A DNA stretch of 64,000 nucleotides from Vulcanimicrobiota bacterium (GCA_050250895.1 JBFWNU010000001.1:160001-224000), one strand, 5' to 3'. Positions 1 through 64,000 are shown, numbered from the stretch's first letter. A program made the numbers and translations. The notes: a model not told the origin generated them from the sequence alone.

Positions 1-957
1 GCCGTGCTCGGCAATGCGTTTAAAGAGCCGGAACGGAAAGAGTTGTCCGGCCAGCGACTTGCCGCCCGAGGTAAAGCCCGCGCGGGTGAGAGCCTTGGCG
101 TTGGCCCGGGCACAACTGATGGAAGTGTGCCCGGCCACCGTGTCCATGGCTTCTCGCAGGGCCGTGGCGGCCTCGGGAGGTAGATTTCGCGCGCGCAGCA
201 GGACGCCGGATTGAACTCGGTCGACGTTGGTGCGCTTGGCGGCCTTGCGGAAATACATGAAGGCGTCGAGCTTCTCGTAGCCTTTGCCGTCTTCGCGGGG
301 GATGACGGTATAGACGTTGGGCTTGCCAAAGGCGATCACCACCTCGTTTTTGTTTTCGAAGAGGTGGTCGAGACTGACCCAATTCTTGCCCTTGTGTTCG
401 AACTGCTGCAGTCCGTTGGGATTGTTCTCGCCCACCTCGGTGCACAACACGGCTTTGGTCTTGTAGGCGAAAAATGGGTCGGGCCGGAGAAAGGAGCCAC
501 ACTTGATGCCATACTTGGGATTGCTGCGCTCGCCCTGCAGCCCGCCCGCGGCCACCACGGCCAGATCGCTAGTGGCCGCCCCCCGAAGCTCTTCACCCAA
601 CTGCTGCAGCTTCTCGCCCTGCTCGCCCTGGAGCAGCTTGATACTGCGATCCACCAGCGCCTCGGCCACATCGTCGCCGATCAGCGCCGTCAACTGACCC
701 GACACGCCGCCCACCAGCGCCCCGGCCACCATCAGGGCCGAGCCGAGCTGACGCTCTCCCAGGCCCTTGGCCTCAAAGCGCGAGCTGAGTTTGGCCACGG
801 CCTGGACCGCCTCGCTGCGTTGAGCCGACTCGAGTTTATCCAGGGTGCGGTCGGCATCGGTAGCCAACTCGGTGGCCAGCGTTTTGGCCCGTTGCGGGGA
901 GTCGACAGAATGGGTGAACCGGTAGGGGTTGATGTGAGAGTTGATGGGCGTGCTCAA
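1..957 (-). CDS. Hypothetical protein, 3' end runs off the left edge
   Basis: Not in the ORF track because there is no stop in the window. Manual translation from TTG at 957, preceded by GGAGG, is open to base 1: MSTPINSHINPYRFTHSVDSPQRAKTL...HTSISCARANAKAL...FKRIAEHG. The + ORF 211..975 is its antisense shadow. Confidence 0.8.
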   Translation of the reverse strand, partial: MSTPINSHINPYRFTHSVDSPQRAKTLATELATDADRTLDKLESAQRSEAVQAVAKLSSRFEAKGLGERQLGSALMVAGALVGGVSGQLTALIGDDVAEALVDRSIKLLQGEQGEKLQQLGEELRGAATSDLAVVAAGGLQGERSNPKYGIKCGSFLRPDPFFAYKTKAVLCTEVGENNPNGLQQFEHKGKNWVSLDHLFENKNEVVIAFGKPNVYTVIPREDGKGYEKLDAFMYFRKAAKRTNVDRVQSGVLLRARNLPPEAATALREAMDTVAGHTSISCARANAKALTRAGFTSGGKSLAGQLFPFRLFKRIAEHG

Positions 958-1011
958 GACAATCCTCCAAACTAGAGAAATTGGCTATTGGCACGGGCTT
1001 TCCCTTTGGGG

Positions 1012-2013
1012 TCAGGCCGCGGGGAACAGTTCGCACAGGAACTGATACATCTGGGGGTCGGCCTTCTTGAGATAGTCGCGAGGACCAGGCTCGAAAAACG
1101 CTTCCACCGACTCGGCGAAGTACTCGGCTGGATTGGTGCTGGCATACTCTGAAACCAGGCCGGTGCGCTGGCGGGCGAAGGAATTCCAAAGCTCGACCGA
1201 AAGAGCGTGGGTCCGCCGCTTGCGAGTGGTGTAGGCGTGTTCATAGGCGTGGGCGAACTCGTGGCGGGCGCACGAACGGTTGCGCATGGCCAACAACTCT
1301 TCGCCCACCACCAACAGCCGGCGGGAGGGGTCGTATAGACCGCGCACCATCGCCCACGGTCGCCCGTCAAAGCTGCGCTCGCCGGGGCCCACCACGAACA
1401 TGTTGTTGATCTTGAGGTCGGACAGGGCTTTGCTGCGCTCGAGCACGATGACTCGCACGCCGAAAGACTTGACTTCGTTGATAGCCTCGATACCAAAGAC
1501 CGAAAGCTCGCGCATCACGTGGTGGCGGGCCTGATTGCTGGGAGCGTAGTTGATCATGCGACCCACCAGTTCGGCCGCCGGACCGCCGGGAGCCATCGAA
1601 ATCGGAGCCCGAGGCTTACCGGCGGCATTGCCCGAGAGTTGGATGACGGGCGGAATGAAGGCCTGCGCCACCGGTTGGCGCGGCATCTTCTCGCGCTCTT
1701 CTTCCAGTTCGCGACTGAGGTCTTCGAGCGTCTCGAGCAACGCCCCGAAGCCCTCAGGCTGCTGCTCTTCATCCTCCAGGTAGCCCTTTTTCTTCTTGCG
1801 CCGCAAGTCGCGCCGCAGCTTCTGCAGCAATTCCTTGGCCTCGGGCGAGAGGTTGACCTGGTCTTCAGAAAGGAGGCGGAGAAGGGTTTCGCCATCAAGC
1901 TCGTCCTCAAGTTGCTTGAGCACGTTCGGCTTGATGCTGCGGGCCATCTCGCGCTGCACATGTTGAATGTGCTGGGCGTCGTAGTTGCCGAAGTTCGGTC
2001 CGCGAATCTCCAT
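1012..2013 (-). CDS. Anthrax lethal factor/PPEP-like zinc metallopeptidase domain protein
   Basis: C-terminal HEFAH (HExxH) followed by SEYASTNPAEYFAES, plus GRPWAMVRGLYD upstream, as in ATLF/Pro-Pro endopeptidase family proteins. The start is taken at MEIRGP. Confidence 0.8.
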   Translation of the reverse strand: MEIRGPNFGNYDAQHIQHVQREMARSIKPNVLKQLEDELDGETLLRLLSEDQVNLSPEAKELLQKLRRDLRRKKKKGYLEDEEQQPEGFGALLETLEDLSRELEEEREKMPRQPVAQAFIPPVIQLSGNAAGKPRAPISMAPGGPAAELVGRMINYAPSNQARHHVMRELSVFGIEAINEVKSFGVRVIVLERSKALSDLKINNMFVVGPGERSFDGRPWAMVRGLYDPSRRLLVVGEELLAMRNRSCARHEFAHAYEHAYTTRKRRTHALSVELWNSFARQRTGLVSEYASTNPAEYFAESVEAFFEPGPRDYLKKADPQMYQFLCELFPAA

Positions 2014-2023
2014 GAGCCTCACC

Positions 2024-2052
2024 ATTATAAACGCCTGTCAGGTTGGGTTCAA
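2024..2052 (-). promoter_or_regulatory. Sigma70-type promoter for the metallopeptidase gene
   Basis: Minus strand TTGAAC-17 nt-TATAAT, ending 10 nt before ATG 2013. Confidence 0.65.
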
Positions 2053-2229
2053 CGGTTGGAAGGGTCGCTTTCGGTTGGATTTGTTAAAATTTCTCGAAAA
2101 TGTCTTCGATTGAGGCAGGACGAAAATCCCACTTCTTGAAAAATTTTATCTACTCGTTTGGCTGTCCGAGGGGGGCGGCCAGATGCTGTCAGGCAAAGTT
2201 TCTAGGCTTTTTCTCAGGGAGTCCTTTTC

Positions 2230-3468
2230 GTGAAAAATTCGTATTCTTCGACCCCTCGAAGGAGGGGACGACGCACCCGTCGCGTTCGGTGGTGGCTGGT
2301 GGCCGTTACCGCCTGTGGAGTTCTCGGAGTGGGGGGCCGCTTCGCCTGGTCCATGACCGGCGGCGACCCGCTGGAAGCCCCCAAGCACGCTTACCTGGCC
2401 GGCCCGGCCGACCAGATGCGTAGCCTTTCTCAGGACTATGGGGTCGAGATTTCTCAATTGCCCGCAGGCAATCAGAAGGTCGTGGTGGACCTGGGCACCC
2501 GCTTGCCGCTGGGTCCGAACCAGCTCGACGGCCGCAAGTTCCGCGCCGCCATCGACACGCTCGAGCAAGCCTTCCTCGAGCAGGGAGCCTATCCGTCAGA
2601 GCTGCCCACCGCGCTGGCCGAAGAGTTTCCGCAGGCCCGGTATTCGACCGACGGCCGGGATTTCGAACTCACCTATCAGAAGCTATCCTACTCGTCGCTC
2701 ACCGGTTACCAGAGCCCGGAAACGGCTCCCGTAGCGGCCGCATGTCGCCCGGTGGTCGAGGTCAAAGACTCGGTCTGGCCCTGGGCCGGTCGCCATCCCG
2801 AGGTAGACAGCGACGAGCCGGTGTGGCACTTCGTCAACCAGACCGGTATTCTGGCCAGCCAGCAACCGGCCAATTTGACCTTTCCGCCCTCGGCTCTGCC
2901 CGAACAACTGCAGGCGCATCTAGGCAAATACAGCTATTTCGAAGCCCACCTGGATCCCCAGGGAGGAAGTCTTAGCGTCAAAGGTTTTCACCAGGAAGAC
3001 AAGCTCGAGCCCGAAGGCCCCCTGGGCGCCCCGGCTCTGGACCAGCCTTTTAGCCTGGTGGCCGATGCCCGCCTGGCCAGCTGGCTGGGAGCCTCGGTCA
3101 CGGGCAAGAGCCTGCGCCTGGAATCAAGCGACACCCTGACTCCTGATAGCCTGAGCCACTGGACCCAGCTGTTGGGGCAGGCCAGCCAGGCTCGCCCGCA
3201 GGGCTCAGACCTGGCCGAGAGCCTGGGATTTGGCGAGCTGCCCGGTCCCGCCCTGGCCGGTGGCCAGTTCGAGTGGGTGGGTGCCAACGGCGAGAGAACG
3301 CAGTGGCGCTGGGTGGCCGGCCGCAACCGCGGGCATGACTGGCTGCAGGCCCAGGCGGGCAAGCCCGACCGTCGCCTCAGTGCCGATGTGCCTACCGGCC
3401 AATCGGAGTTCGAGCAAGAGTTTTACAACTCCGGCATCCGGGTGGCCTCGGCCCATCAGCCTCAGTAA
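2230..3468 (+). CDS. Hypothetical membrane-anchored protein
   Basis: 412-aa ORF with a basic N-terminus and one hydrophobic helix. The segment EQGAYPSEL is weakly pseudopilin-like. Confidence 0.65.
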   Translation: MKNSYSSTPRRRGRRTRRVRWWLVAVTACGVLGVGGRFAWSMTGGDPLEAPKHAYLAGPADQMRSLSQDYGVEISQLPAGNQKVVVDLGTRLPLGPNQLDGRKFRAAIDTLEQAFLEQGAYPSELPTALAEEFPQARYSTDGRDFELTYQKLSYSSLTGYQSPETAPVAAACRPVVEVKDSVWPWAGRHPEVDSDEPVWHFVNQTGILASQQPANLTFPPSALPEQLQAHLGKYSYFEAHLDPQGGSLSVKGFHQEDKLEPEGPLGAPALDQPFSLVADARLASWLGASVTGKSLRLESSDTLTPDSLSHWTQLLGQASQARPQGSDLAESLGFGELPGPALAGGQFEWVGANGERTQWRWVAGRNRGHDWLQAQAGKPDRRLSADVPTGQSEFEQEFYNSGIRVASAHQPQ

Positions 3469-4043
3469 GCGAAATCGCGCTGCCAGCGAGCGTGGTCTAG
3501 TTCCATCCAGATTTTGGTCGAACTGCTGCCGTCGACCAGGCTGACCAGGTTCTGTTCGCGCTTGCGTCGGAAGCCGCACTTCTCGAAGCAGCGTTGAGCT
3601 CGGGTGTTGAAGTCGGCCGTATCCAGCTCGATCAAGTTGGTCTGGCGGCGCGTGAAGAGATAGGCATTGAGGGCCATCATGGCCTCGGTTCCGAAGCCTC
3701 CGTTCCAATACATTCGCTGGCCTATCATAATCCCGACCCGGGCAATCCGCTCACGGCCGCGGCGGCGCAGATTGAAGCGAACGAAGCCGATGAATCGCCC
3801 GTCAGGCGTCCAGATGGCCAGGGCGTTGCGCCGACCCGACTGGATCTCTTCACAGTACTCCCGGGCCAGCCGGTCGAGGGTCGGCCCGTCGGCCGAGGTG
3901 CCAAAGGCCAGCCGAATCAGGTCTTTGTCGTGGAACCAACGACGGATATGATCGATATCGGCCCGCTGCAGGGGGCGCAGCAAAAGCCGACCATTGGGAC
4001 TCTCGAACGGCCATTTCTCGCGTCTGGTCAGCAGTCGCAGCAT
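3462..4043 (-). CDS. GNAT family N-acetyltransferase (RimJ/RimL type)
   Basis: YWNGGFGTEAM and NTRAQRCFEKCGF motifs. Confidence 0.88.
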   Translation of the reverse strand: MLRLLTRREKWPFESPNGRLLLRPLQRADIDHIRRWFHDKDLIRLAFGTSADGPTLDRLAREYCEEIQSGRRNALAIWTPDGRFIGFVRFNLRRRGRERIARVGIMIGQRMYWNGGFGTEAMMALNAYLFTRRQTNLIELDTADFNTRAQRCFEKCGFRRKREQNLVSLVDGSSSTKIWMELDHARWQRDFAY

Positions 4044-4170
4044 TTGTAAATCCTTTTCGGCCCGAGCCGCCCCCTACCTTCAGGTCAGATTTTTTGGGCA
4101 GGAGGGAAAGATGCCGATGCGAAAGAACCCGAAAATTTAGATCACTATTGGGAATGGGAGACCGCTCGAT

Positions 4171-4797
4171 TTGGCCGCAAAGCGCGATTACTACATGATT
4201 CTCCAGGTGCCTCCAATCGCGCAGCCGGAGGAGATCAGGAAAGCCTATCGGGCCCTTTCCAAGAAGTATCATCCCGACCTCAATCCGGATATGAAACATG
4301 TATCCGACGAGAAAATGAAAGAACTGGTCGAGGCCTACAATACTCTCAACGACAAGGACAAGCGCAAGCTTTACGACAACCAGCCCCAGTTTCAGCTGCG
4401 CAAACATGCCAAAGGCCGCAAACCCGACAAAGCGGCCTTTACCAAAAAGGCAGAACCCAAGAAAGAGTCGTTCCTGCAAAAGTTCTTCTCGGGGATGTTC
4501 AAGAAAGACAGCGGCAAAGACGGCACCCCTGATCCCAAGCAAGCCGATGTCCATTTCACTCTGGGCCTGTCGATGTCCGACAACGAGTCCTTTCTCGATC
4601 AGGCCAAGGGCGAGTTCAAACTGGCTCTCAAGTATGACGGCAAGCACCGCGAGGCGGCTTACAACTACGCTTTGACCTGCTACCGACTGGGCGAGTTCGA
4701 CGAAGCTCGCATCGCCTTCCAAGACGTGCTCAAGAACTCGGCCAACGATCCGTATGCCAAGAAAATGATCAGCCTGTTGCACGACCCCGACTTCTGA
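4171..4797 (+). CDS. J-domain (DnaJ) protein with C-terminal TPR
   Basis: RDYYMILQV...[13 protein letters not shown] (HPD motif); TPR-like [19 protein letters not shown]. Confidence 0.88.
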
Positions 4798-4855
4798 CCG
4801 TCTGTTCATAAAACGGTAAGATCGCGTCAACATCGCCTTCCTATGCTGAGAGGCG

Positions 4856-5662
4856 ATGATGATATCTAGCCAGAATACCGCTCTCGCCGCTCGTGCGGGC
4901 AGCCCGTTCGGTGCGGTCGCCCCCCGCAAGCTCGACGGTGGTCGGCTGGATCGTATGGACCAATACGTGCCCAGCCATCGAGCCGGGACGTCGGTCACCG
5001 GACCAGCGCAGCCCCGCCCTGTGCCCGGCCCCGACCTGGGGGCCGGCTCGGCCATTGGCGCCGCCGCTGGTGCCATGCCCGGCTTTCCCCTGCAAGTCTT
5101 GCTGCTGGGGCCCCCAGGCTCAGGCAAGAGCACGCAAGCGGCTGAACTGGCCGAACGGCTGGGCGTGGTCCACATCTCGATGGGCAATCTGTTGCGCGAA
5201 GAGATGGCCGCTGGCACCGAACTCGGCCGGGCTGTCGCGGACACCGTCAACGGTGGCGAACTGGCCCCCGGCGAACTGGTCTTTCAGGTGCTCGAGCAGC
5301 GGTTGGCCGCCGATGACGTCAAGAACGGCTTTATCATCGACGGATATCCGCGCGAACTCGAGCAAGTGCCTTTGCTCGAGGACCTCTGCCAGCGCCAGGG
5401 TATCGCCAACCTGCAGGTCGTGGGCCTGGATGTCTCGGATGGCGTGGTTCAACACCGTCTCGCGGGTCGAGGCCGCGCCGATGACAGCCCCGATACAGTG
5501 GCCCACCGCCTCGAGATCTACCACGATCGAACCAGCCAGGTGATCGACCACTTCATCAACGAAGGGCGCTTCTGGGTAGTCAACGGCGAGGGCTCGGTGG
5601 ACGAGGTGGCAAATCGCCTGGAAGACTGCGTTTCGCAGTGGTGTCCCACCCCCACTACCTAG
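4856..5662 (+). CDS. Adenylate kinase family protein with ~75-aa N-terminal extension
   Basis: LLGPPGSGKSTQA, HISMGNLLR, GFIIDGYPR, short LID (GRGRADD). Confidence 0.88.
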   Translation: MMISSQNTALAARAGSPFGAVAPRKLDGGRLDRMDQYVPSHRAGTSVTGPAQPRPVPGPDLGAGSAIGAAAGAMPGFPLQVLLLGPPGSGKSTQAAELAERLGVVHISMGNLLREEMAAGTELGRAVADTVNGGELAPGELVFQVLEQRLAADDVKNGFIIDGYPRELEQVPLLEDLCQRQGIANLQVVGLDVSDGVVQHRLAGRGRADDSPDTVAHRLEIYHDRTSQVIDHFINEGRFWVVNGEGSVDEVANRLEDCVSQWCPTPTT

Positions 5663-5736
5663 CCACCAGGAAACGCGCTTTAGATTAGCCAATACGGCCC
5701 CCAAAGCAGGGCTCACGACGAGCCCCAGGAGGCGCC

Positions 5737-7371
5737 GTGCCTGACTTCGCCAACCCAATGACCCCATCACCTTTGTGCGACCAGTTACTGCTGCATGTCG
5801 ATGCCTTTAGTGAAGGCGAGCTCTCAGGCGAAGAACTCGCCGCCATCGCTTCGCAGCTGCGCCAGGGGCTGGCCAGGGCTCAGCAGCAAACCCTCGAAAA
5901 CCTGCGCCAACGGGCCCAGGGAACCGACGTGTCGGTTCAACTCGAGGTGTTCGAGCGCTCGTTTGACGACATGAGTCAGGCCCTCGAGTCGTTGATTCTG
6001 CTGGCCAACCATCCCGATGATGATGTGCTCGAAGCGACCCGCAGTCTGATCGTGCGGGCGGCCCACTCATCGAAACTGGCCATGGACCTGCACCAGCAGG
6101 CCGAATTCCAGGAGGGCCCAACTGAGATTCCCGTCCTCAACTTGATTCTCAGGCTGCGGGCCGCCTATCTCGAGCAGGCCGTTGGACGCGCTGAGGTGAC
6201 GCGAGCCATCGACAACCTGATGCAAACGAGTCAGACTGCCATCGCCGAGCTCGAAAAGTCTGCTCGGCGGACCCCTCCGATGGTCACGCTGATCGAGGCT
6301 TATCAGCGCCAGAACGAGTGCCTGGCGAACTACAAGGCTAAACTCGACCAGGCCGCTCCCCTCGAGGAAGAAGCCTTGATAGCCTCGTGTCACCAGGTTC
6401 GCCAGGCCATGGCCGGCCTCAATCGGGCCATCATGATCGAGGGCCCCTGCCGAATGGAGCGCACCAACGTCTTTCTCAACATCGCCTCGAACTATCATCA
6501 GGGCAAGCTGCCCGACGAGGTCTTTCTGGACGCTATCGAGGGGTTCTATCAAGAACTCGAAGCCGAGCAAGGCCGGGTCGAGCGGCTGGCCTCGCTTCCC
6601 AACGACAACGAACTGGTGCAAGAACAGGTCGAACTGGTGCGAGACGCTTACGAGGCTCACGCCCAGGCCCTGGAATGGTTCGAGGAATACGTAGAAGGCA
6701 ACAGCGAGCGCTACGAGGCCGCCCGGGAGCGCCTGGTGGTGGCCTCAGAAACCCTCAGCGACTGCAAAGCCTCGCTCGAGCAGATCGCCGACGAAGCCGG
6801 TAAACTCACCTGTGTCTTCTGCAGCGCCACCAACGATCCGACGGCTCGCATCTGCAGCCGCTGCGGGGCTCAGCTGCCGACTCCGGCCGGGGGCGACCGC
6901 TCCACCGTGAACTATCAAGAGGCCGATGGCGAGGCGAGCTTCGGCCAGGACGACTTCGAGATGACCGAAAACCTGGTGCGCCTTTTCGAGGCCGTCAACG
7001 CGGTGGCAGAAGGCACTATGGAAGACCCCGACTTTGAAGAGATCCTGGCCTGGCTTGACGGTCTGATGCTCGAAGCCCGGCGGGGGCTGCCCGACGTGCC
7101 CGACTTGCTGACCAATCAGGACCTCAAAGAGGCCGATCGCGAGCAGTTGGCCGGCCTGGAAGAGGAATTGACCCAGAAGCGTGGCCAGATTCGCGAGGCC
7201 ATCGACGAGTTTCGCGACAGCCTTAATCTCATGGCCGTCTTTTTGGACGATCATGATAAGGAACATTTGATGACCGGAGTGGTGGGTATTAAAGAAGCCA
7301 CTCAGAAGATGCAACGAGCCGAACGCCAGATACGACAACTGGCCGAGGCCGCCCAAAGAAAGAGCAATTGA
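5737..7371 (+). CDS. Helical-repeat protein with zinc ribbon
   Basis: 544-aa acidic helical ORF with CVFC...CSRC; its stop is adjacent to the metH start. Confidence 0.75.
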
Positions 7372-7373
7372 AG

Positions 7374-11005
<3,632 letters not shown>

Positions 11006-11006
<1 letters not shown>

Positions 11007-11407
11007 TGAGTGAGGAGCATTTCAAGCTCAGTCCTTTCTCGGCAGTAGCCGATGCTCTGGCCCGACTACTGGAAGACGAACTCGAGCCCGAACGCTTCTT
11101 GTCCATCGTCAACCGCGAGGAGCGGCTGATTCGCCGCTGGCTGAGCGAGCTACGGCGCTTGAAGCTGCCCGCCGACTATCCTGACGGAGAAGTCATCAGC
11201 GCGGCCGGCATCCAGGGGTGCCAGGAGATGCTCGACGGCCTAGCCCAGGTGCGCAGAGCTCTGGAAGAAGGCGACGACGAGGCGCTCGAGGCAGGCTACG
11301 ACCGGGTCTCGGAGGGTCACGAACTCATCGAGAAGCTGCTGGCCACCATCGCCACTATCAAAGAGAGAAACCAGGCTCAGTTGCTAGAAGACAATTTCTG
11401 GGCCTGA
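11006..11407 (+). CDS. Hypothetical helical protein
   Basis: ATG overlaps the metH stop (TGATG); MSEEHFKLSPF... Confidence 0.7.
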
Positions 11408-12111
11408 GGTAGTGCGATCAGAACCCGGTTCATAGGAGTAAGGGCAGCCGCGATGGCCGACCATTCCACCCGAAAGCCGGCCGCCTCGAGGCGATAGGTT
11501 CGCTCGATGTCGCTGGCCAGCTCGACCCCCAGTGCCTCGCGCACGGCCCGAGGGCCTGCCCGCCCGGTGCCGGCGTAGCAACAGGGCACCAGCGCCATCG
11601 GCCCTCCCAGGCGAAGACCGAGCTCCAGACAGCGGTCGGTGCGGGTGCCACAGGCGTGGACCGCCACCAGGGCGGTGCCCGGCTCGAGCCGAGCCTGCTT
11701 GAGGGGCTGCTCGAGGTAGCGCACCCGGGAGCCCACCTCAGGAAACGCTTCTACCACGCTGTCGCGCACCACCGCGGCCATCTTGGGCAGAGTCTTGTCG
11801 AGCATGACCACCTCTTCCACCCCCGAGTCAAAAACAGCAAAGAGCAGGCCCGTCAGGCCGTGGCCGGCGCACAGATCGGCCACCCGGGGGGCCCGTAGGC
11901 GGCGACGGACACACGCATAGACCTCGAAGCTCTCGATCAACTCGCGCAAGCGGACGGCTCGGCTCTGGGCCAGGGCCTCGACCAGTCGACCGACCCGGCC
12001 CGACTGACCGAGGCGAAGAGCGCTGGCCGGGTCGATACGGTGCCGGCCCTGGTCGAGCCAGGCCCGGTCATGGTTGAGCTGTTTGAAGACGCGAAATCCA
12101 GGATCCGTCAT
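11377..12111 (-). CDS. Class I SAM-dependent methyltransferase
   Basis: VADLCAGHGL motif I and AVHACG...LVPCCY. Start at MTDPGF after GGAG. Confidence 0.8.
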   Translation of the reverse strand: MTDPGFRVFKQLNHDRAWLDQGRHRIDPASALRLGQSGRVGRLVEALAQSRAVRLRELIESFEVYACVRRRLRAPRVADLCAGHGLTGLLFAVFDSGVEEVVMLDKTLPKMAAVVRDSVVEAFPEVGSRVRYLEQPLKQARLEPGTALVAVHACGTRTDRCLELGLRLGGPMALVPCCYAGTGRAGPRAVREALGVELASDIERTYRLEAAGFRVEWSAIAAALTPMNRVLIALPQAQKLSSSN

Positions 12112-12144
12112 AGCTACTCCGGAATAGCCGGTTCGGAGCCGACC

Positions 12145-12897
12145 TTGCAAACCCTCGGAAAACATAGCCCACGTTTCAAAGCCTGGTGCCGCCTGGGCGA
12201 CGCCCGCGCTCGCCGCGAACAGCGCTTGACCCTGGCCGAAGGGCCCGAGGTCGTGGCCGAGCTCTTGGCCAGCTCGTGGGAGGTAGAGGCCGTGCTGGTC
12301 GAGGCCGGCCGCCATCCTCACCTCGAACGGCAGGCCCAGGGCCGAGCCGAGTTACTCGCGCTCGAGCCCCAGCAGTTGAGCCGCTTGACGTCCGCTCAGA
12401 CCAGTCAGGGGGTGGTGGCTATTGCGCGCCCCCCCGAAACTCGCGTCCATCTCGCCGATGTCGACTTTGCCCTGCTGCTCGAAGACCTGCATGACCCCGG
12501 CAATCTGGGCGCCCTGGCCCGCACCGCCCGGGCCGCCGCCGTGCAGGCGTTGGTGGTCACGGGCGGCACCGATCCCTACGGCCCCAAAGCTCTGCGGGCG
12601 GCCGCCGGCGCCCTCTTTCATTTGCCGGTAACTCGCCTGGAAGACCCGCTCGAGGTGCTAAAGGCTGGACCGGAACTGGTCTGCGCCGTGGCCAGAGGCG
12701 GCCAGCCTCTGTTCGAGGCGAAGCTGGAGGGACGGATTGCCATAGCTTTAGGCAACGAAAAGCGCGGCCTATCTGACCAACTTTTGACCGCGGCGACCCG
12801 GTTAGTCACCATCCCCATGGCGGGGGGGTGTGAGTCTCTCAACGTTGCCGTTAGTGGAGCCCTGTTGATGTACGAGAGAGTCCGTCGATGCGGTTGA
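12145..12897 (+). CDS. TrmH/SpoU family RNA methyltransferase
   Basis: EDLHDPGNLGALAR, LGNEKRGLS, IPMAGGCESLNVAVS. TTG start after GGAG is inferred. Confidence 0.92.
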   Translation: MQTLGKHSPRFKAWCRLGDARARREQRLTLAEGPEVVAELLASSWEVEAVLVEAGRHPHLERQAQGRAELLALEPQQLSRLTSAQTSQGVVAIARPPETRVHLADVDFALLLEDLHDPGNLGALARTARAAAVQALVVTGGTDPYGPKALRAAAGALFHLPVTRLEDPLEVLKAGPELVCAVARGGQPLFEAKLEGRIAIALGNEKRGLSDQLLTAATRLVTIPMAGGCESLNVAVSGALLMYERVRRCG

Positions 12898-12922
12898 CAA
12901 AGCTTGTGAATTCCTTCACAAT
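12894..12922 (+). promoter_or_regulatory. Rex operator inside the sigma70 promoter of the cytochrome oxidase operon
   Basis: TTGTGAA-ttcc-TTCACAA at 12904-12921 is a perfect Rex consensus. It lies between TTGACA (12894-12899) and CACAAT (12917-12922), 17-nt spacer. Confidence 0.85.
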
Positions 12923-13009
12923 GTGGGGACTAATTTCTTAGGGGACGTGGGAAGCCAGGAGCCTTTCATGCTGGCCCAAGACCAGACAGAAAGGTCTCGA
13001 GACGGGGGT

Positions 13010-14821
13010 ATGGAGACCGTGAATCATCAGACCGAGGAGGGTGTAACGCCCGCCCGGTTTACTTCGTTTGTACGAGTTCTGGCTGTTTGCACAGCCCTGC
13101 TCGTATTCGTTGGAGCCATGGTCACGACCACCGGCTCTGGATTGTCAGTGCCCGACTGGCCCCTATCGTTCGGACGTCTTAACCCCCGCATGGTCGGGGG
13201 TGTGTTTTTCGAGCACGGCCATCGTCTGGTGGCAGCTGCGGTCGGTTTTCTGACTCTGATCGCCGCCTTTTGGGCCAGTCTGGTGCAGGCTCCCCGGTTC
13301 GTGCGTCGGGCCGCCTGGTTTGCTCTGGGCCTGGTCATCCTGCAGGGCCTGCTGGGCGGTTTGACGGTGCTGATGAAGCTTCCCACCGCCGTCTCGGTGG
13401 CCCACGGTTGCACCGCCCAACTCTTCTTGTGCACCATCGTGGCGCTGGTGCTGCTGACCACGCCCGCTTTCGTGGACGCCGACTGCCGCATTACCGGACC
13501 TTCGGCCTCGAGTCTGCGACTCGGTTCGGTGACGGCTCTTATCATCGTTTTTCTCCAGCTGGTGGTGGGGGCAACCATGCGTCATATGGGGGCCGGCTTG
13601 ATCATCCCCGACTTTCCCACCTCGATGGGACGGCTGGTGCCTCCCCTGGTCACCCTCGAGATCTGCATCAATTTTGCCCATCGCTGCCTGGCGGTGATGG
13701 TGTTGCTGGCCGTCGGCCTGCTGGTGGCTCGAATCTACCGCGAACACAGCCAGCAGCCCGCTCTGCCCAAACTGGCTCTGGGCCTTTCGGGGTTGGTTCT
13801 GGTCCAGATTACGCTGGGCGCTCTCACGGTCTGGAGCCGGCGCGGTCTCTTTCCCACCTCGCTGCATGTGATGAATGGCGCGCTGGTGCTGGCCACCACC
13901 TTCGCTATCGTGCTCTGGTCCTACCGGCTGACCAGCGCGCGCCGCCAATCTGGCATCGTCGAAACGACCGCCACCGGCACGCGCGCCGACTGGATGGAGC
14001 TGGCCAAGATGCGGCTGGTTACCCTGTCGGCTTTCACGGCCGGCTGTGGCTACTGGCTGAGCACCAGCCAACCTCGGTGGAGCGTCCTGGCTATGGTGGT
14101 GGTCGGCATCTTCTTGCTGGGTGGCGGCTCGAGCGTGCTCAACCACGTCTTCGAGGTTGAGACCGACGCTTTGATGGCCCGCACCCGCAATCGCCCCCTG
14201 CCGGCCGGCCGAGTCTCGACGGTCATGGCCGAGCGAGTCGGAGCGGCTCTGGGATTGGGCGGCGTGCTGTTCCTGGGAGTGGCGGTTCGCCCCCTGTGCG
14301 GCATCCTCGCCCTGCTGGCCATGGTCAGCTATCTCTTTATCTACACTCCCCTCAAGCGCACGACCCCGATGTGCACCCTGGTAGGAGCCGTGCCCGGCGC
14401 TCTTCCGGTCTTGATCGGCTGGACGGCCGGCACAGGTCGGCTCGATATTGGCGGCTGGATCCTGTTTCTGATCCTGTTCGTCTGGCAGCTTCCCCACTTC
14501 ATGGCCATTGCCTGGCTGTGCCGAGAAGACTACGCCAAAGCGGGACTGCCCATGCTAACCGTGGTGGACCCCGCCGGTGGCCTGGCCTCTCTGCAAACGC
14601 TGGTCTACTGTCTGGCGCTGGTACCCATCAGCCTGGCCCCGACCCTCTATGGCATGACCGGCCTGCTATATTCTTTTATCGCCCTGGTTCTCGGGGTGAT
14701 CTATCTGGTCTTCGGCGTGAGGATGAGCCGCGAAAGAACAACTGTTCGCGCCCGTCAACTGCTGATGGCCTCGGTAATCTACCTTCCCCTCCTCTACGGA
14801 GCGATGATGATCAATCGTTAG
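13010..14821 (+). CDS. Fused heme A synthase (CtaA/COX15) and protoheme IX farnesyltransferase (CtaB/CyoE)
   Basis: N-half PDWP, FEHGHR, NFAHR, SLHVMNG; C-half DALMARTRNRPLPAGR, YTPLKR, WQLPHF, REDYAKAG. Start uncertain between 12923 and 13010. Confidence 0.92.
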   Translation: METVNHQTEEGVTPARFTSFVRVLAVCTALLVFVGAMVTTTGSGLSVPDWPLSFGRLNPRMVGGVFFEHGHRLVAAAVGFLTLIAAFWASLVQAPRFVRRAAWFALGLVILQGLLGGLTVLMKLPTAVSVAHGCTAQLFLCTIVALVLLTTPAFVDADCRITGPSASSLRLGSVTALIIVFLQLVVGATMRHMGAGLIIPDFPTSMGRLVPPLVTLEICINFAHRCLAVMVLLAVGLLVARIYREHSQQPALPKLALGLSGLVLVQITLGALTVWSRRGLFPTSLHVMNGALVLATTFAIVLWSYRLTSARRQSGIVETTATGTRADWMELAKMRLVTLSAFTAGCGYWLSTSQPRWSVLAMVVVGIFLLGGGSSVLNHVFEVETDALMARTRNRPLPAGRVSTVMAERVGAALGLGGVLFLGVAVRPLCGILALLAMVSYLFIYTPLKRTTPMCTLVGAVPGALPVLIGWTAGTGRLDIGGWILFLILFVWQLPHFMAIAWLCREDYAKAGLPMLTVVDPAGGLASLQTLVYCLALVPISLAPTLYGMTGLLYSFIALVLGVIYLVFGVRMSRERTTVRARQLLMASVIYLPLLYGAMMINR

Positions 14822-14911
14822 GTTGGGAAGGAAACTCGTGAATAGACTGAAAACGGTTGTGGATCGGGCGCCGAGATGGTGACCGATCGATTGGATCCTC
14901 AGAGGAAAGTT

Positions 14912-16024
14912 ATGCATATACGTCGCTGGAAACGAGCAGGTCTAACGGGCTATATCGCCCTGCTGCTTCTCACCCTGGCGGGCTGCGGACTGCAAGGCCC
15001 ACAAAGCACTTTGGACCCTTCCGGGCCGGTAGCCCAATACCAGATGAATGTCTTTCTCGTCACCTTCTGGGTGTCGGTGGGCATCTTTCTCGTAGTCGGC
15101 AGTTTCATGGTGTTCTGCCTCTACAAGTTCCGCCACACGGGCGAGGTCAAGCGGGGCGAGAACCTTCCTGACCAGGGGCACGGCAGTGCCATTGTCGAGT
15201 TGGGCCTGATCCTGGTCTCGGTCGGCCTGGTAGGCATCATGGTGCTCCCGACCCTGCAGGGCATTTTCTGGGTCGGCACTCTACCGCCTCAAGAGAACCC
15301 TCTGGTCATCAAAGTGACCGGCCTGCAGTGGTGGTGGCGCTTCGAGTATCCCGAAGAGGGTGTAGTAACCGGCAACGAACTGGCCATTCCGGCCGGCCGG
15401 CCGGTGAAGTTCGAACTGCACACCGCCGACGTCATTCACTCCTTCTGGGTTCCCCGCCTGGGCGGCAAAATGGACCTGATGCCGGGCCAGGACAACTGGC
15501 TCTGGCTCGAGGCCGACCCGGACATGAAGGACGCCGTGCCGTTGCCTGAGGATTCGCCCTTCCAGGGCAGCTACTTCTACGGTCAGTGCGCCGAGTTCTG
15601 TGGCGAGTCCCACGCCTTCATGCGCTTCCGCGTGGTGGTGCTCGATGACACCAATTTCCAGAAGTGGGTCGAACATCAAAAGAGCGATGCCGTGAGTCCG
15701 TCCACCGTAGCCGAAGACCTGGGCCAGCAGGCGTTCATGAAGAACCAGTGTGCCAGCTGCCACACCATTCGCGGCGTCAAAGGCGCGGGTGGCATGGTCG
15801 GTCCCGACCTGACCCATGTCGGCAGCCGCGTCAGCATCGCGGCCGGCATCATGGACAACAACGTCGACAATTTGATCAAGTGGATTCACACTCCCAACTA
15901 TTACAAGCCGGGCAACATCATGTATAAGACCGGCTATGCCCCCAAAGAAGAGGGTGGCATGGGCGTCCAATTGTCCGACGACGACGTGGTCAACCTGGCC
16001 AAATATCTGTACAGCCTGAAGTGA
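14912..16024 (+). CDS. ctaC: Cytochrome c oxidase subunit II with C-terminal cytochrome c (caa3 type)
   Basis: Lipobox LAGC, QWWWRFEY, DVIHSFW, CuA CAEFCGESHAFM, heme c CASCH. Confidence 0.95.
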   Translation: MHIRRWKRAGLTGYIALLLLTLAGCGLQGPQSTLDPSGPVAQYQMNVFLVTFWVSVGIFLVVGSFMVFCLYKFRHTGEVKRGENLPDQGHGSAIVELGLILVSVGLVGIMVLPTLQGIFWVGTLPPQENPLVIKVTGLQWWWRFEYPEEGVVTGNELAIPAGRPVKFELHTADVIHSFWVPRLGGKMDLMPGQDNWLWLEADPDMKDAVPLPEDSPFQGSYFYGQCAEFCGESHAFMRFRVVVLDDTNFQKWVEHQKSDAVSPSTVAEDLGQQAFMKNQCASCHTIRGVKGAGGMVGPDLTHVGSRVSIAAGIMDNNVDNLIKWIHTPNYYKPGNIMYKTGYAPKEEGGMGVQLSDDDVVNLAKYLYSLK

Positions 16025-16034
16025 GGTAGACGTT

Positions 16035-17969
16035 TTGTCCTCCGAGAATATGCACATAGAACCCGCCCACGAAAAGGGATTTTTCGATAGCATCCTGGGC
16101 CGCCAGGTAGAACCCAACGGACTGGTCGGCTGGCTGACCACCGTGGACCATAAACGGATCGGTATCCTCTACGGAGTTACCGCCCTGGTCTGGTTCATCG
16201 TCGGCGGCCTTGAAGCTCTGGCCATCCGCGTGCAACTGCATCGTCCCGAAATGCGAGACTTCGTTACCCCCGAGGTCTACAACCAGCTGTTTACGATGCA
16301 CGGCACCACCATGATCTTCCTGGTAGTCATGCCGCTGGCCGTGGCTTTCTTCAACTTTATCGTGCCCCTCCAGATTGGGGCTCGCGACGTGGCCTTTCCC
16401 CGGCTCAATGCATTCAGTTACTGGATGTTCTTGTTCGGCAGCCTGATCCTCAACGCCAGCTGGTTTCTCGGCGGCGCCCCCAATCAAGGTTGGTTCGGCT
16501 ACGCGCCGTTAACGGAGCATGCCTACAATCCGGGCCATCAGGTCGACTTCTGGATCGTCGGTCTGCAGATTCTGGGCGTGGCATCCATCGCCGGCGCCCT
16601 GAACTTCATCACCACCATCGTCAACATGAGGGCGCCGGGTATGACGTTCATGCGCATGCCGGTCTTCACCTGGATGACGCTGGTGACGGCCTTCCTGCTG
16701 ATCCTGGCCTTCCCGGCCATCACCATCGCGCTGGTCGAGTTGATGTTCGACCGTCTCTTCCACACCAACTTCTTCATCGCCGAAAAGGGCGGGCTGCCGA
16801 TCTTCTGGCAGCATCTCTTCTGGGTGTTCGGTCACCCGGAAGTCTACATCCTGATCTTGCCCCCGATGGGCATGGTCAGCGAAGTGCTGCCGGTCTTCTC
16901 GCGCAAGCCCCTGTTCGGCTATCCTCTGGTGGTCGGCTCGGGTGCCGCCATCGGCTTCATGGGCTTCACCGTCTGGAGCCACCACATGTTCACCACCGGC
17001 CTGGGCAACATCGCCGTGGCCGCCTTTGCCCTGACCACGATGGCCATCGCGGTACCGACCGGCGTGAAGATCTTCAACTGGGTGGGCACGCTCTACAAAG
17101 GCCAGTTGCTGATGCGGGTGCCCATGCTGTTTGCCCTGGGCTTCATCTACCAGTTCATGATGGGTGGCTTCTCGGGCCTGATGCACGCCTCGCCGCCCCA
17201 CGACATGCAGCAGCAAGACACCTACTACATCGTGGCCCACTTCCACTACGTGCTGATCGGGGGCGCCATCTTCGGCACTTTCGCCGGCATCTATTACTGG
17301 TTCCCCAAGATCACCGGCCGCATGCTGAGCGAGAAGAAGGGCAAGGCCGTCTTCTGGGCGCTCTTCATCGGTTTCAACCTCACCTTCTTCCCGATGCACT
17401 GGCTGGGCCTCAACGGCATGCCTCGCCGCATCTATACCTACAGCTCGGACATGGGTTGGAACGAACTCAATATGCTGTGCACCATCGGGGCCTTCCTGAT
17501 GGCCGGCGCCGTGCTGATGTTCTTCATCGACGTGCTACGCTCGGTCAAACAGGGCGCGGCCTGCGAACAGGATCCCTGGGATGCTCGCACCCTCGAGTGG
17601 AGCATCCCTTCGCCTCCGCCGGTCTACAACTTCAAAGAGACCCCTCACGTCAACCATCTCGACGACTATTGGTACACCAAGTATCCCGACGCTCTTCACC
17701 ACCACGAGGATGATGACCACGACGGGCACGATGAGGAGCACCCTCCTCACCACCACGATCACGATGCGCACGGTATTCACATGCCGGGCGGCTCATGGTT
17801 TCCGATGTTCGCCGCGCTCGGCTTCTGCATCGGTGGCTGGGGCCTCATCCATAGCTGGTTCCCGCTGGCCATTGTCGGTGGGTTGCTGGGCGTCACTGGC
17901 ATCTTCTGCTGGGCTATGGAGCCCATCGGCGGATACTACATTCACTTCGAGGAAGCCAAGAAAGCATGA
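16035..17969 (+). CDS. ctaD: Cytochrome c oxidase subunit I (A1 type)
   Basis: TVDHKRIG, GHPEVY, WSHHMF, AHFHY, GMPRR. Confidence 0.97.
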   Translation: MSSENMHIEPAHEKGFFDSILGRQVEPNGLVGWLTTVDHKRIGILYGVTALVWFIVGGLEALAIRVQLHRPEMRDFVTPEVYNQLFTMHGTTMIFLVVMPLAVAFFNFIVPLQIGARDVAFPRLNAFSYWMFLFGSLILNASWFLGGAPNQGWFGYAPLTEHAYNPGHQVDFWIVGLQILGVASIAGALNFITTIVNMRAPGMTFMRMPVFTWMTLVTAFLLILAFPAITIALVELMFDRLFHTNFFIAEKGGLPIFWQHLFWVFGHPEVYILILPPMGMVSEVLPVFSRKPLFGYPLVVGSGAAIGFMGFTVWSHHMFTTGLGNIAVAAFALTTMAIAVPTGVKIFNWVGTLYKGQLLMRVPMLFALGFIYQFMMGGFSGLMHASPPHDMQQQDTYYIVAHFHYVLIGGAIFGTFAGIYYWFPKITGRMLSEKKGKAVFWALFIGFNLTFFPMHWLGLNGMPRRIYTYSSDMGWNELNMLCTIGAFLMAGAVLMFFIDVLRSVKQGAACEQDPWDARTLEWSIPSPPPVYNFKETPHVNHLDDYWYTKYPDALHHHEDDDHDGHDEEHPPHHHDHDAHGIHMPGGSWFPMFAALGFCIGGWGLIHSWFPLAIVGGLLGVTGIFCWAMEPIGGYYIHFEEAKKA

Positions 17970-18577
17970 GTTCACACGCACACCCCATCGAGAATCCCCA
18001 CGAGATAGGCTGTACCGGCTATCCTCACCGCAAGATCCTGATGTGGCTGTTTCTCGCCTCGGACTGCATGTTCTTCGGCAGCCTGATCAGCACATATCTG
18101 GTCTATCGCGGCCGCAGCGTGGCTCACCCGCTGCCCGAAGAGGTCTTCGATATCCCGCTGACTTCCACCAGCAGCTTCGTGCTGCTGATGAGTTCCTACC
18201 TGATGGTGCTGACCCTCAATGCCGTCGAGCGGGGCGACATCGCCAGGTTCCGACTCTGGTGTGCCGGTACCGCCTTCTTCGGCAGCATCTTTCTGGGCTT
18301 TCAGATCTACGAGTTCACCCACTTCGTACATAACGGTCTAACGCTCTCGTCGAACATCTTCGGCAGCACCTTCTTCGTGCTGACCGGCACTCACGGCTGC
18401 CACGTCGCCATCGGCGTCTTGTGGCTCAGCGCGCTATTCATCTACTCGTTCGTGCCAAACGGAGTCACTCCGGCCCGGGCTCTTGACGTCGAAATCGCCG
18501 GCCTCTACTGGCACTTCGTCGACATTGTCTGGATCGTGATCTTCACGGCCGTCTATCTACTCGAGTACATCATCTAA
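17966..18577 (+). CDS. ctaE: Cytochrome c oxidase subunit III
   Basis: WLFLASDCMFF, TGTHGCHV, LYWHFVDIVW. Confidence 0.95.
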   Translation: MSSHAHPIENPHEIGCTGYPHRKILMWLFLASDCMFFGSLISTYLVYRGRSVAHPLPEEVFDIPLTSTSSFVLLMSSYLMVLTLNAVERGDIARFRLWCAGTAFFGSIFLGFQIYEFTHFVHNGLTLSSNIFGSTFFVLTGTHGCHVAIGVLWLSALFIYSFVPNGVTPARALDVEIAGLYWHFVDIVWIVIFTAVYLLEYII

Positions 18578-18588
18578 GGAAGGCAACA

Positions 18589-19041
18589 ATGTCCGACGAA
18601 TTCAACCAGAAAAGAACCTTTTCGGCGGCCGTTCGCTACACGATCGTGGCCCTCGTTCTGGGCCTCATTACCGCCTTCGAGGTGGCCGTACTCTATCCAC
18701 CGTTAGCCCACGCTCAGGACACCCCCAAGATCGTCTTGTTGGTAGTCCTGTCGGTCCTGAAGTTCGTGTTGGTGGTAGCGCTCTTCATGCATCTGTGGCA
18801 AGACCCTTTCCTCTACACCGCCTTGTTCGGCCTGGGATTGGTGCTGGCTTGCGGCACGATGGTTGCGCTGGTGACCCTGCTGGGTGTGTATAGCCCCCCC
18901 AAAGACGCGGTCCATGTCGATCCCTCCCGCGAAGTTCACCACATGCCGGCCGAGGACGAAGGAGCCGGGGCAGGGCACAGCTACCAGAGCTTCGGACGTA
19001 GTCTGGCTGAATTTCATGCCCGACAGGAGCTGTGCGCTTGA
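18589..19041 (+). CDS. ctaF: Cytochrome c oxidase subunit IV
   Basis: ITAFEV...KFVLVVALFMHL, three TM helices, operon position. Confidence 0.8.
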   Translation: MSDEFNQKRTFSAAVRYTIVALVLGLITAFEVAVLYPPLAHAQDTPKIVLLVVLSVLKFVLVVALFMHLWQDPFLYTALFGLGLVLACGTMVALVTLLGVYSPPKDAVHVDPSREVHHMPAEDEGAGAGHSYQSFGRSLAEFHARQELCA

Positions 19042-19042
19042 T

Positions 19043-19453
19043 GTGACCAGGCAGCAACTCATCGCTCTGTTCATCGCCCTGGCGGCGTTGTTCGGAGGAT
19101 GGGCCTACCATACACGCAAGGGGGCCTTCACCCCACCGCCCGAAGTGGCGGGAGAACCGGGGGCGGAGGCCTTTTTTCGTCTCGGCTGCGTGCAGTGCCA
19201 TGCGGTCAGCGGACTCGAGGGCGCCAACGGCACTCTGGGGCCCCCGCTGGATGGATTAGCCGAGCGAGCGGCTACCAGGGTTAAGGGTATCGACGCCCGG
19301 GAATACGTCAAACAGTCGATTCTCGAACCAGCCGCCTTTCAACCCGAGGGCTTTCTCAACGTGATGCCCTCCTTCAAAGACCAGCTGTCTCCGCAGGAAC
19401 TGGACACCCTGGTCGACTGGTTGCTCAGCTTGGAGCCAAAACATGAATCTTGA
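19043..19453 (+). CDS. Membrane-anchored c-type cytochrome
   Basis: N-terminal TM, CVQCH, GPPLDG, SILEP, VMP. GTG start inferred. Confidence 0.88.
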   Translation: MTRQQLIALFIALAALFGGWAYHTRKGAFTPPPEVAGEPGAEAFFRLGCVQCHAVSGLEGANGTLGPPLDGLAERAATRVKGIDAREYVKQSILEPAAFQPEGFLNVMPSFKDQLSPQELDTLVDWLLSLEPKHES

Positions 19454-20216
19454 ACTGCACTGGCATCCCGAGCCCGGAGTGCTCGACGGCATCGTGGTGC
19501 TGTCGTTTCTCTACCTGTTAGCGGCCGGGCCACTGAGAAAGTACCTCGACGAAAGCCAGCCGTTCCCCAAGCGCCAGACTCTATGGTTCTTCAGCGGAGT
19601 GGTGGTGCTTTTTCTGGCGGTTGGTTCACCGCTCGAGAAGCTCAGCGAAGAGTACCTCTTCTCGGCCCATATGTTCCAACACGTGCTGCTCATCTATCTG
19701 GTGCCAGCGCTGTTCCTGAAGGGCTTGCCGGCCTGGATGATGCGGCCGCTTCTGGCCATGGAGTGGAGCGGCCCGCTGTTCCGCTTTTTTACCCGGCCGG
19801 TGGTGGCCTGGCTGGTATTCAACGGCCTGTTCTATCTCTGGCACGTGCCGGGCCTCTACGAGTGGGCCCTCCGCGACCCCTCCATCCACTTTCTCGAGCA
19901 CGCCACTTTCATGGGCGCCGCGATGCTGGTGTGGTGGCCAACCTTGAGCCCGACCGAAGAGCTGCCTCGCCTCGACTACGGTCCGCAGCTGTTGTATGTG
20001 CTGGCCATCGGCCTGGCCCAGACGCCCCTGTTTGCGTTTCTGACCTTCTCGTCCACGGTCTTCTACCCCACCTATGCTCAGGCAGCGCGGATCACCAGCC
20101 TGACTCCCATCGAAGATCAGGTGCTGGGGGGCGTGATCATGAAGCTGGCGGCCATGGTGGCGACCTTCTACGCCGTAGCCTTTATCTTCTATCGCTGGTA
20201 TGAAAAGAGCCGCTAG
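19443..20216 (+). CDS. ctaG: caa3-type oxidase assembly factor CtaG
   Basis: LFSAHMFQHVLL, WHVPGLYE, HFLEH, DQVLGGVIMK. Confidence 0.88.
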   Translation: MNLELHWHPEPGVLDGIVVLSFLYLLAAGPLRKYLDESQPFPKRQTLWFFSGVVVLFLAVGSPLEKLSEEYLFSAHMFQHVLLIYLVPALFLKGLPAWMMRPLLAMEWSGPLFRFFTRPVVAWLVFNGLFYLWHVPGLYEWALRDPSIHFLEHATFMGAAMLVWWPTLSPTEELPRLDYGPQLLYVLAIGLAQTPLFAFLTFSSTVFYPTYAQAARITSLTPIEDQVLGGVIMKLAAMVATFYAVAFIFYRWYEKSR

Positions 20217-20827
20217 TGGTCAGCCGAGATATAAGGCAGCAGGTTGCCGTCTCGCTCGGCCTCGTCGATCAATTTGCGGGCATAGAGAAGGCGTTGGATA
20301 AACCCCACCAGGCACAGGGCGATGAGGGCTCCCAGCCAGTAGTGGGCCAGGCCCCAGGGCAGGAACAGATACCCACCCAGGATGAGGACCATGCGGTCCG
20401 AGTGGTCGCCAACCCCGGGCCAATCTCGGTTGTCGGTGACGATCACCAGGCCCACCCGAGGCTTTGCATAGCTCACCAGGAGCGACAACCCGAGCGCCGA
20501 GGCTGCCAGCACCGGGAAGAAATAGGCCAGTCCCACCATCAAGATGGTCTCGACCATGCGGTCGACCATGGCCTCGAAATAGTTGCCGAAGGCCGAGGCC
20601 CGATTCTGCAGGCGGGCCACTTCGCCGTCGATGAAGTCGAACAGAGAAGAGCTTACCCCCACAACAAAGGCCAGCAAGGGATGGTTATACACCAACAAAT
20701 AGGCGGCCAGCGCGCTGGTGGGCACGGCCATGAAACTGACCAGATTGGGAGAAATGCCGGCCCGCGCCAGTGGTGTCGCCACTTTCGTTTTCAGGGGAGC
20801 CAGTGTTTCGCGAAGGTTGCCCAGCAT
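20213..20827 (-). CDS. CDP-alcohol phosphatidyltransferase family protein
   Basis: GISPNLVS; DFIDGEVAR...FGNYFEAMVDR. Confidence 0.88.
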   Translation of the reverse strand: MLGNLRETLAPLKTKVATPLARAGISPNLVSFMAVPTSALAAYLLVYNHPLLAFVVGVSSSLFDFIDGEVARLQNRASAFGNYFEAMVDRMVETILMVGLAYFFPVLAASALGLSLLVSYAKPRVGLVIVTDNRDWPGVGDHSDRMVLILGGYLFLPWGLAHYWLGALIALCLVGFIQRLLYARKLIDEAERDGNLLPYISADH

Positions 20828-20834
20828 AGGAGGA

Positions 20835-21419
20835 ATGATGTCTAGATTTCGCAGCCGTGAGGCTGCCGCTTGGTTAGTCCTGTTTGCCCTGGTGAGTGCG
20901 GTCTCCTGGGCGGATCCGCTCAGTGTGGGCCAGAAAGTCCCGAATTTTACCCTGCTCAATCAAGATGGCAAGAAGGTCAGCCTTTCCGACTATCAGGGCA
21001 AGGTTATCATGGTCACCTTTCTCTACACCCGCTGTCCTTTTCCTGAAAAGTGTCCGATGATCTCGGAAAAACTCGGCCAGACCCGGGCTCTGATGCAAAA
21101 GCTCAACGCCTCGGACAAGTTTCAGGTGCTGAGCATCACCATCGACCCCAAGTACGACACCCCCGAGCGACTTAAAGCCTATACTCAGGGCAACGACAAA
21201 GACTTTGGCAACTGGGACTTCTTGACCGGCACCCCGGAACAGATCGCCAATGTGGCCGGCCTGTTCGGGCTGGTCTATTGGGAAGAAAACGGGGTTATCG
21301 AGCACAACATGCGAACCGGAATCATCGATCCCAAAGGTTATCTGGCCAAGGTCGTGCGCGGCTCGGAGTGGAAAGCCGGTGAACTCTCGGCCATCATCAA
21401 GGACATTCTGCCCAAGTGA
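20835..21419 (+). CDS. SCO family copper chaperone
   Basis: Signal peptide, FLYTRCPFPEKCP, ITIDPKYDTPERL, WDFLTG, IEHN. Confidence 0.88.
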   Translation: MMSRFRSREAAAWLVLFALVSAVSWADPLSVGQKVPNFTLLNQDGKKVSLSDYQGKVIMVTFLYTRCPFPEKCPMISEKLGQTRALMQKLNASDKFQVLSITIDPKYDTPERLKAYTQGNDKDFGNWDFLTGTPEQIANVAGLFGLVYWEENGVIEHNMRTGIIDPKGYLAKVVRGSEWKAGELSAIIKDILPK

Positions 21420-21775
21420 GCGACCGGGTCACGGCCAACCTACCGGCCCTGGATCTCGACCAGACCGAGGCGTTCTATCAACGCCTCGGCTTCTCTACCG
21501 GTTTCAAGGACGAGGGCTGGATGGTGATGCATCGCGGGGCGCTCGAGCTAGAGTTCTTTCCTCACTCCGGGCTGGTCCCGGGCGAATCGTGGTTCTCGGC
21601 TTGCGTGCGGGTGAACGAGGTCGACAGCCTCTATCAAGACTGGTGCGAAGCCAACCTGCCCGAGCAGGGAATCCCCCGACTGACGCCGCCAAAGAACGAG
21701 CCCTGGGGGTTACGCCAGGCCAACCTCATCGACTGCAACGGCAGTCTGTTACGAATTCTGGGTCCAGTGAAATGA
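21416..21775 (+). CDS. Bleomycin resistance/VOC family protein
   Basis: ANLPALDLDQTEAFYQRLGF, EPWGLRQ, IDCNGSLLR. Confidence 0.85.
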   Translation: MSDRVTANLPALDLDQTEAFYQRLGFSTGFKDEGWMVMHRGALELEFFPHSGLVPGESWFSACVRVNEVDSLYQDWCEANLPEQGIPRLTPPKNEPWGLRQANLIDCNGSLLRILGPVK

Positions 21776-23454
21776 AGAAACTGCTCGTCCTGTTGCTGCT
21801 TTCTGGCCTGGCGTGCGCCGACGGCATCGACTGGCAACCGTGGGAGGGCGCCCAACAGCGCGCCCAGCGCGAGCGACGCCTGGTGGTGCTCGACCTCGAG
21901 GCGGTCTGGTGCCACTGGTGTCACGTCATGGACAAGACCACCTACGCCGACCCCCGGGTCATCGAACTGCTCAACCGGGTGGCCGTGCCGGTCAAGGTCG
22001 ACCAGGACGCCCGCCCCGATCTAGGCCACCGCTACGAGGACTATGGCTGGCCGGCCACCATCATCTTTGACCACCAGGGCAACGAGCTGGCCCGCCTGTC
22101 AGGTTATGTCGAGCCAGACCGCTTCGTGGCCATTGTGCAAAAGCTCTCGGCCGACCCGCGGCCCCTCGACTCGGTTACCCCTCCCCCGCCCGCCCGGGCC
22201 AACGGGGCCCTCGACCTCGAGAGTCTCGAGCGGCGCCACTTTGACCTCTATGACGACGAGCGAGGCGGTTGGGGCCGCATCCACAAGTTCGTCAACGGCC
22301 CGGTGGTCGAGTACTGTCTCGAGCGCTCGTTGGCCGGTGACGAGCGCAACCGCGCCATGGCTCGCCGCACGCTCGAGGCCAACCTGGCCCTGATGGATCC
22401 GGTCTGGGGCGGAGTCTATCAATACTCGGACAGCGCCGTCTGGAACTCGCCCCACTACGAGAAGATCATGTCCACTCAGGCAGCCAACCTGCGCTGCTAC
22501 AGCCTGGCCTACGCCCAATTCGGCGACCCCCGCTACCTGGCCGCCGCCCAGGCCATCGTCGCCTATCTCGACAGCTTTCTCAGCGACCCTTCCGGCGGCT
22601 TCTATGTCAGTCAGGACGCCGATGTCAAACAAGGCGAAAAGGCCACCGACTATTTCGCCCTCGACGACGCCGGTCGCCGGGCCCGAGGCATCCCTCGCAT
22701 CGACCAGCATCTCTACGCCCGCGAGACCGGTTGGGCGGTGGACGCTCTCACGGTCTACGCGGGCATCACCGGCGATCAGGCGGCGCTGGAGCGGGCCCTG
22801 GCCGGGGCCCACTGGCTGGTAGCTCACCGCGCCCTCGAAGGCGGCTTTAGCCACGACGGCCAGGGTCTCTACCTCGGCGACAACCTGGCCTGTGCCAGCG
22901 CCTTTCTGAGCCTCTATCGGGCCACCGCCGACCCGACCTGGCTCGAGCGCGCCAGCGCCACCGCCGACTTCATCGACAGCCGTTTCACCCGGCCCGACCA
23001 CGACGGCTACTACACTTCCACCGAAGGTCTGACGCGCCAGCCCAAAGAGAACGTGGCTCTGGCCCGCTTTGCCAACCTGCTCTACCACCACACCGGCAAG
23101 CCGACCCACCAGGCCATGGCCGGGCGCGCCCTGGCCTATTTCGCTATCGAAGGCGTCACCGATGGCTTCAACCCCGGCGGCCTGCTGCTGGCTGCCGCCG
23201 AGAACGCCCGCGACCCTCTCCACATCACCGTAGTCAGCGCCCCCGCCTCGCCCCAAGGCAAAGCCCTCTTCACCCGTGCCCAGGCCAGCCCCAGCACCTA
23301 TCTACGCCTTGACTGGTGGCACCCGGGCACTCCCCTGCCCCCCAATACCGACACCGAATATCCCGATCTGGGCAAAGCGGCCGCCTTCGTGTGCACCGCC
23401 GGCCGCTGCTCCCCACCCATCTTCACTCCCGAAGCCCTGGCCCGCCGCCTCTAG
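21772..23454 (+). CDS. Exported thioredoxin-domain (DUF255/YyaL-like) alpha/alpha-barrel protein
   Basis: Signal peptide MKKLLVLLLLSGLACA, WCHWCHVM, GWPAT, PHYEKIM, AFVCTAGRCSPP. Confidence 0.85.
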   Translation: MKKLLVLLLLSGLACADGIDWQPWEGAQQRAQRERRLVVLDLEAVWCHWCHVMDKTTYADPRVIELLNRVAVPVKVDQDARPDLGHRYEDYGWPATIIFDHQGNELARLSGYVEPDRFVAIVQKLSADPRPLDSVTPPPPARANGALDLESLERRHFDLYDDERGGWGRIHKFVNGPVVEYCLERSLAGDERNRAMARRTLEANLALMDPVWGGVYQYSDSAVWNSPHYEKIMSTQAANLRCYSLAYAQFGDPRYLAAAQAIVAYLDSFLSDPSGGFYVSQDADVKQGEKATDYFALDDAGRRARGIPRIDQHLYARETGWAVDALTVYAGITGDQAALERALAGAHWLVAHRALEGGFSHDGQGLYLGDNLACASAFLSLYRATADPTWLERASATADFIDSRFTRPDHDGYYTSTEGLTRQPKENVALARFANLLYHHTGKPTHQAMAGRALAYFAIEGVTDGFNPGGLLLAAAENARDPLHITVVSAPASPQGKALFTRAQASPSTYLRLDWWHPGTPLPPNTDTEYPDLGKAAAFVCTAGRCSPPIFTPEALARRL

Positions 23455-24161
23455 ACGATGCGACCGGGGAAGACGGCGACTTCTGAGCCCACGGCAAAGC
23501 ATACCGAGCGCGGCTCGAGGTGGTCGATGAAGGTCCATTCGGGGCCATAGACCTTGCCGCACTCGAAACGCACCTGATAGTCGAGCACAGGGCGCACCAG
23601 CCAGGCAGGATGGAGCACCTTGTATTCCAGGGTGCGCCCCTGGTGGTCGCGGCCATAGCCCCACTTGTGTTCTTTGAAAAAGTGCTCTTCGCTGTCAGCC
23701 TCGGGCATGGAGCGTTCGGGTCCCACGGTCAGGCGCAGCACGTGGGCGGCGTCGGCCCAGCGCAAGCGGGTTTCGAACTCTTCGGTGTCGGCCCGGCGGC
23801 TGGTAAACCGGTGCAGTTCGGCGGCCAGGTAAGGCTCGTTGTAGAGGGCTCGGGCGATCCAACAGGGCAATCGCTGGGGGATGAACTCGCGGATGAAGCA
23901 AACGCCTCGGCGGTGGCCTCGGCGCACGTAAAAGCGCAGGTTCAGCTCGGGAAAATTGCGATAGCCGGGCCAGCCGACCCCCATGACGCGGGTGTCGAGA
24001 AAATCGAAGGCCACCAGCGAGAGAAAGGCTTTGCCCTCCGAGGCTTCGAGTTCGCAACCCGCCGGAGTGAAAGGCAGCAAGCGCTCTTGCTCGACCTCGT
24101 AGTTGAACAGACAGAGGTTGGCCCAGCGGGCGGTCAAAAACGGTTTTCTAAGATCGAACAA
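23451..24161 (-). CDS. DUF2071/YqjF family protein
   Basis: FLTARWANL, SLVAFDFLDTRV, FPELNLRFYVR, FFKEHKWGY. Confidence 0.8.
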   Translation of the reverse strand: MFDLRKPFLTARWANLCLFNYEVEQERLLPFTPAGCELEASEGKAFLSLVAFDFLDTRVMGVGWPGYRNFPELNLRFYVRRGHRRGVCFIREFIPQRLPCWIARALYNEPYLAAELHRFTSRRADTEEFETRLRWADAAHVLRLTVGPERSMPEADSEEHFFKEHKWGYGRDHQGRTLEYKVLHPAWLVRPVLDYQVRFECGKVYGPEWTFIDHLEPRSVCFAVGSEVAVFPGRIV

Positions 24162-25176
24162 GCTCGTCTCCCTCTACGGCGATGGGCCGTTCGGTGAATT
24201 TCTCGGCCACATAGATGTTCGCCAGGGTGTGGGGACTGACCACCTGGCAGCCGATCCGGCCGCCAGCCAGAGCCAGCAGCGGCACCAGGTTATCGGCCAG
24301 GTTTTCTTCCACGGGAGCGGGCTGCTCCAGGCGTTCGCGAAAGGCGACGGCGGCCTTGATGCCGACCCGTTCCGCCGGCACCCCGCGCTCGCCCAGGCGG
24401 TCGGCACCCAGTCGAAGCGGCCAGTCGGTCTCGGGGCCTTCGGCCCAGATGGTCACCACCGATCCGGTGGAACGGCTTTTGACCGCCTCGAAGGTGGCCT
24501 GGGGGGAGAGGTCCGCTAGCTGGTTGCAGACCGAACTCGCCTGGCGCCGGGCCACCTCGCGCTCTTCGAGATCGGCCGACGAAACCGAGTGAACGCGGAT
24601 GCGCGTCGGGACCAGGGCTCTGGTGAGGTCAAGCGGGGGCAGCTGCACTGCCTGCCAACTGGCAAACCGTCCCTCGACCTGGCACTCGAGCACCCCCTTG
24701 CCTTTGGGAAAGAAGCCGCGGGGGCCGACATGCTCGCGAATCGAGCCTAGAGCCCGGAAGTAGGGCAACACCACCTGGCTCATGTAGTCGGCCGGGGGCG
24801 ACCACGACACATCGGTGCCCCCGACCAGCCGCAGCTCGACCCGACCCCCGGCGAAGAGCGCCGGTAGCATGGCCGCCTGGAGCAAAAGCGTGACCGAGCC
24901 GGCCGTACCCACGTCGAGGCCATAGCGCCCGGGGACCAGGCGGCCGGGACGAAAGGTCAGGCTGGTCGAGCCTGGATGCGCTCCCTCCACCTGGGCCGAG
25001 CACATCGAGCCTACCAATTCCACCGCTGCCAGGTGTTGGGCTTTGAGGCCGGGCGGTTTGCGACCAGCTCGAATCTTGTCGATGCAAAACGGTTTGCCGG
25101 TGATGGCCGAAAAAGCCAGCGAGCTGCGCAAAATCTGGCCGCCGCCCTCCTGGTATTGGCCATCGATCGCGATCAC
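24148..25176 (-). CDS. rtcA: RNA 3'-terminal phosphate cyclase
   Basis: EGGGQILRSSL, IRAGRKPPGLKAQH, TAGSVTLLLQ, GGTDV, RGFFPKG, SPHTLAN. Confidence 0.93.
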   Translation of the reverse strand: MIAIDGQYQEGGGQILRSSLAFSAITGKPFCIDKIRAGRKPPGLKAQHLAAVELVGSMCSAQVEGAHPGSTSLTFRPGRLVPGRYGLDVGTAGSVTLLLQAAMLPALFAGGRVELRLVGGTDVSWSPPADYMSQVVLPYFRALGSIREHVGPRGFFPKGKGVLECQVEGRFASWQAVQLPPLDLTRALVPTRIRVHSVSSADLEEREVARRQASSVCNQLADLSPQATFEAVKSRSTGSVVTIWAEGPETDWPLRLGADRLGERGVPAERVGIKAAVAFRERLEQPAPVEENLADNLVPLLALAGGRIGCQVVSPHTLANIYVAEKFTERPIAVEGDELVRS

Positions 25177-26114
25177 GACGAGAGAAGCTTGGAGTAATAT
25201 TCGGCCGTGCGCTGGATGCCTTCCTCGAGGTCGACCTTGGCCTCGAAGCTGAGCATACGCCGGGCTTTCTCGACGCTGGGAACGCGCAACTCGATGTCGG
25301 CGCTGCGGCGAGGCTCGAAAACAATCTTGGATTTAGAGTTGAGCACCCTGATGACGGTATTGGCCAGCCCGTAAATGGTCACCACAGCCCGGGCATTGCC
25401 GATATTGAACGACTCGCCCAGGGCGTCGGGACTCTCCAATACCAGCTCGAGGGCGCGCACGAAGTCATCGATGTAGCACCACGCCCGAATCTGGTTGCCC
25501 TCGCCATAGATGGTGAGATCCTGGTCGCGAAGAGCCCGCTTGATGAAGATCTGCAGCGCTCCTTCGCCCACCTGCCCGGGGCCATAGACATTGAAAGGGC
25601 GCACCGTCACCGTGCCCAGCCGATGCTCCTTCCAGTAGGCCTGGGCCAGGTGCTCGCCCGCCAACTTGCTGACCGCATAGCACCAGCGGGCCTCCCCCGC
25701 CGAACCGGTGACGGCGTTGTCTTCTTCGCTAGCCCCGAAGGCGGTGTTGCCGAACACTTCTGAGGTCGAAAAGTTGAGCACTCGCTCGATGGTGCCTGCT
25801 CGCCGGCTGGCCTCGAGCACATTGGAGGCTCCCACCAGGTTGACGCGCAGGGTCGAAGACGGGCTTTTGAGCACCGTATCGATACCGGCAATGGCGGCAC
25901 AGTGAACCACCATACAGCAGCCCTCGACGGCCCGCTCGACGGCCGGCAGGTCGAGCACGTCGCCCTCGATCACCTCGCGTTGCTCGGTCTCTTCGAGGCG
26001 GGTTCCACGAAAGAAGTTATCGAAGACTCGGACCTTATAGCCCTTGCCCGTCAAAAGGCTCCCCAGGGCACCGCCCACAAAGCCAGCTCCGCCGGTGATC
26101 AAGACTTTCTTCAT
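25173..26114 (-). CDS. NAD-dependent epimerase/dehydratase (extended SDR)
   Basis: ITGGAGFVG, STSEVFG, YAVSK, RPFNVYGPG. Confidence 0.92.
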   Translation of the reverse strand: MKKVLITGGAGFVGGALGSLLTGKGYKVRVFDNFFRGTRLEETEQREVIEGDVLDLPAVERAVEGCCMVVHCAAIAGIDTVLKSPSSTLRVNLVGASNVLEASRRAGTIERVLNFSTSEVFGNTAFGASEEDNAVTGSAGEARWCYAVSKLAGEHLAQAYWKEHRLGTVTVRPFNVYGPGQVGEGALQIFIKRALRDQDLTIYGEGNQIRAWCYIDDFVRALELVLESPDALGESFNIGNARAVVTIYGLANTVIRVLNSKSKIVFEPRRSADIELRVPSVEKARRMLSFEAKVDLEEGIQRTAEYYSKLLSS

Positions 26115-26151
26115 GCCTTGTGATTGTCAGATGCCCCAGAAAAACCCTGCC

Positions 26152-26180
26152 TTGTCTGGCTCGCCCCCTAGCCGTATACT
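26152..26180 (+). promoter_or_regulatory. Sigma70-type promoter, likely leaderless transcript
   Basis: TTGTCT-17 nt-TATACT, 8 nt before ATG 26189. Confidence 0.6.
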
Positions 26181-26188
26181 GGCCCCGG

Positions 26189-27063
26189 ATGAAGCAATAT
26201 CTATCATCGTCAGAGGCGGCTCAGGCGCTGGGAGTCAGTCGCAGCACCCTGTTGCGCTGGTTTCGTGAGGGGCGCATCAGCCAGGCCACGCGCGACCATC
26301 GCGGTTGGCGGCGCTTTCATCGCGCCGACATCGACCGCATCCGGCGCGAACTGGGCGAGGAGGTGGCCCATCAAGAACCGCCCGAAGAGCGCAAGCGCCG
26401 CGAGCGAATGCGCACCTACCTCCGGCGGGTGCCGGCTTTTCGCCGGTTGCCCGAAGACGTGCTCGACGAACTGGCCCGCTGTGCACGCTTTCACGGACTC
26501 TTGGCCGGCCAGAGATTGTTTTCCCCTGGCGACCACTCGCGCGGCCTGCACATCCTGGTCAAGGGTAAAGTCCGCACCTTCCGCACCTCACACGAGGGCC
26601 GCGAGCAGACCCTGGCGGTGGAGGTCCCCTTTCACACCCTGGGCGAGTCGGTGCTCTTTCGAACCGACGAAAAGCACTCGTCTTTTGCGATTTGTCTCGA
26701 GAGTTCCACCGTGATGATCCTGCCCATCGTGCGGGTGCGCCAGTTGACCCGCCAGCACCCTCAACTAGCCATGGCCTTTTTGCGGGAGTTCACCCGGCGC
26801 ATCGAAAATCTAGAGGAACGCATCGAGGAGCTAGCCCTTCTGAGCGTCGAACAGCGGGTGGCTCGAACGCTACTCGAGTGGTCGCGCCAGCAGGGCACCG
26901 ACGACCAGGTCGAGTTGCCCATGAGCATGGCCGAGTGGGCCTCTTTCCTGGGTGCCGCCCGAGAGAGCCTCAGTCGGGCTTTGATTCGCCTCGAACGCGA
27001 CGGGGTTCTCAGTCGCCAGGGACGCATCTTGATGATTCTAGAAAGAGAAAGCCTCGAACGCCT

Positions 27064-27067
<4 letters not shown>
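26189..27067 (+). CDS. Crp/Fnr family regulator with N-terminal MerR-type HTH
   Basis: SSEAAQALGVSRSTLLRW...RGWRRF; cNMP-like LFSPGD...GREQTL...LGE; Crp HTH ASFLGAARESLSRAL. Confidence 0.88.
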
Positions 27068-27296
<229 letters not shown>

Positions 27297-27315
<19 letters not shown>

Positions 27316-27881
27316 TAGCCCACGGCCAGGTAGCTCAGGCAAACACCCAGAGCCGCCCCCAGGTGGCGAACCGAGATGTCTTGATAAAAGACGAACTGAG
27401 CCGCTCGCCAGAGCCGATCGCGCCATGAGTAGGCAGTTCCGCTAGTGATCAGGTTGGGGAACAGGCTCAATCGAACCAGGTGAACCAGGCCGGTGCACAG
27501 CGGCACCACCATCAACACCGGCAGAAGAAGAAGGGTACCCAGCAGGCGCCGCGGGACGAACTGAAGGCCGCGACCGGTCCTCGGCGGGGTGAGGCGGTCC
27601 GGTCGCTCGCTCCAGGGGAGTCGCCCGACATGGTGACGGCAACACGGGCAACTCTGGTCCCACGGGTGGGAAGTGAGCGAGCGGGATAGATCCGAGAGTC
27701 GGATCAGGTCTCGAGTGTCGAGACCCCCTTTCTGCTCGTAGCGGTTCCACATTTCCCAGACCTCGGCCGTGCCTGCTGGGCAGCGCTCGAAGAGCAGCAG
27801 AAGCTTGTCGTGAGCCCGACAGATTCCATCGTTGGAAAGGTCGAGGGTGAGGTCATCGAGGCGAAACCGTTCACTTACCAT
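27297..27881 (-). CDS. Hypothetical membrane protein
   Basis: 194-aa ORF with CPCC and C-terminal hydrophobic segments; consensus promoter directly upstream. Confidence 0.6.
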
Positions 27882-27887
27882 GACCCT

Positions 27888-27916
27888 ATCTTACACTATT
27901 ACTGTTAAACTGTCAA
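27888..27916 (-). promoter_or_regulatory. Consensus sigma70 promoter, leaderless
   Basis: Minus strand TTGACA-17 nt-TAAGAT, 6 nt before ATG 27881. Confidence 0.75.
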
Positions 27917-27960
27917 TAATCGATAGAAGGAACCGGCGGGACCTTCCCTAACTAGGCTCG

Positions 27961-28608
27961 ATGCGCATCGAGTATTACGCTCACGCCTGCTTCTGTCTGC
28001 ACGGCAAGTCTGGAGTGAGAGTGGTCATCGACCCTTATGAGCCTTGCGTGGGCTATCCACCACCGCTGCGTCCCGCCGACCTGACGCTGGTGAGTCACGA
28101 CCATTTCGACCACAATTACGTCAGCGCGGTCACCGGGCGCACCACCGTCATTCGAGGAGCGGTGTCCCGCCAGGTGGCCGGCGTGAACATCAGTGGAGTG
28201 GTGGCCGATCACGATCCCCACGACGGTCACGATTGCGGCAAGGTGGTCTGCTTTGCCATCGAACTCGACGGCGTCAGGGTCGTGCATCTATCCGATCTGG
28301 GCCGACCCCTAACCCAAGAAGAAGCGAAGAAATTTGGGCGCGTGGATGTCTTGTTGGTGCCTTGCGGAGGCGGTCAGTCCATCGGACCGGTCGAGGCCGT
28401 GGCCACCATCGAGCAACTGCAGCCGAGCTGGGCCATCCCCATGCACTATCGCACCCCCTTCACCAACCGCGAGCTTTTTCCCGATCTGCTGCCGGTCTCG
28501 TCGTTTGTCGACAAGGCAGGACGGGTAGGCCGTTGGGGGGAGCCCTCGCGAGTTTTCGAGAACCCTGCGGGCGCGCCGGAGATATTCATCCTGCCCCACA
28601 CTTTTTGA
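27961..28608 (+). CDS. MBL-fold metallo-hydrolase
   Basis: YYAHACF, VIDPY, SHDHFDH, HLSDLG, IPMHY. Confidence 0.9.
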   Translation: MRIEYYAHACFCLHGKSGVRVVIDPYEPCVGYPPPLRPADLTLVSHDHFDHNYVSAVTGRTTVIRGAVSRQVAGVNISGVVADHDPHDGHDCGKVVCFAIELDGVRVVHLSDLGRPLTQEEAKKFGRVDVLLVPCGGGQSIGPVEAVATIEQLQPSWAIPMHYRTPFTNRELFPDLLPVSSFVDKAGRVGRWGEPSRVFENPAGAPEIFILPHTF

Positions 28609-28616
28609 GGTGAACC

Positions 28617-30188
28617 GTGAAGACCCAGATTCGAGAGCAGACCATGCAAGACAAGATCGCCCTGCTGCGTGAGAAACGCAAACAAAGCGAACTCGGTGGC
28701 GGCCAGGCCCGCATCGACGCCCAGCACAAACGCGGAAAGCTGACCGCCCTCGAGCGCTGCGAGAAGCTGTTAGACCCGGGTTCGTTTCGCCAGCTCGATC
28801 GCTTCGTAACCCACAACTGCACCGACTTTGGCATGGAGGACAAGCGCTTCCTGGGGGACGGCGTGGTCACAGGGCACGGCACCATCGACGGCCGGCTGGT
28901 CTACGTCTTTGCCCAGGATTTCACCGTGCTGGGCGGTTCGTTGGGCGACATGCACGCCCGCAAGATCTGCAAGGTGATGGACCTGGCCTTACAGAATGGC
29001 GCCCCCATCATCGGCCTCAACGACTCGGGCGGAGCCCGCATTCAAGAGGGCGTGGTAGCTCTGGGTGGCTACGCCGAAATCTTCTATCGCAATACCCTGG
29101 CCTCGGGGGTGGTGCCTCAACTGTCGGCTATTCTCGGCCCGTGTGCCGGGGGCGCCGTCTATTCTCCGGCCATCACCGACTTCATCATCATGGTGCAAGA
29201 GAAGTCGCACATGTTCATTACCGGGCCCGATGTCATCAAGACCGTCACCAACGAAGAAGTGACCTTCGAAGAGTTGGGAGGGGCCGAAACCCACGCAGGC
29301 ACTTCGGGGGTGGCTCACTTGACCGCCGAGGACGAAGACGATTGCTTCGACCAGCTCAAGCTACTGTTGTCGTTTATGCCTCAAAACAACCTCGAGCGGC
29401 CTCCGCGCAAGGCCACCAGCGACCCGGTCTCGCGCCAGAGTCCGCGCCTGGAGTCGGTCGTGCCCTCTAACCCCAACAAGCCCTACGATGTGCGCGACGT
29501 CATTACCGAAGTGGTCGACGACGGAGACTTCTTCGAAATCCACGGCGACTATGCCAAGAACATCGTGGTCGGGTTCGCTCGTCTCGACGGTGCGCCAGTG
29601 GGGGTGGTGGCCAACAATCCTCAGGTGCTGGCCGGAGTGCTCGACATCAACGCCTCGCTCAAAGGGGCCCGCTTCGTGCGTTTTTGTGACTGTTTCAACA
29701 TCCCGCTGGTGACCTTCGTGGACGTGCCTGGCTTTTTGCCCGGTGTGCAACAAGAGCACGGCGGCATCATCAAGCACGGGGCCAAGCTGCTGTATGCTTA
29801 CTGCGAGGCCACCGTGCCCAAGGTGACCGTCGTATTGCGCAAAGCCTATGGCGGGGCTTATGACGTGATGTGTTCGTCCCACATCCGGGCGGACCTCAAC
29901 CTGGGCTGGCCCACCGCCGAGATTGCCGTGATGGGCCCTCAAGGCGCCATCAACATCATCTTCCGCCACGAACTCGACCAGGCCCAGGATCCCGAGCAGC
30001 GTCGTCAGGAACTGATCGACGACTATACCGCTCGCTTCGCCTCGCCCTATGTGGCTGCCTCGCGCGGTTATCTCGACGACATCATCGAGCCGGCCCACAC
30101 CCGCACTCGCCTGATCGAAGGCCTGCGCACGCTGGAAGGCAAGAAAGTCACGACCCCCGCGCGCAAACATGGGAACATTCCCCTCTAG
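28617..30188 (+). CDS. pccB: Acyl-CoA (propionyl/methylmalonyl-CoA) carboxylase beta subunit
   Basis: [45 protein letters not shown]. Alternative start at 28644. Confidence 0.92.
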
Positions 30189-30204
30189 GTCGAACCCTTC
30201 ACCC

Positions 30205-30567
30205 ATGGCCGGTCCGAAAGTGCTGCTCATCGATGACGACCCGGCGGTGCTCAAGGTCACCCGTGATTCGCTCGAGATCCTCGGAACCTTCGAGGTGCAC
30301 ACCGCCAGCAACGGACAGCGCGGGCTCGAGTTAGCTCACGAGCTCGAGCCCGACTTCATCGTGTGCGATCTGATCATGCCAGTCGTCGACGGCCGGGAGG
30401 TCATTGCCAGGCTGCGGGCCGACGAGGCGACCCGTGACATTCCCATCCTGCTGCTCACCTCGGTCGGCGACGTGGCCCAGGCGCTGGGCATCGAAGGCGT
30501 CGAAGTGATGGACAAGCCGTTCGACCCCATGGAATTGGTGGCCCGCATCCAGGCAGCCACCAGGTGA
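30205..30567 (+). CDS. Single-domain response regulator
   Basis: VLLIDDD, CDLIMPVVDG, LLTS, KPF. Confidence 0.92.
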   Translation: MAGPKVLLIDDDPAVLKVTRDSLEILGTFEVHTASNGQRGLELAHELEPDFIVCDLIMPVVDGREVIARLRADEATRDIPILLLTSVGDVAQALGIEGVEVMDKPFDPMELVARIQAATR

Positions 30568-30636
30568 CGAAGTCTTGACGCTCCTGGTTTAGCCTGGGCC
30601 AGTGCCGCATCCCCTGCCCAAAGCTGGTGAGGCCCG

Positions 30637-31062
30637 ATGAGGATTCCCTCATGGGCTGCGGCTGATGTCCGGGCCTTTCTCGACAGCGGAAGACTGCCGG
30701 GGGGTCAGCGACAGTCGCATACCAAAGAAGTGGCCGAAGAACTCGATCAGGCCCTGGCCGGCAGCCTCGATCAGGTCCATCTGATGGACGAGTCTCCGGC
30801 CGATCTGGCCGGTGGGCAGCCTGGCCTGGTGGCCTTCAAGCGGGGCCAGTTCAAGGTTACCAGCCAGTACCAGGGCTCGGCTCAGCAGGGCTGCCTGGTG
30901 CAGTATGTCGACGCGCTCGCCCCCACTTACTTCGAGTGCCACTTCACTCCCGAGCGGGTCGACGCCATTTGGGTTGAAGATACCAGCGGCGGCCTGGTGG
31001 CTCAGGGCCTCCACCTCGACCGCCACGACCCGTCGGCTAGCTATAGCGAATTACGGGCCTGA
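30637..31062 (+). CDS. Hypothetical protein (domain shared with the N-terminus of 57222..59924)
   Basis: 141-aa ORF with colinear similarity to another protein in this window. Confidence 0.7.
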   Translation: MRIPSWAAADVRAFLDSGRLPGGQRQSHTKEVAEELDQALAGSLDQVHLMDESPADLAGGQPGLVAFKRGQFKVTSQYQGSAQQGCLVQYVDALAPTYFECHFTPERVDAIWVEDTSGGLVAQGLHLDRHDPSASYSELRA

Positions 31063-31101
31063 GGCTGGAACTTTTCCACCTCCCCGATCGTTATTAGCAG
31101 C

Positions 31102-31887
31102 GTGAACCAGACTTACTTCCGCCTGCTCGCCCTCTCGCTCTTTCTGATGGGCGTGGTGGCGGCCGGTTGGCGGGTGGCCGCCCGCGACCAGTGCTCGACC
31201 GGCACCTGCAAAGCTCCCCGCAGTCTGACCGGCGCGTTTAGCCTGGACGGCAGGCCTGCCATCGATGAAGACCCGCCCGCCAACTACCAGACTGCCACCT
31301 TCGCCATGGGCTGCTTCTGGGGCACCGAGGCCCGCTTTGGAGCCATTCCCGGAGTCATCCGGACCCGGGTGGGCTTCGGTGGAGGCACCAGCGCCAACCC
31401 GACCTACGCCAGCATCGGCGACCACGCCGAGGTGGTGCAACTCGACTTCGACCCCAACCAGATCACCTACGAGCAGCTGTTGGAGGCCTACTGGCAGGGG
31501 GTGGCGCCCACCGAAAAGCCGGGCTGGCGTCAGTACAGCAACGCCATTCTGTATCACGACCAGGGCCAGCAGCGGGCCGCGCTGGCCAGCCGGATAGCGC
31601 TCGAGCAAAAACTAGGAGCCAAAGTGACCACGGCCGTGGTGCCGGTTAACTTCACTCTAGCTGAAGACTATCACCAGAAATACTACCTGCGTCAGACTCC
31701 TCAGGTGGCCAGCGAATTCCTCAAGCTCTACCCCGCTCTCGGGGACTTTATCGACTCGACGGCCGCGGCCAGAATCAACGCCTATCTCGGTGGCTATGGC
31801 AGCCAGCAGCAATTCGAGCAGGATCTTCCCCGACTGGGTCTGTCCGAGGCGGCCCGCGAGAGTCTGCGCCGCTGGCACGACGGCTAG
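31102..31887 (+). CDS. msrA: Peptide-methionine (S)-S-oxide reductase with N-terminal signal/anchor
   Basis: FAMGCFWG, NPTY, DHAEVV, AEDYHQKYYL. Confidence 0.92.
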   Translation: MNQTYFRLLALSLFLMGVVAAGWRVAARDQCSTGTCKAPRSLTGAFSLDGRPAIDEDPPANYQTATFAMGCFWGTEARFGAIPGVIRTRVGFGGGTSANPTYASIGDHAEVVQLDFDPNQITYEQLLEAYWQGVAPTEKPGWRQYSNAILYHDQGQQRAALASRIALEQKLGAKVTTAVVPVNFTLAEDYHQKYYLRQTPQVASEFLKLYPALGDFIDSTAAARINAYLGGYGSQQQFEQDLPRLGLSEAARESLRRWHDG

Positions 31888-31925
31888 CCGGAATAGCCCA
31901 CGCCCCCTTCGCGACAGAGAGGGTC

Positions 31926-32516
31926 ATGTTCAACCTCCCCCAACCCGACGGCCTGCAGGCCACGCTGATGCTGCTCGAATCGATCCACCCCTTCGTTGCC
32001 GCTCAGGTGCTCGAAGAACTCGGTCCCGCCTGGACCGAAGCGGTCTTCTGGCAACTCTCCCAGCCTCGTCGAGAAGTCTTTGACCTGGCGGCTGTCCGCC
32101 AGCGGTTCAGCGGCAACTGCGCCCTCGATGAAGAGCCAGACCTGATCGCACGACGACTGCTGCAACTCTGGCTTCGCGAGGTTCGATTCAACCACACAGA
32201 CTCGCTCGAGACCCTGGTCCTCATGCGACCTTCGTTAGCCTTGATGAGCCCTCAATACAAAGCCTGGGTTCTGCTGACCTCGATCCCCTCCGAAGTCGCC
32301 GAGGCGGCCCTCCTGGCCGCCCCGCCAGAGGTGGCCGACTCCATTCGGACCGTGGCTCGGGGCCTTTACACCCTGACCACCAGCGAGCGAATCCGAGCCG
32401 ACTTCTTTAGCAGCCCCGGAGCGCTACTGGCGCTGTCGAATCCCGAGCAGCTGATGGCCCAGCTGCTGAGTCGTTGGTTTTTGCCGGTTGCGCTCCAGGC
32501 CTGCCTGGCGAGGTAG
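31926..32516 (+). CDS. Hypothetical protein with two FliG-N-like repeats
   Basis: Internal duplication LLESIHPFVAAQVL / LLTSIPSEVAEAAL, each followed by a P..IA..L..W segment. Confidence 0.55.
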   Translation: MFNLPQPDGLQATLMLLESIHPFVAAQVLEELGPAWTEAVFWQLSQPRREVFDLAAVRQRFSGNCALDEEPDLIARRLLQLWLREVRFNHTDSLETLVLMRPSLALMSPQYKAWVLLTSIPSEVAEAALLAAPPEVADSIRTVARGLYTLTTSERIRADFFSSPGALLALSNPEQLMAQLLSRWFLPVALQACLAR

Positions 32517-32613
32517 GTGCCGTCCGGATGCCCTGCTGGTGTCCCCGAGAAGGAGCCGGTTCGCTGGTCCTGGTCTTAGACTAGACCCAGCACTCTAAAT
32601 GATGGAGGGACTT

Positions 32614-33105
32614 ATGAAAGTCAAAACACTCGACGAGTTGTTGGTCCATGAACTCAAGGATCTGTACAACGCCGAGAACCGAATCACCAAAGCTCTGCCC
32701 AAGATGGCCGAAGCGGCCAGCGATCCCGAACTGGCTCAGGCCTTTCGCGACCACCTCGAGGAGACCCGCAACCAGGTAGCCAGGTTGGAAAGGATCTTCG
32801 CGGGCCTCGACTACGAGCCCGGCGGCCAAAAGTGCGAAGCCAGTGAGGGCCTCATCTCTGAAGGAGACGAGATCATCAAAGAACTCGATAAAGGAGCCGT
32901 GCGAGACGCCGCCCTGATCGGCGCCGCCCAGCGAGTCGAACACTACGAAATGGCCGGCTACGGGACCGCTCGCACCTATGCCCAAATCCTGGGCAAAAAA
33001 GAGGCCATGCAGTTGCTCCAAGAGACCCTCGACGAGGAAGGCGAAGCCAACAAAAAGCTCAACGCTTTGGCCCAACGCATCAATCAGAAAGCTCTCTCGG
33101 TATAA
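32614..33105 (+). CDS. Ferritin-like protein (DUF892/YciF)
   Basis: ELKDLYNAE, HLEET, AAQRVEHYEMAGYG, TLDEE; GGAGG RBS. Confidence 0.92.
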   Translation: MKVKTLDELLVHELKDLYNAENRITKALPKMAEAASDPELAQAFRDHLEETRNQVARLERIFAGLDYEPGGQKCEASEGLISEGDEIIKELDKGAVRDAALIGAAQRVEHYEMAGYGTARTYAQILGKKEAMQLLQETLDEEGEANKKLNALAQRINQKALSV

Positions 33106-33128
33106 TCCCGACGTGCCGGCGGTCTCGC

Positions 33129-34097
33129 CTAGTCGCGGCTGACCGGCACTTCGAAGCCGCCCACATCGACAAAGTCCCAGTCGGTGGCTACTTCGCCCGC
33201 CTCGGGCGCCTTACCCAATACCCGGCGGGTTTCTTGGATGTCCTCCAGCTGAGGCTGCCAACGGTCGAGGGTGTCGCGCAACAGGGCTGGGCGATCGTCA
33301 TCCTGGACCATAATCCCGCCCAGTAAGAGGCCTCCCATGCCGATCAGACCCGGCAATTGCAGGCCCGGCACGAAGAGGCAACTCAAGGTGGATACTCCAG
33401 CCCCGATCAGACAAGCGTTCTTGATCTTCTCCTGGCGAACCTGAGTCGCTTTGATGGCCTGGCGCATCTCGTCGAGGGTGTCACCCTTGCCCTTATGCAC
33501 CCGAGCCAGGTCATCTTCCACCTGAGCCAGAGCGTTGCCGGCCCCATCGCTATCCTGATGAGCCTTCAGCCAGTCTCGGGCCGAGGTCATGATCTGCACC
33601 AATTCTTGCCGGTTGGATTGGGGCGGGTGGGAGTTGAGTTCTTGCACCAGCTCGGCCTCGGCGCGAGCGTCGCTCGGCTGTTGATGGCGCAGCTGCTGGC
33701 TCCAGTAGGACAAAGTGTGCTGCTTTCTCCAGGCCTCGTCGACCTTATCGCCCGTCATTCCGCCGGTCACCATCAGCCCGACCGCGCCCACTACGCTCCC
33801 CAGTCGCAAGAGCATATGAGCCACGCTGGTCGGGCCAGGATTGAGGGTAAAGTCGACGGCCAGGGCCCCCATCAGACCCAAACCCGCCATCAGACAGGTG
33901 TGCTTCTTGCGGCTAAACCCCTGGCGCTCGAGTTGCAACAAGTGAAGCGTCTCACCGACGCTCGAACCCGGCATGGCCTCGATGGTGGCGGCGTCTTGCT
34001 GTTCTCGCCATGGAGAAATCCCCTGCGCTTGCTTCTCTTGGGCGCGCTGGCGGATGGTGGCGACCATACTCTCGCGAGAGCCGGACATGACTCGCAT
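33129..34097 (-). CDS. Hypothetical membrane protein with two TM hairpins
   Basis: 322-aa ORF with two Gly-rich hydrophobic hairpins, each followed by TL..W(Q/S)xQL. Confidence 0.7.
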   Translation of the reverse strand: MRVMSGSRESMVATIRQRAQEKQAQGISPWREQQDAATIEAMPGSSVGETLHLLQLERQGFSRKKHTCLMAGLGLMGALAVDFTLNPGPTSVAHMLLRLGSVVGAVGLMVTGGMTGDKVDEAWRKQHTLSYWSQQLRHQQPSDARAEAELVQELNSHPPQSNRQELVQIMTSARDWLKAHQDSDGAGNALAQVEDDLARVHKGKGDTLDEMRQAIKATQVRQEKIKNACLIGAGVSTLSCLFVPGLQLPGLIGMGGLLLGGIMVQDDDRPALLRDTLDRWQPQLEDIQETRRVLGKAPEAGEVATDWDFVDVGGFEVPVSRD

Positions 34098-34140
34098 GCT
34101 CTTACTCTAGACCAGCCCCCTGAAAAGGCTATGAAAGACT

Positions 34141-35448
34141 CTAGACAGCCTCGATGGGCACTGGTTCGACCGGCTCATAGTCGGTGAGGATATGCTCGAA
34201 CTCTTGCTTGAACTGCTCGGGCGAGACGTGAGCGGATGAAGCCAGCCGGCGCAGCGTCTCGGCGTTATCGAGATCAGAGCGATTGAGGCGAATCATGTAC
34301 TCGCGGGCGATGCGGAAGGACAGGCTATCGGTGTCGACCGCCCGGATGCGGGTCTTGCCGGTTTCGGCGTCTTGCAGCTCTTGGAAGGTCATGGGCACGA
34401 ACTTGTCGCCCTGGATGGTGATCATGGCGTTGGAGCCGCCGTTCTCGAGAAAGTCGACCGCTCCGAAGCCGAGATTGCGGGTGTAGTCGATATCAAAGGC
34501 GCAAGGCGGTACGCAGCGCAGTTCATAGCCGATCTCTTGATCGATCACCCGCAAGTCGATGCCAAACTCGCTCAGACGCTTGCGCAGGGCGAACTTGAGA
34601 ATGTCCGAAAAATTGAGTTCGGAGAGGCGAAGATGACCATGCTCATCGTGCTCGATGAACTGGTGGGCCGTGAGCAACCGCTTGAGTTCTTCCTCGTTGA
34701 GAAACTCGAGAAAGCCCTCGGCCACGATGGCCACACCGTGTGGGCGGCCCATGGCCATGCGCTTGATGACCGAACCGGCGATGGTATCGACGATCAGCGG
34801 CAGGCTGATGCGATTGGGAAACTCCTCGGGAATCAAGGTCAGGGTGGCCGAAGCAGATTTGCCGATGCCCAGAGCCAGATGGCCGGTCTTGCGCCCCATG
34901 GCTACCACCACGAACCAGCGCCCGGTGGCTCGGGCGTCGGTGAAGTAGGTGCTCACCATACGAGCTCCCTCGGAGCGGGCCGTCTCGAAGCCGAAGGTCG
35001 GCACGCCGGCCGGCAGGGGCAGGTCGTTGTCGATGGTCTTGGGCACATGACAGAAAGAAAGCTCATGATTGAGATACTTGCGCGAGTATTCGGCCACGGT
35101 GGTAGCCGAGAACAGGGTATCATCACCGCCGATGGTCACGAGGTGGGTGATTCCGATATCTTTGAGCGTCTCGACGGTATTGCGCAGATGGACATCGTTC
35201 TTGGTGGGATTGGCCCTGGAAGTGTGCAGGATGCTGCCGCCGCGCCGATGGATGCGAGTGACCTTGGGGATGGTCAAGAATTCGATCTTGGTATTGCCGT
35301 CCATGAGATGCTTGAAGCCATCATAGATCCCGATGACGGTATGACCCCGTTTGGTGGCCTCGATCGTGACCGAACTGATCACCGAGTTGATACCCGGCGC
35401 CGGACCGCCGCCCACCAGGATGCCGTATCGCTTGCTCTCTGCTTTCAT
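34141..35448 (-). CDS. pfp: Pyrophosphate-dependent-type phosphofructokinase
   Basis: GGGPAPGIN; GGDD and PKTIDND (PPi-type signature residues); MGR; GYELRC. Confidence 0.9.
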   Translation of the reverse strand: MKAESKRYGILVGGGPAPGINSVISSVTIEATKRGHTVIGIYDGFKHLMDGNTKIEFLTIPKVTRIHRRGGSILHTSRANPTKNDVHLRNTVETLKDIGITHLVTIGGDDTLFSATTVAEYSRKYLNHELSFCHVPKTIDNDLPLPAGVPTFGFETARSEGARMVSTYFTDARATGRWFVVVAMGRKTGHLALGIGKSASATLTLIPEEFPNRISLPLIVDTIAGSVIKRMAMGRPHGVAIVAEGFLEFLNEEELKRLLTAHQFIEHDEHGHLRLSELNFSDILKFALRKRLSEFGIDLRVIDQEIGYELRCVPPCAFDIDYTRNLGFGAVDFLENGGSNAMITIQGDKFVPMTFQELQDAETGKTRIRAVDTDSLSFRIAREYMIRLNRSDLDNAETLRRLASSAHVSPEQFKQEFEHILTDYEPVEPVPIEAV

Positions 35449-35527
35449 ATGGGCCCAAGCTTCTGCCCGTGGTAAAGCGGGACCTCCTGGGGAGGAATGC
35501 AAGCTGTCTAGCCAAAAGGGCCCGCCC

Positions 35528-36313
35528 ATGCAGACCATCACCTTAGAAATTTCGGCGGGTGTTGCCCGTCTTACCCTCAACCGGCCCGAAGTGCACAACG
35601 CCTTCAACGAGACTGTCATTCGCGAGCTCGACATGGCCATCACCGACCTGGGTCAGGACCCCAACGTTCGGGTGATTGTGCTGCGCGGCGCCGGCAAATC
35701 GTTTTCGGCCGGGGCCGACATCGACTGGATGCGCTCTCAAGCCCACGCCACCGATGACGAGAACCGCGCCTCGGGGGCAAAAATGGCCGGCCTATTCACC
35801 ACCATCGACCACTGCCCCAAGCCGATCGTGGCCGGCATCCAGGGCGCCGCCCTGGGTGGGGGCAGCGGGCTGACCTGCTGCGTCGACATCGCCATCGCCG
35901 CTCCCAACGCCCTGTTCGGCTTCACTGAGGTTCGCCTGGGCATTATTCCGGCCGTCATCTCGCCTTTCGTGATGCGCCGCCTGGGCTATTCCGAGGCTCG
36001 AGCCCGCTTTTTGACCGGCAGTCGGTTTGGGGCCGAAGAAGCCCTGCGCATCGGCATGGTCCACGCGGTAGCCGATGACCTCGATGCCGAGGTGGAGAAA
36101 ACGGTGCAAGAGTTGCTGGCCGGTGCCACCGGAGCCCACGCGGCCACTAAGGCCTTGATTCGTGAAATCTGGGACACCCCCCATCACCAGCAGTTGCCCA
36201 TCACGGCTGAGGCGACAGCCAAAGCACGGGCTTCAGCCGAAGGGAAAGAGGGGCTGTCGGCCTTTCTCGACAAGCGCAAGCCTAACTGGCATCCCCAGGC
36301 GGCCGTACGCTAA
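35528..36313 (+). CDS. Enoyl-CoA hydratase (methylglutaconyl-CoA hydratase-like)
   Basis: LNRPEVHNAF, FSAGADIDWM, ALGGG, TEVRLGIIPAVISP, EGLSAFLDKRKP. Confidence 0.92.
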   Translation: MQTITLEISAGVARLTLNRPEVHNAFNETVIRELDMAITDLGQDPNVRVIVLRGAGKSFSAGADIDWMRSQAHATDDENRASGAKMAGLFTTIDHCPKPIVAGIQGAALGGGSGLTCCVDIAIAAPNALFGFTEVRLGIIPAVISPFVMRRLGYSEARARFLTGSRFGAEEALRIGMVHAVADDLDAEVEKTVQELLAGATGAHAATKALIREIWDTPHHQQLPITAEATAKARASAEGKEGLSAFLDKRKPNWHPQAAVR

Positions 36314-36329
36314 AGGTCGATAAAAGCAG

Positions 36330-36355
36330 AAAAACCTCCGGGTTCCGTCCGAAGG
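36330..36355 (-). terminator. Intrinsic terminator
   Basis: Minus strand ccttcgg-acggaac-ccggagg-TTTTT (7-bp stem with one G-U pair). Confidence 0.65.
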
Positions 36356-36376
36356 CTCTTCGATGCGACTCATCGC
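36330..36376 (-). ncRNA. Candidate ~47-nt small RNA
   Basis: Lies downstream of a consensus promoter; hairpin CGATG-agtcg-CATCG then stem CCTTCGG/CCGGAGG plus TTTTT. Confidence 0.5.
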
Positions 36377-36382
36377 TCACGC

Positions 36383-36411
36383 AAGTTACCACGAGTCAGC
36401 CGATCTGTCAA
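36383..36411 (-). promoter_or_regulatory. Sigma70 promoter with extended -10
   Basis: Minus strand TTGACA-17 nt-TAACTT preceded by TGn. Confidence 0.7.
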
Positions 36412-36497
36412 GGCCCCCGGCAGCAATCCGTTAAGGCTGATTTCAGAGCGGCCTATTAAGGTTTGGTCATCAACTTCCGTGCAGGAGACCACGACCG

Positions 36498-36743
36498 ATG
36501 ATCAAGCCTTTCGCTTTTAACACCCCGAGCCTGGCCGCCACCGGCAGCAAACCCCCCGCCGACAAACCTGAGGCCGACCCTTTCCTGGATTGCGTCCAGG
36601 TCAAAACCACGGTGACCTTCGATAAGCCGTTCACCATGGAAGATCTGGCCAAGGCGATGCGCAAGAACGAGGACGGCAGCATCACGTTTAGCTTTGGTGA
36701 GGATTCTGGTGCTCACGTCGTCCACCACGACCAGGACAAGTAG
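36498..36743 (+). CDS. Small hypothetical protein
   Basis: 81-aa ORF with AGGAG upstream and typical codon usage. Confidence 0.65.
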   Translation: MIKPFAFNTPSLAATGSKPPADKPEADPFLDCVQVKTTVTFDKPFTMEDLAKAMRKNEDGSITFSFGEDSGAHVVHHDQDK

Positions 36744-36788
36744 CCCCGCTTAACGCCCGTTTGACGCCGGACGGATAGGCTCGTGTCG

Positions 36789-37844
36789 ATGAGAATCGAG
36801 CCCGTCCGTCCTCGCTATGTACAGCCCGGCTCGCTGGTGGTCAGCGATTTCTTCGATGGTCATGGGGGGCCGACCCACGGTGATATCGTGGAGCAATCGG
36901 CCCGCGACCTCGGCTTCACCGGCACCATCGAGCGACATCAGGCCGAGCGCACCCATGAGATGGTGCTGGCGGATCGCTTCTTTTCGCGTCTCGACAATCG
37001 CAACTTCACCCCCGACGAGATGCGGGCTTTCGTCTATGACTATGCCCTCAATCGTCAGGTGGGAGAACTCAAATCGGCCAGCCTCGAGCTGCAGAGCCTG
37101 GGCGAGGCCCGCAATTCGGTGCTTAACCTCAGCCGCGGCTGGGGACAAGCCCAGGTGGTCGAGGCCATCTATAGCCGGCTGCGCCTGGCCTGGGACGTGT
37201 CGGCTTATCCTCAAGACAAGATCGTAGCTCGACGGCGGCTGGCCAAGATTGCGCCGGCCCTTGGCCTGGATGCCGAGCGGGTGCAACAGCGAGGTCCCGA
37301 GCGCAATCGGCTGCAACAGGCGCTGATCGATCTGGTGGCAGGTAGCGCTTGCGACCACCGCTTGACCGAGGCCCAGCAAGCCTACGATCAACTGGTGCAC
37401 GCCTTTGAATCAGGCCATAACTCGGTAGTGGTGGCCGCCGCCAACTCGGGCGAGATCCTGCCCATGATGCACGAAGACGGAGGTCAGCCCAACCTGCCCC
37501 CTGGCTTTTTCAACAACCGCCTGGCTAACCCCGAGACCACCACCGTGGGCGCCACTCGTTGCTACGGCGGCTCCGAGCGGGTGGCCGGCTACACCAACCC
37601 CGACCCGGGCATCGATGTCTACGCCGACGGGGATATCGGTCAGGCCTGGGGAACCTCGTTCGCCACCCCACGCACCGGCGGCCTGATGGCCGAGTTGCAC
37701 GGACGCAACCCCGACAAGACGAGCGCCGAGATCGAAGGCCTGGTGGCCCACGACTTCGCCGAAAACCTGCCTGACTACGACGGCTACCCCAACGCGCCGG
37801 CCCTCAATGAAGAGCAGACGCGGGAGTGGTTCAAAGCCACCTAG
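36789..37844 (+). CDS. S8 (subtilase) family serine peptidase-like protein
   Basis: VVSD...THGDIV, VVVAAANSG, TVGAT, WGTSFATP: Asp/His/Asn/Ser in subtilase order. Confidence 0.82.
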   Translation: MRIEPVRPRYVQPGSLVVSDFFDGHGGPTHGDIVEQSARDLGFTGTIERHQAERTHEMVLADRFFSRLDNRNFTPDEMRAFVYDYALNRQVGELKSASLELQSLGEARNSVLNLSRGWGQAQVVEAIYSRLRLAWDVSAYPQDKIVARRRLAKIAPALGLDAERVQQRGPERNRLQQALIDLVAGSACDHRLTEAQQAYDQLVHAFESGHNSVVVAAANSGEILPMMHEDGGQPNLPPGFFNNRLANPETTTVGATRCYGGSERVAGYTNPDPGIDVYADGDIGQAWGTSFATPRTGGLMAELHGRNPDKTSAEIEGLVAHDFAENLPDYDGYPNAPALNEEQTREWFKAT

Positions 37845-37876
37845 GTTCCCGGTCGGCTGGCGGCGAAACTTACGCC

Positions 37877-39283
37877 ATGGCCATCACCTATCTGCTCGAA
37901 CGCCGTCGTCGCCTGCTCGACAGCAAGCTTGACGAGAACCTCATGGCCGGCGTCGGTGTGGTCGGTGTGCTTTTCTTTCTGGTGCCGATGCTCATTGGCG
38001 AAGTCCACTGGAAGTGGGGGGTCTTCGCCATCAGTCTGGGGCTGGGTTGCCTGGCCTGTGCCTTCGCCTACGCCACCTGGCAGATTTGGCGCTACGGCTC
38101 GATCTGGGCCGAATTGCAGGCCGGACGCGGCCTGGAAGAGTTGGCCGCAACCCCGGCCGATCTGACGCAGATGGTCGACCAGACGGCCGCCTATACGGTC
38201 AAACGGGCGCTCAAAGTGGTCGGTGTTCCTTTGCTAGCCCTGGTGGTGGGCTTGTTGGTGTCGGAGGCCCCGGTGGGCCTGATGGCCCTCGCCTTCTTTG
38301 CCGTTTTAGGCATCTCGCTGGCCTACACGGTTCAGGCCTGGTCGAGTTGGAGCGCTCTAGCCTGGTATTGGAGCATCTTCGGCATCCCCATCGCCTATGA
38401 GTGCCTGGCCGGCTGTATGGGCTTCACGGTGGGCCTTTCGGCGGTCACCGAGGTGGAGCTGCTATTCTGGCTCACCATCCCCATCGCCCTGGCCGGGATG
38501 GTCCTCATCCCCCGCTGCTTGACGCTGCTCGGCTTGCGCCATCGCGAGGATGTGCGCGCCAGGCTGGCCCGGCTTAGCTTTCGCGACCGCCGGCCTGTGA
38601 GCCAACGCTGGTGGGACGCCAACCCCGTACTGGCGCGATTGCTGGCTCCTTACACCCGGTCCGCCGTTCGGACCGGAGTGCTGATGGGTGTGATCGGTTC
38701 GACGCTGATGGGACTTGAACTAGCCCACGAACTCTCCACCAGTGCCAACGCCTGGCTGGGACCCGGCTACACCTTGCCTCTCGATCCCGAGCCCGGCCTC
38801 AAGGCCATCTTGACCGGCTTGCTCGTTCTTTTTGCCGGTGCGGCCTTCCTAACCTATTTCCAGGTGCACCGCGAGCACCGCTCGGCTTCGCTTGAACTGG
38901 TGCAACTCGCCAATGTGCCGGCCGCCCAACTGGTGGGCGGTTGGGTGACCTGGGGTTCGCTCGGGCCCCTGCTGTTGCTCGCCTCCAGTTTGCCTGGAGT
39001 GGCCTATGGCGCCTGGATGACCGGTTGCCAGGCCCAGGCAGCCGTGCTCCTCTTGACCGCCCCCTTGCTGATCCTGGCCGGGGCCCACCTGGGCGCCGCC
39101 GCCGTGCGGCCTGGCGAGTGCAAACCAGCCTTTGTGGTGGTAGCCCTCGGGGTGCTGCTGTTCCTGGGCCTGGGCGGAGGCCAACCCAGTTTGGTCGCAC
39201 CCGGGGCCATGGCCGTCCTCTTCGTCTACGCCGTCGGGGCCCTGGTCTACGTGCGCCACAAGACCCTGCGGGCCTACAGCTGA
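37877..39283 (+). CDS. Polytopic membrane protein (ABC-2 permease-like), paralog 1
   Basis: Many TM helices; begins MAITYLLERRRR; central WDANPVLARL. Confidence 0.7.
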   Translation: MAITYLLERRRRLLDSKLDENLMAGVGVVGVLFFLVPMLIGEVHWKWGVFAISLGLGCLACAFAYATWQIWRYGSIWAELQAGRGLEELAATPADLTQMVDQTAAYTVKRALKVVGVPLLALVVGLLVSEAPVGLMALAFFAVLGISLAYTVQAWSSWSALAWYWSIFGIPIAYECLAGCMGFTVGLSAVTEVELLFWLTIPIALAGMVLIPRCLTLLGLRHREDVRARLARLSFRDRRPVSQRWWDANPVLARLLAPYTRSAVRTGVLMGVIGSTLMGLELAHELSTSANAWLGPGYTLPLDPEPGLKAILTGLLVLFAGAAFLTYFQVHREHRSASLELVQLANVPAAQLVGGWVTWGSLGPLLLLASSLPGVAYGAWMTGCQAQAAVLLLTAPLLILAGAHLGAAAVRPGECKPAFVVVALGVLLFLGLGGGQPSLVAPGAMAVLFVYAVGALVYVRHKTLRAYS

Positions 39284-40524
39284 TGGCCATCACCTATCTC
39301 CTCGAACGCCGTCGGCGTAGCCTGGCAAAGCTGGCGCCAGAAGCTTGGGGGTGGGCGTTCTCGTGGTTGACCACTCTCACGGTCGTGGTCGAACCGCTTC
39401 GAATCCTCTGCCCGCTGGCACTCGCCGGGCTGGCCAGCTACCTGGCCACGGTGATCTGGCGCTATGCCTCGTTGTGGTTGAGCCTGCGCGACCAACAGAC
39501 CTTTGACTCTTTGGCCTCGACCTCGCTGCTACCGAGGCAGCTCGTGGACGAGGTGACCGGCTACACCCTCAAGCACATCGCGCTATTGTTCCTACTCCCG
39601 GGCCTGACCTTCGGTGGCCTGACTCTGGCCCGCCAGGCGAGCCTCGATACGCTGGCCCTGCTGGGCACCCTGATGCTGCTGCCTATAGCTATCATCTACA
39701 CTGTTCAGGTATGGACGACCTGGACCAATCTCGGCTCCGTCTGGGCGTTTTTGGGGGTGCCGTTGTCGTATAGTGGCCTGGGCCTGGCCACGCAAGCGAC
39801 GGCCCAGGGCCTGGGCCTCTCGCCCTGGCCCCTGGCGTTGTTGGCGGTCGGTGGGGTTGGATTGCTGGCCCGCTGGGGCGCGATTCGGGGCCTGAGAGTT
39901 CGTGAGCCGGCCAGAAGCCGGTCGCCGAGACCCATTTCCGTTGCGCTGTGGGACTTCAATCCGGTATTGGCCAGACTGGCAGCTCCCCTGGCCGAGCCTC
40001 GCCTGCGGGCCTTCTCTGCGCTGGGACTGGTCCTCTGGTGCCTGGGAGGGTTGCTGGCGCCCCCCTGGTTCCTGACAGTAGCGGCCTCTATCTTGTTGAT
40101 GCTGGCGGCCGGTTCCGGCTACATGCACGCCCAACAAGAGCGAGCCCGGGCCACCCTCGATGTGCTTCGCCAGACTAGCCTGAAAGCGAGCGTCCTGGTC
40201 GATGGCTGGGCGCTGGCCGCCTGGCTGCCCGCCCTGGCAATGCTGCTGGCTTTGACCCCGCGACTCCTGACGCTGTGGGCCTGGCCGAGCGTTCTGCTGG
40301 CGACAGCAGCCGCTGCCCTGACCTTGCTGCTGGCCAGTTACATCGGGGTGGGCCTGGTCCACTGGCAGGACATCATGACCGAACTGGCCCTGGTCAGTTA
40401 CGGCTTTGGGGCCTATCTCCTGACCTGCCCCGAGCAGGCCAGCAGCCTCTGGTGCCGGGTGCTGCTGCCTCTGGTGCTGCTAGCCCGCTGGCGGGTCGTC
40501 TCGGCCCACAGGGCAGGATTATAG
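39283..40524 (+). CDS. Polytopic membrane protein (ABC-2 permease-like), paralog 2
   Basis: TGATG-coupled to paralog 1; same MAITYLLERRRR start; WDFNPVLARL. Confidence 0.7.
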   Translation: MAITYLLERRRRSLAKLAPEAWGWAFSWLTTLTVVVEPLRILCPLALAGLASYLATVIWRYASLWLSLRDQQTFDSLASTSLLPRQLVDEVTGYTLKHIALLFLLPGLTFGGLTLARQASLDTLALLGTLMLLPIAIIYTVQVWTTWTNLGSVWAFLGVPLSYSGLGLATQATAQGLGLSPWPLALLAVGGVGLLARWGAIRGLRVREPARSRSPRPISVALWDFNPVLARLAAPLAEPRLRAFSALGLVLWCLGGLLAPPWFLTVAASILLMLAAGSGYMHAQQERARATLDVLRQTSLKASVLVDGWALAAWLPALAMLLALTPRLLTLWAWPSVLLATAAAALTLLLASYIGVGLVHWQDIMTELALVSYGFGAYLLTCPEQASSLWCRVLLPLVLLARWRVVSAHRAGL

Positions 40525-40570
40525 GCAAATTACCACAAAGAGTCCGCCTATTATCGAGGAGGGTTCTCTT

Positions 40571-41146
40571 TTGACAGAAGACGAAAAAGAAAAGGTTTTT
40601 ACCAATCTCGTCCAGCAAAGCTGGCACTACTACGGCGAGCGATTTCGCAATAGAAAGCTCGATGAGGTCCTGTTAGGAGCGGTCATCACCGCCTACGTCA
40701 AGATCGGCTTCATGCTGATCGACCTCAACTCCGACGGCACCAATCACTTCTTGCGCTTCGAAAATCCCGATGACAACACGCGCTTGCTGGTCAAGCTCAA
40801 CAACCTCTCCGAGGATTTCATCTCGGCCAAGGTCCAGGGTCATCTGGCCGAAGTCGAAGTGGGTTACGGCGAGAAGGCCGGCAACATGTCGTCCGTCTGG
40901 AATGCCTTCAAGAACGAGTTCAAAAGCGCGTTCATCCTGACCAATGAGCCAGGCGTGGTGAGCTTTGACGCCGATATCACCGGCGGCTACATCTACGCCA
41001 ACCTGCCCCTGATCCTCAATCTCGACAACTATCTCGAATCGCACTACTCGATCAAGGTCGCCGACCTCACCCGCGACCTCGATTGTGTCGTTCACTCGCT
41101 CCGCAAGTATCTGCGGGGACGTCTCAATATCGCGGCGGGGGTGTAA
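40571..41146 (+). CDS. Hypothetical soluble protein (pair, gene A)
   Basis: 191 aa, GAGGAGG RBS with TTG start, strongly C-ending codons. Confidence 0.8.
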   Translation: MTEDEKEKVFTNLVQQSWHYYGERFRNRKLDEVLLGAVITAYVKIGFMLIDLNSDGTNHFLRFENPDDNTRLLVKLNNLSEDFISAKVQGHLAEVEVGYGEKAGNMSSVWNAFKNEFKSAFILTNEPGVVSFDADITGGYIYANLPLILNLDNYLESHYSIKVADLTRDLDCVVHSLRKYLRGRLNIAAGV

Positions 41147-41147
41147 A

Positions 41148-41690
41148 ATGGGCCTTTTTGAATTGATGCAAAAGTTCTCGCACGGTCGCGAGATGCGCGA
41201 GAGCATGGACGAGATTCTGGTCGGCAAGATCATTGCCGTGATGGTCGACAAAGGCTATCCCGTGCTGGCCATCCGGTCGGATATGGACCGCCAACAGGTG
41301 CAATTCCGCATGGTCGGTGACGAGGTGTTGCATTGCGTGATCATCACGCTCGACCGCAAGACGGCCGGACTCACCGCCAAGGTGGTTGGCAACGTGGCCA
41401 CCCTCACCTTCCAGGCCGAGGTCAAGAACTTCCTGTGTGACCCCGACGACCTGCTGCACATGTACAAGACCGACATCCAGAACATCTTGAAAGTGCCGCT
41501 CATGGGTCAGGTCAAGATCAATCACCAGCTCAACTCGGTCTTCGCCACCACCACCAAGATCATCCGCATCGAAGACGTCGACCGGGGCGGTCTCGAACAC
41601 CTCTCCGGCGAAATCTTCCCCACCATCGACGACCTGCGCGAGAAACTACGCCAGTATAAGAAAGCTTCGACCCTCCAGGTCAACTACTAA
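41148..41690 (+). CDS. Hypothetical soluble protein (pair, gene B)
   Basis: Starts 1 nt after gene A; distant similarity to gene A. Confidence 0.8.
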   Translation: MGLFELMQKFSHGREMRESMDEILVGKIIAVMVDKGYPVLAIRSDMDRQQVQFRMVGDEVLHCVIITLDRKTAGLTAKVVGNVATLTFQAEVKNFLCDPDDLLHMYKTDIQNILKVPLMGQVKINHQLNSVFATTTKIIRIEDVDRGGLEHLSGEIFPTIDDLREKLRQYKKASTLQVNY

Positions 41691-41992
41691 GGAGCTCTCG
41701 CTTCGCTCGAGGGAAAGGAGCGGCCCTTCGGGCCGGGAGAAGGAGCGAACTGAGCTGTCGCTCAGTTCGAGACGAGGCGCCCTCGGCGGCGTAGCCGCCG
41801 CTCCCTGTCGGCCGCAAGGCCGAAATCTCCGGGCGAAGCCCACGGCTCCTTCTCCCGCCGGCGCAGCCGGCGCTCCCCGTCGGCCGCAAGGCCGAAATCT
41901 CCGGGCGAAGCCCACGGCTCCTTTTCCCGCCGACGCAGTCGGCGCTCCCTGTCGGCCGCCAGGCCGAAATCTCGGCGGCGTAGCCGCCGCCC
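41691..41992. repeat. Composite palindromic intergenic repeat (BIME/REP-like), copy 1
   Basis: One 52-bp-type module, 24-bp palindrome at 41746-41769, then a 72-bp-period array (cgaaatct at 41821, 41893, 41965). Confidence 0.9.
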
Positions 41993-42035
41993 CTCGTGCA
42001 ATCGGCCTGCAACGCCCAGGGGTCATAGTGGGGCC

Positions 42036-43232
42036 ATGGACACCTGGGAACTTGTCGATAGACATCAATCCAACACCTGGCACTGGACCGAATCGCTCAA
42101 GGCGAAGCTGGTCCAGGCGGGCGAGCGGCCGTATCATCCACGCACGAGATACGCCGACAGCGAACTCATCGAGGCCTTCGGCAGCGTCGAGCCCGGCCCC
42201 GAGCAGTTGCTGTTGCATTATGCCGGCCCGCCCTTTCCGGCGGCTTTGACGGCGCCGGTGTTGCTGGTGCCAGGGGCAACCAAGCCCGGCTACTTCTATT
42301 GGGACCCGCAAGAGAACGGAACCCGCCACGGATTGGCTCAACGGCTGCGCCACCGGGGTTGCCACGTCTATGCCCTGACCTTTTCGCACAGTCAGGACGA
42401 CAACTTCATCTGGGCTGACCAGATCGGGGCGGCTATCGACCGCATCTGCGCCCTTCATGGGGTCGATCAGGTCGACTGTGTGACCCATAGCAAATCGGGG
42501 GTGGCCGCTCGCATTCTGGCCTGCGATCTGCACCGGCCTTATCGAGGGCAGTTGCGTCGGTTGCTGCTGGTGGGGGTGCCCAACGGTGGAGTCGACTACT
42601 TCTTTCGCCACCCCGAGTTCAATCTCAACCTGATGCGCGACGACGACAACCCGCTGCTGAACTGGCCCATGTCGTGGGACGAGGTCAAACTGGCCAACAG
42701 TTGGAGCGACTGGCGCCACCAGGCCTACGATTCGGGCTTCTGGCCTGGGCAGAGCCAGTTGTTGGCCCGCTGGGACCGGCGCCATCCCCTACCCGACGAG
42801 GGAGTGGACGTCCAGAGCACCTATCATGGCGGCGAAGGCGAGCAGAGTCGGTCGCGGGGGATCGACTTCTTCATCGAATATGGCGGCCGGCTGATCGACC
42901 GATTGGCCGAGCAGCCCACCCACTCGGACATCGAGGTGGGTGTGCTGGCCGGAGCCTCCCCTTCCATGCCCCTGATCAAGAACGATCGCACCGGGCCTGG
43001 CGACGGCATCGTCACCATCGAGAGCGCGGCGGCGTTACCGGCCGGCTCGCGATTGACGGCCCTGGCCGTCTTGCCGCTACACCACAAGGCGCTGATAGCC
43101 GACCCGCTGGGACAAGAGTGGATATGCCGGTTTCTGCTGAGTGGACCCAAGCCAGGCTTGACCCGACCGGAGCGTGAACGCCTGCTCGCTCAGGGAGTCG
43201 AACTGGGTCGCCGAAAGCTCGTGAAAGTTTAA
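42036..43232 (+). CDS. Alpha/beta-hydrolase (lipase/esterase-like)
   Basis: PVLLVPG, VDCVTHSKSG, VGVPNGG, GDGIV, HH. Confidence 0.8.
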   Translation: MDTWELVDRHQSNTWHWTESLKAKLVQAGERPYHPRTRYADSELIEAFGSVEPGPEQLLLHYAGPPFPAALTAPVLLVPGATKPGYFYWDPQENGTRHGLAQRLRHRGCHVYALTFSHSQDDNFIWADQIGAAIDRICALHGVDQVDCVTHSKSGVAARILACDLHRPYRGQLRRLLLVGVPNGGVDYFFRHPEFNLNLMRDDDNPLLNWPMSWDEVKLANSWSDWRHQAYDSGFWPGQSQLLARWDRRHPLPDEGVDVQSTYHGGEGEQSRSRGIDFFIEYGGRLIDRLAEQPTHSDIEVGVLAGASPSMPLIKNDRTGPGDGIVTIESAAALPAGSRLTALAVLPLHHKALIADPLGQEWICRFLLSGPKPGLTRPERERLLAQGVELGRRKLVKV

Positions 43233-43320
43233 TCTTTTCCCAGCTAATGCTCGGATTGCGCGGATTGACCGAGAGATTTTTAAGGGTCCTTCGTTATTTT
43301 TAAGGCGGAGGACAAATCAA

Positions 43321-44703
43321 ATGAACAAACGCGTAATCTTCTGGTCAATCACGGTAGCTCTGGGAGGCTTTCTCTTCGGGTTCGACACGGCGGTCATCTC
43401 GGGAGCAGAGCAGTCCATCCAGAAACTGTGGAGCTTGAGTGACGGAATGCATGGCCTGGCCGTGGCCATCGCTCTCTATGGTACGGTCCTGGGAGCCTTC
43501 TTCGGCGGCGTGCCCGCTGACCGTTACGGCCGGAAGAAAACGCTGTTCGGTGTCGGTGTTCTTTACCTGGTCTCGGCGTTGGGCTCGGCCATGGCCCCCG
43601 AAGTCTTCTCGTTTATGTTCTTCCGCTTTCTGGGCGGCATCGGCGTGGGCGCTTCCTCGGTGGCTGCCCCCATGTATATCTCCGAGATCTCCCCTACCGA
43701 CAAGCGCGGTCGCCTGACCGCCCTGTTCCAGTTCAACATCGTGACCGGCATCCTGTGCGCCTACATGTCGAACTATCTGCTCACCGGCATCGGCGGCACC
43801 GCCTGGCGCTGGATGCTTGGCGTCGAAGCGCTCCCGGCTCTGGCCTTTACCCTGATGGTGCTGGCTGTGCCCCGTAGCCCGCGCTGGCTCTATAGCAAGC
43901 TCGGCGACGCCGCGGCTGCCCGCGAAGTGCTCGAATTGATCGACCCCTCGACCGCCGAAGCCGAACTGGAAGCCATCAAGAAGCAGAAAGCCGAAGAGGC
44001 CGGCTGCACCGGCAAGTTCTTCTCACGCCGCTATAGCTTCTCGATTTCACTGGCCGTCATTCTGGCCATCTTCAATCAAGTTTCTGGCATCAACGCCATC
44101 ATCTACTACGCTCCCCGCATCTTCGAGATGACCGGTCTTGGCGCCAGCGCCGCCCTGATGTCGAGTGCCGGCGTAGGGCTGGTCAACCTGCTGGCCACCG
44201 TGGCCGCCATCGCTGTCATCGACCGCTTCGGACGCCGCTCGCTGATGCTGGTCGGTTCGGTCGGCCTCATCACCTCGCTGGCTCTAGTGGCTCGCGCCTT
44301 CTACCTCAACTCTTTCGCCGGCGTCCCCATCCTGATCTTCTTGTTCATTGCCTCTTTCGCCGTCAGTCAGGGTTGCGTGCTCTGGGTCTATCTCTCCGAA
44401 ATCTTTCCCAGCCAGGTGCGGGCCAATGGCCAATCGCTGGGCAGCTTCACCCACTGGATTTGCGCCGCTCTGGTGGCCAACTTCTTCCCGGTGGCTGCCG
44501 GCGCTGTGGGCCCGGCCGCTGTCTTCGGCTTCTTCGCTACGGCCATGGTCGCTCAGTTGATTTACGTGACCCTGGTGATGCCCGAGACCAGCGGCGTCTC
44601 GCTGGAAGAACTGCAGGCTCGGCTGGCCGTCGAAGATGCCCCGGCCGCCGGCTTCAACCCGGCCCGCTACGTGCTCAAGCCAGCTCGCCAGCTAAACTCT
44701 TAA
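43321..44703 (+). CDS. Sugar porter family MFS transporter
   Basis: GGFLFGFDTAVISG, DRYGRK, MYISEISP, QVSGINAIIYY, SEIFP, PET. Confidence 0.95.
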   Translation: MNKRVIFWSITVALGGFLFGFDTAVISGAEQSIQKLWSLSDGMHGLAVAIALYGTVLGAFFGGVPADRYGRKKTLFGVGVLYLVSALGSAMAPEVFSFMFFRFLGGIGVGASSVAAPMYISEISPTDKRGRLTALFQFNIVTGILCAYMSNYLLTGIGGTAWRWMLGVEALPALAFTLMVLAVPRSPRWLYSKLGDAAAAREVLELIDPSTAEAELEAIKKQKAEEAGCTGKFFSRRYSFSISLAVILAIFNQVSGINAIIYYAPRIFEMTGLGASAALMSSAGVGLVNLLATVAAIAVIDRFGRRSLMLVGSVGLITSLALVARAFYLNSFAGVPILIFLFIASFAVSQGCVLWVYLSEIFPSQVRANGQSLGSFTHWICAALVANFFPVAAGAVGPAAVFGFFATAMVAQLIYVTLVMPETSGVSLEELQARLAVEDAPAAGFNPARYVLKPARQLNS

Positions 44704-45910
44704 GTCGCTGCGCGGCCCGAGCAAAGGTGTGCCTGTCGGCATACGCTCGGGCCGCTGCCTTGAGCGGCTCGGCCTCGCGCTCGAGCAGGTCGCGCACAGT
44801 ACACCATAGTCGCAAACTCAACTCGGCACCCGGTGGAACCAATCGGCCGAAGCTCGGCTCGACGGTTGCTCGAGTGCCGTAGCTCTCTACCGCTACCACC
44901 GGACACCCCTGTTGCAGGGCCTCGAGGGTGGTCAGGCCATAACTCTCGTGGCGTGAGGCCACCACGAACAGGTCGGCCGCCCGCAGAAAGGCTTGCTTGC
45001 GCAGCCCACCCAGATGGCCGGGAAAAAGCACCGGCAGATCGCCGGCCAGCTTCTGCAGTCGCGCGAAGAAACGCTGCCCCTGCATGAAGGCCGGTTGGCC
45101 GCAGATAGCCAGTTGCAATCCCGGTGGCAACTCGCCCCGCTGGCGCCCCAGCCGCAGGGCCTCGAGCAAACGGTCCTGCCCCTTCTCGGGCGAGATTCGC
45201 GAGAGAGTCACCAGAAAGGGTTGGCCGGGCCCGAGCCCAAGCTCGCGGCGCAGCTCGTGAGCCGCCTCGTCGACCTGGTCTTGGGCAAAGACCGGCTCGG
45301 GAGAGCCCCACCCCACCACCTCGGTACGGCCAAGCTCGGGGTAGCAGCGGGCCATCACCTCGCCCATGGCGGCGCTGGGCAAGATCAGGGCCGGACAATG
45401 TCGCACGGCCGCCTGCTGCTTAGTGAATACCAGCTTGAGCACATCGGGCAAAGGCATGCTAGCGGCCCAACGAGCGACCCGCTCGACCGGAAAGATGCCT
45501 TTGAGGTAAATGCGGTTGAAAAAGTCCACAACATCCACGTGAAAGATGGGCAGGCAGGTCACTCCGGCCGCAGCCAGGCGCGCGAAGTCGGGGCCCTCCG
45601 AGATGTCGTGGCTAAAGACCGCGTCCACCCCTTCCAGGGCCAGGATGCCGTCGGTGATACCTCGCTCGAACTGGCGGCAAAAGCGGGCATAGGTCAGCTC
45701 GTCAAGCGAAGACGGAGGCTGCTCGAGTAGCTCGAGCCGATGGTAGGTGACCCCCTCGGGCGGGTTGGGCCCGGGCGCAAACAGATGCAGATCGATCTCG
45801 GGGTCGCCGGCCCAAACCCGGCAGAGGCGCTCGCAAATGGCCGCCCCACCGCCCAGCGGCACCTTCTCTGAACCATAACCGCCGTGGGCGGCCGTCATCA
45901 CGATGCGCAC
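44675..45910 (-). CDS. Glycosyltransferase family 4
   Basis: LSRISPEKGQ; ADLFVVASRHESYGLTTLEALQQGCPVV. GTG start inferred. Confidence 0.88.
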   Translation of the reverse strand: MRIVMTAAHGGYGSEKVPLGGGAAICERLCRVWAGDPEIDLHLFAPGPNPPEGVTYHRLELLEQPPSSLDELTYARFCRQFERGITDGILALEGVDAVFSHDISEGPDFARLAAAGVTCLPIFHVDVVDFFNRIYLKGIFPVERVARWAASMPLPDVLKLVFTKQQAAVRHCPALILPSAAMGEVMARCYPELGRTEVVGWGSPEPVFAQDQVDEAAHELRRELGLGPGQPFLVTLSRISPEKGQDRLLEALRLGRQRGELPPGLQLAICGQPAFMQGQRFFARLQKLAGDLPVLFPGHLGGLRKQAFLRAADLFVVASRHESYGLTTLEALQQGCPVVAVESYGTRATVEPSFGRLVPPGAELSLRLWCTVRDLLEREAEPLKAAARAYADRHTFARAAQRLKSLAGELA

Positions 45911-45959
45911 CTGGCGCGGTTTGGCGAGGGCACGGACCCTCCCTGCCGAAGGCTGGGCC

Positions 45960-46505
45960 ATGCGTGTCTTTTACCTGGTGATTCTGTCGGTGGCCCTGGC
46001 CTGGGCCGAGCCTGCCTGGATTGAACTGCCCGAGCCCAGCCCGGCCCAACTCGAGGAGCTGCATCGCGCCATCGGGGTCGAGAATTCCCCCGAACACACG
46101 GCCAACTCGGTCAAAGCGCTGTTCTACCGACCCGAGCTCGCTCCCCTGGTGGTTGGGCTCGACCGCGCCAGCCGGGCCAAGCTACCCGCCCGTCTCTACT
46201 GGTTGCTAGCCGTCGAGGTGTCGCGAGCCAACGGGTGTGATTATTGTCTTTCGAGTGCTCAAAGCGCTCTGGCAGCTGGCGGGGGCGGCCCGCCCGATGC
46301 TCGCGAGCAAACGGCACTGGACTATGCCCGCAAACTCACTCTCTATCCCGGTGATACCCGGCCCGAGGATTTGCGCAAGCTTGAAAGCGCGGGCTTCCGC
46401 CAGGACGAGATCTTCGAGGTCGCCTTGACCGTAAGCTGGTACAACTTCATGAACCGGATGGCGCGCGGATTGGGTTATGGGCCCGATCACTTCCACCGCT
46501 TCTGA
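45960..46505 (+). CDS. AhpD/carboxymuconolactone decarboxylase family protein with signal peptide
   Basis: VSRANGCDYC, LDYARKLT, YNFMNR; signal MRVFYLVILSVALAWA. Confidence 0.82.
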   Translation: MRVFYLVILSVALAWAEPAWIELPEPSPAQLEELHRAIGVENSPEHTANSVKALFYRPELAPLVVGLDRASRAKLPARLYWLLAVEVSRANGCDYCLSSAQSALAAGGGGPPDAREQTALDYARKLTLYPGDTRPEDLRKLESAGFRQDEIFEVALTVSWYNFMNRMARGLGYGPDHFHRF

Positions 46506-46539
46506 AGGCCTCATCCCCTTCATCGAGAAAATAGAAGAC

Positions 46540-46950
46540 GTGAGACTACTTCTTACACTACTCTACCTGACGGCGGTGGTGGCGGCCGAACCCGCGCCCG
46601 ACAAGCAGGTTGTGGAGGACTTCTACCGGCTCTATCTGGCTCGTTTTGACTCGGCCCGCGAGCCGGCCGAGCTAGAAGAGTTCCTAAGCCAGAGCGCCTA
46701 TGAGCGATTCAGCCAACTGGCCGAGCGACCCGAGCGCTTCCAGCATATGAAGCTCTTTCTGCCCAAAGAGCCCGAAGTGGTCGAGGTCGAGCCTCGAGGC
46801 GAGCGAGTGCTCGTGACCATCCGGGCCAGGGTGCCCGAACCGCGCCAATTCAAGCTGATGCCGGCCACCGGAAGAATCGAGTTGCTGTCCCAAGACGGCT
46901 GGAAGGTCGACCGCGAGGTCTGGACCTTCGGAACGGGGGAAACACCATGA
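46540..46950 (+). CDS. Secreted hypothetical protein (possible NTF2-like fold)
   Basis: Signal peptide, VVEDFY, C-terminal DGWKVD; overlaps the next gene by ATGA. Confidence 0.65.
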   Translation: MRLLLTLLYLTAVVAAEPAPDKQVVEDFYRLYLARFDSAREPAELEEFLSQSAYERFSQLAERPERFQHMKLFLPKEPEVVEVEPRGERVLVTIRARVPEPRQFKLMPATGRIELLSQDGWKVDREVWTFGTGETP

Positions 46951-48017
46951 AACGAGCGATACTCACGATCCTACTGGCCACCAGCCTGGCAGCTGGCGCC
47001 GATCCCTGGGGAATGCGGGCCGGCGGAGCCGCTGGCGACGTGAGCGCCCGACCCCGTCAGGCGCAGATTCCCGCCATTCCGGCCGTGCCCGAAGGTATCG
47101 AGACCCGAGCCCAGGCGGCTCAGTGGATCTCGTCTATTCACCACGAAGACCCGGCCACCCAGAACGCCATGCGGGCCGAGGCGGCGCGCCAAATCGTGGC
47201 CACTCGGGTCGATGTGGTCAACGACGTTTCGGGCTATGCCTGGCAAGTCAACCCCCTCCAGCCTTTGAAATTTTGGGGAGATGGCCTGCATCCCGACGCC
47301 CCCATCCCCACTAGAACCTACGGCGATCGGGCCGAAGCCGTGATGGATTATGCCCGAGGAACCATCAAACCCAAGACTCCCGAGCAACAGCAGAATCTCG
47401 ACTATTGGCGAGAAATCGGCCCTGAACAAGCGGCCTGGGACCTGGGTCTGGGAGCCTGCACCGAGCACGCTCACCTGGTAGCCGAAATCTTGCGCGAGGC
47501 CGGAGTCGAGGTCCAGGTCTTGAACAGCACCAACGGGCACGTCTTTCCGGTGGTCAATCTGCCCCCGGGCGCCGACCCCGACATGCCATGGACCTGGGGC
47601 GACGCCTACATCCCTGACTCCTGGATGGGTCAGGGCCTGACTCCGGAACAAGCCTGGTATAATCATTGGATCTTTGGGACCGGCAGCGGATTCGTGGGCC
47701 TGGGTCCTGGCAACACCAGTCGCGAGCGCCTCTTGGCCCTGGCTCGCTCGATCCGAAACGACGACCCCGACATCATCGACGAATGGCGAGAAATCTGGGA
47801 GAAGTTGCCACCCTCGATCCGCGACCGCTATCCCGAGCCGCCCCGGGCCAACAACAGAATCCAACGCGGCACCATGGGCGGCCAGGGGGGCGGGCAAAAC
47901 GGCTTCACCGGCAGCGGCCCTCGCAACACCGGCAACATCGGAGGCGGCCCCACCGGTGGCCACACCCATCAGGGCGGCCGCGACGTCCCCACCGGCGGCG
48001 GCTGCTCCGGCTACTGA
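46947..48017 (+). CDS. Secreted protein with transglutaminase/papain-like Cys-His-Asp triad and Gly-rich tail
   Basis: Signal peptide; GLGACTEHA, GHVFPVV, IPDSW. Confidence 0.65.
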   Translation: MKRAILTILLATSLAAGADPWGMRAGGAAGDVSARPRQAQIPAIPAVPEGIETRAQAAQWISSIHHEDPATQNAMRAEAARQIVATRVDVVNDVSGYAWQVNPLQPLKFWGDGLHPDAPIPTRTYGDRAEAVMDYARGTIKPKTPEQQQNLDYWREIGPEQAAWDLGLGACTEHAHLVAEILREAGVEVQVLNSTNGHVFPVVNLPPGADPDMPWTWGDAYIPDSWMGQGLTPEQAWYNHWIFGTGSGFVGLGPGNTSRERLLALARSIRNDDPDIIDEWREIWEKLPPSIRDRYPEPPRANNRIQRGTMGGQGGGQNGFTGSGPRNTGNIGGGPTGGHTHQGGRDVPTGGGCSGY

Positions 48018-48376
48018 CGGGGAGCAGCCTGCGGCTGAGATTTCGGCCTGCGGCCGACAGGGAGCGCCGGCTGCGCCGTCGAGATTTCGGCCTTGCGGCC
48101 GACGGGGAGCAGCCTGCTGAGATGCCTTGAAGCCGCTCCCGAACTGAGCGACAGCTCAGTTCGCTCCTCTCCCCGCCCGAAGGGCGGCTCCTTTTCCTTC
48201 GAGCGAAGCAAGAGCTCCTTCTCCCCGCCCGCAGGGCGGCTCCTTTTCCCTCGAGCGAAGCAAGAGCTCCTTCTCCCCGCCCGAAGGGCGGCTCCTTTTC
48301 CCTCGAGCGAAGCAAGAGCTCCTTCTCCCCGCCCGCAGGGCGGCTCCTTATCCCTCGGAGCGAAGCGAGAGCTCCT
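48017..48376. repeat. Composite palindromic intergenic repeat, copy 2 (inverted relative to copy 1)
   Basis: Same 24-bp palindrome at 48140-48163; four ~52-bp tandem units to the right (gagcgaag at 48201, 48253, 48305, 48358); the other module type to the left. Confidence 0.9.
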
Positions 48377-48472
48377 CGGAGCGAGCGGTCCGATAGGATA
48401 GGGCCATCGGGCCCGGGTGGATCTCGGACCCAGGCGAGCAGCAGGTTAGGCTAAGAGACAAAGGAGGCTATT

Positions 48473-48670
48473 TTGTCTATTCGAAAACACGTAAAAGCAC
48501 ACCCCGGAAACCAGCTGACTCTGTCTCAAGCCGTCAAAGAATCTAGCTTTGACGAGTTCCAACTAAGAGAATTCATCCGCCAGGGCCACCTCGCGGCCAC
48601 CCGGACGGATGAAGGGTTGCGCATCGAACAGCGCGATCTGGAGAAGCTCGAAGAGCTGCAGGATCAGTAG
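48473..48670 (+). CDS. Small HTH (excisionase/MerR-like) DNA-binding protein
   Basis: AAGGAGG RBS with TTG; LTLSQAV...LREFIRQGHLAA...LRIEQRDL. Confidence 0.65.
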   Translation: MSIRKHVKAHPGNQLTLSQAVKESSFDEFQLREFIRQGHLAATRTDEGLRIEQRDLEKLEELQDQ

Positions 48671-49698
48671 GCGACACCTCGCGCCCGGGCCTCGTCCATC
48701 ACCTGTTCGGTGAGAGCCCGGTCGAGGTTGTTCTCGAGCCCGCCGCCAGCGGAGCGGTAGTCTTTCGTCTTGAAGCTGCCGCTGCCGTAGGCGGTAGGAG
48801 CCGAGTAGCTGGCCGCCGGGAGCGGGGTGGCCTTTTTGCCGATCCGCACGCTGCCGGCCTTCCAGTCGGCCCCTTTCTCGACTTCATAGGCTTTGTCGCC
48901 TTCAAAGACCACACTGGCGCTGGTGCCATCGGCCTTGACCACCTGCTGACGGTAAGTCAGAAACTGGAACTGCCCGCCGCCGATGGCGGCCATCTCTTGA
49001 AACTCGTTCTGGCCCGATTCGACGATCCCGCTACAACCCCAGGCGTGCAGCTTGATGCCCTTTTTACGGGCCGCCGCCAGCTCCTGGCGGTAGTCGAAAT
49101 TGCCGTAGTCGGTGTGAGGCGCGGCGTCGCCAATCAACACCAGCATCTTACCCGTGTTCTGAGAGGGATCCCACTCCAGATCATTGATGGCCACGTGGAG
49201 CGCTTCGCTGACCGCCTCCGGCACGTCTCCGCCGCCCTCGGCCGTGACGCCTTGCAGCTGACGGGCCAGGGCTTCGACGTCCTCGCTGAAGGGCAGCACC
49301 CGGGTGACGTAAGCATCGCCGTGGTCGCGGAAGAGGACCATCCCGAAGCGCACCTGAGGACGAGGGTTACCGTTCTGGACTCGCTCCATCATGTTGCGGA
49401 CCTGAGTCTTGACCACCTCGATCTCGTCATCCATGCTACCGGTGGTATCGATCACGAAGGCCACGTCGATACGGGGGGCCGAAGCCACCGCCGGAATCGG
49501 CTTGAGCCAGCGGGCTGCCGCCCCCATCAAGATCCCGATGAGCACGGCCGCGATCCAGGGCCAGGGATTCGTCGCTCGGGTTGGGGCTAGTTCAAGCTGG
49601 TTGCCGGCTAAGGCCAGTCTGGTCCCGCACGATCCACAAATCAAGTCATTTCCTACATATCCTCGGTCACCGCAGGCCGGGCATCGATGTTGCTCCAT
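48664..49698 (-). CDS. vWA domain protein with N-terminal zinc ribbon and TM anchor
   Basis: CPAC...CGSC, TM helix, MIDAS DTTGSM, GGGDVPEA, IGDAAPH. Confidence 0.88.
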   Translation of the reverse strand: MEQHRCPACGDRGYVGNDLICGSCGTRLALAGNQLELAPTRATNPWPWIAAVLIGILMGAAARWLKPIPAVASAPRIDVAFVIDTTGSMDDEIEVVKTQVRNMMERVQNGNPRPQVRFGMVLFRDHGDAYVTRVLPFSEDVEALARQLQGVTAEGGGDVPEAVSEALHVAINDLEWDPSQNTGKMLVLIGDAAPHTDYGNFDYRQELAAARKKGIKLHAWGCSGIVESGQNEFQEMAAIGGGQFQFLTYRQQVVKADGTSASVVFEGDKAYEVEKGADWKAGSVRIGKKATPLPAASYSAPTAYGSGSFKTKDYRSAGGGLENNLDRALTEQVMDEARARGVAY

Positions 49699-49815
49699 GG
49701 GGGCTCCTCCTTGACGGACGGTTTCGTCGTGGCTCGAGTGGATTTATTCCCAGGGAGGGAGAAATAGGCCGAGCTTGGAATGCTCCGGGAACTTTTCAAA
49801 AAGGGAGGGATCACC

Positions 49816-50016
49816 GTGAAGAAGTTCATCGAAGAACTCGGCAATTTGCACAATGACGTCAAATGCCCAATCTGCGGCACTAAAGAATGGGGAACGCTGC
49901 CCATTCACGGGAAGATTCCCGTGGGGGACGATGGGGCCCAGTCGGTGGGTATCGCCATCAAGTTCTGCACGGGTTGCGGGCTGGCTCTTAACTTCATGCG
50001 CCTCAACAAAGGCTAG
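49816..50016 (+). CDS. Small zinc-ribbon protein
   Basis: GGAGG with GTG; CPIC...CTGC. Confidence 0.7.
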   Translation: MKKFIEELGNLHNDVKCPICGTKEWGTLPIHGKIPVGDDGAQSVGIAIKFCTGCGLALNFMRLNKG

Positions 50017-50117
50017 CTATTTGACGCCGACCACAGGTGCGCCCCGTCCGGGGCTAGAAATTTCGAGAGATGCGTTTTCGGAATGAGCTTTGCTGTTGGT
50101 CGAGGCCTGGCTGACTA

Positions 50118-51050
50118 GTGGCCGATCTTGAGCGCCATCTCCACGCTCTTCGCTCTGAAGGTAGTTCGGTGGATGAGGGGGTCTTCACCCTCAATCAAGA
50201 GCGGGCGACCGAGCTGCTGAGCCGGCTCAAGCTGGCCGACCCCCACGCGTACCTGCTAAAGATGGTCCAGGCGGCCGTCCGGGGTGAGGCTAGTTGGATT
50301 CGCATCACCCAGGAGGCCCAGGGCTTGCGCTTGGAGCACGATGGTCCCGGCAACGAGGCGGCCGACCGCCACTTCCAGGTAGCCGTGGGCGCTTTCACCA
50401 GCCTGACCCAGCAAACCCCGAGCCAGCTGGCCAGTCCGGCCGCTCGCGCCTGGTTCTTTCAGCGTCCGACGAGGCTCTTCGGCCTGGTTGGACGCCGACC
50501 TGAACTCGAGCTACTCAAGACTCGATGCGCCTATTGTCCCATCCCCGTGTGGCTTGACGGCAAGCTGGTCAACCGGCCACTGTTCGGCCAGCGCCTGGCT
50601 TACGAGAAGAAGGGCACTCGGGTCGATTTTGCCAAACCGTCACGAGCAACGCCGATCACCTTCGTCACCTCGCCCGCCTGCGGGCCGTCGCTATTGCCTG
50701 CTCCGGCCGACTATCCCAACGAGCGACGCCTTCACTATACCTCGCTGGTCAGCGAAGAAGAAAGCGACCAACCAGCAGCCGAGTGGGCCGGTCTGTCCAT
50801 GAACGGCAGGCCGATGGTCGCCTGTCACGCCATGTTGCAGCGGGTGTGGGAGTCGTGGTCGGATCTGACCTGGGTCCTCGATGGGGTGGCGCTGACCAGC
50901 GAACGCAACGTGCTCGACCGGCCCGGTCTTCAGGCGGTGGTCAGCGCGGCCGAACTCGAGGTCGACCTCTCCGAGTTCGGCGTCGTTCACAACGACGCTT
51001 TCTATCGCCTTACCAATCAGCTTCGCCAGAGGGTCCTATGGATGTATTGA
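50118..51050 (+). CDS. Hypothetical protein with degenerate GHKL/HSP90-like N-terminus
   Basis: FTLNQERATELL...YLLKMVQAA..GEASWIRI...LEHDG. Confidence 0.55.
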   Translation: MADLERHLHALRSEGSSVDEGVFTLNQERATELLSRLKLADPHAYLLKMVQAAVRGEASWIRITQEAQGLRLEHDGPGNEAADRHFQVAVGAFTSLTQQTPSQLASPAARAWFFQRPTRLFGLVGRRPELELLKTRCAYCPIPVWLDGKLVNRPLFGQRLAYEKKGTRVDFAKPSRATPITFVTSPACGPSLLPAPADYPNERRLHYTSLVSEEESDQPAAEWAGLSMNGRPMVACHAMLQRVWESWSDLTWVLDGVALTSERNVLDRPGLQAVVSAAELEVDLSEFGVVHNDAFYRLTNQLRQRVLWMY

Positions 51051-51661
51051 AAACTCTTCTCATCGTTTTGCTGGTGGCAGCCTCGGCCGGAGCCGAGAGC
51101 TTGTCGGATCTCGACACCCAGTTGAAGCGCGACCCGCACAACGCACCGGCCTTCTACCGACGGGCCAGCCTCTATTTTCGCCGGGGCAATCTCGACGCCG
51201 CTATTCTGGATGCCAGCCGCTCTATCTCGAATAGGCCCGATCGGCCCCAAGCCTATCTGCTGCGCGGCCATGCCTATTGGAAGATGGGACGCCTCGAAGC
51301 GGCCGGCCAGGACTTTGCCTGGGCCCGCCAAGCCGATCCCGAGGCTGTCTCGCCATTTCTCTTTTATTATCTCTCTAAACGCGAAGCGGGTGCACCGGTT
51401 CAAGACGAACTCAAGCGATTTGCCGAAGGGCGCGACGACCCGGCCCTGCTGATGCTGCTCAACCGCATTCCCCCTCAGGCTTATCTGAGCACGGTGCAGA
51501 TGACCGAGACCGATCGCGCCCACCTGGCCAGCGCCGAGGCGCAGGCTCACTTCATCATCGGACATTACTATCGTCTGTTAGGACGAGAGAAGATCGCCAA
51601 AGCCGAGTTGGCCGGGCTGATGCCGGTCGACTTTATTTGGGCGCAGGAGTTGCGTTGGTAA
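51038..51661 (+). CDS. Exported tetratricopeptide repeat protein
   Basis: Signal peptide; AFYRRASLYFRRGNLDAA, AYLLRGHAYWKMG. Confidence 0.8.
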   Translation: MDVLKTLLIVLLVAASAGAESLSDLDTQLKRDPHNAPAFYRRASLYFRRGNLDAAILDASRSISNRPDRPQAYLLRGHAYWKMGRLEAAGQDFAWARQADPEAVSPFLFYYLSKREAGAPVQDELKRFAEGRDDPALLMLLNRIPPQAYLSTVQMTETDRAHLASAEAQAHFIIGHYYRLLGREKIAKAELAGLMPVDFIWAQELRW

Positions 51662-52052
51662 CTTCGTCGACGCTGAGACTAAAGGCCACAAAGCCCAACG
51701 GCAGGGGGTCTCCGGCCCGCCACAACTCCAACTGATAGTTCTCGATGGGCCGTTCCTGGTCGGGCGGCGTCACGATCACCTTCTGAGCTCCCGTGATCGC
51801 CTGCCGCAAGACGTTCTCGCGCTGAGTCCCCCCGCGTCGCAGGCGGGCTAAGACCAGGTGGCCCTCGCCGTTGTAGTCGGTCCAGACCTCGAGCGGCTGA
51901 CCGGCCGGAAAGACCTGCTGGCTACCGTCAGCGATCCGCATGGGAACGCGCGGTTCCATCGTCGTCTCACCCGGCGTGAACTCGGGAACCGGCGGCTTTT
52001 GGGGACCACAGCCGGCCAGCATCAGGACCAGCAGCAGCCAGCGAAGCCTCAT
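51633..52052 (-). CDS. Putative lipoprotein
   Basis: MRLRWLLLVLMLAGC lipobox; overlaps the upstream gene. Confidence 0.75.
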   Translation of the reverse strand: MRLRWLLLVLMLAGCGPQKPPVPEFTPGETTMEPRVPMRIADGSQQVFPAGQPLEVWTDYNGEGHLVLARLRRGGTQRENVLRQAITGAQKVIVTPPDQERPIENYQLELWRAGDPLPLGFVAFSLSVDEVTNATPAPK

Positions 52053-53242
52053 CCCTGGCCTTTCTGGGCCAAAACCTCGTCGAGGAAGCTCAAAATGGCC
52101 GTGGCGCCTTGATCACGCACCGCCGGAACCTTGTCGGGCGAGGGCTGAAAGGCGGTGCCCAACTCGAGTCCCATGCTGAGCATCCCCTTGGCCTCGCCAA
52201 AGGCGGTAATGTCGCCAGTGGTCGGATAGAGGTCCGGGATGGCCAGCGGCGTGTAAGGAACATCCAGTTTGCCCTGGATGCGGGTGGCGATGTCGCGATA
52301 CATCTGCTGGCGCTCTTCGCTCTTCACTCCGGGAAAGAGGATCAGACGGCCGAAAGCGTGCACGTCGAGGGCGCCGGCCAGGTTGGAGTGGGTCTCCATG
52401 AAGTCGGTCAGGGCCCGGCTCTCCTTTTCGCTCACGGCGTGGGGACCCCGGAACGTCAGGTTGAAGGGGTCGTCGCTGGCGCCCAAATCATCGCTGGTGG
52501 TGTCGGGGGCGTCGCCATAGAAACGGAAATCGGCTGAATAGTTGCGATTGAGGTCCACTCCCACCTTCTCGCCGTTGACCGTGCCGCGATTCTTGCGCCA
52601 GTCTGGATTGGCGTTGCGCGAGAATTCGTAGCCGTCAGGATTGGACATCGGTACGAACCACAGCTCGAGGTTGTTGACCCGGCGGGCCATCTCGGGGTCG
52701 TTCTCATAGCCTTTGAGCAGGCGCTCGGCGGCCTCGGTCACGGCCTGGTTGGGAGCCCACTCGCGGGCATGTTGACCACCCACTACCAGCACTCCGGGCT
52801 TTTCGCCGGTGGGTCCCCGGCCCACCCGCAAGGCCCACAGAGGGCGCCCCTCTTCACTGATGCCGATCTGCTCGCGATGAGCCAGGTCAGGAAAGGCGGC
52901 CTCGAGTTGTTCGAGCTTGGATTCGATCTGGGCCGCGCTGGGATAGGCCTGGGCGTAAGGCGAGGCCAGTCCCGTCAGGGCGTGCTTGAGACCGAAGGTA
53001 AAGTCGGGCTGGTCGATCTGAATCGGAGCCAGATCGGTGTCGGGGCTGAGAATCTCGTCAGAGGAGACGACGCCATCGCCGTCGGCGTCCATGGCCCGAG
53101 CCATGGGAGTGAAGCGCTCGAGAATCGGCACCTGGGTGTCGTTGAGGATGACATGGTAGCGGTCGTGGGGCTCACCATCGACCGGGGCTACCGGCCGTTG
53201 GGGAAGGTGAACAGGGCTGTGACAGGCGCGATGTACGATCAT
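52049..53242 (-). CDS. M14 zinc carboxypeptidase with EF-hand-like N-terminal loop
   Basis: QHAREW, NPDGY, WRKNR, GVDLNRNY, DVHAFG, LELG; DADGDGVVSSDE. Confidence 0.92.
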   Translation of the reverse strand: MIVHRACHSPVHLPQRPVAPVDGEPHDRYHVILNDTQVPILERFTPMARAMDADGDGVVSSDEILSPDTDLAPIQIDQPDFTFGLKHALTGLASPYAQAYPSAAQIESKLEQLEAAFPDLAHREQIGISEEGRPLWALRVGRGPTGEKPGVLVVGGQHAREWAPNQAVTEAAERLLKGYENDPEMARRVNNLELWFVPMSNPDGYEFSRNANPDWRKNRGTVNGEKVGVDLNRNYSADFRFYGDAPDTTSDDLGASDDPFNLTFRGPHAVSEKESRALTDFMETHSNLAGALDVHAFGRLILFPGVKSEERQQMYRDIATRIQGKLDVPYTPLAIPDLYPTTGDITAFGEAKGMLSMGLELGTAFQPSPDKVPAVRDQGATAILSFLDEVLAQKGQG

Positions 53243-53288
53243 AGGTCCTCCGTGATGGAGACATACTACTCAGGGTGTGCCCTGCTGG

Positions 53289-53421
53289 TGTTTCAGACAT
53301 GTTACGGAAAGGCCGAGTCGGGGCGAGCCTCCCTATTCGCAATCTCGCCAAGAAAAAAATTTTCTATCGAGAACGGACCATAGGAAACACTCTGGCAACA
53401 ATAGTCCGTTAATATGTAACA
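53289..53421. promoter_or_regulatory. 11-bp-period NNAACA direct repeats in a divergent promoter region
   Basis: Minus strand GTAACA-N5-GAAACA (53289-53305); plus strand GAAACA 53384, GCAACA 53395, GTAACA 53416. Confidence 0.55.
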
Positions 53422-53438
53422 CGCAGGAGGGTTTATCT

Positions 53439-53930
53439 ATGAGAGTCAATGGTGCTTCAACACATCCCCTGGCGCGGTGCGGGCTGGTCGGGATCCCGAG
53501 CCGCGATGGCCTGATCGCCAAAGAACAGCCCGAGGGCCCTGTCAGCGCCAACCCATACCATGATGTCTGGCTCGATCCGGATCCTGACGCCACCAAGTTC
53601 AAAGTGGTTACTGCCCCGATGACCTCTGAGCTCAAGGGCATTCTCGAGCAAACGATCATGGGTAGTCTCCGCCAGACCTGCCCGTTCGGTGATTTCGCCA
53701 TACAGATGGCCAAATTAGACGCCGAGAACCTGGAGCGGGCCAATGGAGTGGCTTATGAGGTCCCCCTTGAACAACCCAAACCCAGAGGCCTGTTTGGCGC
53801 TTTGAAGCAGGCCGTCTTCGGGCCTGATCAGCGTGCTCCCGAGGCCTGGCTGCTCGTCGATGGTCAACCGATCTGCGACTACAACATCGCCCAGCAAAAT
53901 CTGCCACCACGAGCGCGCCTGGAAAGTTAA
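53439..53930 (+). CDS. Hypothetical protein
   Basis: AGGAGG RBS with ATG; 163 aa. Confidence 0.7.
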   Translation: MRVNGASTHPLARCGLVGIPSRDGLIAKEQPEGPVSANPYHDVWLDPDPDATKFKVVTAPMTSELKGILEQTIMGSLRQTCPFGDFAIQMAKLDAENLERANGVAYEVPLEQPKPRGLFGALKQAVFGPDQRAPEAWLLVDGQPICDYNIAQQNLPPRARLES

Positions 53931-53957
53931 ACGGCGCCGCCCGCCGAACCGGGCGGG

Positions 53958-55592
53958 ATGAAACGCTGTCTCGCCTGGTTCTTGTGGTTGGGTCTGGTCT
54001 CGTCGGCCCTGGCCGCCCCCGCTGAAGTCGTTCTCTATAATGGCCAGATTGCCACCATGGATCCGGCCCGCAGTTGGGCCAGCGCCCTGGCCATCGACCA
54101 GGGCAAGATCTCGTGGGTCGGCTGGGACCCGGCCGACCAGATCGGCCCCCACACCGAGGTCGTCGACCTCGAAGGCCAGATGGTTTTGCCCGGTTTTACC
54201 GACAGTCACGTTCACCTCGTGCTCGGCGGCATCGAGGCCGACCAGTGCCCGCTAGCCGATAGCCCCGACGCGGGCACCGTGTTCGAGCGAATTCGCACTT
54301 ATGCCCAGAACCACCCAGACCGGCCGTGGATTCTCGGCTCGGGCTGGGACACCACCGAATTCGGGCCCCAGGGACCGACCCGCCAACAGCTCGACGAGCT
54401 GGTTGGCGACCGGCCGGCCTGGCTCTACACTTCGGACGGTCACTCGGCCTGGGCCAATAGTAAAGCTCTGGAATTGGCCGGCATCACCGCCGCCACTGCC
54501 GATCCTGCGGCCGGCCGCATCGAGCGCGATCCAGAAGGCAATCCGCGGGGAGTGCTGCGAGAATCGGCCATGGCGCTCATGGAGAAGGTCGTGCCCGCCA
54601 CCACCGCCGCCGATTACGAGAAGCACCTTCCTGAGGTGATCCGTCTGGCCAACAGCTTCGGCATCACGGCCGTGGACGAGGCCAACACCAGCGAGCCCAT
54701 GCTGCAAGCCTACCAGGCTTTGGAAAAGCGAGGGGAACTCCACCTGCGCGTGCTGGCCTCACTCCAGGTCGACATGCCCCTTGACCTCGACAAACTCAAG
54801 GCACTGCGCCGCCGCTATGACGGCCCCCGCCTGAAAGCCACGGCGGCCAAGTTGTTTCTCGACGGGGTCATCGAAAGTCGGACGGCGGCTTTGCTCGAGC
54901 CGTATCTGGGCGAGGGGCCCCAGGGTGAGCTCAACCTGCAACCGGCCCCCATCATCGCGGCTCTCGACGGGGCGGACTTTCAGGTGCACCTGCATGCCAT
55001 CGGCGACCAGGCTGTGCGAGCCGGCCTCGACGCCTTCGCGGCCCTGCCTCGACGCGACGCCCGCCACCATATCGCCCATCTGCAGTTGGTCCATCCCGAC
55101 GACTATGCTCGCTTTCGCCAACTGGGAGTGGTGGCCAACATCCAGCCGTTGTGGGCCTTTCCCGACCAATACATCACCGAACTTACCGAGCCGGTAATCG
55201 GACCCGAGCGCTCGGCCCGCCTCTATCCCTTCGCCAGCCTCTTCAACGCTGGGGCGGTAGTAGCGGCGGGTAGCGATTGGAGCGTGTCGAGCCTCAACCC
55301 CCTCGAAGCCATCGAGGTAGCCGTCACCCGCCACGACCCCTCGGCCCCCGCCACCCCGGCCTGGCATGCCGAGCAATGCCTGCGGTTGACCGAGGTGCTG
55401 GCGGCCTACACCAACGGAGGTGCCTGGGTCACCTTTCAAGAGCGGCAGCGCGGCTCGCTCGAGGTGGGCAAATGGGCCGACCTGATCGTGCTCGACCACA
55501 ACCTCTATGAAATTCCCCCCGAGCAGATCTCCGAGACCAACGTGGTCTTGACCCTGCTCGAGGGGAAGGAGGTCTATCGCCGACAGCCGTGA
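53958..55592 (+). CDS. Exported amidohydrolase (YtcJ-like, Amidohydro_3)
   Basis: Signal peptide; PGFTDSHVH, KLFLDG, HAIGD, AGSDW, GSLEVGKWADLIVL. Confidence 0.92.
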   Translation: MKRCLAWFLWLGLVSSALAAPAEVVLYNGQIATMDPARSWASALAIDQGKISWVGWDPADQIGPHTEVVDLEGQMVLPGFTDSHVHLVLGGIEADQCPLADSPDAGTVFERIRTYAQNHPDRPWILGSGWDTTEFGPQGPTRQQLDELVGDRPAWLYTSDGHSAWANSKALELAGITAATADPAAGRIERDPEGNPRGVLRESAMALMEKVVPATTAADYEKHLPEVIRLANSFGITAVDEANTSEPMLQAYQALEKRGELHLRVLASLQVDMPLDLDKLKALRRRYDGPRLKATAAKLFLDGVIESRTAALLEPYLGEGPQGELNLQPAPIIAALDGADFQVHLHAIGDQAVRAGLDAFAALPRRDARHHIAHLQLVHPDDYARFRQLGVVANIQPLWAFPDQYITELTEPVIGPERSARLYPFASLFNAGAVVAAGSDWSVSSLNPLEAIEVAVTRHDPSAPATPAWHAEQCLRLTEVLAAYTNGGAWVTFQERQRGSLEVGKWADLIVLDHNLYEIPPEQISETNVVLTLLEGKEVYRRQP

Positions 55593-55939
55593 CCGCGGTG
55601 GTGCTTGTTGTGCCCACGCCCGCGGCTTTGTCCGTAGTTGTGGCCGCGATAGCCCCGATTGCTGTAGCCAGTGTTGCAGGCCCCCTGGTTGGAATAGCCC
55701 TGATTATAGTAACCCTGGTTGTAATAACCCTGGTTGTAGTTGGTCTGATAATAGCTATTCTGACCGTGGTTGCAATACTGCCCGTGCTGGTTGCAGTAGT
55801 AATAGCCCGGAGGGCACTGGCCTTGATAATTGCCCCTGTTACCGCCCAGGTCGAGCCGAATCTGAAGGCGCGGCTCCGCCGAAACGGCGCTGGTAAACAA
55901 GGCAACCATCAGAGCCAGAACGGAAAAACGAAACCCCAT
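55574..55939 (-). CDS. Small secreted Gly/Tyr/Asn/Gln-rich protein
   Basis: Signal peptide ending AVSA; tandem YNQGY repeats (15-bp DNA repeat). Confidence 0.65.
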   Translation of the reverse strand: MGFRFSVLALMVALFTSAVSAEPRLQIRLDLGGNRGNYQGQCPPGYYYCNQHGQYCNHGQNSYYQTNYNQGYYNQGYYNQGYSNQGACNTGYSNRGYRGHNYGQSRGRGHNKHHRGHGCRR

Positions 55940-56038
55940 GGTTCTAGTCTCCAAATGGATGAATCTCTCGGCCTCGCCGAGGATGCGGCGATTCTAACAG
56001 ACCGGCTCCGAGAAAAAATGACAAGCTCTGACAGGGCG

Positions 56039-57127
56039 CTATGGGATGAAGACGATGCCGAAGGGGTTGGTGCCCGCCTGGACCTGGCCGGCGAGCACAG
56101 GCAAACTGGTGGGACTGGCCACGGTATAGATCGAGACCGTTCGGCCGGCGTTGGAATGGGTGAGATAGAGCTTGCTGCCGTCGGCGGTACTGGTCAGATT
56201 GTGGGCCTGGGCGACTGGCGTGGCCAACGAACCGATGGCCGTGTCGTTGTTGAGATTGACGGCGAACAGACCATCGGGGTTGGGACCCGGCAGGCCGCCC
56301 ACCACATGGCCCGGGAAGTTGGTGACGTAGAGGCTCTGCCCATGGGGAGGCACCCACACCCCGTGCCCGCCGAGGATCGGTATCACATCGAGCTGGGCCA
56401 GGGTGTTGCGATTGAATACAAACACGTTGTCGGTGGACTGGCAGGCTACAAACAACCGGTTGTCAGTAGGATGCAAAATGACGTGAGGGTCAAGGCCGAC
56501 GTTGGCCCGGCCGACTTCGGCCAGGGTGGTGGTGCTGTATTTGACCACCACGTCCGGGCCGCCACCCCCGACCCCCAGGATGGTAGCGTAGGCCGCCTGG
56601 TCGTCGACCACGATATCATGGGGAACGCCGCCCAGCGCCTCGAGATCGGCCGGAATCTTGATGACAGCCAGGCGAGTGTTGGTGATCAGGTCAAAGACCA
56701 CCAGGCTCTTGTCCTGGCGGTCGATAGCCCACAACTGGGTCTGGTTGAGCCACATGTGGAAGACATCCATGGGAACGGTCAGAGTGGCCACGAACGAAAA
56801 GTCGTTGGCCGCCAGCGCCACGATGCGGTCGTTGGCGTCGTCGCCCACATAGATCCGATTCAAAGCCGCCGAATAGACGACGTATCCTGGCCGGGACGGG
56901 TTGGCCGCTGGCGGCAGCGTGATGGTGGCGAAAACCGTGTCGGTGCTGGCATCGATGACGGTGACATCGCCCGAGGTGCGATTGGCCACCAGCACGACCT
57001 GGGGTGGACGCTGCAGACCCGCCACCACGTTGGCCGAGCCTGTCGAGGCATCTTGCTCGTCATTGGTTCCCACCACACAGCCGGCCAGGGCGGCCAGCAA
57101 TATTAATCCCCAGGCTAAACGCTTCAT
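56039..57127 (-). CDS. YncE/YVTN-like beta-propeller lipoprotein
   Basis: LAGC lipobox; VANRTSGDVTVID; repeated PH.I/V blades; GTNPFGI. Confidence 0.85.
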   Translation of the reverse strand: MKRLAWGLILLAALAGCVVGTNDEQDASTGSANVVAGLQRPPQVVLVANRTSGDVTVIDASTDTVFATITLPPAANPSRPGYVVYSAALNRIYVGDDANDRIVALAANDFSFVATLTVPMDVFHMWLNQTQLWAIDRQDKSLVVFDLITNTRLAVIKIPADLEALGGVPHDIVVDDQAAYATILGVGGGGPDVVVKYSTTTLAEVGRANVGLDPHVILHPTDNRLFVACQSTDNVFVFNRNTLAQLDVIPILGGHGVWVPPHGQSLYVTNFPGHVVGGLPGPNPDGLFAVNLNNDTAIGSLATPVAQAHNLTSTADGSKLYLTHSNAGRTVSIYTVASPTSLPVLAGQVQAGTNPFGIVFIP

Positions 57128-57221
57128 CGTCCCATACCCTCCCTTGCAGACCTGGTTTAGGATCGAGTCCTAAAGACCTTTGTTTCACGGAAATTTCAAT
57201 CCGAGGTGGTATCTTGATCGA

Positions 57222-59924
57222 GTGAAACCAGGCGATTCACTTTTCTCGAACAGCTTCGTACCCGAATACGCACGACGCCCGCTGGAGCATTTTCGCGGCA
57301 CCGGCAAGATCGAAGCCGAGCAACCCGTGGACACCTTTTTGCCCGAGACCTCGAATGTCCAGGGCTGGAGTCACCGAGGTTTGATGCTCTGGGCCCGGGG
57401 CAATGACGAAGGCCCCCAGGACCAGGCCAAAAACGAAGAGGGAGTCTTCCAGGACCAGCGCTACACCGTTCGCTACGACGGCGACTCAAATCGTGGAAGC
57501 CTCACCGGGGTCACTCCCCAGGCTTTCGAGTTCATCGAGTTCGATGGTCCTCGCATCGACTATCTCAGGGTCACCCCCAACGGAACCCAGGTGGCCCACC
57601 ACATCAACCTCGAGCGGCCCGACCAGTCGACGATCCAGTTCTTCGCGACCCTGGAAGAGACCGAACCCACCCCGGGCAGCCCGGCCTGCGCCAGCCTGGC
57701 CAGTTCACTGGCTGCCGAGAACGGCAGCCTCAAGAGCATCTATCTCGACGGCCGGTCTCTGCCAGAGCGCCGGATGCAACTACTGTCCGAGCTCGGGCAG
57801 CAACTCGACAGCCTCGGAGCCGCCGAACTCAAGGCCCTGCTCGAGCGGCCTCGGGCCGATACCCCGCTGCGGTTGGTCCATGGTCTCATCGAACGAAGTC
57901 GAAGCGACCCCCGCGCCCGAACCGCTCGCGAGCTGGCCGGCGAGTGGTTGGCCCTCGAAGACTTGCCCCGCGCCTCGGCCGACGGCCTGACGCGCACTTC
58001 GGTGAACTATATCTCGCCGGCCGGCCTGCAGTTGGCCACGGCCGCCCGCGGCTGGGAGTTCGACGAGACCAGCGGTCTGCCTATCGCTGACAGCGTGGTG
58101 ATCGGAGCCGGGCCGGGTGGGCTAGCCTCGGCCTATCATCTTTCTGAGGCCGGTCAGCACACGGTAATACTCGAGGCCGGGCTGGCGGGGCAGGCCTTCT
58201 CTGACGGCCACGCCATGAGCGTGCATTCCTTGCGCACCAACAGCGCCGCCACCGACCTGATCTATACCAACGACAACCGCCAGGAGGGCATCGAGGTCTC
58301 GTTGGCCCAATCGCTGGGTCCGTCTCGCGCCCTGGCCCGGCAGGCCCGCCAGGAGTGGACCGAGGCCACCGGTCAGGGCTGGCAAGGGCTCTCGCCCGCC
58401 CACCAGAGCGAAGGCTTTCTGCCCCTCAATCGGTCCGAGTTCTTCGACCACATGGCTCGCCTGGCGCTGGGCCTGGCCGAGCACTATCCCGACACCTTCA
58501 TGACCGAGCATGCCCCCGTCTCCAGCGTCACCCGGCGCTCCGACGGTCTGTTCGAGGTGGCCACCGCCGTGGGTCACAAGCTTTTGACTCGCAGCCTGGT
58601 AATGGCCACGGGGTTTGTCGGCACCCACGGCGAGCATGCCCGAGAACTAGCTCAGTTCGAACAATTCACCCAGGCTCACCAGGGGCTCTGGCTGGCTGAC
58701 AATCACGACGAAATGGCCAACACCGGCGCTCTGCTCGAGGCGACCCGTCAACTCGAGCAGGGTAAGGTCGAGCACAACCTCGTCTGCTCGGACCGTCTGC
58801 TGGGCCAACCCGGGGTGCGCGACTACGTGAAAGCCTTGCCCGAGGGTTCGCACGTCGGCGTGACCGGGGGCGGCGAATCGGGCATCAAAGCCGTGCTCGA
58901 GCTGTTGCATCTCAACCCGGGCATCGGGGTGGAATACTACACCAGCGAGCCTCTCGAGGCGTATCAGACCCAGTTGCCGAGCGGACATCTCCACCCGGGG
59001 GTGGTGGAAGGCCTGCTCACCCACCCCGATCTGGCCGCCCAATCACTCGACAAGTTCAAAGCCTTTAAAACACCGGTGACGCCGCGCAGCCTGCTGAGCC
59101 TGTTCGAAGCCGAGCAACAGGGCCGAGTGCGGGTGCGCACGCTGGGGCGGCACTTGAGCCCGGACACCGTGGCGCTGCAAGAGGTCAAGACCGAGCGTGG
59201 CCGGGCCATCGGCCTGCGCGTGACCGATCCCGGCGTGCTCCAAAACCTCGAGAGCGAAGCGCGGCATTTTCAAGAGGTGGGCTTGATCGGGCCCGAGCGA
59301 ACCGAACTAGCGCCGGTCGAGATGATGGTCACTGCCGTCGGCTACGACGGGCAATCCATGCGGGCCGGCCCCCTCCTGCAACAACTCGGCGACCAGGGGC
59401 TGGTCGACTTCCAGGCGCGCACCACCGTTCCCGGCCTGGTTTTCAATACGGCCGGCTGGGTCGAGAACTCGGCCGACACCACCCTTCGCGGTCGGGCCAT
59501 CCGGGCCCGCCACATCGTCGAGCAACTGGGCGAGGTGCTGCCCCAGCGCGACCCGCCCCAGGACCGCATTCCCAGCGGCCTGTCCTGGTTTGGCCTCGAC
59601 ACCAATTCGACCGACCCTATCTGGCAGCTCGAGCCCGACACCGTCAAGGAGTTTCTCGATACCAACGTAGCCAACGTGCGCACCCTCGAGTTCGCCAGCG
59701 AGCGCATCCGAATCCAGAAGAACGAGGCAGACCGCAAGGCCGCCGAACTCGATCAGACCTCGAGCCTGGTGTTTCCCGACTTCTATCTGCAGACGCTCTA
59801 TCGCCGGGCCGCCGAATATCCTGATAGCTTGAGCCCGGCTGAGAAGCTGGTGCTCGAGCGCGCTCTTCTGGTCTCGCAGCGGAGCCATACCGGCCCCGAG
59901 CTGCTCAAAGAGCGCCTGAAGTGA
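57222..59924 (+). CDS. FAD/NAD(P)-dependent oxidoreductase (flavin monooxygenase-like) with unnamed N-terminal domain
   Basis: VIGAGPGGL, LVMATG, TGGGESG, TAVGY. GTG start 6 nt after an extended -10 (TGgTATCTT). Confidence 0.75.
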   Translation: MKPGDSLFSNSFVPEYARRPLEHFRGTGKIEAEQPVDTFLPETSNVQGWSHRGLMLWARGNDEGPQDQAKNEEGVFQDQRYTVRYDGDSNRGSLTGVTPQAFEFIEFDGPRIDYLRVTPNGTQVAHHINLERPDQSTIQFFATLEETEPTPGSPACASLASSLAAENGSLKSIYLDGRSLPERRMQLLSELGQQLDSLGAAELKALLERPRADTPLRLVHGLIERSRSDPRARTARELAGEWLALEDLPRASADGLTRTSVNYISPAGLQLATAARGWEFDETSGLPIADSVVIGAGPGGLASAYHLSEAGQHTVILEAGLAGQAFSDGHAMSVHSLRTNSAATDLIYTNDNRQEGIEVSLAQSLGPSRALARQARQEWTEATGQGWQGLSPAHQSEGFLPLNRSEFFDHMARLALGLAEHYPDTFMTEHAPVSSVTRRSDGLFEVATAVGHKLLTRSLVMATGFVGTHGEHARELAQFEQFTQAHQGLWLADNHDEMANTGALLEATRQLEQGKVEHNLVCSDRLLGQPGVRDYVKALPEGSHVGVTGGGESGIKAVLELLHLNPGIGVEYYTSEPLEAYQTQLPSGHLHPGVVEGLLTHPDLAAQSLDKFKAFKTPVTPRSLLSLFEAEQQGRVRVRTLGRHLSPDTVALQEVKTERGRAIGLRVTDPGVLQNLESEARHFQEVGLIGPERTELAPVEMMVTAVGYDGQSMRAGPLLQQLGDQGLVDFQARTTVPGLVFNTAGWVENSADTTLRGRAIRARHIVEQLGEVLPQRDPPQDRIPSGLSWFGLDTNSTDPIWQLEPDTVKEFLDTNVANVRTLEFASERIRIQKNEADRKAAELDQTSSLVFPDFYLQTLYRRAAEYPDSLSPAEKLVLERALLVSQRSHTGPELLKERLK

Positions 59925-59928
59925 GCGG

Positions 59929-60261
59929 TCAAATGATGATGCCCTCTCTCTGGATGTCCTGGGCGTAGAGGCGCTCGCCTCGCAGCAGGCCTTCGAAGTG
60001 TTCGCAGGTCATGCTCTGCGGCATCAGCGTAAAAGGCCACCCTCGCCCCAAAGATACGCTGGCAGCCACTTCGTGGACCCGCTCGCGGAGTTCAGCGCAA
60101 TTGCGCCGGGTCAGCACCAATAGGTCGAGATCGGAATCGGGCCGTGCGTCGCCGCGAGCCCGCGAGCCGTCCATGCGAACTTCGACCAGGTCCTCACCCA
60201 GTGCATCCTGGCAGCCGTGGCGAAAGGCCTGGGCCAATTCGAGTTCAAGCGTAGTCGGCAC
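59929..60261 (-). CDS. Minimal nucleotidyltransferase (MNT) domain protein
   Basis: GSRARGDARPDSDLDLLV, C-terminal IQREGI. The longer ORF to 60843 is a shadow of the next gene. Confidence 0.8.
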   Translation of the reverse strand: MPTTLELELAQAFRHGCQDALGEDLVEVRMDGSRARGDARPDSDLDLLVLTRRNCAELRERVHEVAASVSLGRGWPFTLMPQSMTCEHFEGLLRGERLYAQDIQREGIII

Positions 60262-60330
60262 CAGAGCTTCTTCGGCATGAGCGCCGAGGCGTCCTTGATT
60301 TCTGCTCGCCCACGACGTATGGTGGGGGGC

Positions 60331-61278
60331 ATGAAGATCGCCTTCTTCATAGCCGCCCTGTTCTGCCTGAGCCCGTGGGCCTCGCCGCCCATCGCCCTCA
60401 CGCTGGGTATCGTGCTGGGCTTGTCGCTGGGCAATCCTTATCCCAAGAAGACCGGCCCCTTCTCGAAGACCTTGCTGCAGATCGCCGTCGTATGTCTCGG
60501 CTTTGGCATGGATCTGGGGGTGGTCTTGCGGGCGGGACGCGACGGCTTGCTCTTTGCGGCCGTCTCGATCCTGGTCACGCTGGGGCTGGGCTGGTGGCTG
60601 GGCAAGGTGCTCAGTATTCATCCCCGCACCAGCGCCCTGGTCAGCTCTGGCACGGCTATCTGCGGCGGCAGCGCCATCGCGGCCGTGGGCGGCGTCATCG
60701 CCGCCACCGAAATCGAGATGTCGGTGGCCATGGGCACGGTCTTCATGCTCAACGCCACCGCGCTTTTCATTTTTCCCCCGCTGGGTCACTGGCTCGATCT
60801 CACCCAGTTGCAGTTCGGCACCTGGGCCGGGGTGGCCATTCACGATGTGTCGAGCGTGGTGGGGGCGGCGGCGAGCTACGGTCCCGACGCCCTCAACACG
60901 GCCACCGCCGTCAAGCTGTCGCGAACCTTATGGATCATCCCGGTGGCGCTGGCCTTTGGGGCCCTGCTCGGGCAGGGCGAGCCGGATGGTGAAGAAGGCG
61001 AGAAGGCCCCCAAGGCCAAGCTGCGGGTGCCCTGGTTCATCTTCGGCTTTCTGTTCGCCTCGCTGTTGCGCAGCACCGTCCCGATGGTGGCTGCGATAGC
61101 CCCTTACATCGCCCACCTGGCCCATCCCGGCTTGCAGCTGGTCCTGTTCTTGATCGGAGCCGGCATCAACCGCACCACTCTGAGCAAGGTCCAGCCTGCG
61201 GCCCTGGTCCAGGGCGTAATCTTGTGGGTGGTCATCAGCGTCGGCTCGCTGGCGGCCGTCACCCTGCTAGGCGCCTAA
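60331..61278 (+). CDS. YeiH family (putative sulfate exporter) membrane protein
   Basis: GTAICGGSAIAA, AIHDVSSVVGA, VKLSR, VPWFI; TTGATT-17-TATGGT promoter 7 nt upstream. Confidence 0.9.
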   Translation: MKIAFFIAALFCLSPWASPPIALTLGIVLGLSLGNPYPKKTGPFSKTLLQIAVVCLGFGMDLGVVLRAGRDGLLFAAVSILVTLGLGWWLGKVLSIHPRTSALVSSGTAICGGSAIAAVGGVIAATEIEMSVAMGTVFMLNATALFIFPPLGHWLDLTQLQFGTWAGVAIHDVSSVVGAAASYGPDALNTATAVKLSRTLWIIPVALAFGALLGQGEPDGEEGEKAPKAKLRVPWFIFGFLFASLLRSTVPMVAAIAPYIAHLAHPGLQLVLFLIGAGINRTTLSKVQPAALVQGVILWVVISVGSLAAVTLLGA

Positions 61279-61348
61279 CCCGGGGCTACCCCCTCTGCAT
61301 CCAGTCGGATCTGGTCTGGGCATCAGCTCGGTCTTTACCCTGAGAACT

Positions 61349-61867
61349 ATGGATATGCAGACCTTTTACCGAATTCTCGGCACCACCGCCGCAGTCTATT
61401 TCGGCGTCGTGGCCATGACCCGTCTCAACGGCCTGCGCACCTTTTCCAAGATGTCGTCGTTTGACCTGGCAGCCACGGTGGCGGTGGGTTCCATCATGGC
61501 GACCACCATCGTCAACGCCAAAGTGAAGTGCGCCGAAGGCATCTTGGCCATCGTGCTGCTGGTGGCTGCCCAGCGATTGCTCGCTACCCTGCGCGAGCAC
61601 GGCTGGATGGCCTGGGCGGTGGATAATCGTCCGGTCCTGTTGATGTGGAACGGCGAATTTCGGCACGAGGCGATGCGCCGTTCCCGGGTCACCGAAATCG
61701 ACATCTACGCTAAGCTGCGCGAAGCCAACATTCTGCGCCTGGACCAGGTGCGGGCGGTGGTGCTCGAGACGACGGGCGACGTCTCGGTGCTGCACGGTGA
61801 GGACGAGCCGGCCGCGACGGTCTTGAAAGACGTCAACGGAGCACCCGGCAACGATCCTCGTTCATAG
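61349..61867 (+). CDS. DUF421 family membrane protein
   Basis: GLRTFSKMSSFD, AVVLETTGDVSVL. Confidence 0.88.
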   Translation: MDMQTFYRILGTTAAVYFGVVAMTRLNGLRTFSKMSSFDLAATVAVGSIMATTIVNAKVKCAEGILAIVLLVAAQRLLATLREHGWMAWAVDNRPVLLMWNGEFRHEAMRRSRVTEIDIYAKLREANILRLDQVRAVVLETTGDVSVLHGEDEPAATVLKDVNGAPGNDPRS

Positions 61868-61871
61868 AACG

Positions 61872-64000: not shown

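Follow-up and report, generated by a model that had tools for sequence, protein, structure and literature searches.

Modular arrays of tagged mini-hairpins in a Vulcanimicrobiota genome: a candidate lineage-restricted variant of the REP, BIME and REPIN repeats

Few features of bacterial genomes have, to our knowledge, gone unexplained for as long as the REP-type repeats, for whose spread the RAYT transposase is the only well-supported driver. BOX of Streptococcus pneumoniae, with its boxA-boxB(n)-boxC layout, and the mycobacterial MIRUs are also modular intergenic repeats with variable numbers of internal tandem modules, and MIRUs lie between genes, where they abut stop codons. We know of no GNA-loop rule, tag-linker grammar or divergent two-arm layout in BOX or MIRU, which by their description are set apart from the repeats considered here. 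The catalogued REP superfamilies of Di Nocera et al. 2013 are defined by the tags GTAG and CGTC, and the CGTC class, too, is without a dedicated transposase (PMC3733652). A separate precedent lies in the folding of DNA itself, where a GNA or GNNA loop closed by a C-G pair gives a stable mini-hairpin (PMC3201870; PMC13037366). Such mini-hairpins are described at single-strand priming sites of phage G4, at ssiA of RSF1010 and in the hairpin promoters of phage N4 (PMC13037366).

The repeats described here occur at two loci in the window, a 64,000-nt stretch of the genome of a Vulcanimicrobiota bacterium (GCA_050250895.1 JBFWNU010000001.1:160001-224000). The parts of both loci are collected in Table 1. 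At locus 1, a first-pass annotation had reported a composite repeat that begins at the base after a stop codon and ends at 41992. Its start is exact, with GGAGC directly following the TAA codon, while its end falls a few bases short, since the element reaches about 41999. The 10-bp-stem palindrome with two module types reading away from it is present as described, with a minus-strand arm to its left and a plus-strand arm to its right, and the quoted hairpins (ggcggcGTAgccgcc, gggcGAAgccc, gccggcGCAgccggc and ggccGCAAggcc) are all found in the sequence. The palindrome is CGAACTGAGC-TGTC-GCTCAGTTCG. Its loop is TGTC as read on the plus strand; on the minus strand the loop becomes GACA, so that the palindrome is itself a cGNNAg module, and CTCC comes after it on that strand. 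On the plus strand arm A appears as repeats of GGAGC, the last of which overlaps the palindrome by one base. In arm B, Tandem Repeats Finder (TRF) places 2.8 copies of a 72-nt unit at 41787-41985 with a score of 326. The three hairpins of this unit are TCGGCC-GCAA-GGCCGA, CCGGGC-GAA-GCCC(AC)GG and GCCGGC-GCA-GCCGGC, and the final hairpin of the arm lies at 41973-41989. A 22-nt module core has four matches in the window, where 0.01 are expected, which confirms that the repeat is far beyond chance.

Table 1. Parts of the two composite elements in the window (positions counted from the first base of the window; a dot marks a feature assigned to neither strand)
Feature	Position	Strand	Description
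TAA stop codon	41688..41690	+	closes the upstream ORF 41085-41690; repeat element (GGAGC) begins at the next base, 41691
Arm A, locus 1	41691..41746	-	one 52-nt unit made of two modules
Arm A module 1, locus 1		-	GCTCC-TTCTCCC-GGCCCGAAGGGCC
Arm A module 2, locus 1		-	GCTCC-TTTCCCT-CGAGCGAAGCGAG
Central palindrome, locus 1	41746..41769	.	10-bp stem, perfect
Junction segment, locus 1	41770..41799	+	first plus-strand hairpin, ggcggc-GTA-gccgcc, at 41785-41799
Arm B, locus 1	41800..41999	+	72-nt unit x2.8, three modules per unit
Arm B, locus 2	48018..48139	-	about 1.5 copies of the 72-nt unit
Central palindrome, locus 2	48140..48163	.	loop GACA on plus strand, CTCC directly after it
Arm A, locus 2	48163..48380	+	52-nt unit x4.1 (TRF 48163-48376)

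Locus 2 has the same three parts in the reversed orientation, and its arm B begins 0-3 nt past the TGA stop codon (48015-48017) of the ORF at 46947-48017. The palindromes of both loci belong to a class, named ACT after its variable stem positions, that carries TCAG on each strand; the GTT class does not carry it. The window also holds a tandem repeat of a different kind at 55683-55740 (about 55640-55830), with a 15-nt unit of the CCCTGGTTGTAATAA type, TRF scores of 77-88 and a locally AT-richer composition. Its minus strand would read as a low-complexity sequence rich in Tyr, Asn, Gln and Gly, which suggests a coding repeat.

Modules throughout the genome follow one order: a pyrimidine-rich linker, a hairpin closed by a C-G pair around a GNA or GNNA loop, and a GCTCC tag. 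The recipe first proposed from the window (GCTCC, a pyrimidine-rich linker, a short GC stem and a G-N-A loop) is borne out by a census of all perfect hairpins with a stem of at least 4 bp and a loop of 3-4 nt in the genome (9.5 Mb, 17 contigs, 63% GC). CTCC lies within 14 nt upstream of 4.2% of all 219,989 hairpins. The same holds for 280 of the 871 cGCAg hairpins, 246 of 1333 cGAAg, 72 of 667 cAAAg and 36 of 359 cGTAg, and CTCC flanks these four types on both sides 204, 146, 40 and 17 times, respectively. For the 36 other loop types listed, the count with CTCC on both sides is 0-14, and for 25 of those it is 0-3. GCTCC stands immediately 3' of the hairpin in 272 of the 634 CTCC-preceded hairpins. 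The spacing from tag to tag is mostly 17-29 nt, and no fixed helical phase, as in a protein-binding array, was seen in it. The palindrome obeys the same grammar: when it is read in the direction that gives a G..A loop, GCTCC comes directly after it in 36 of 42 cases, and a GCTCC array lies to its right within 150 nt in 40 of 42.

The loops of these modules are GCA, GAA, AAA and GTA triloops together with GNNA tetraloops, all of them closed by C-G. AAA triloops are known from older NMR work to satisfy the rule for DNA mini-hairpins as well. The repertoire fits the stable-DNA-hairpin rule that had been invoked for the window (PMC3201870; PMC13037366). Triloops far outnumber the GNRA-type tetraloops, with counts of 280 for GCA and 246 for GAA against 10 for GAAA and 9 for GCAA. 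Since the loop repertoire is that of the DNA rule and GNRA-type loops are rare, folding of the C-rich DNA strand is favoured, and by this rule the folded form would be single-stranded DNA in preference to RNA.

The stems are held together by compensatory changes. The two pairs of changes noted at the outset are both present: gccgGc/gCcggc against gccgAc/gTcggc within locus 1 (41856-41872 and 41928-41944), and GGCCC/GGGCC in locus 1 against CGCCC/GGGCG in locus 2. For a wider comparison, copies of the 72-nt unit were gathered by BLAST, blind to pairing, which gave 41 near-full copies, 37 of them distinct; 26 near-full copies of the 52-nt unit were also found by BLAST. Pairing was tested on the three hairpins of the 72-nt unit in a MAFFT alignment. 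Paired cells make up 94.4% of this alignment against 87.3% in shuffles, and two-sided changes occur in 7 pairs and 45 cells against 3.8 and 14.3; none of 500 shuffles reached the observed value in either case, though the copies are related to one another and these figures are therefore not probabilities. When the structures were slid by 1-3 columns, pairing was at most 42.7%. In the palindrome, the search pattern left three stem positions free on each arm, and 38 of its 45 matches are perfectly complementary at these positions, with 17 in the ACT class, 15 in GTT, 3 in ATT, 2 in GTC and 1 in GAT. Both the 72-nt unit and the palindrome thus covary.

The genome contains 549 modules in 121 arrays of at least two modules each, which together occupy 17.2 kb, and 114 of the arrays are intergenic. 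The 72-nt and 52-nt units are found at about 22 and about 20 loci, respectively, so that the first-pass proposal passes its own test, that more than these two copies exist, and the copies in the window are members of a non-autonomous repeat family, as had been supposed. Gene positions were taken from a crude in-house caller based on ORFs and codon usage (7530 genes, 87% coding) and are approximate. Within one arm the modules run head to tail in a single orientation, which switches once per element, at its centre. Of the 52 regions with two or more copies of both tags, 49 have GGAGC to the left of GCTCC on the plus strand. The element is thus a pair of chains that diverge from a centre, often the 10-bp palindrome, and the C-rich strand with the GNA loops always runs 5' to 3' outward. 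Array orientation is associated with GC skew (Fisher p = 0.002), but the arrays are clustered and each element holds both orientations, so no weight is placed on this association. The cumulative GC skew itself has its minimum on the first contig (G000:C1) at about 1.12 Mb, a candidate replication origin; the strand bias of genes does not follow the skew, with plus-strand genes in excess on both sides of this point.

The arrays fill the intergenic regions that contain them. The 85 array-bearing regions have a median length of 615 nt, against medians of 60-136 nt for array-free regions, and a median of 71% of their sequence is DNA that is repeated in other array-bearing regions. At the 104 ends that face a stop codon, a median of 1 nt of unique DNA precedes the first repeat, and 75 of these ends have at most 10 nt; at the 66 ends that face a start codon, the median is 70 nt. 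Regions between convergent genes are enriched among those with arrays (30 of 85; background, 853 of 5386) and regions between divergent genes are depleted (11 of 85 against 1339 of 5386), with co-directional pairs accounting for 44 of 85 against 3194 of 5386. No bias in the type of stop codon was found at array-adjacent stops (p = 0.29). Array ends are ragged, stopping at different points of the linker beside stop codons, and no target-site duplication was found in the 50 junctions listed. In both respects the arrays are unlike a cut-and-paste transposon.

Two other readings were considered and dropped. A polarity relative to gene sense was suggested by runs whose tail lies within 40 nt of a stop codon (50 of 129, against 1 of 129 for the head); this bias is accounted for by the divergent two-arm layout, and tails also face start codons. 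A coding repeat is ruled out by the unit lengths of 64 to 74 nt and by the covarying stems.

Two further repeat arrangements were observed outside the window. An array with a period of 84 nt, in which each unit consists of a palindrome and two modules, is found at the end of one contig (G000:C2:984423-984708) and at the start of another (G000:C6:1-466); since it lies at both contig ends, the assembly break was probably caused by the repeat and the two contigs are probably adjacent. A gene-free stretch of 1.8 kb (G000:C4:74778-76577) contains a tandem repeat of about 40 nt (cgcggggtgaacccggtttcggccccttcaccccgagaa type), which alternates three times with a GTT-class palindrome and CTCC modules at periods of about 395 and about 596 nt.

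The placement of the arrays also bears on a reading in terms of RNA, in which they would be bidirectional transcript-end structures between genes, acting as terminators, insulators or 3'-end protectors. A transcript that crossed an element would read the purine-rich GGAG arm, the palindrome and the complementary CUCC arm in turn and could fold into one large branched hairpin. Ribosomes terminating at a stop codon could also be slowed by hairpins placed there, an effect reported for REPs of E. coli that lie no more than 15 nt from an ORF. The enrichment between convergent genes, the depletion between divergent genes and the median of 1 nt between stop codon and repeat are all consistent with such a role. 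Many REPs lie downstream of ORFs and are plausibly transcribed (PMC3733652), and those that follow an ORF by 15 nt or less are presented as candidates for translational control (PMC12306157). Folding energies fit either nucleic acid, with z = -6.9 for locus 1 as DNA and -6.5 as RNA relative to shuffles; in the predicted fold the two arms pair around the palindrome, purine linkers on one side with pyrimidine linkers on the other. The energy models used may miss the special stability of GNA and GNNA loops. A loose scan for a hairpin followed by a T-run on the CTCC strand passes three arm-A modules as possible terminators; most linkers are mixed C/T (78% C+T overall) and are not U-tracts. Selection for RNA stability would be expected to give GNRA or UNCG tetraloops, and the loops are instead overwhelmingly C-G-closed GNA and AAA triloops. 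Stem mismatches compatible with G.U pairing are not in excess on either strand, but with G.T to A.C counts of 10 to 6 in the 72-nt alignment and 5 to 1 in stems genome-wide, mismatches are too few to tell an RNA fold from a DNA fold. The 7455 array-free genes, moreover, have no stop-proximal hairpin or GGAG signal beyond a slight excess of GGAG, and hence nothing that the arrays would replace. On this evidence we consider a primary role in RNA the less likely reading.

How the elements came to occupy so many sites can be approached from the identity among their units. Copies of a unit that share an array are 92.8% identical (39 pairs), whereas copies from different arrays are 76.0% identical (781 pairs; 22 array bins). 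The higher identity within arrays indicates an old dispersal of composites followed by local tandem amplification or homogenisation. It would also be expected of neutral satellites, generated by slippage and unequal exchange only, with no dedicated mobility and no function. Variable copy numbers, tag spacing without a fixed helical phase, ragged array ends and the one array that breaks the assembly between C2 and C6 can be read in the same manner. However, the three-module 72-nt unit and the composite of B arm, palindrome and A arm recur at many unlinked loci, and slippage in place cannot yield a composite shared by unlinked loci. Neutral drift is also at odds with stems that stay paired across 24% divergence by compensatory changes, and with a rule for loop and closing pair that is kept genome-wide. 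We regard a purely neutral origin as very unlikely, and infer mobility of the elements from the units that are common to many loci.

Other genomes yielded little that is comparable. The palindrome pattern has 35 matches in this genome and none in 60 relatives, including a genome of the same genus; in 185,579 species genomes it has 11 scattered single matches in unrelated taxa, which we take to be chance. A loose pattern of the module grammar has 463 matches here against 92 for its control, while in the 60 relatives the matches mostly do not exceed those of their own controls and never number more than 60. A strict pattern has 37 matches here and one in 400 other genomes of the phylum. With locus 1 as the BLASTN query, 57 places are found in this genome, and elsewhere only matches with E > 5e-4. 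Two patterns tried on JGI metagenome contigs and two tried on viral contigs have no matches, and BLASTN finds no match in plasmid and phage collections. Rfam has no match at the gathering score in the window and none on the elements at E up to 1, and no description of such hairpin arrays was found in the literature searched.

Two relatives bear on single sites. The first, in DNA contigs of a sludge metagenome (run X1), has flanking genes that are about 90% identical. Contigs of this relative break off at the stop codon (41688) and continue from 41968, and many short contigs of high depth cover the repeat; the hairpin family is therefore present in this relative, probably at the same site. The same-genus genome, G001, has about 66-69% DNA identity. 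Its contig begins 100 nt upstream of the orthologue of the downstream gene, with no modules within those 100 nt, and synteny is not conserved at locus 2 and at C1:3.09 Mb; these comparisons yielded no filled site with an empty counterpart. Elsewhere in G001 (L031:1501-1531, on G001:C204) a lone module-like sequence, CTCC-CTGT-CGGCC-TCAA-GGCCG-AAA, lies shortly after the end of a gene; it is similar to module one of the 72-nt unit but has a TCAA loop, and may be a relic or a precursor. On the genomes and metagenomes compared, the hairpin family is so far restricted to this lineage.

The layout of a hairpin plus a tag, with inverted arms, resembles REP and REPIN, and a single-strand nuclease directed by a tag would need one after every hairpin, as is seen here. 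The first-pass annotation had proposed that the modules are REP- or REPIN-type substrates for an HUH tyrosine nuclease (RAYT or TnpA-REP), the gene for which would lie elsewhere. This genome, 99.64% complete, has no match to Y1_Tnp (Pfam PF01797), the domain of IS200/IS605 TnpA and of the RAYTs, in a search whose control matched in 6 of 14 genomes. Profile searches of the genome also gave no relaxase, no TnpB zinc-ribbon domain and no RVT_1 reverse transcriptase; a Y2_Tnp search gave no matches, but its control matched nowhere either, so that this search carries no information. Four genes have arrays on both sides, namely a peptidase M13, a luciferase-like monooxygenase, a 23S-rRNA-intervening-sequence (IVS) protein and a 192-aa protein without a Pfam family, and none of the four contains a transposase domain. 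The tag, in addition, is neither GTAG nor CGTC, which define the catalogued REP superfamilies (PMC3733652). With Y1_Tnp, TnpB, relaxase and RVT_1 all absent, the HUH proposal is left without support, and we consider it highly improbable.

Two observations were made in the course of these searches. The 9.5-Mb genome is unusually poor in common mobile-element genes, with counts of zero for Y1_Tnp, the TnpB zinc-ribbon and RVT_1 and one for IS110-type elements, the single IS110 copy being distant from all arrays. The array-flanked 23S-rRNA-intervening-sequence protein, of 124 aa (G000:C8:174162-174536; L068:763-1137, minus strand), matches PF05635 with E = 1e-31 and has a weak bAvd-like match, in a genome that is without RVT_1.

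Taken together, the evidence makes it probable that these are lineage-restricted, modular extragenic hairpin repeats that work like the REP, BIME and REPIN elements of Proteobacteria, though on a different building plan, kept for their folding as single strands, dispersed first and then amplified locally. Composite elements would have been scattered among intergenic regions, after which each array would have grown and shrunk in place by tandem duplication or by unequal exchange between the repeated tags. The hairpins would be retained because the C-rich strand must fold when it is single-stranded, and the repeats would survive only where they are harmless, downstream of genes; read-through transcripts there would carry them as a large branched stem-loop. 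The copying agent would be something other than a Y1 HUH enzyme (RAYT/IS200) encoded in this genome.

A related but unlikely variant is that the arrays are a new kind of replicator made of single-stranded DNA hairpins, or descend from one and serve the host as a signal, with no HUH/Y1 enzyme involved and with growth outward from a seed palindrome. The site of each addition would be next to the GCTCC tag behind a hairpin, and the chains would extend on both strands as far as the stop codons on either side. What is recognised would be the GNA/GNNA mini-hairpins, resistant to SSB, and the factor that recognises them could be a novel enzyme or the replisome itself. Mini-hairpins that mark priming or transcription starts on single-stranded DNA are described for phages and plasmids (PMC13037366).

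A strict grammar, a fixed inside-out polarity and a sharp boundary at the stop codon, in a genome that lacks genes for RAYT, TnpB and reverse transcriptase, make these repeats a clean case for spread without a known enzyme. The family also allows a test of which folded form is selected, single-stranded DNA or RNA. In practical terms, assemblies break at the arrays, and intergenic regions that carry them are about five- to ten-fold longer than others, a point of consequence for the annotation of this uncultured lineage.

Although these repeats share many features with the described systems, they combine them in a distinctive way. Like REP and BIME, they are short (20-40 bp) GC-rich palindromic extragenic units of high copy number, which for the most part follow ORFs and are over-represented where neighbouring genes converge or run co-directionally. 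They are also species-specific, with complementary stem changes and an unpaired tag beside the stem. However, the tag is GCTCC, 3' of the hairpin on the strand with the GNA loop, instead of GTAG or CGTC; C(T/C)GTC is found only in the first hairpin of the 72-nt unit, partly inside the stem. The stems are 4-7 bp with GNA triloops, as against 8-9 bp with loops of 4-5 nt for the CGTC repeats, and head-to-tail chaining, here by pyrimidine linkers, is called negligible for that class (PMC3733652). BIMEs alternate REP orientation with conserved linkers, whereas here two chains diverge from one centre, with one switch per element. Fixed terminal inverted repeats with a target-site duplication, as in a MITE, are absent, the units abut without the unique spacers of a CRISPR, and no Rfam family matches them.

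With the REPIN-RAYT system the repeats share two inverted hairpin-bearing halves, which here pair through their linkers in the predicted fold, and a non-autonomous nature with inheritance and amplification in one lineage (PMC3116915, PMC3337134). Each half here, however, is an array of variable length built from unlike units (52 nt and 72 nt) rather than one REP, and there is no cognate RAYT (Y1_Tnp) gene. The closest likeness in the hairpins themselves is to the DNA mini-hairpins d(GCGNAGC) and d(GCGNNAGC) of Hirao and colleagues, which follow the same rule for loop and closing pair (PMC13037366, PMC3201870); the rule holds for the tip of the palindrome, GC-GACA-GC, and for most of the module tips. 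The known natural cases are single origin or promoter signals of phages and plasmids, whereas here hundreds are chained in a chromosome. Because the tag differs, no RAYT is present, the modules run in head-to-tail chains and the loops are those of DNA mini-hairpins, these arrays are best placed beside the catalogued families as a new variant of the REP/BIME/REPIN kind.
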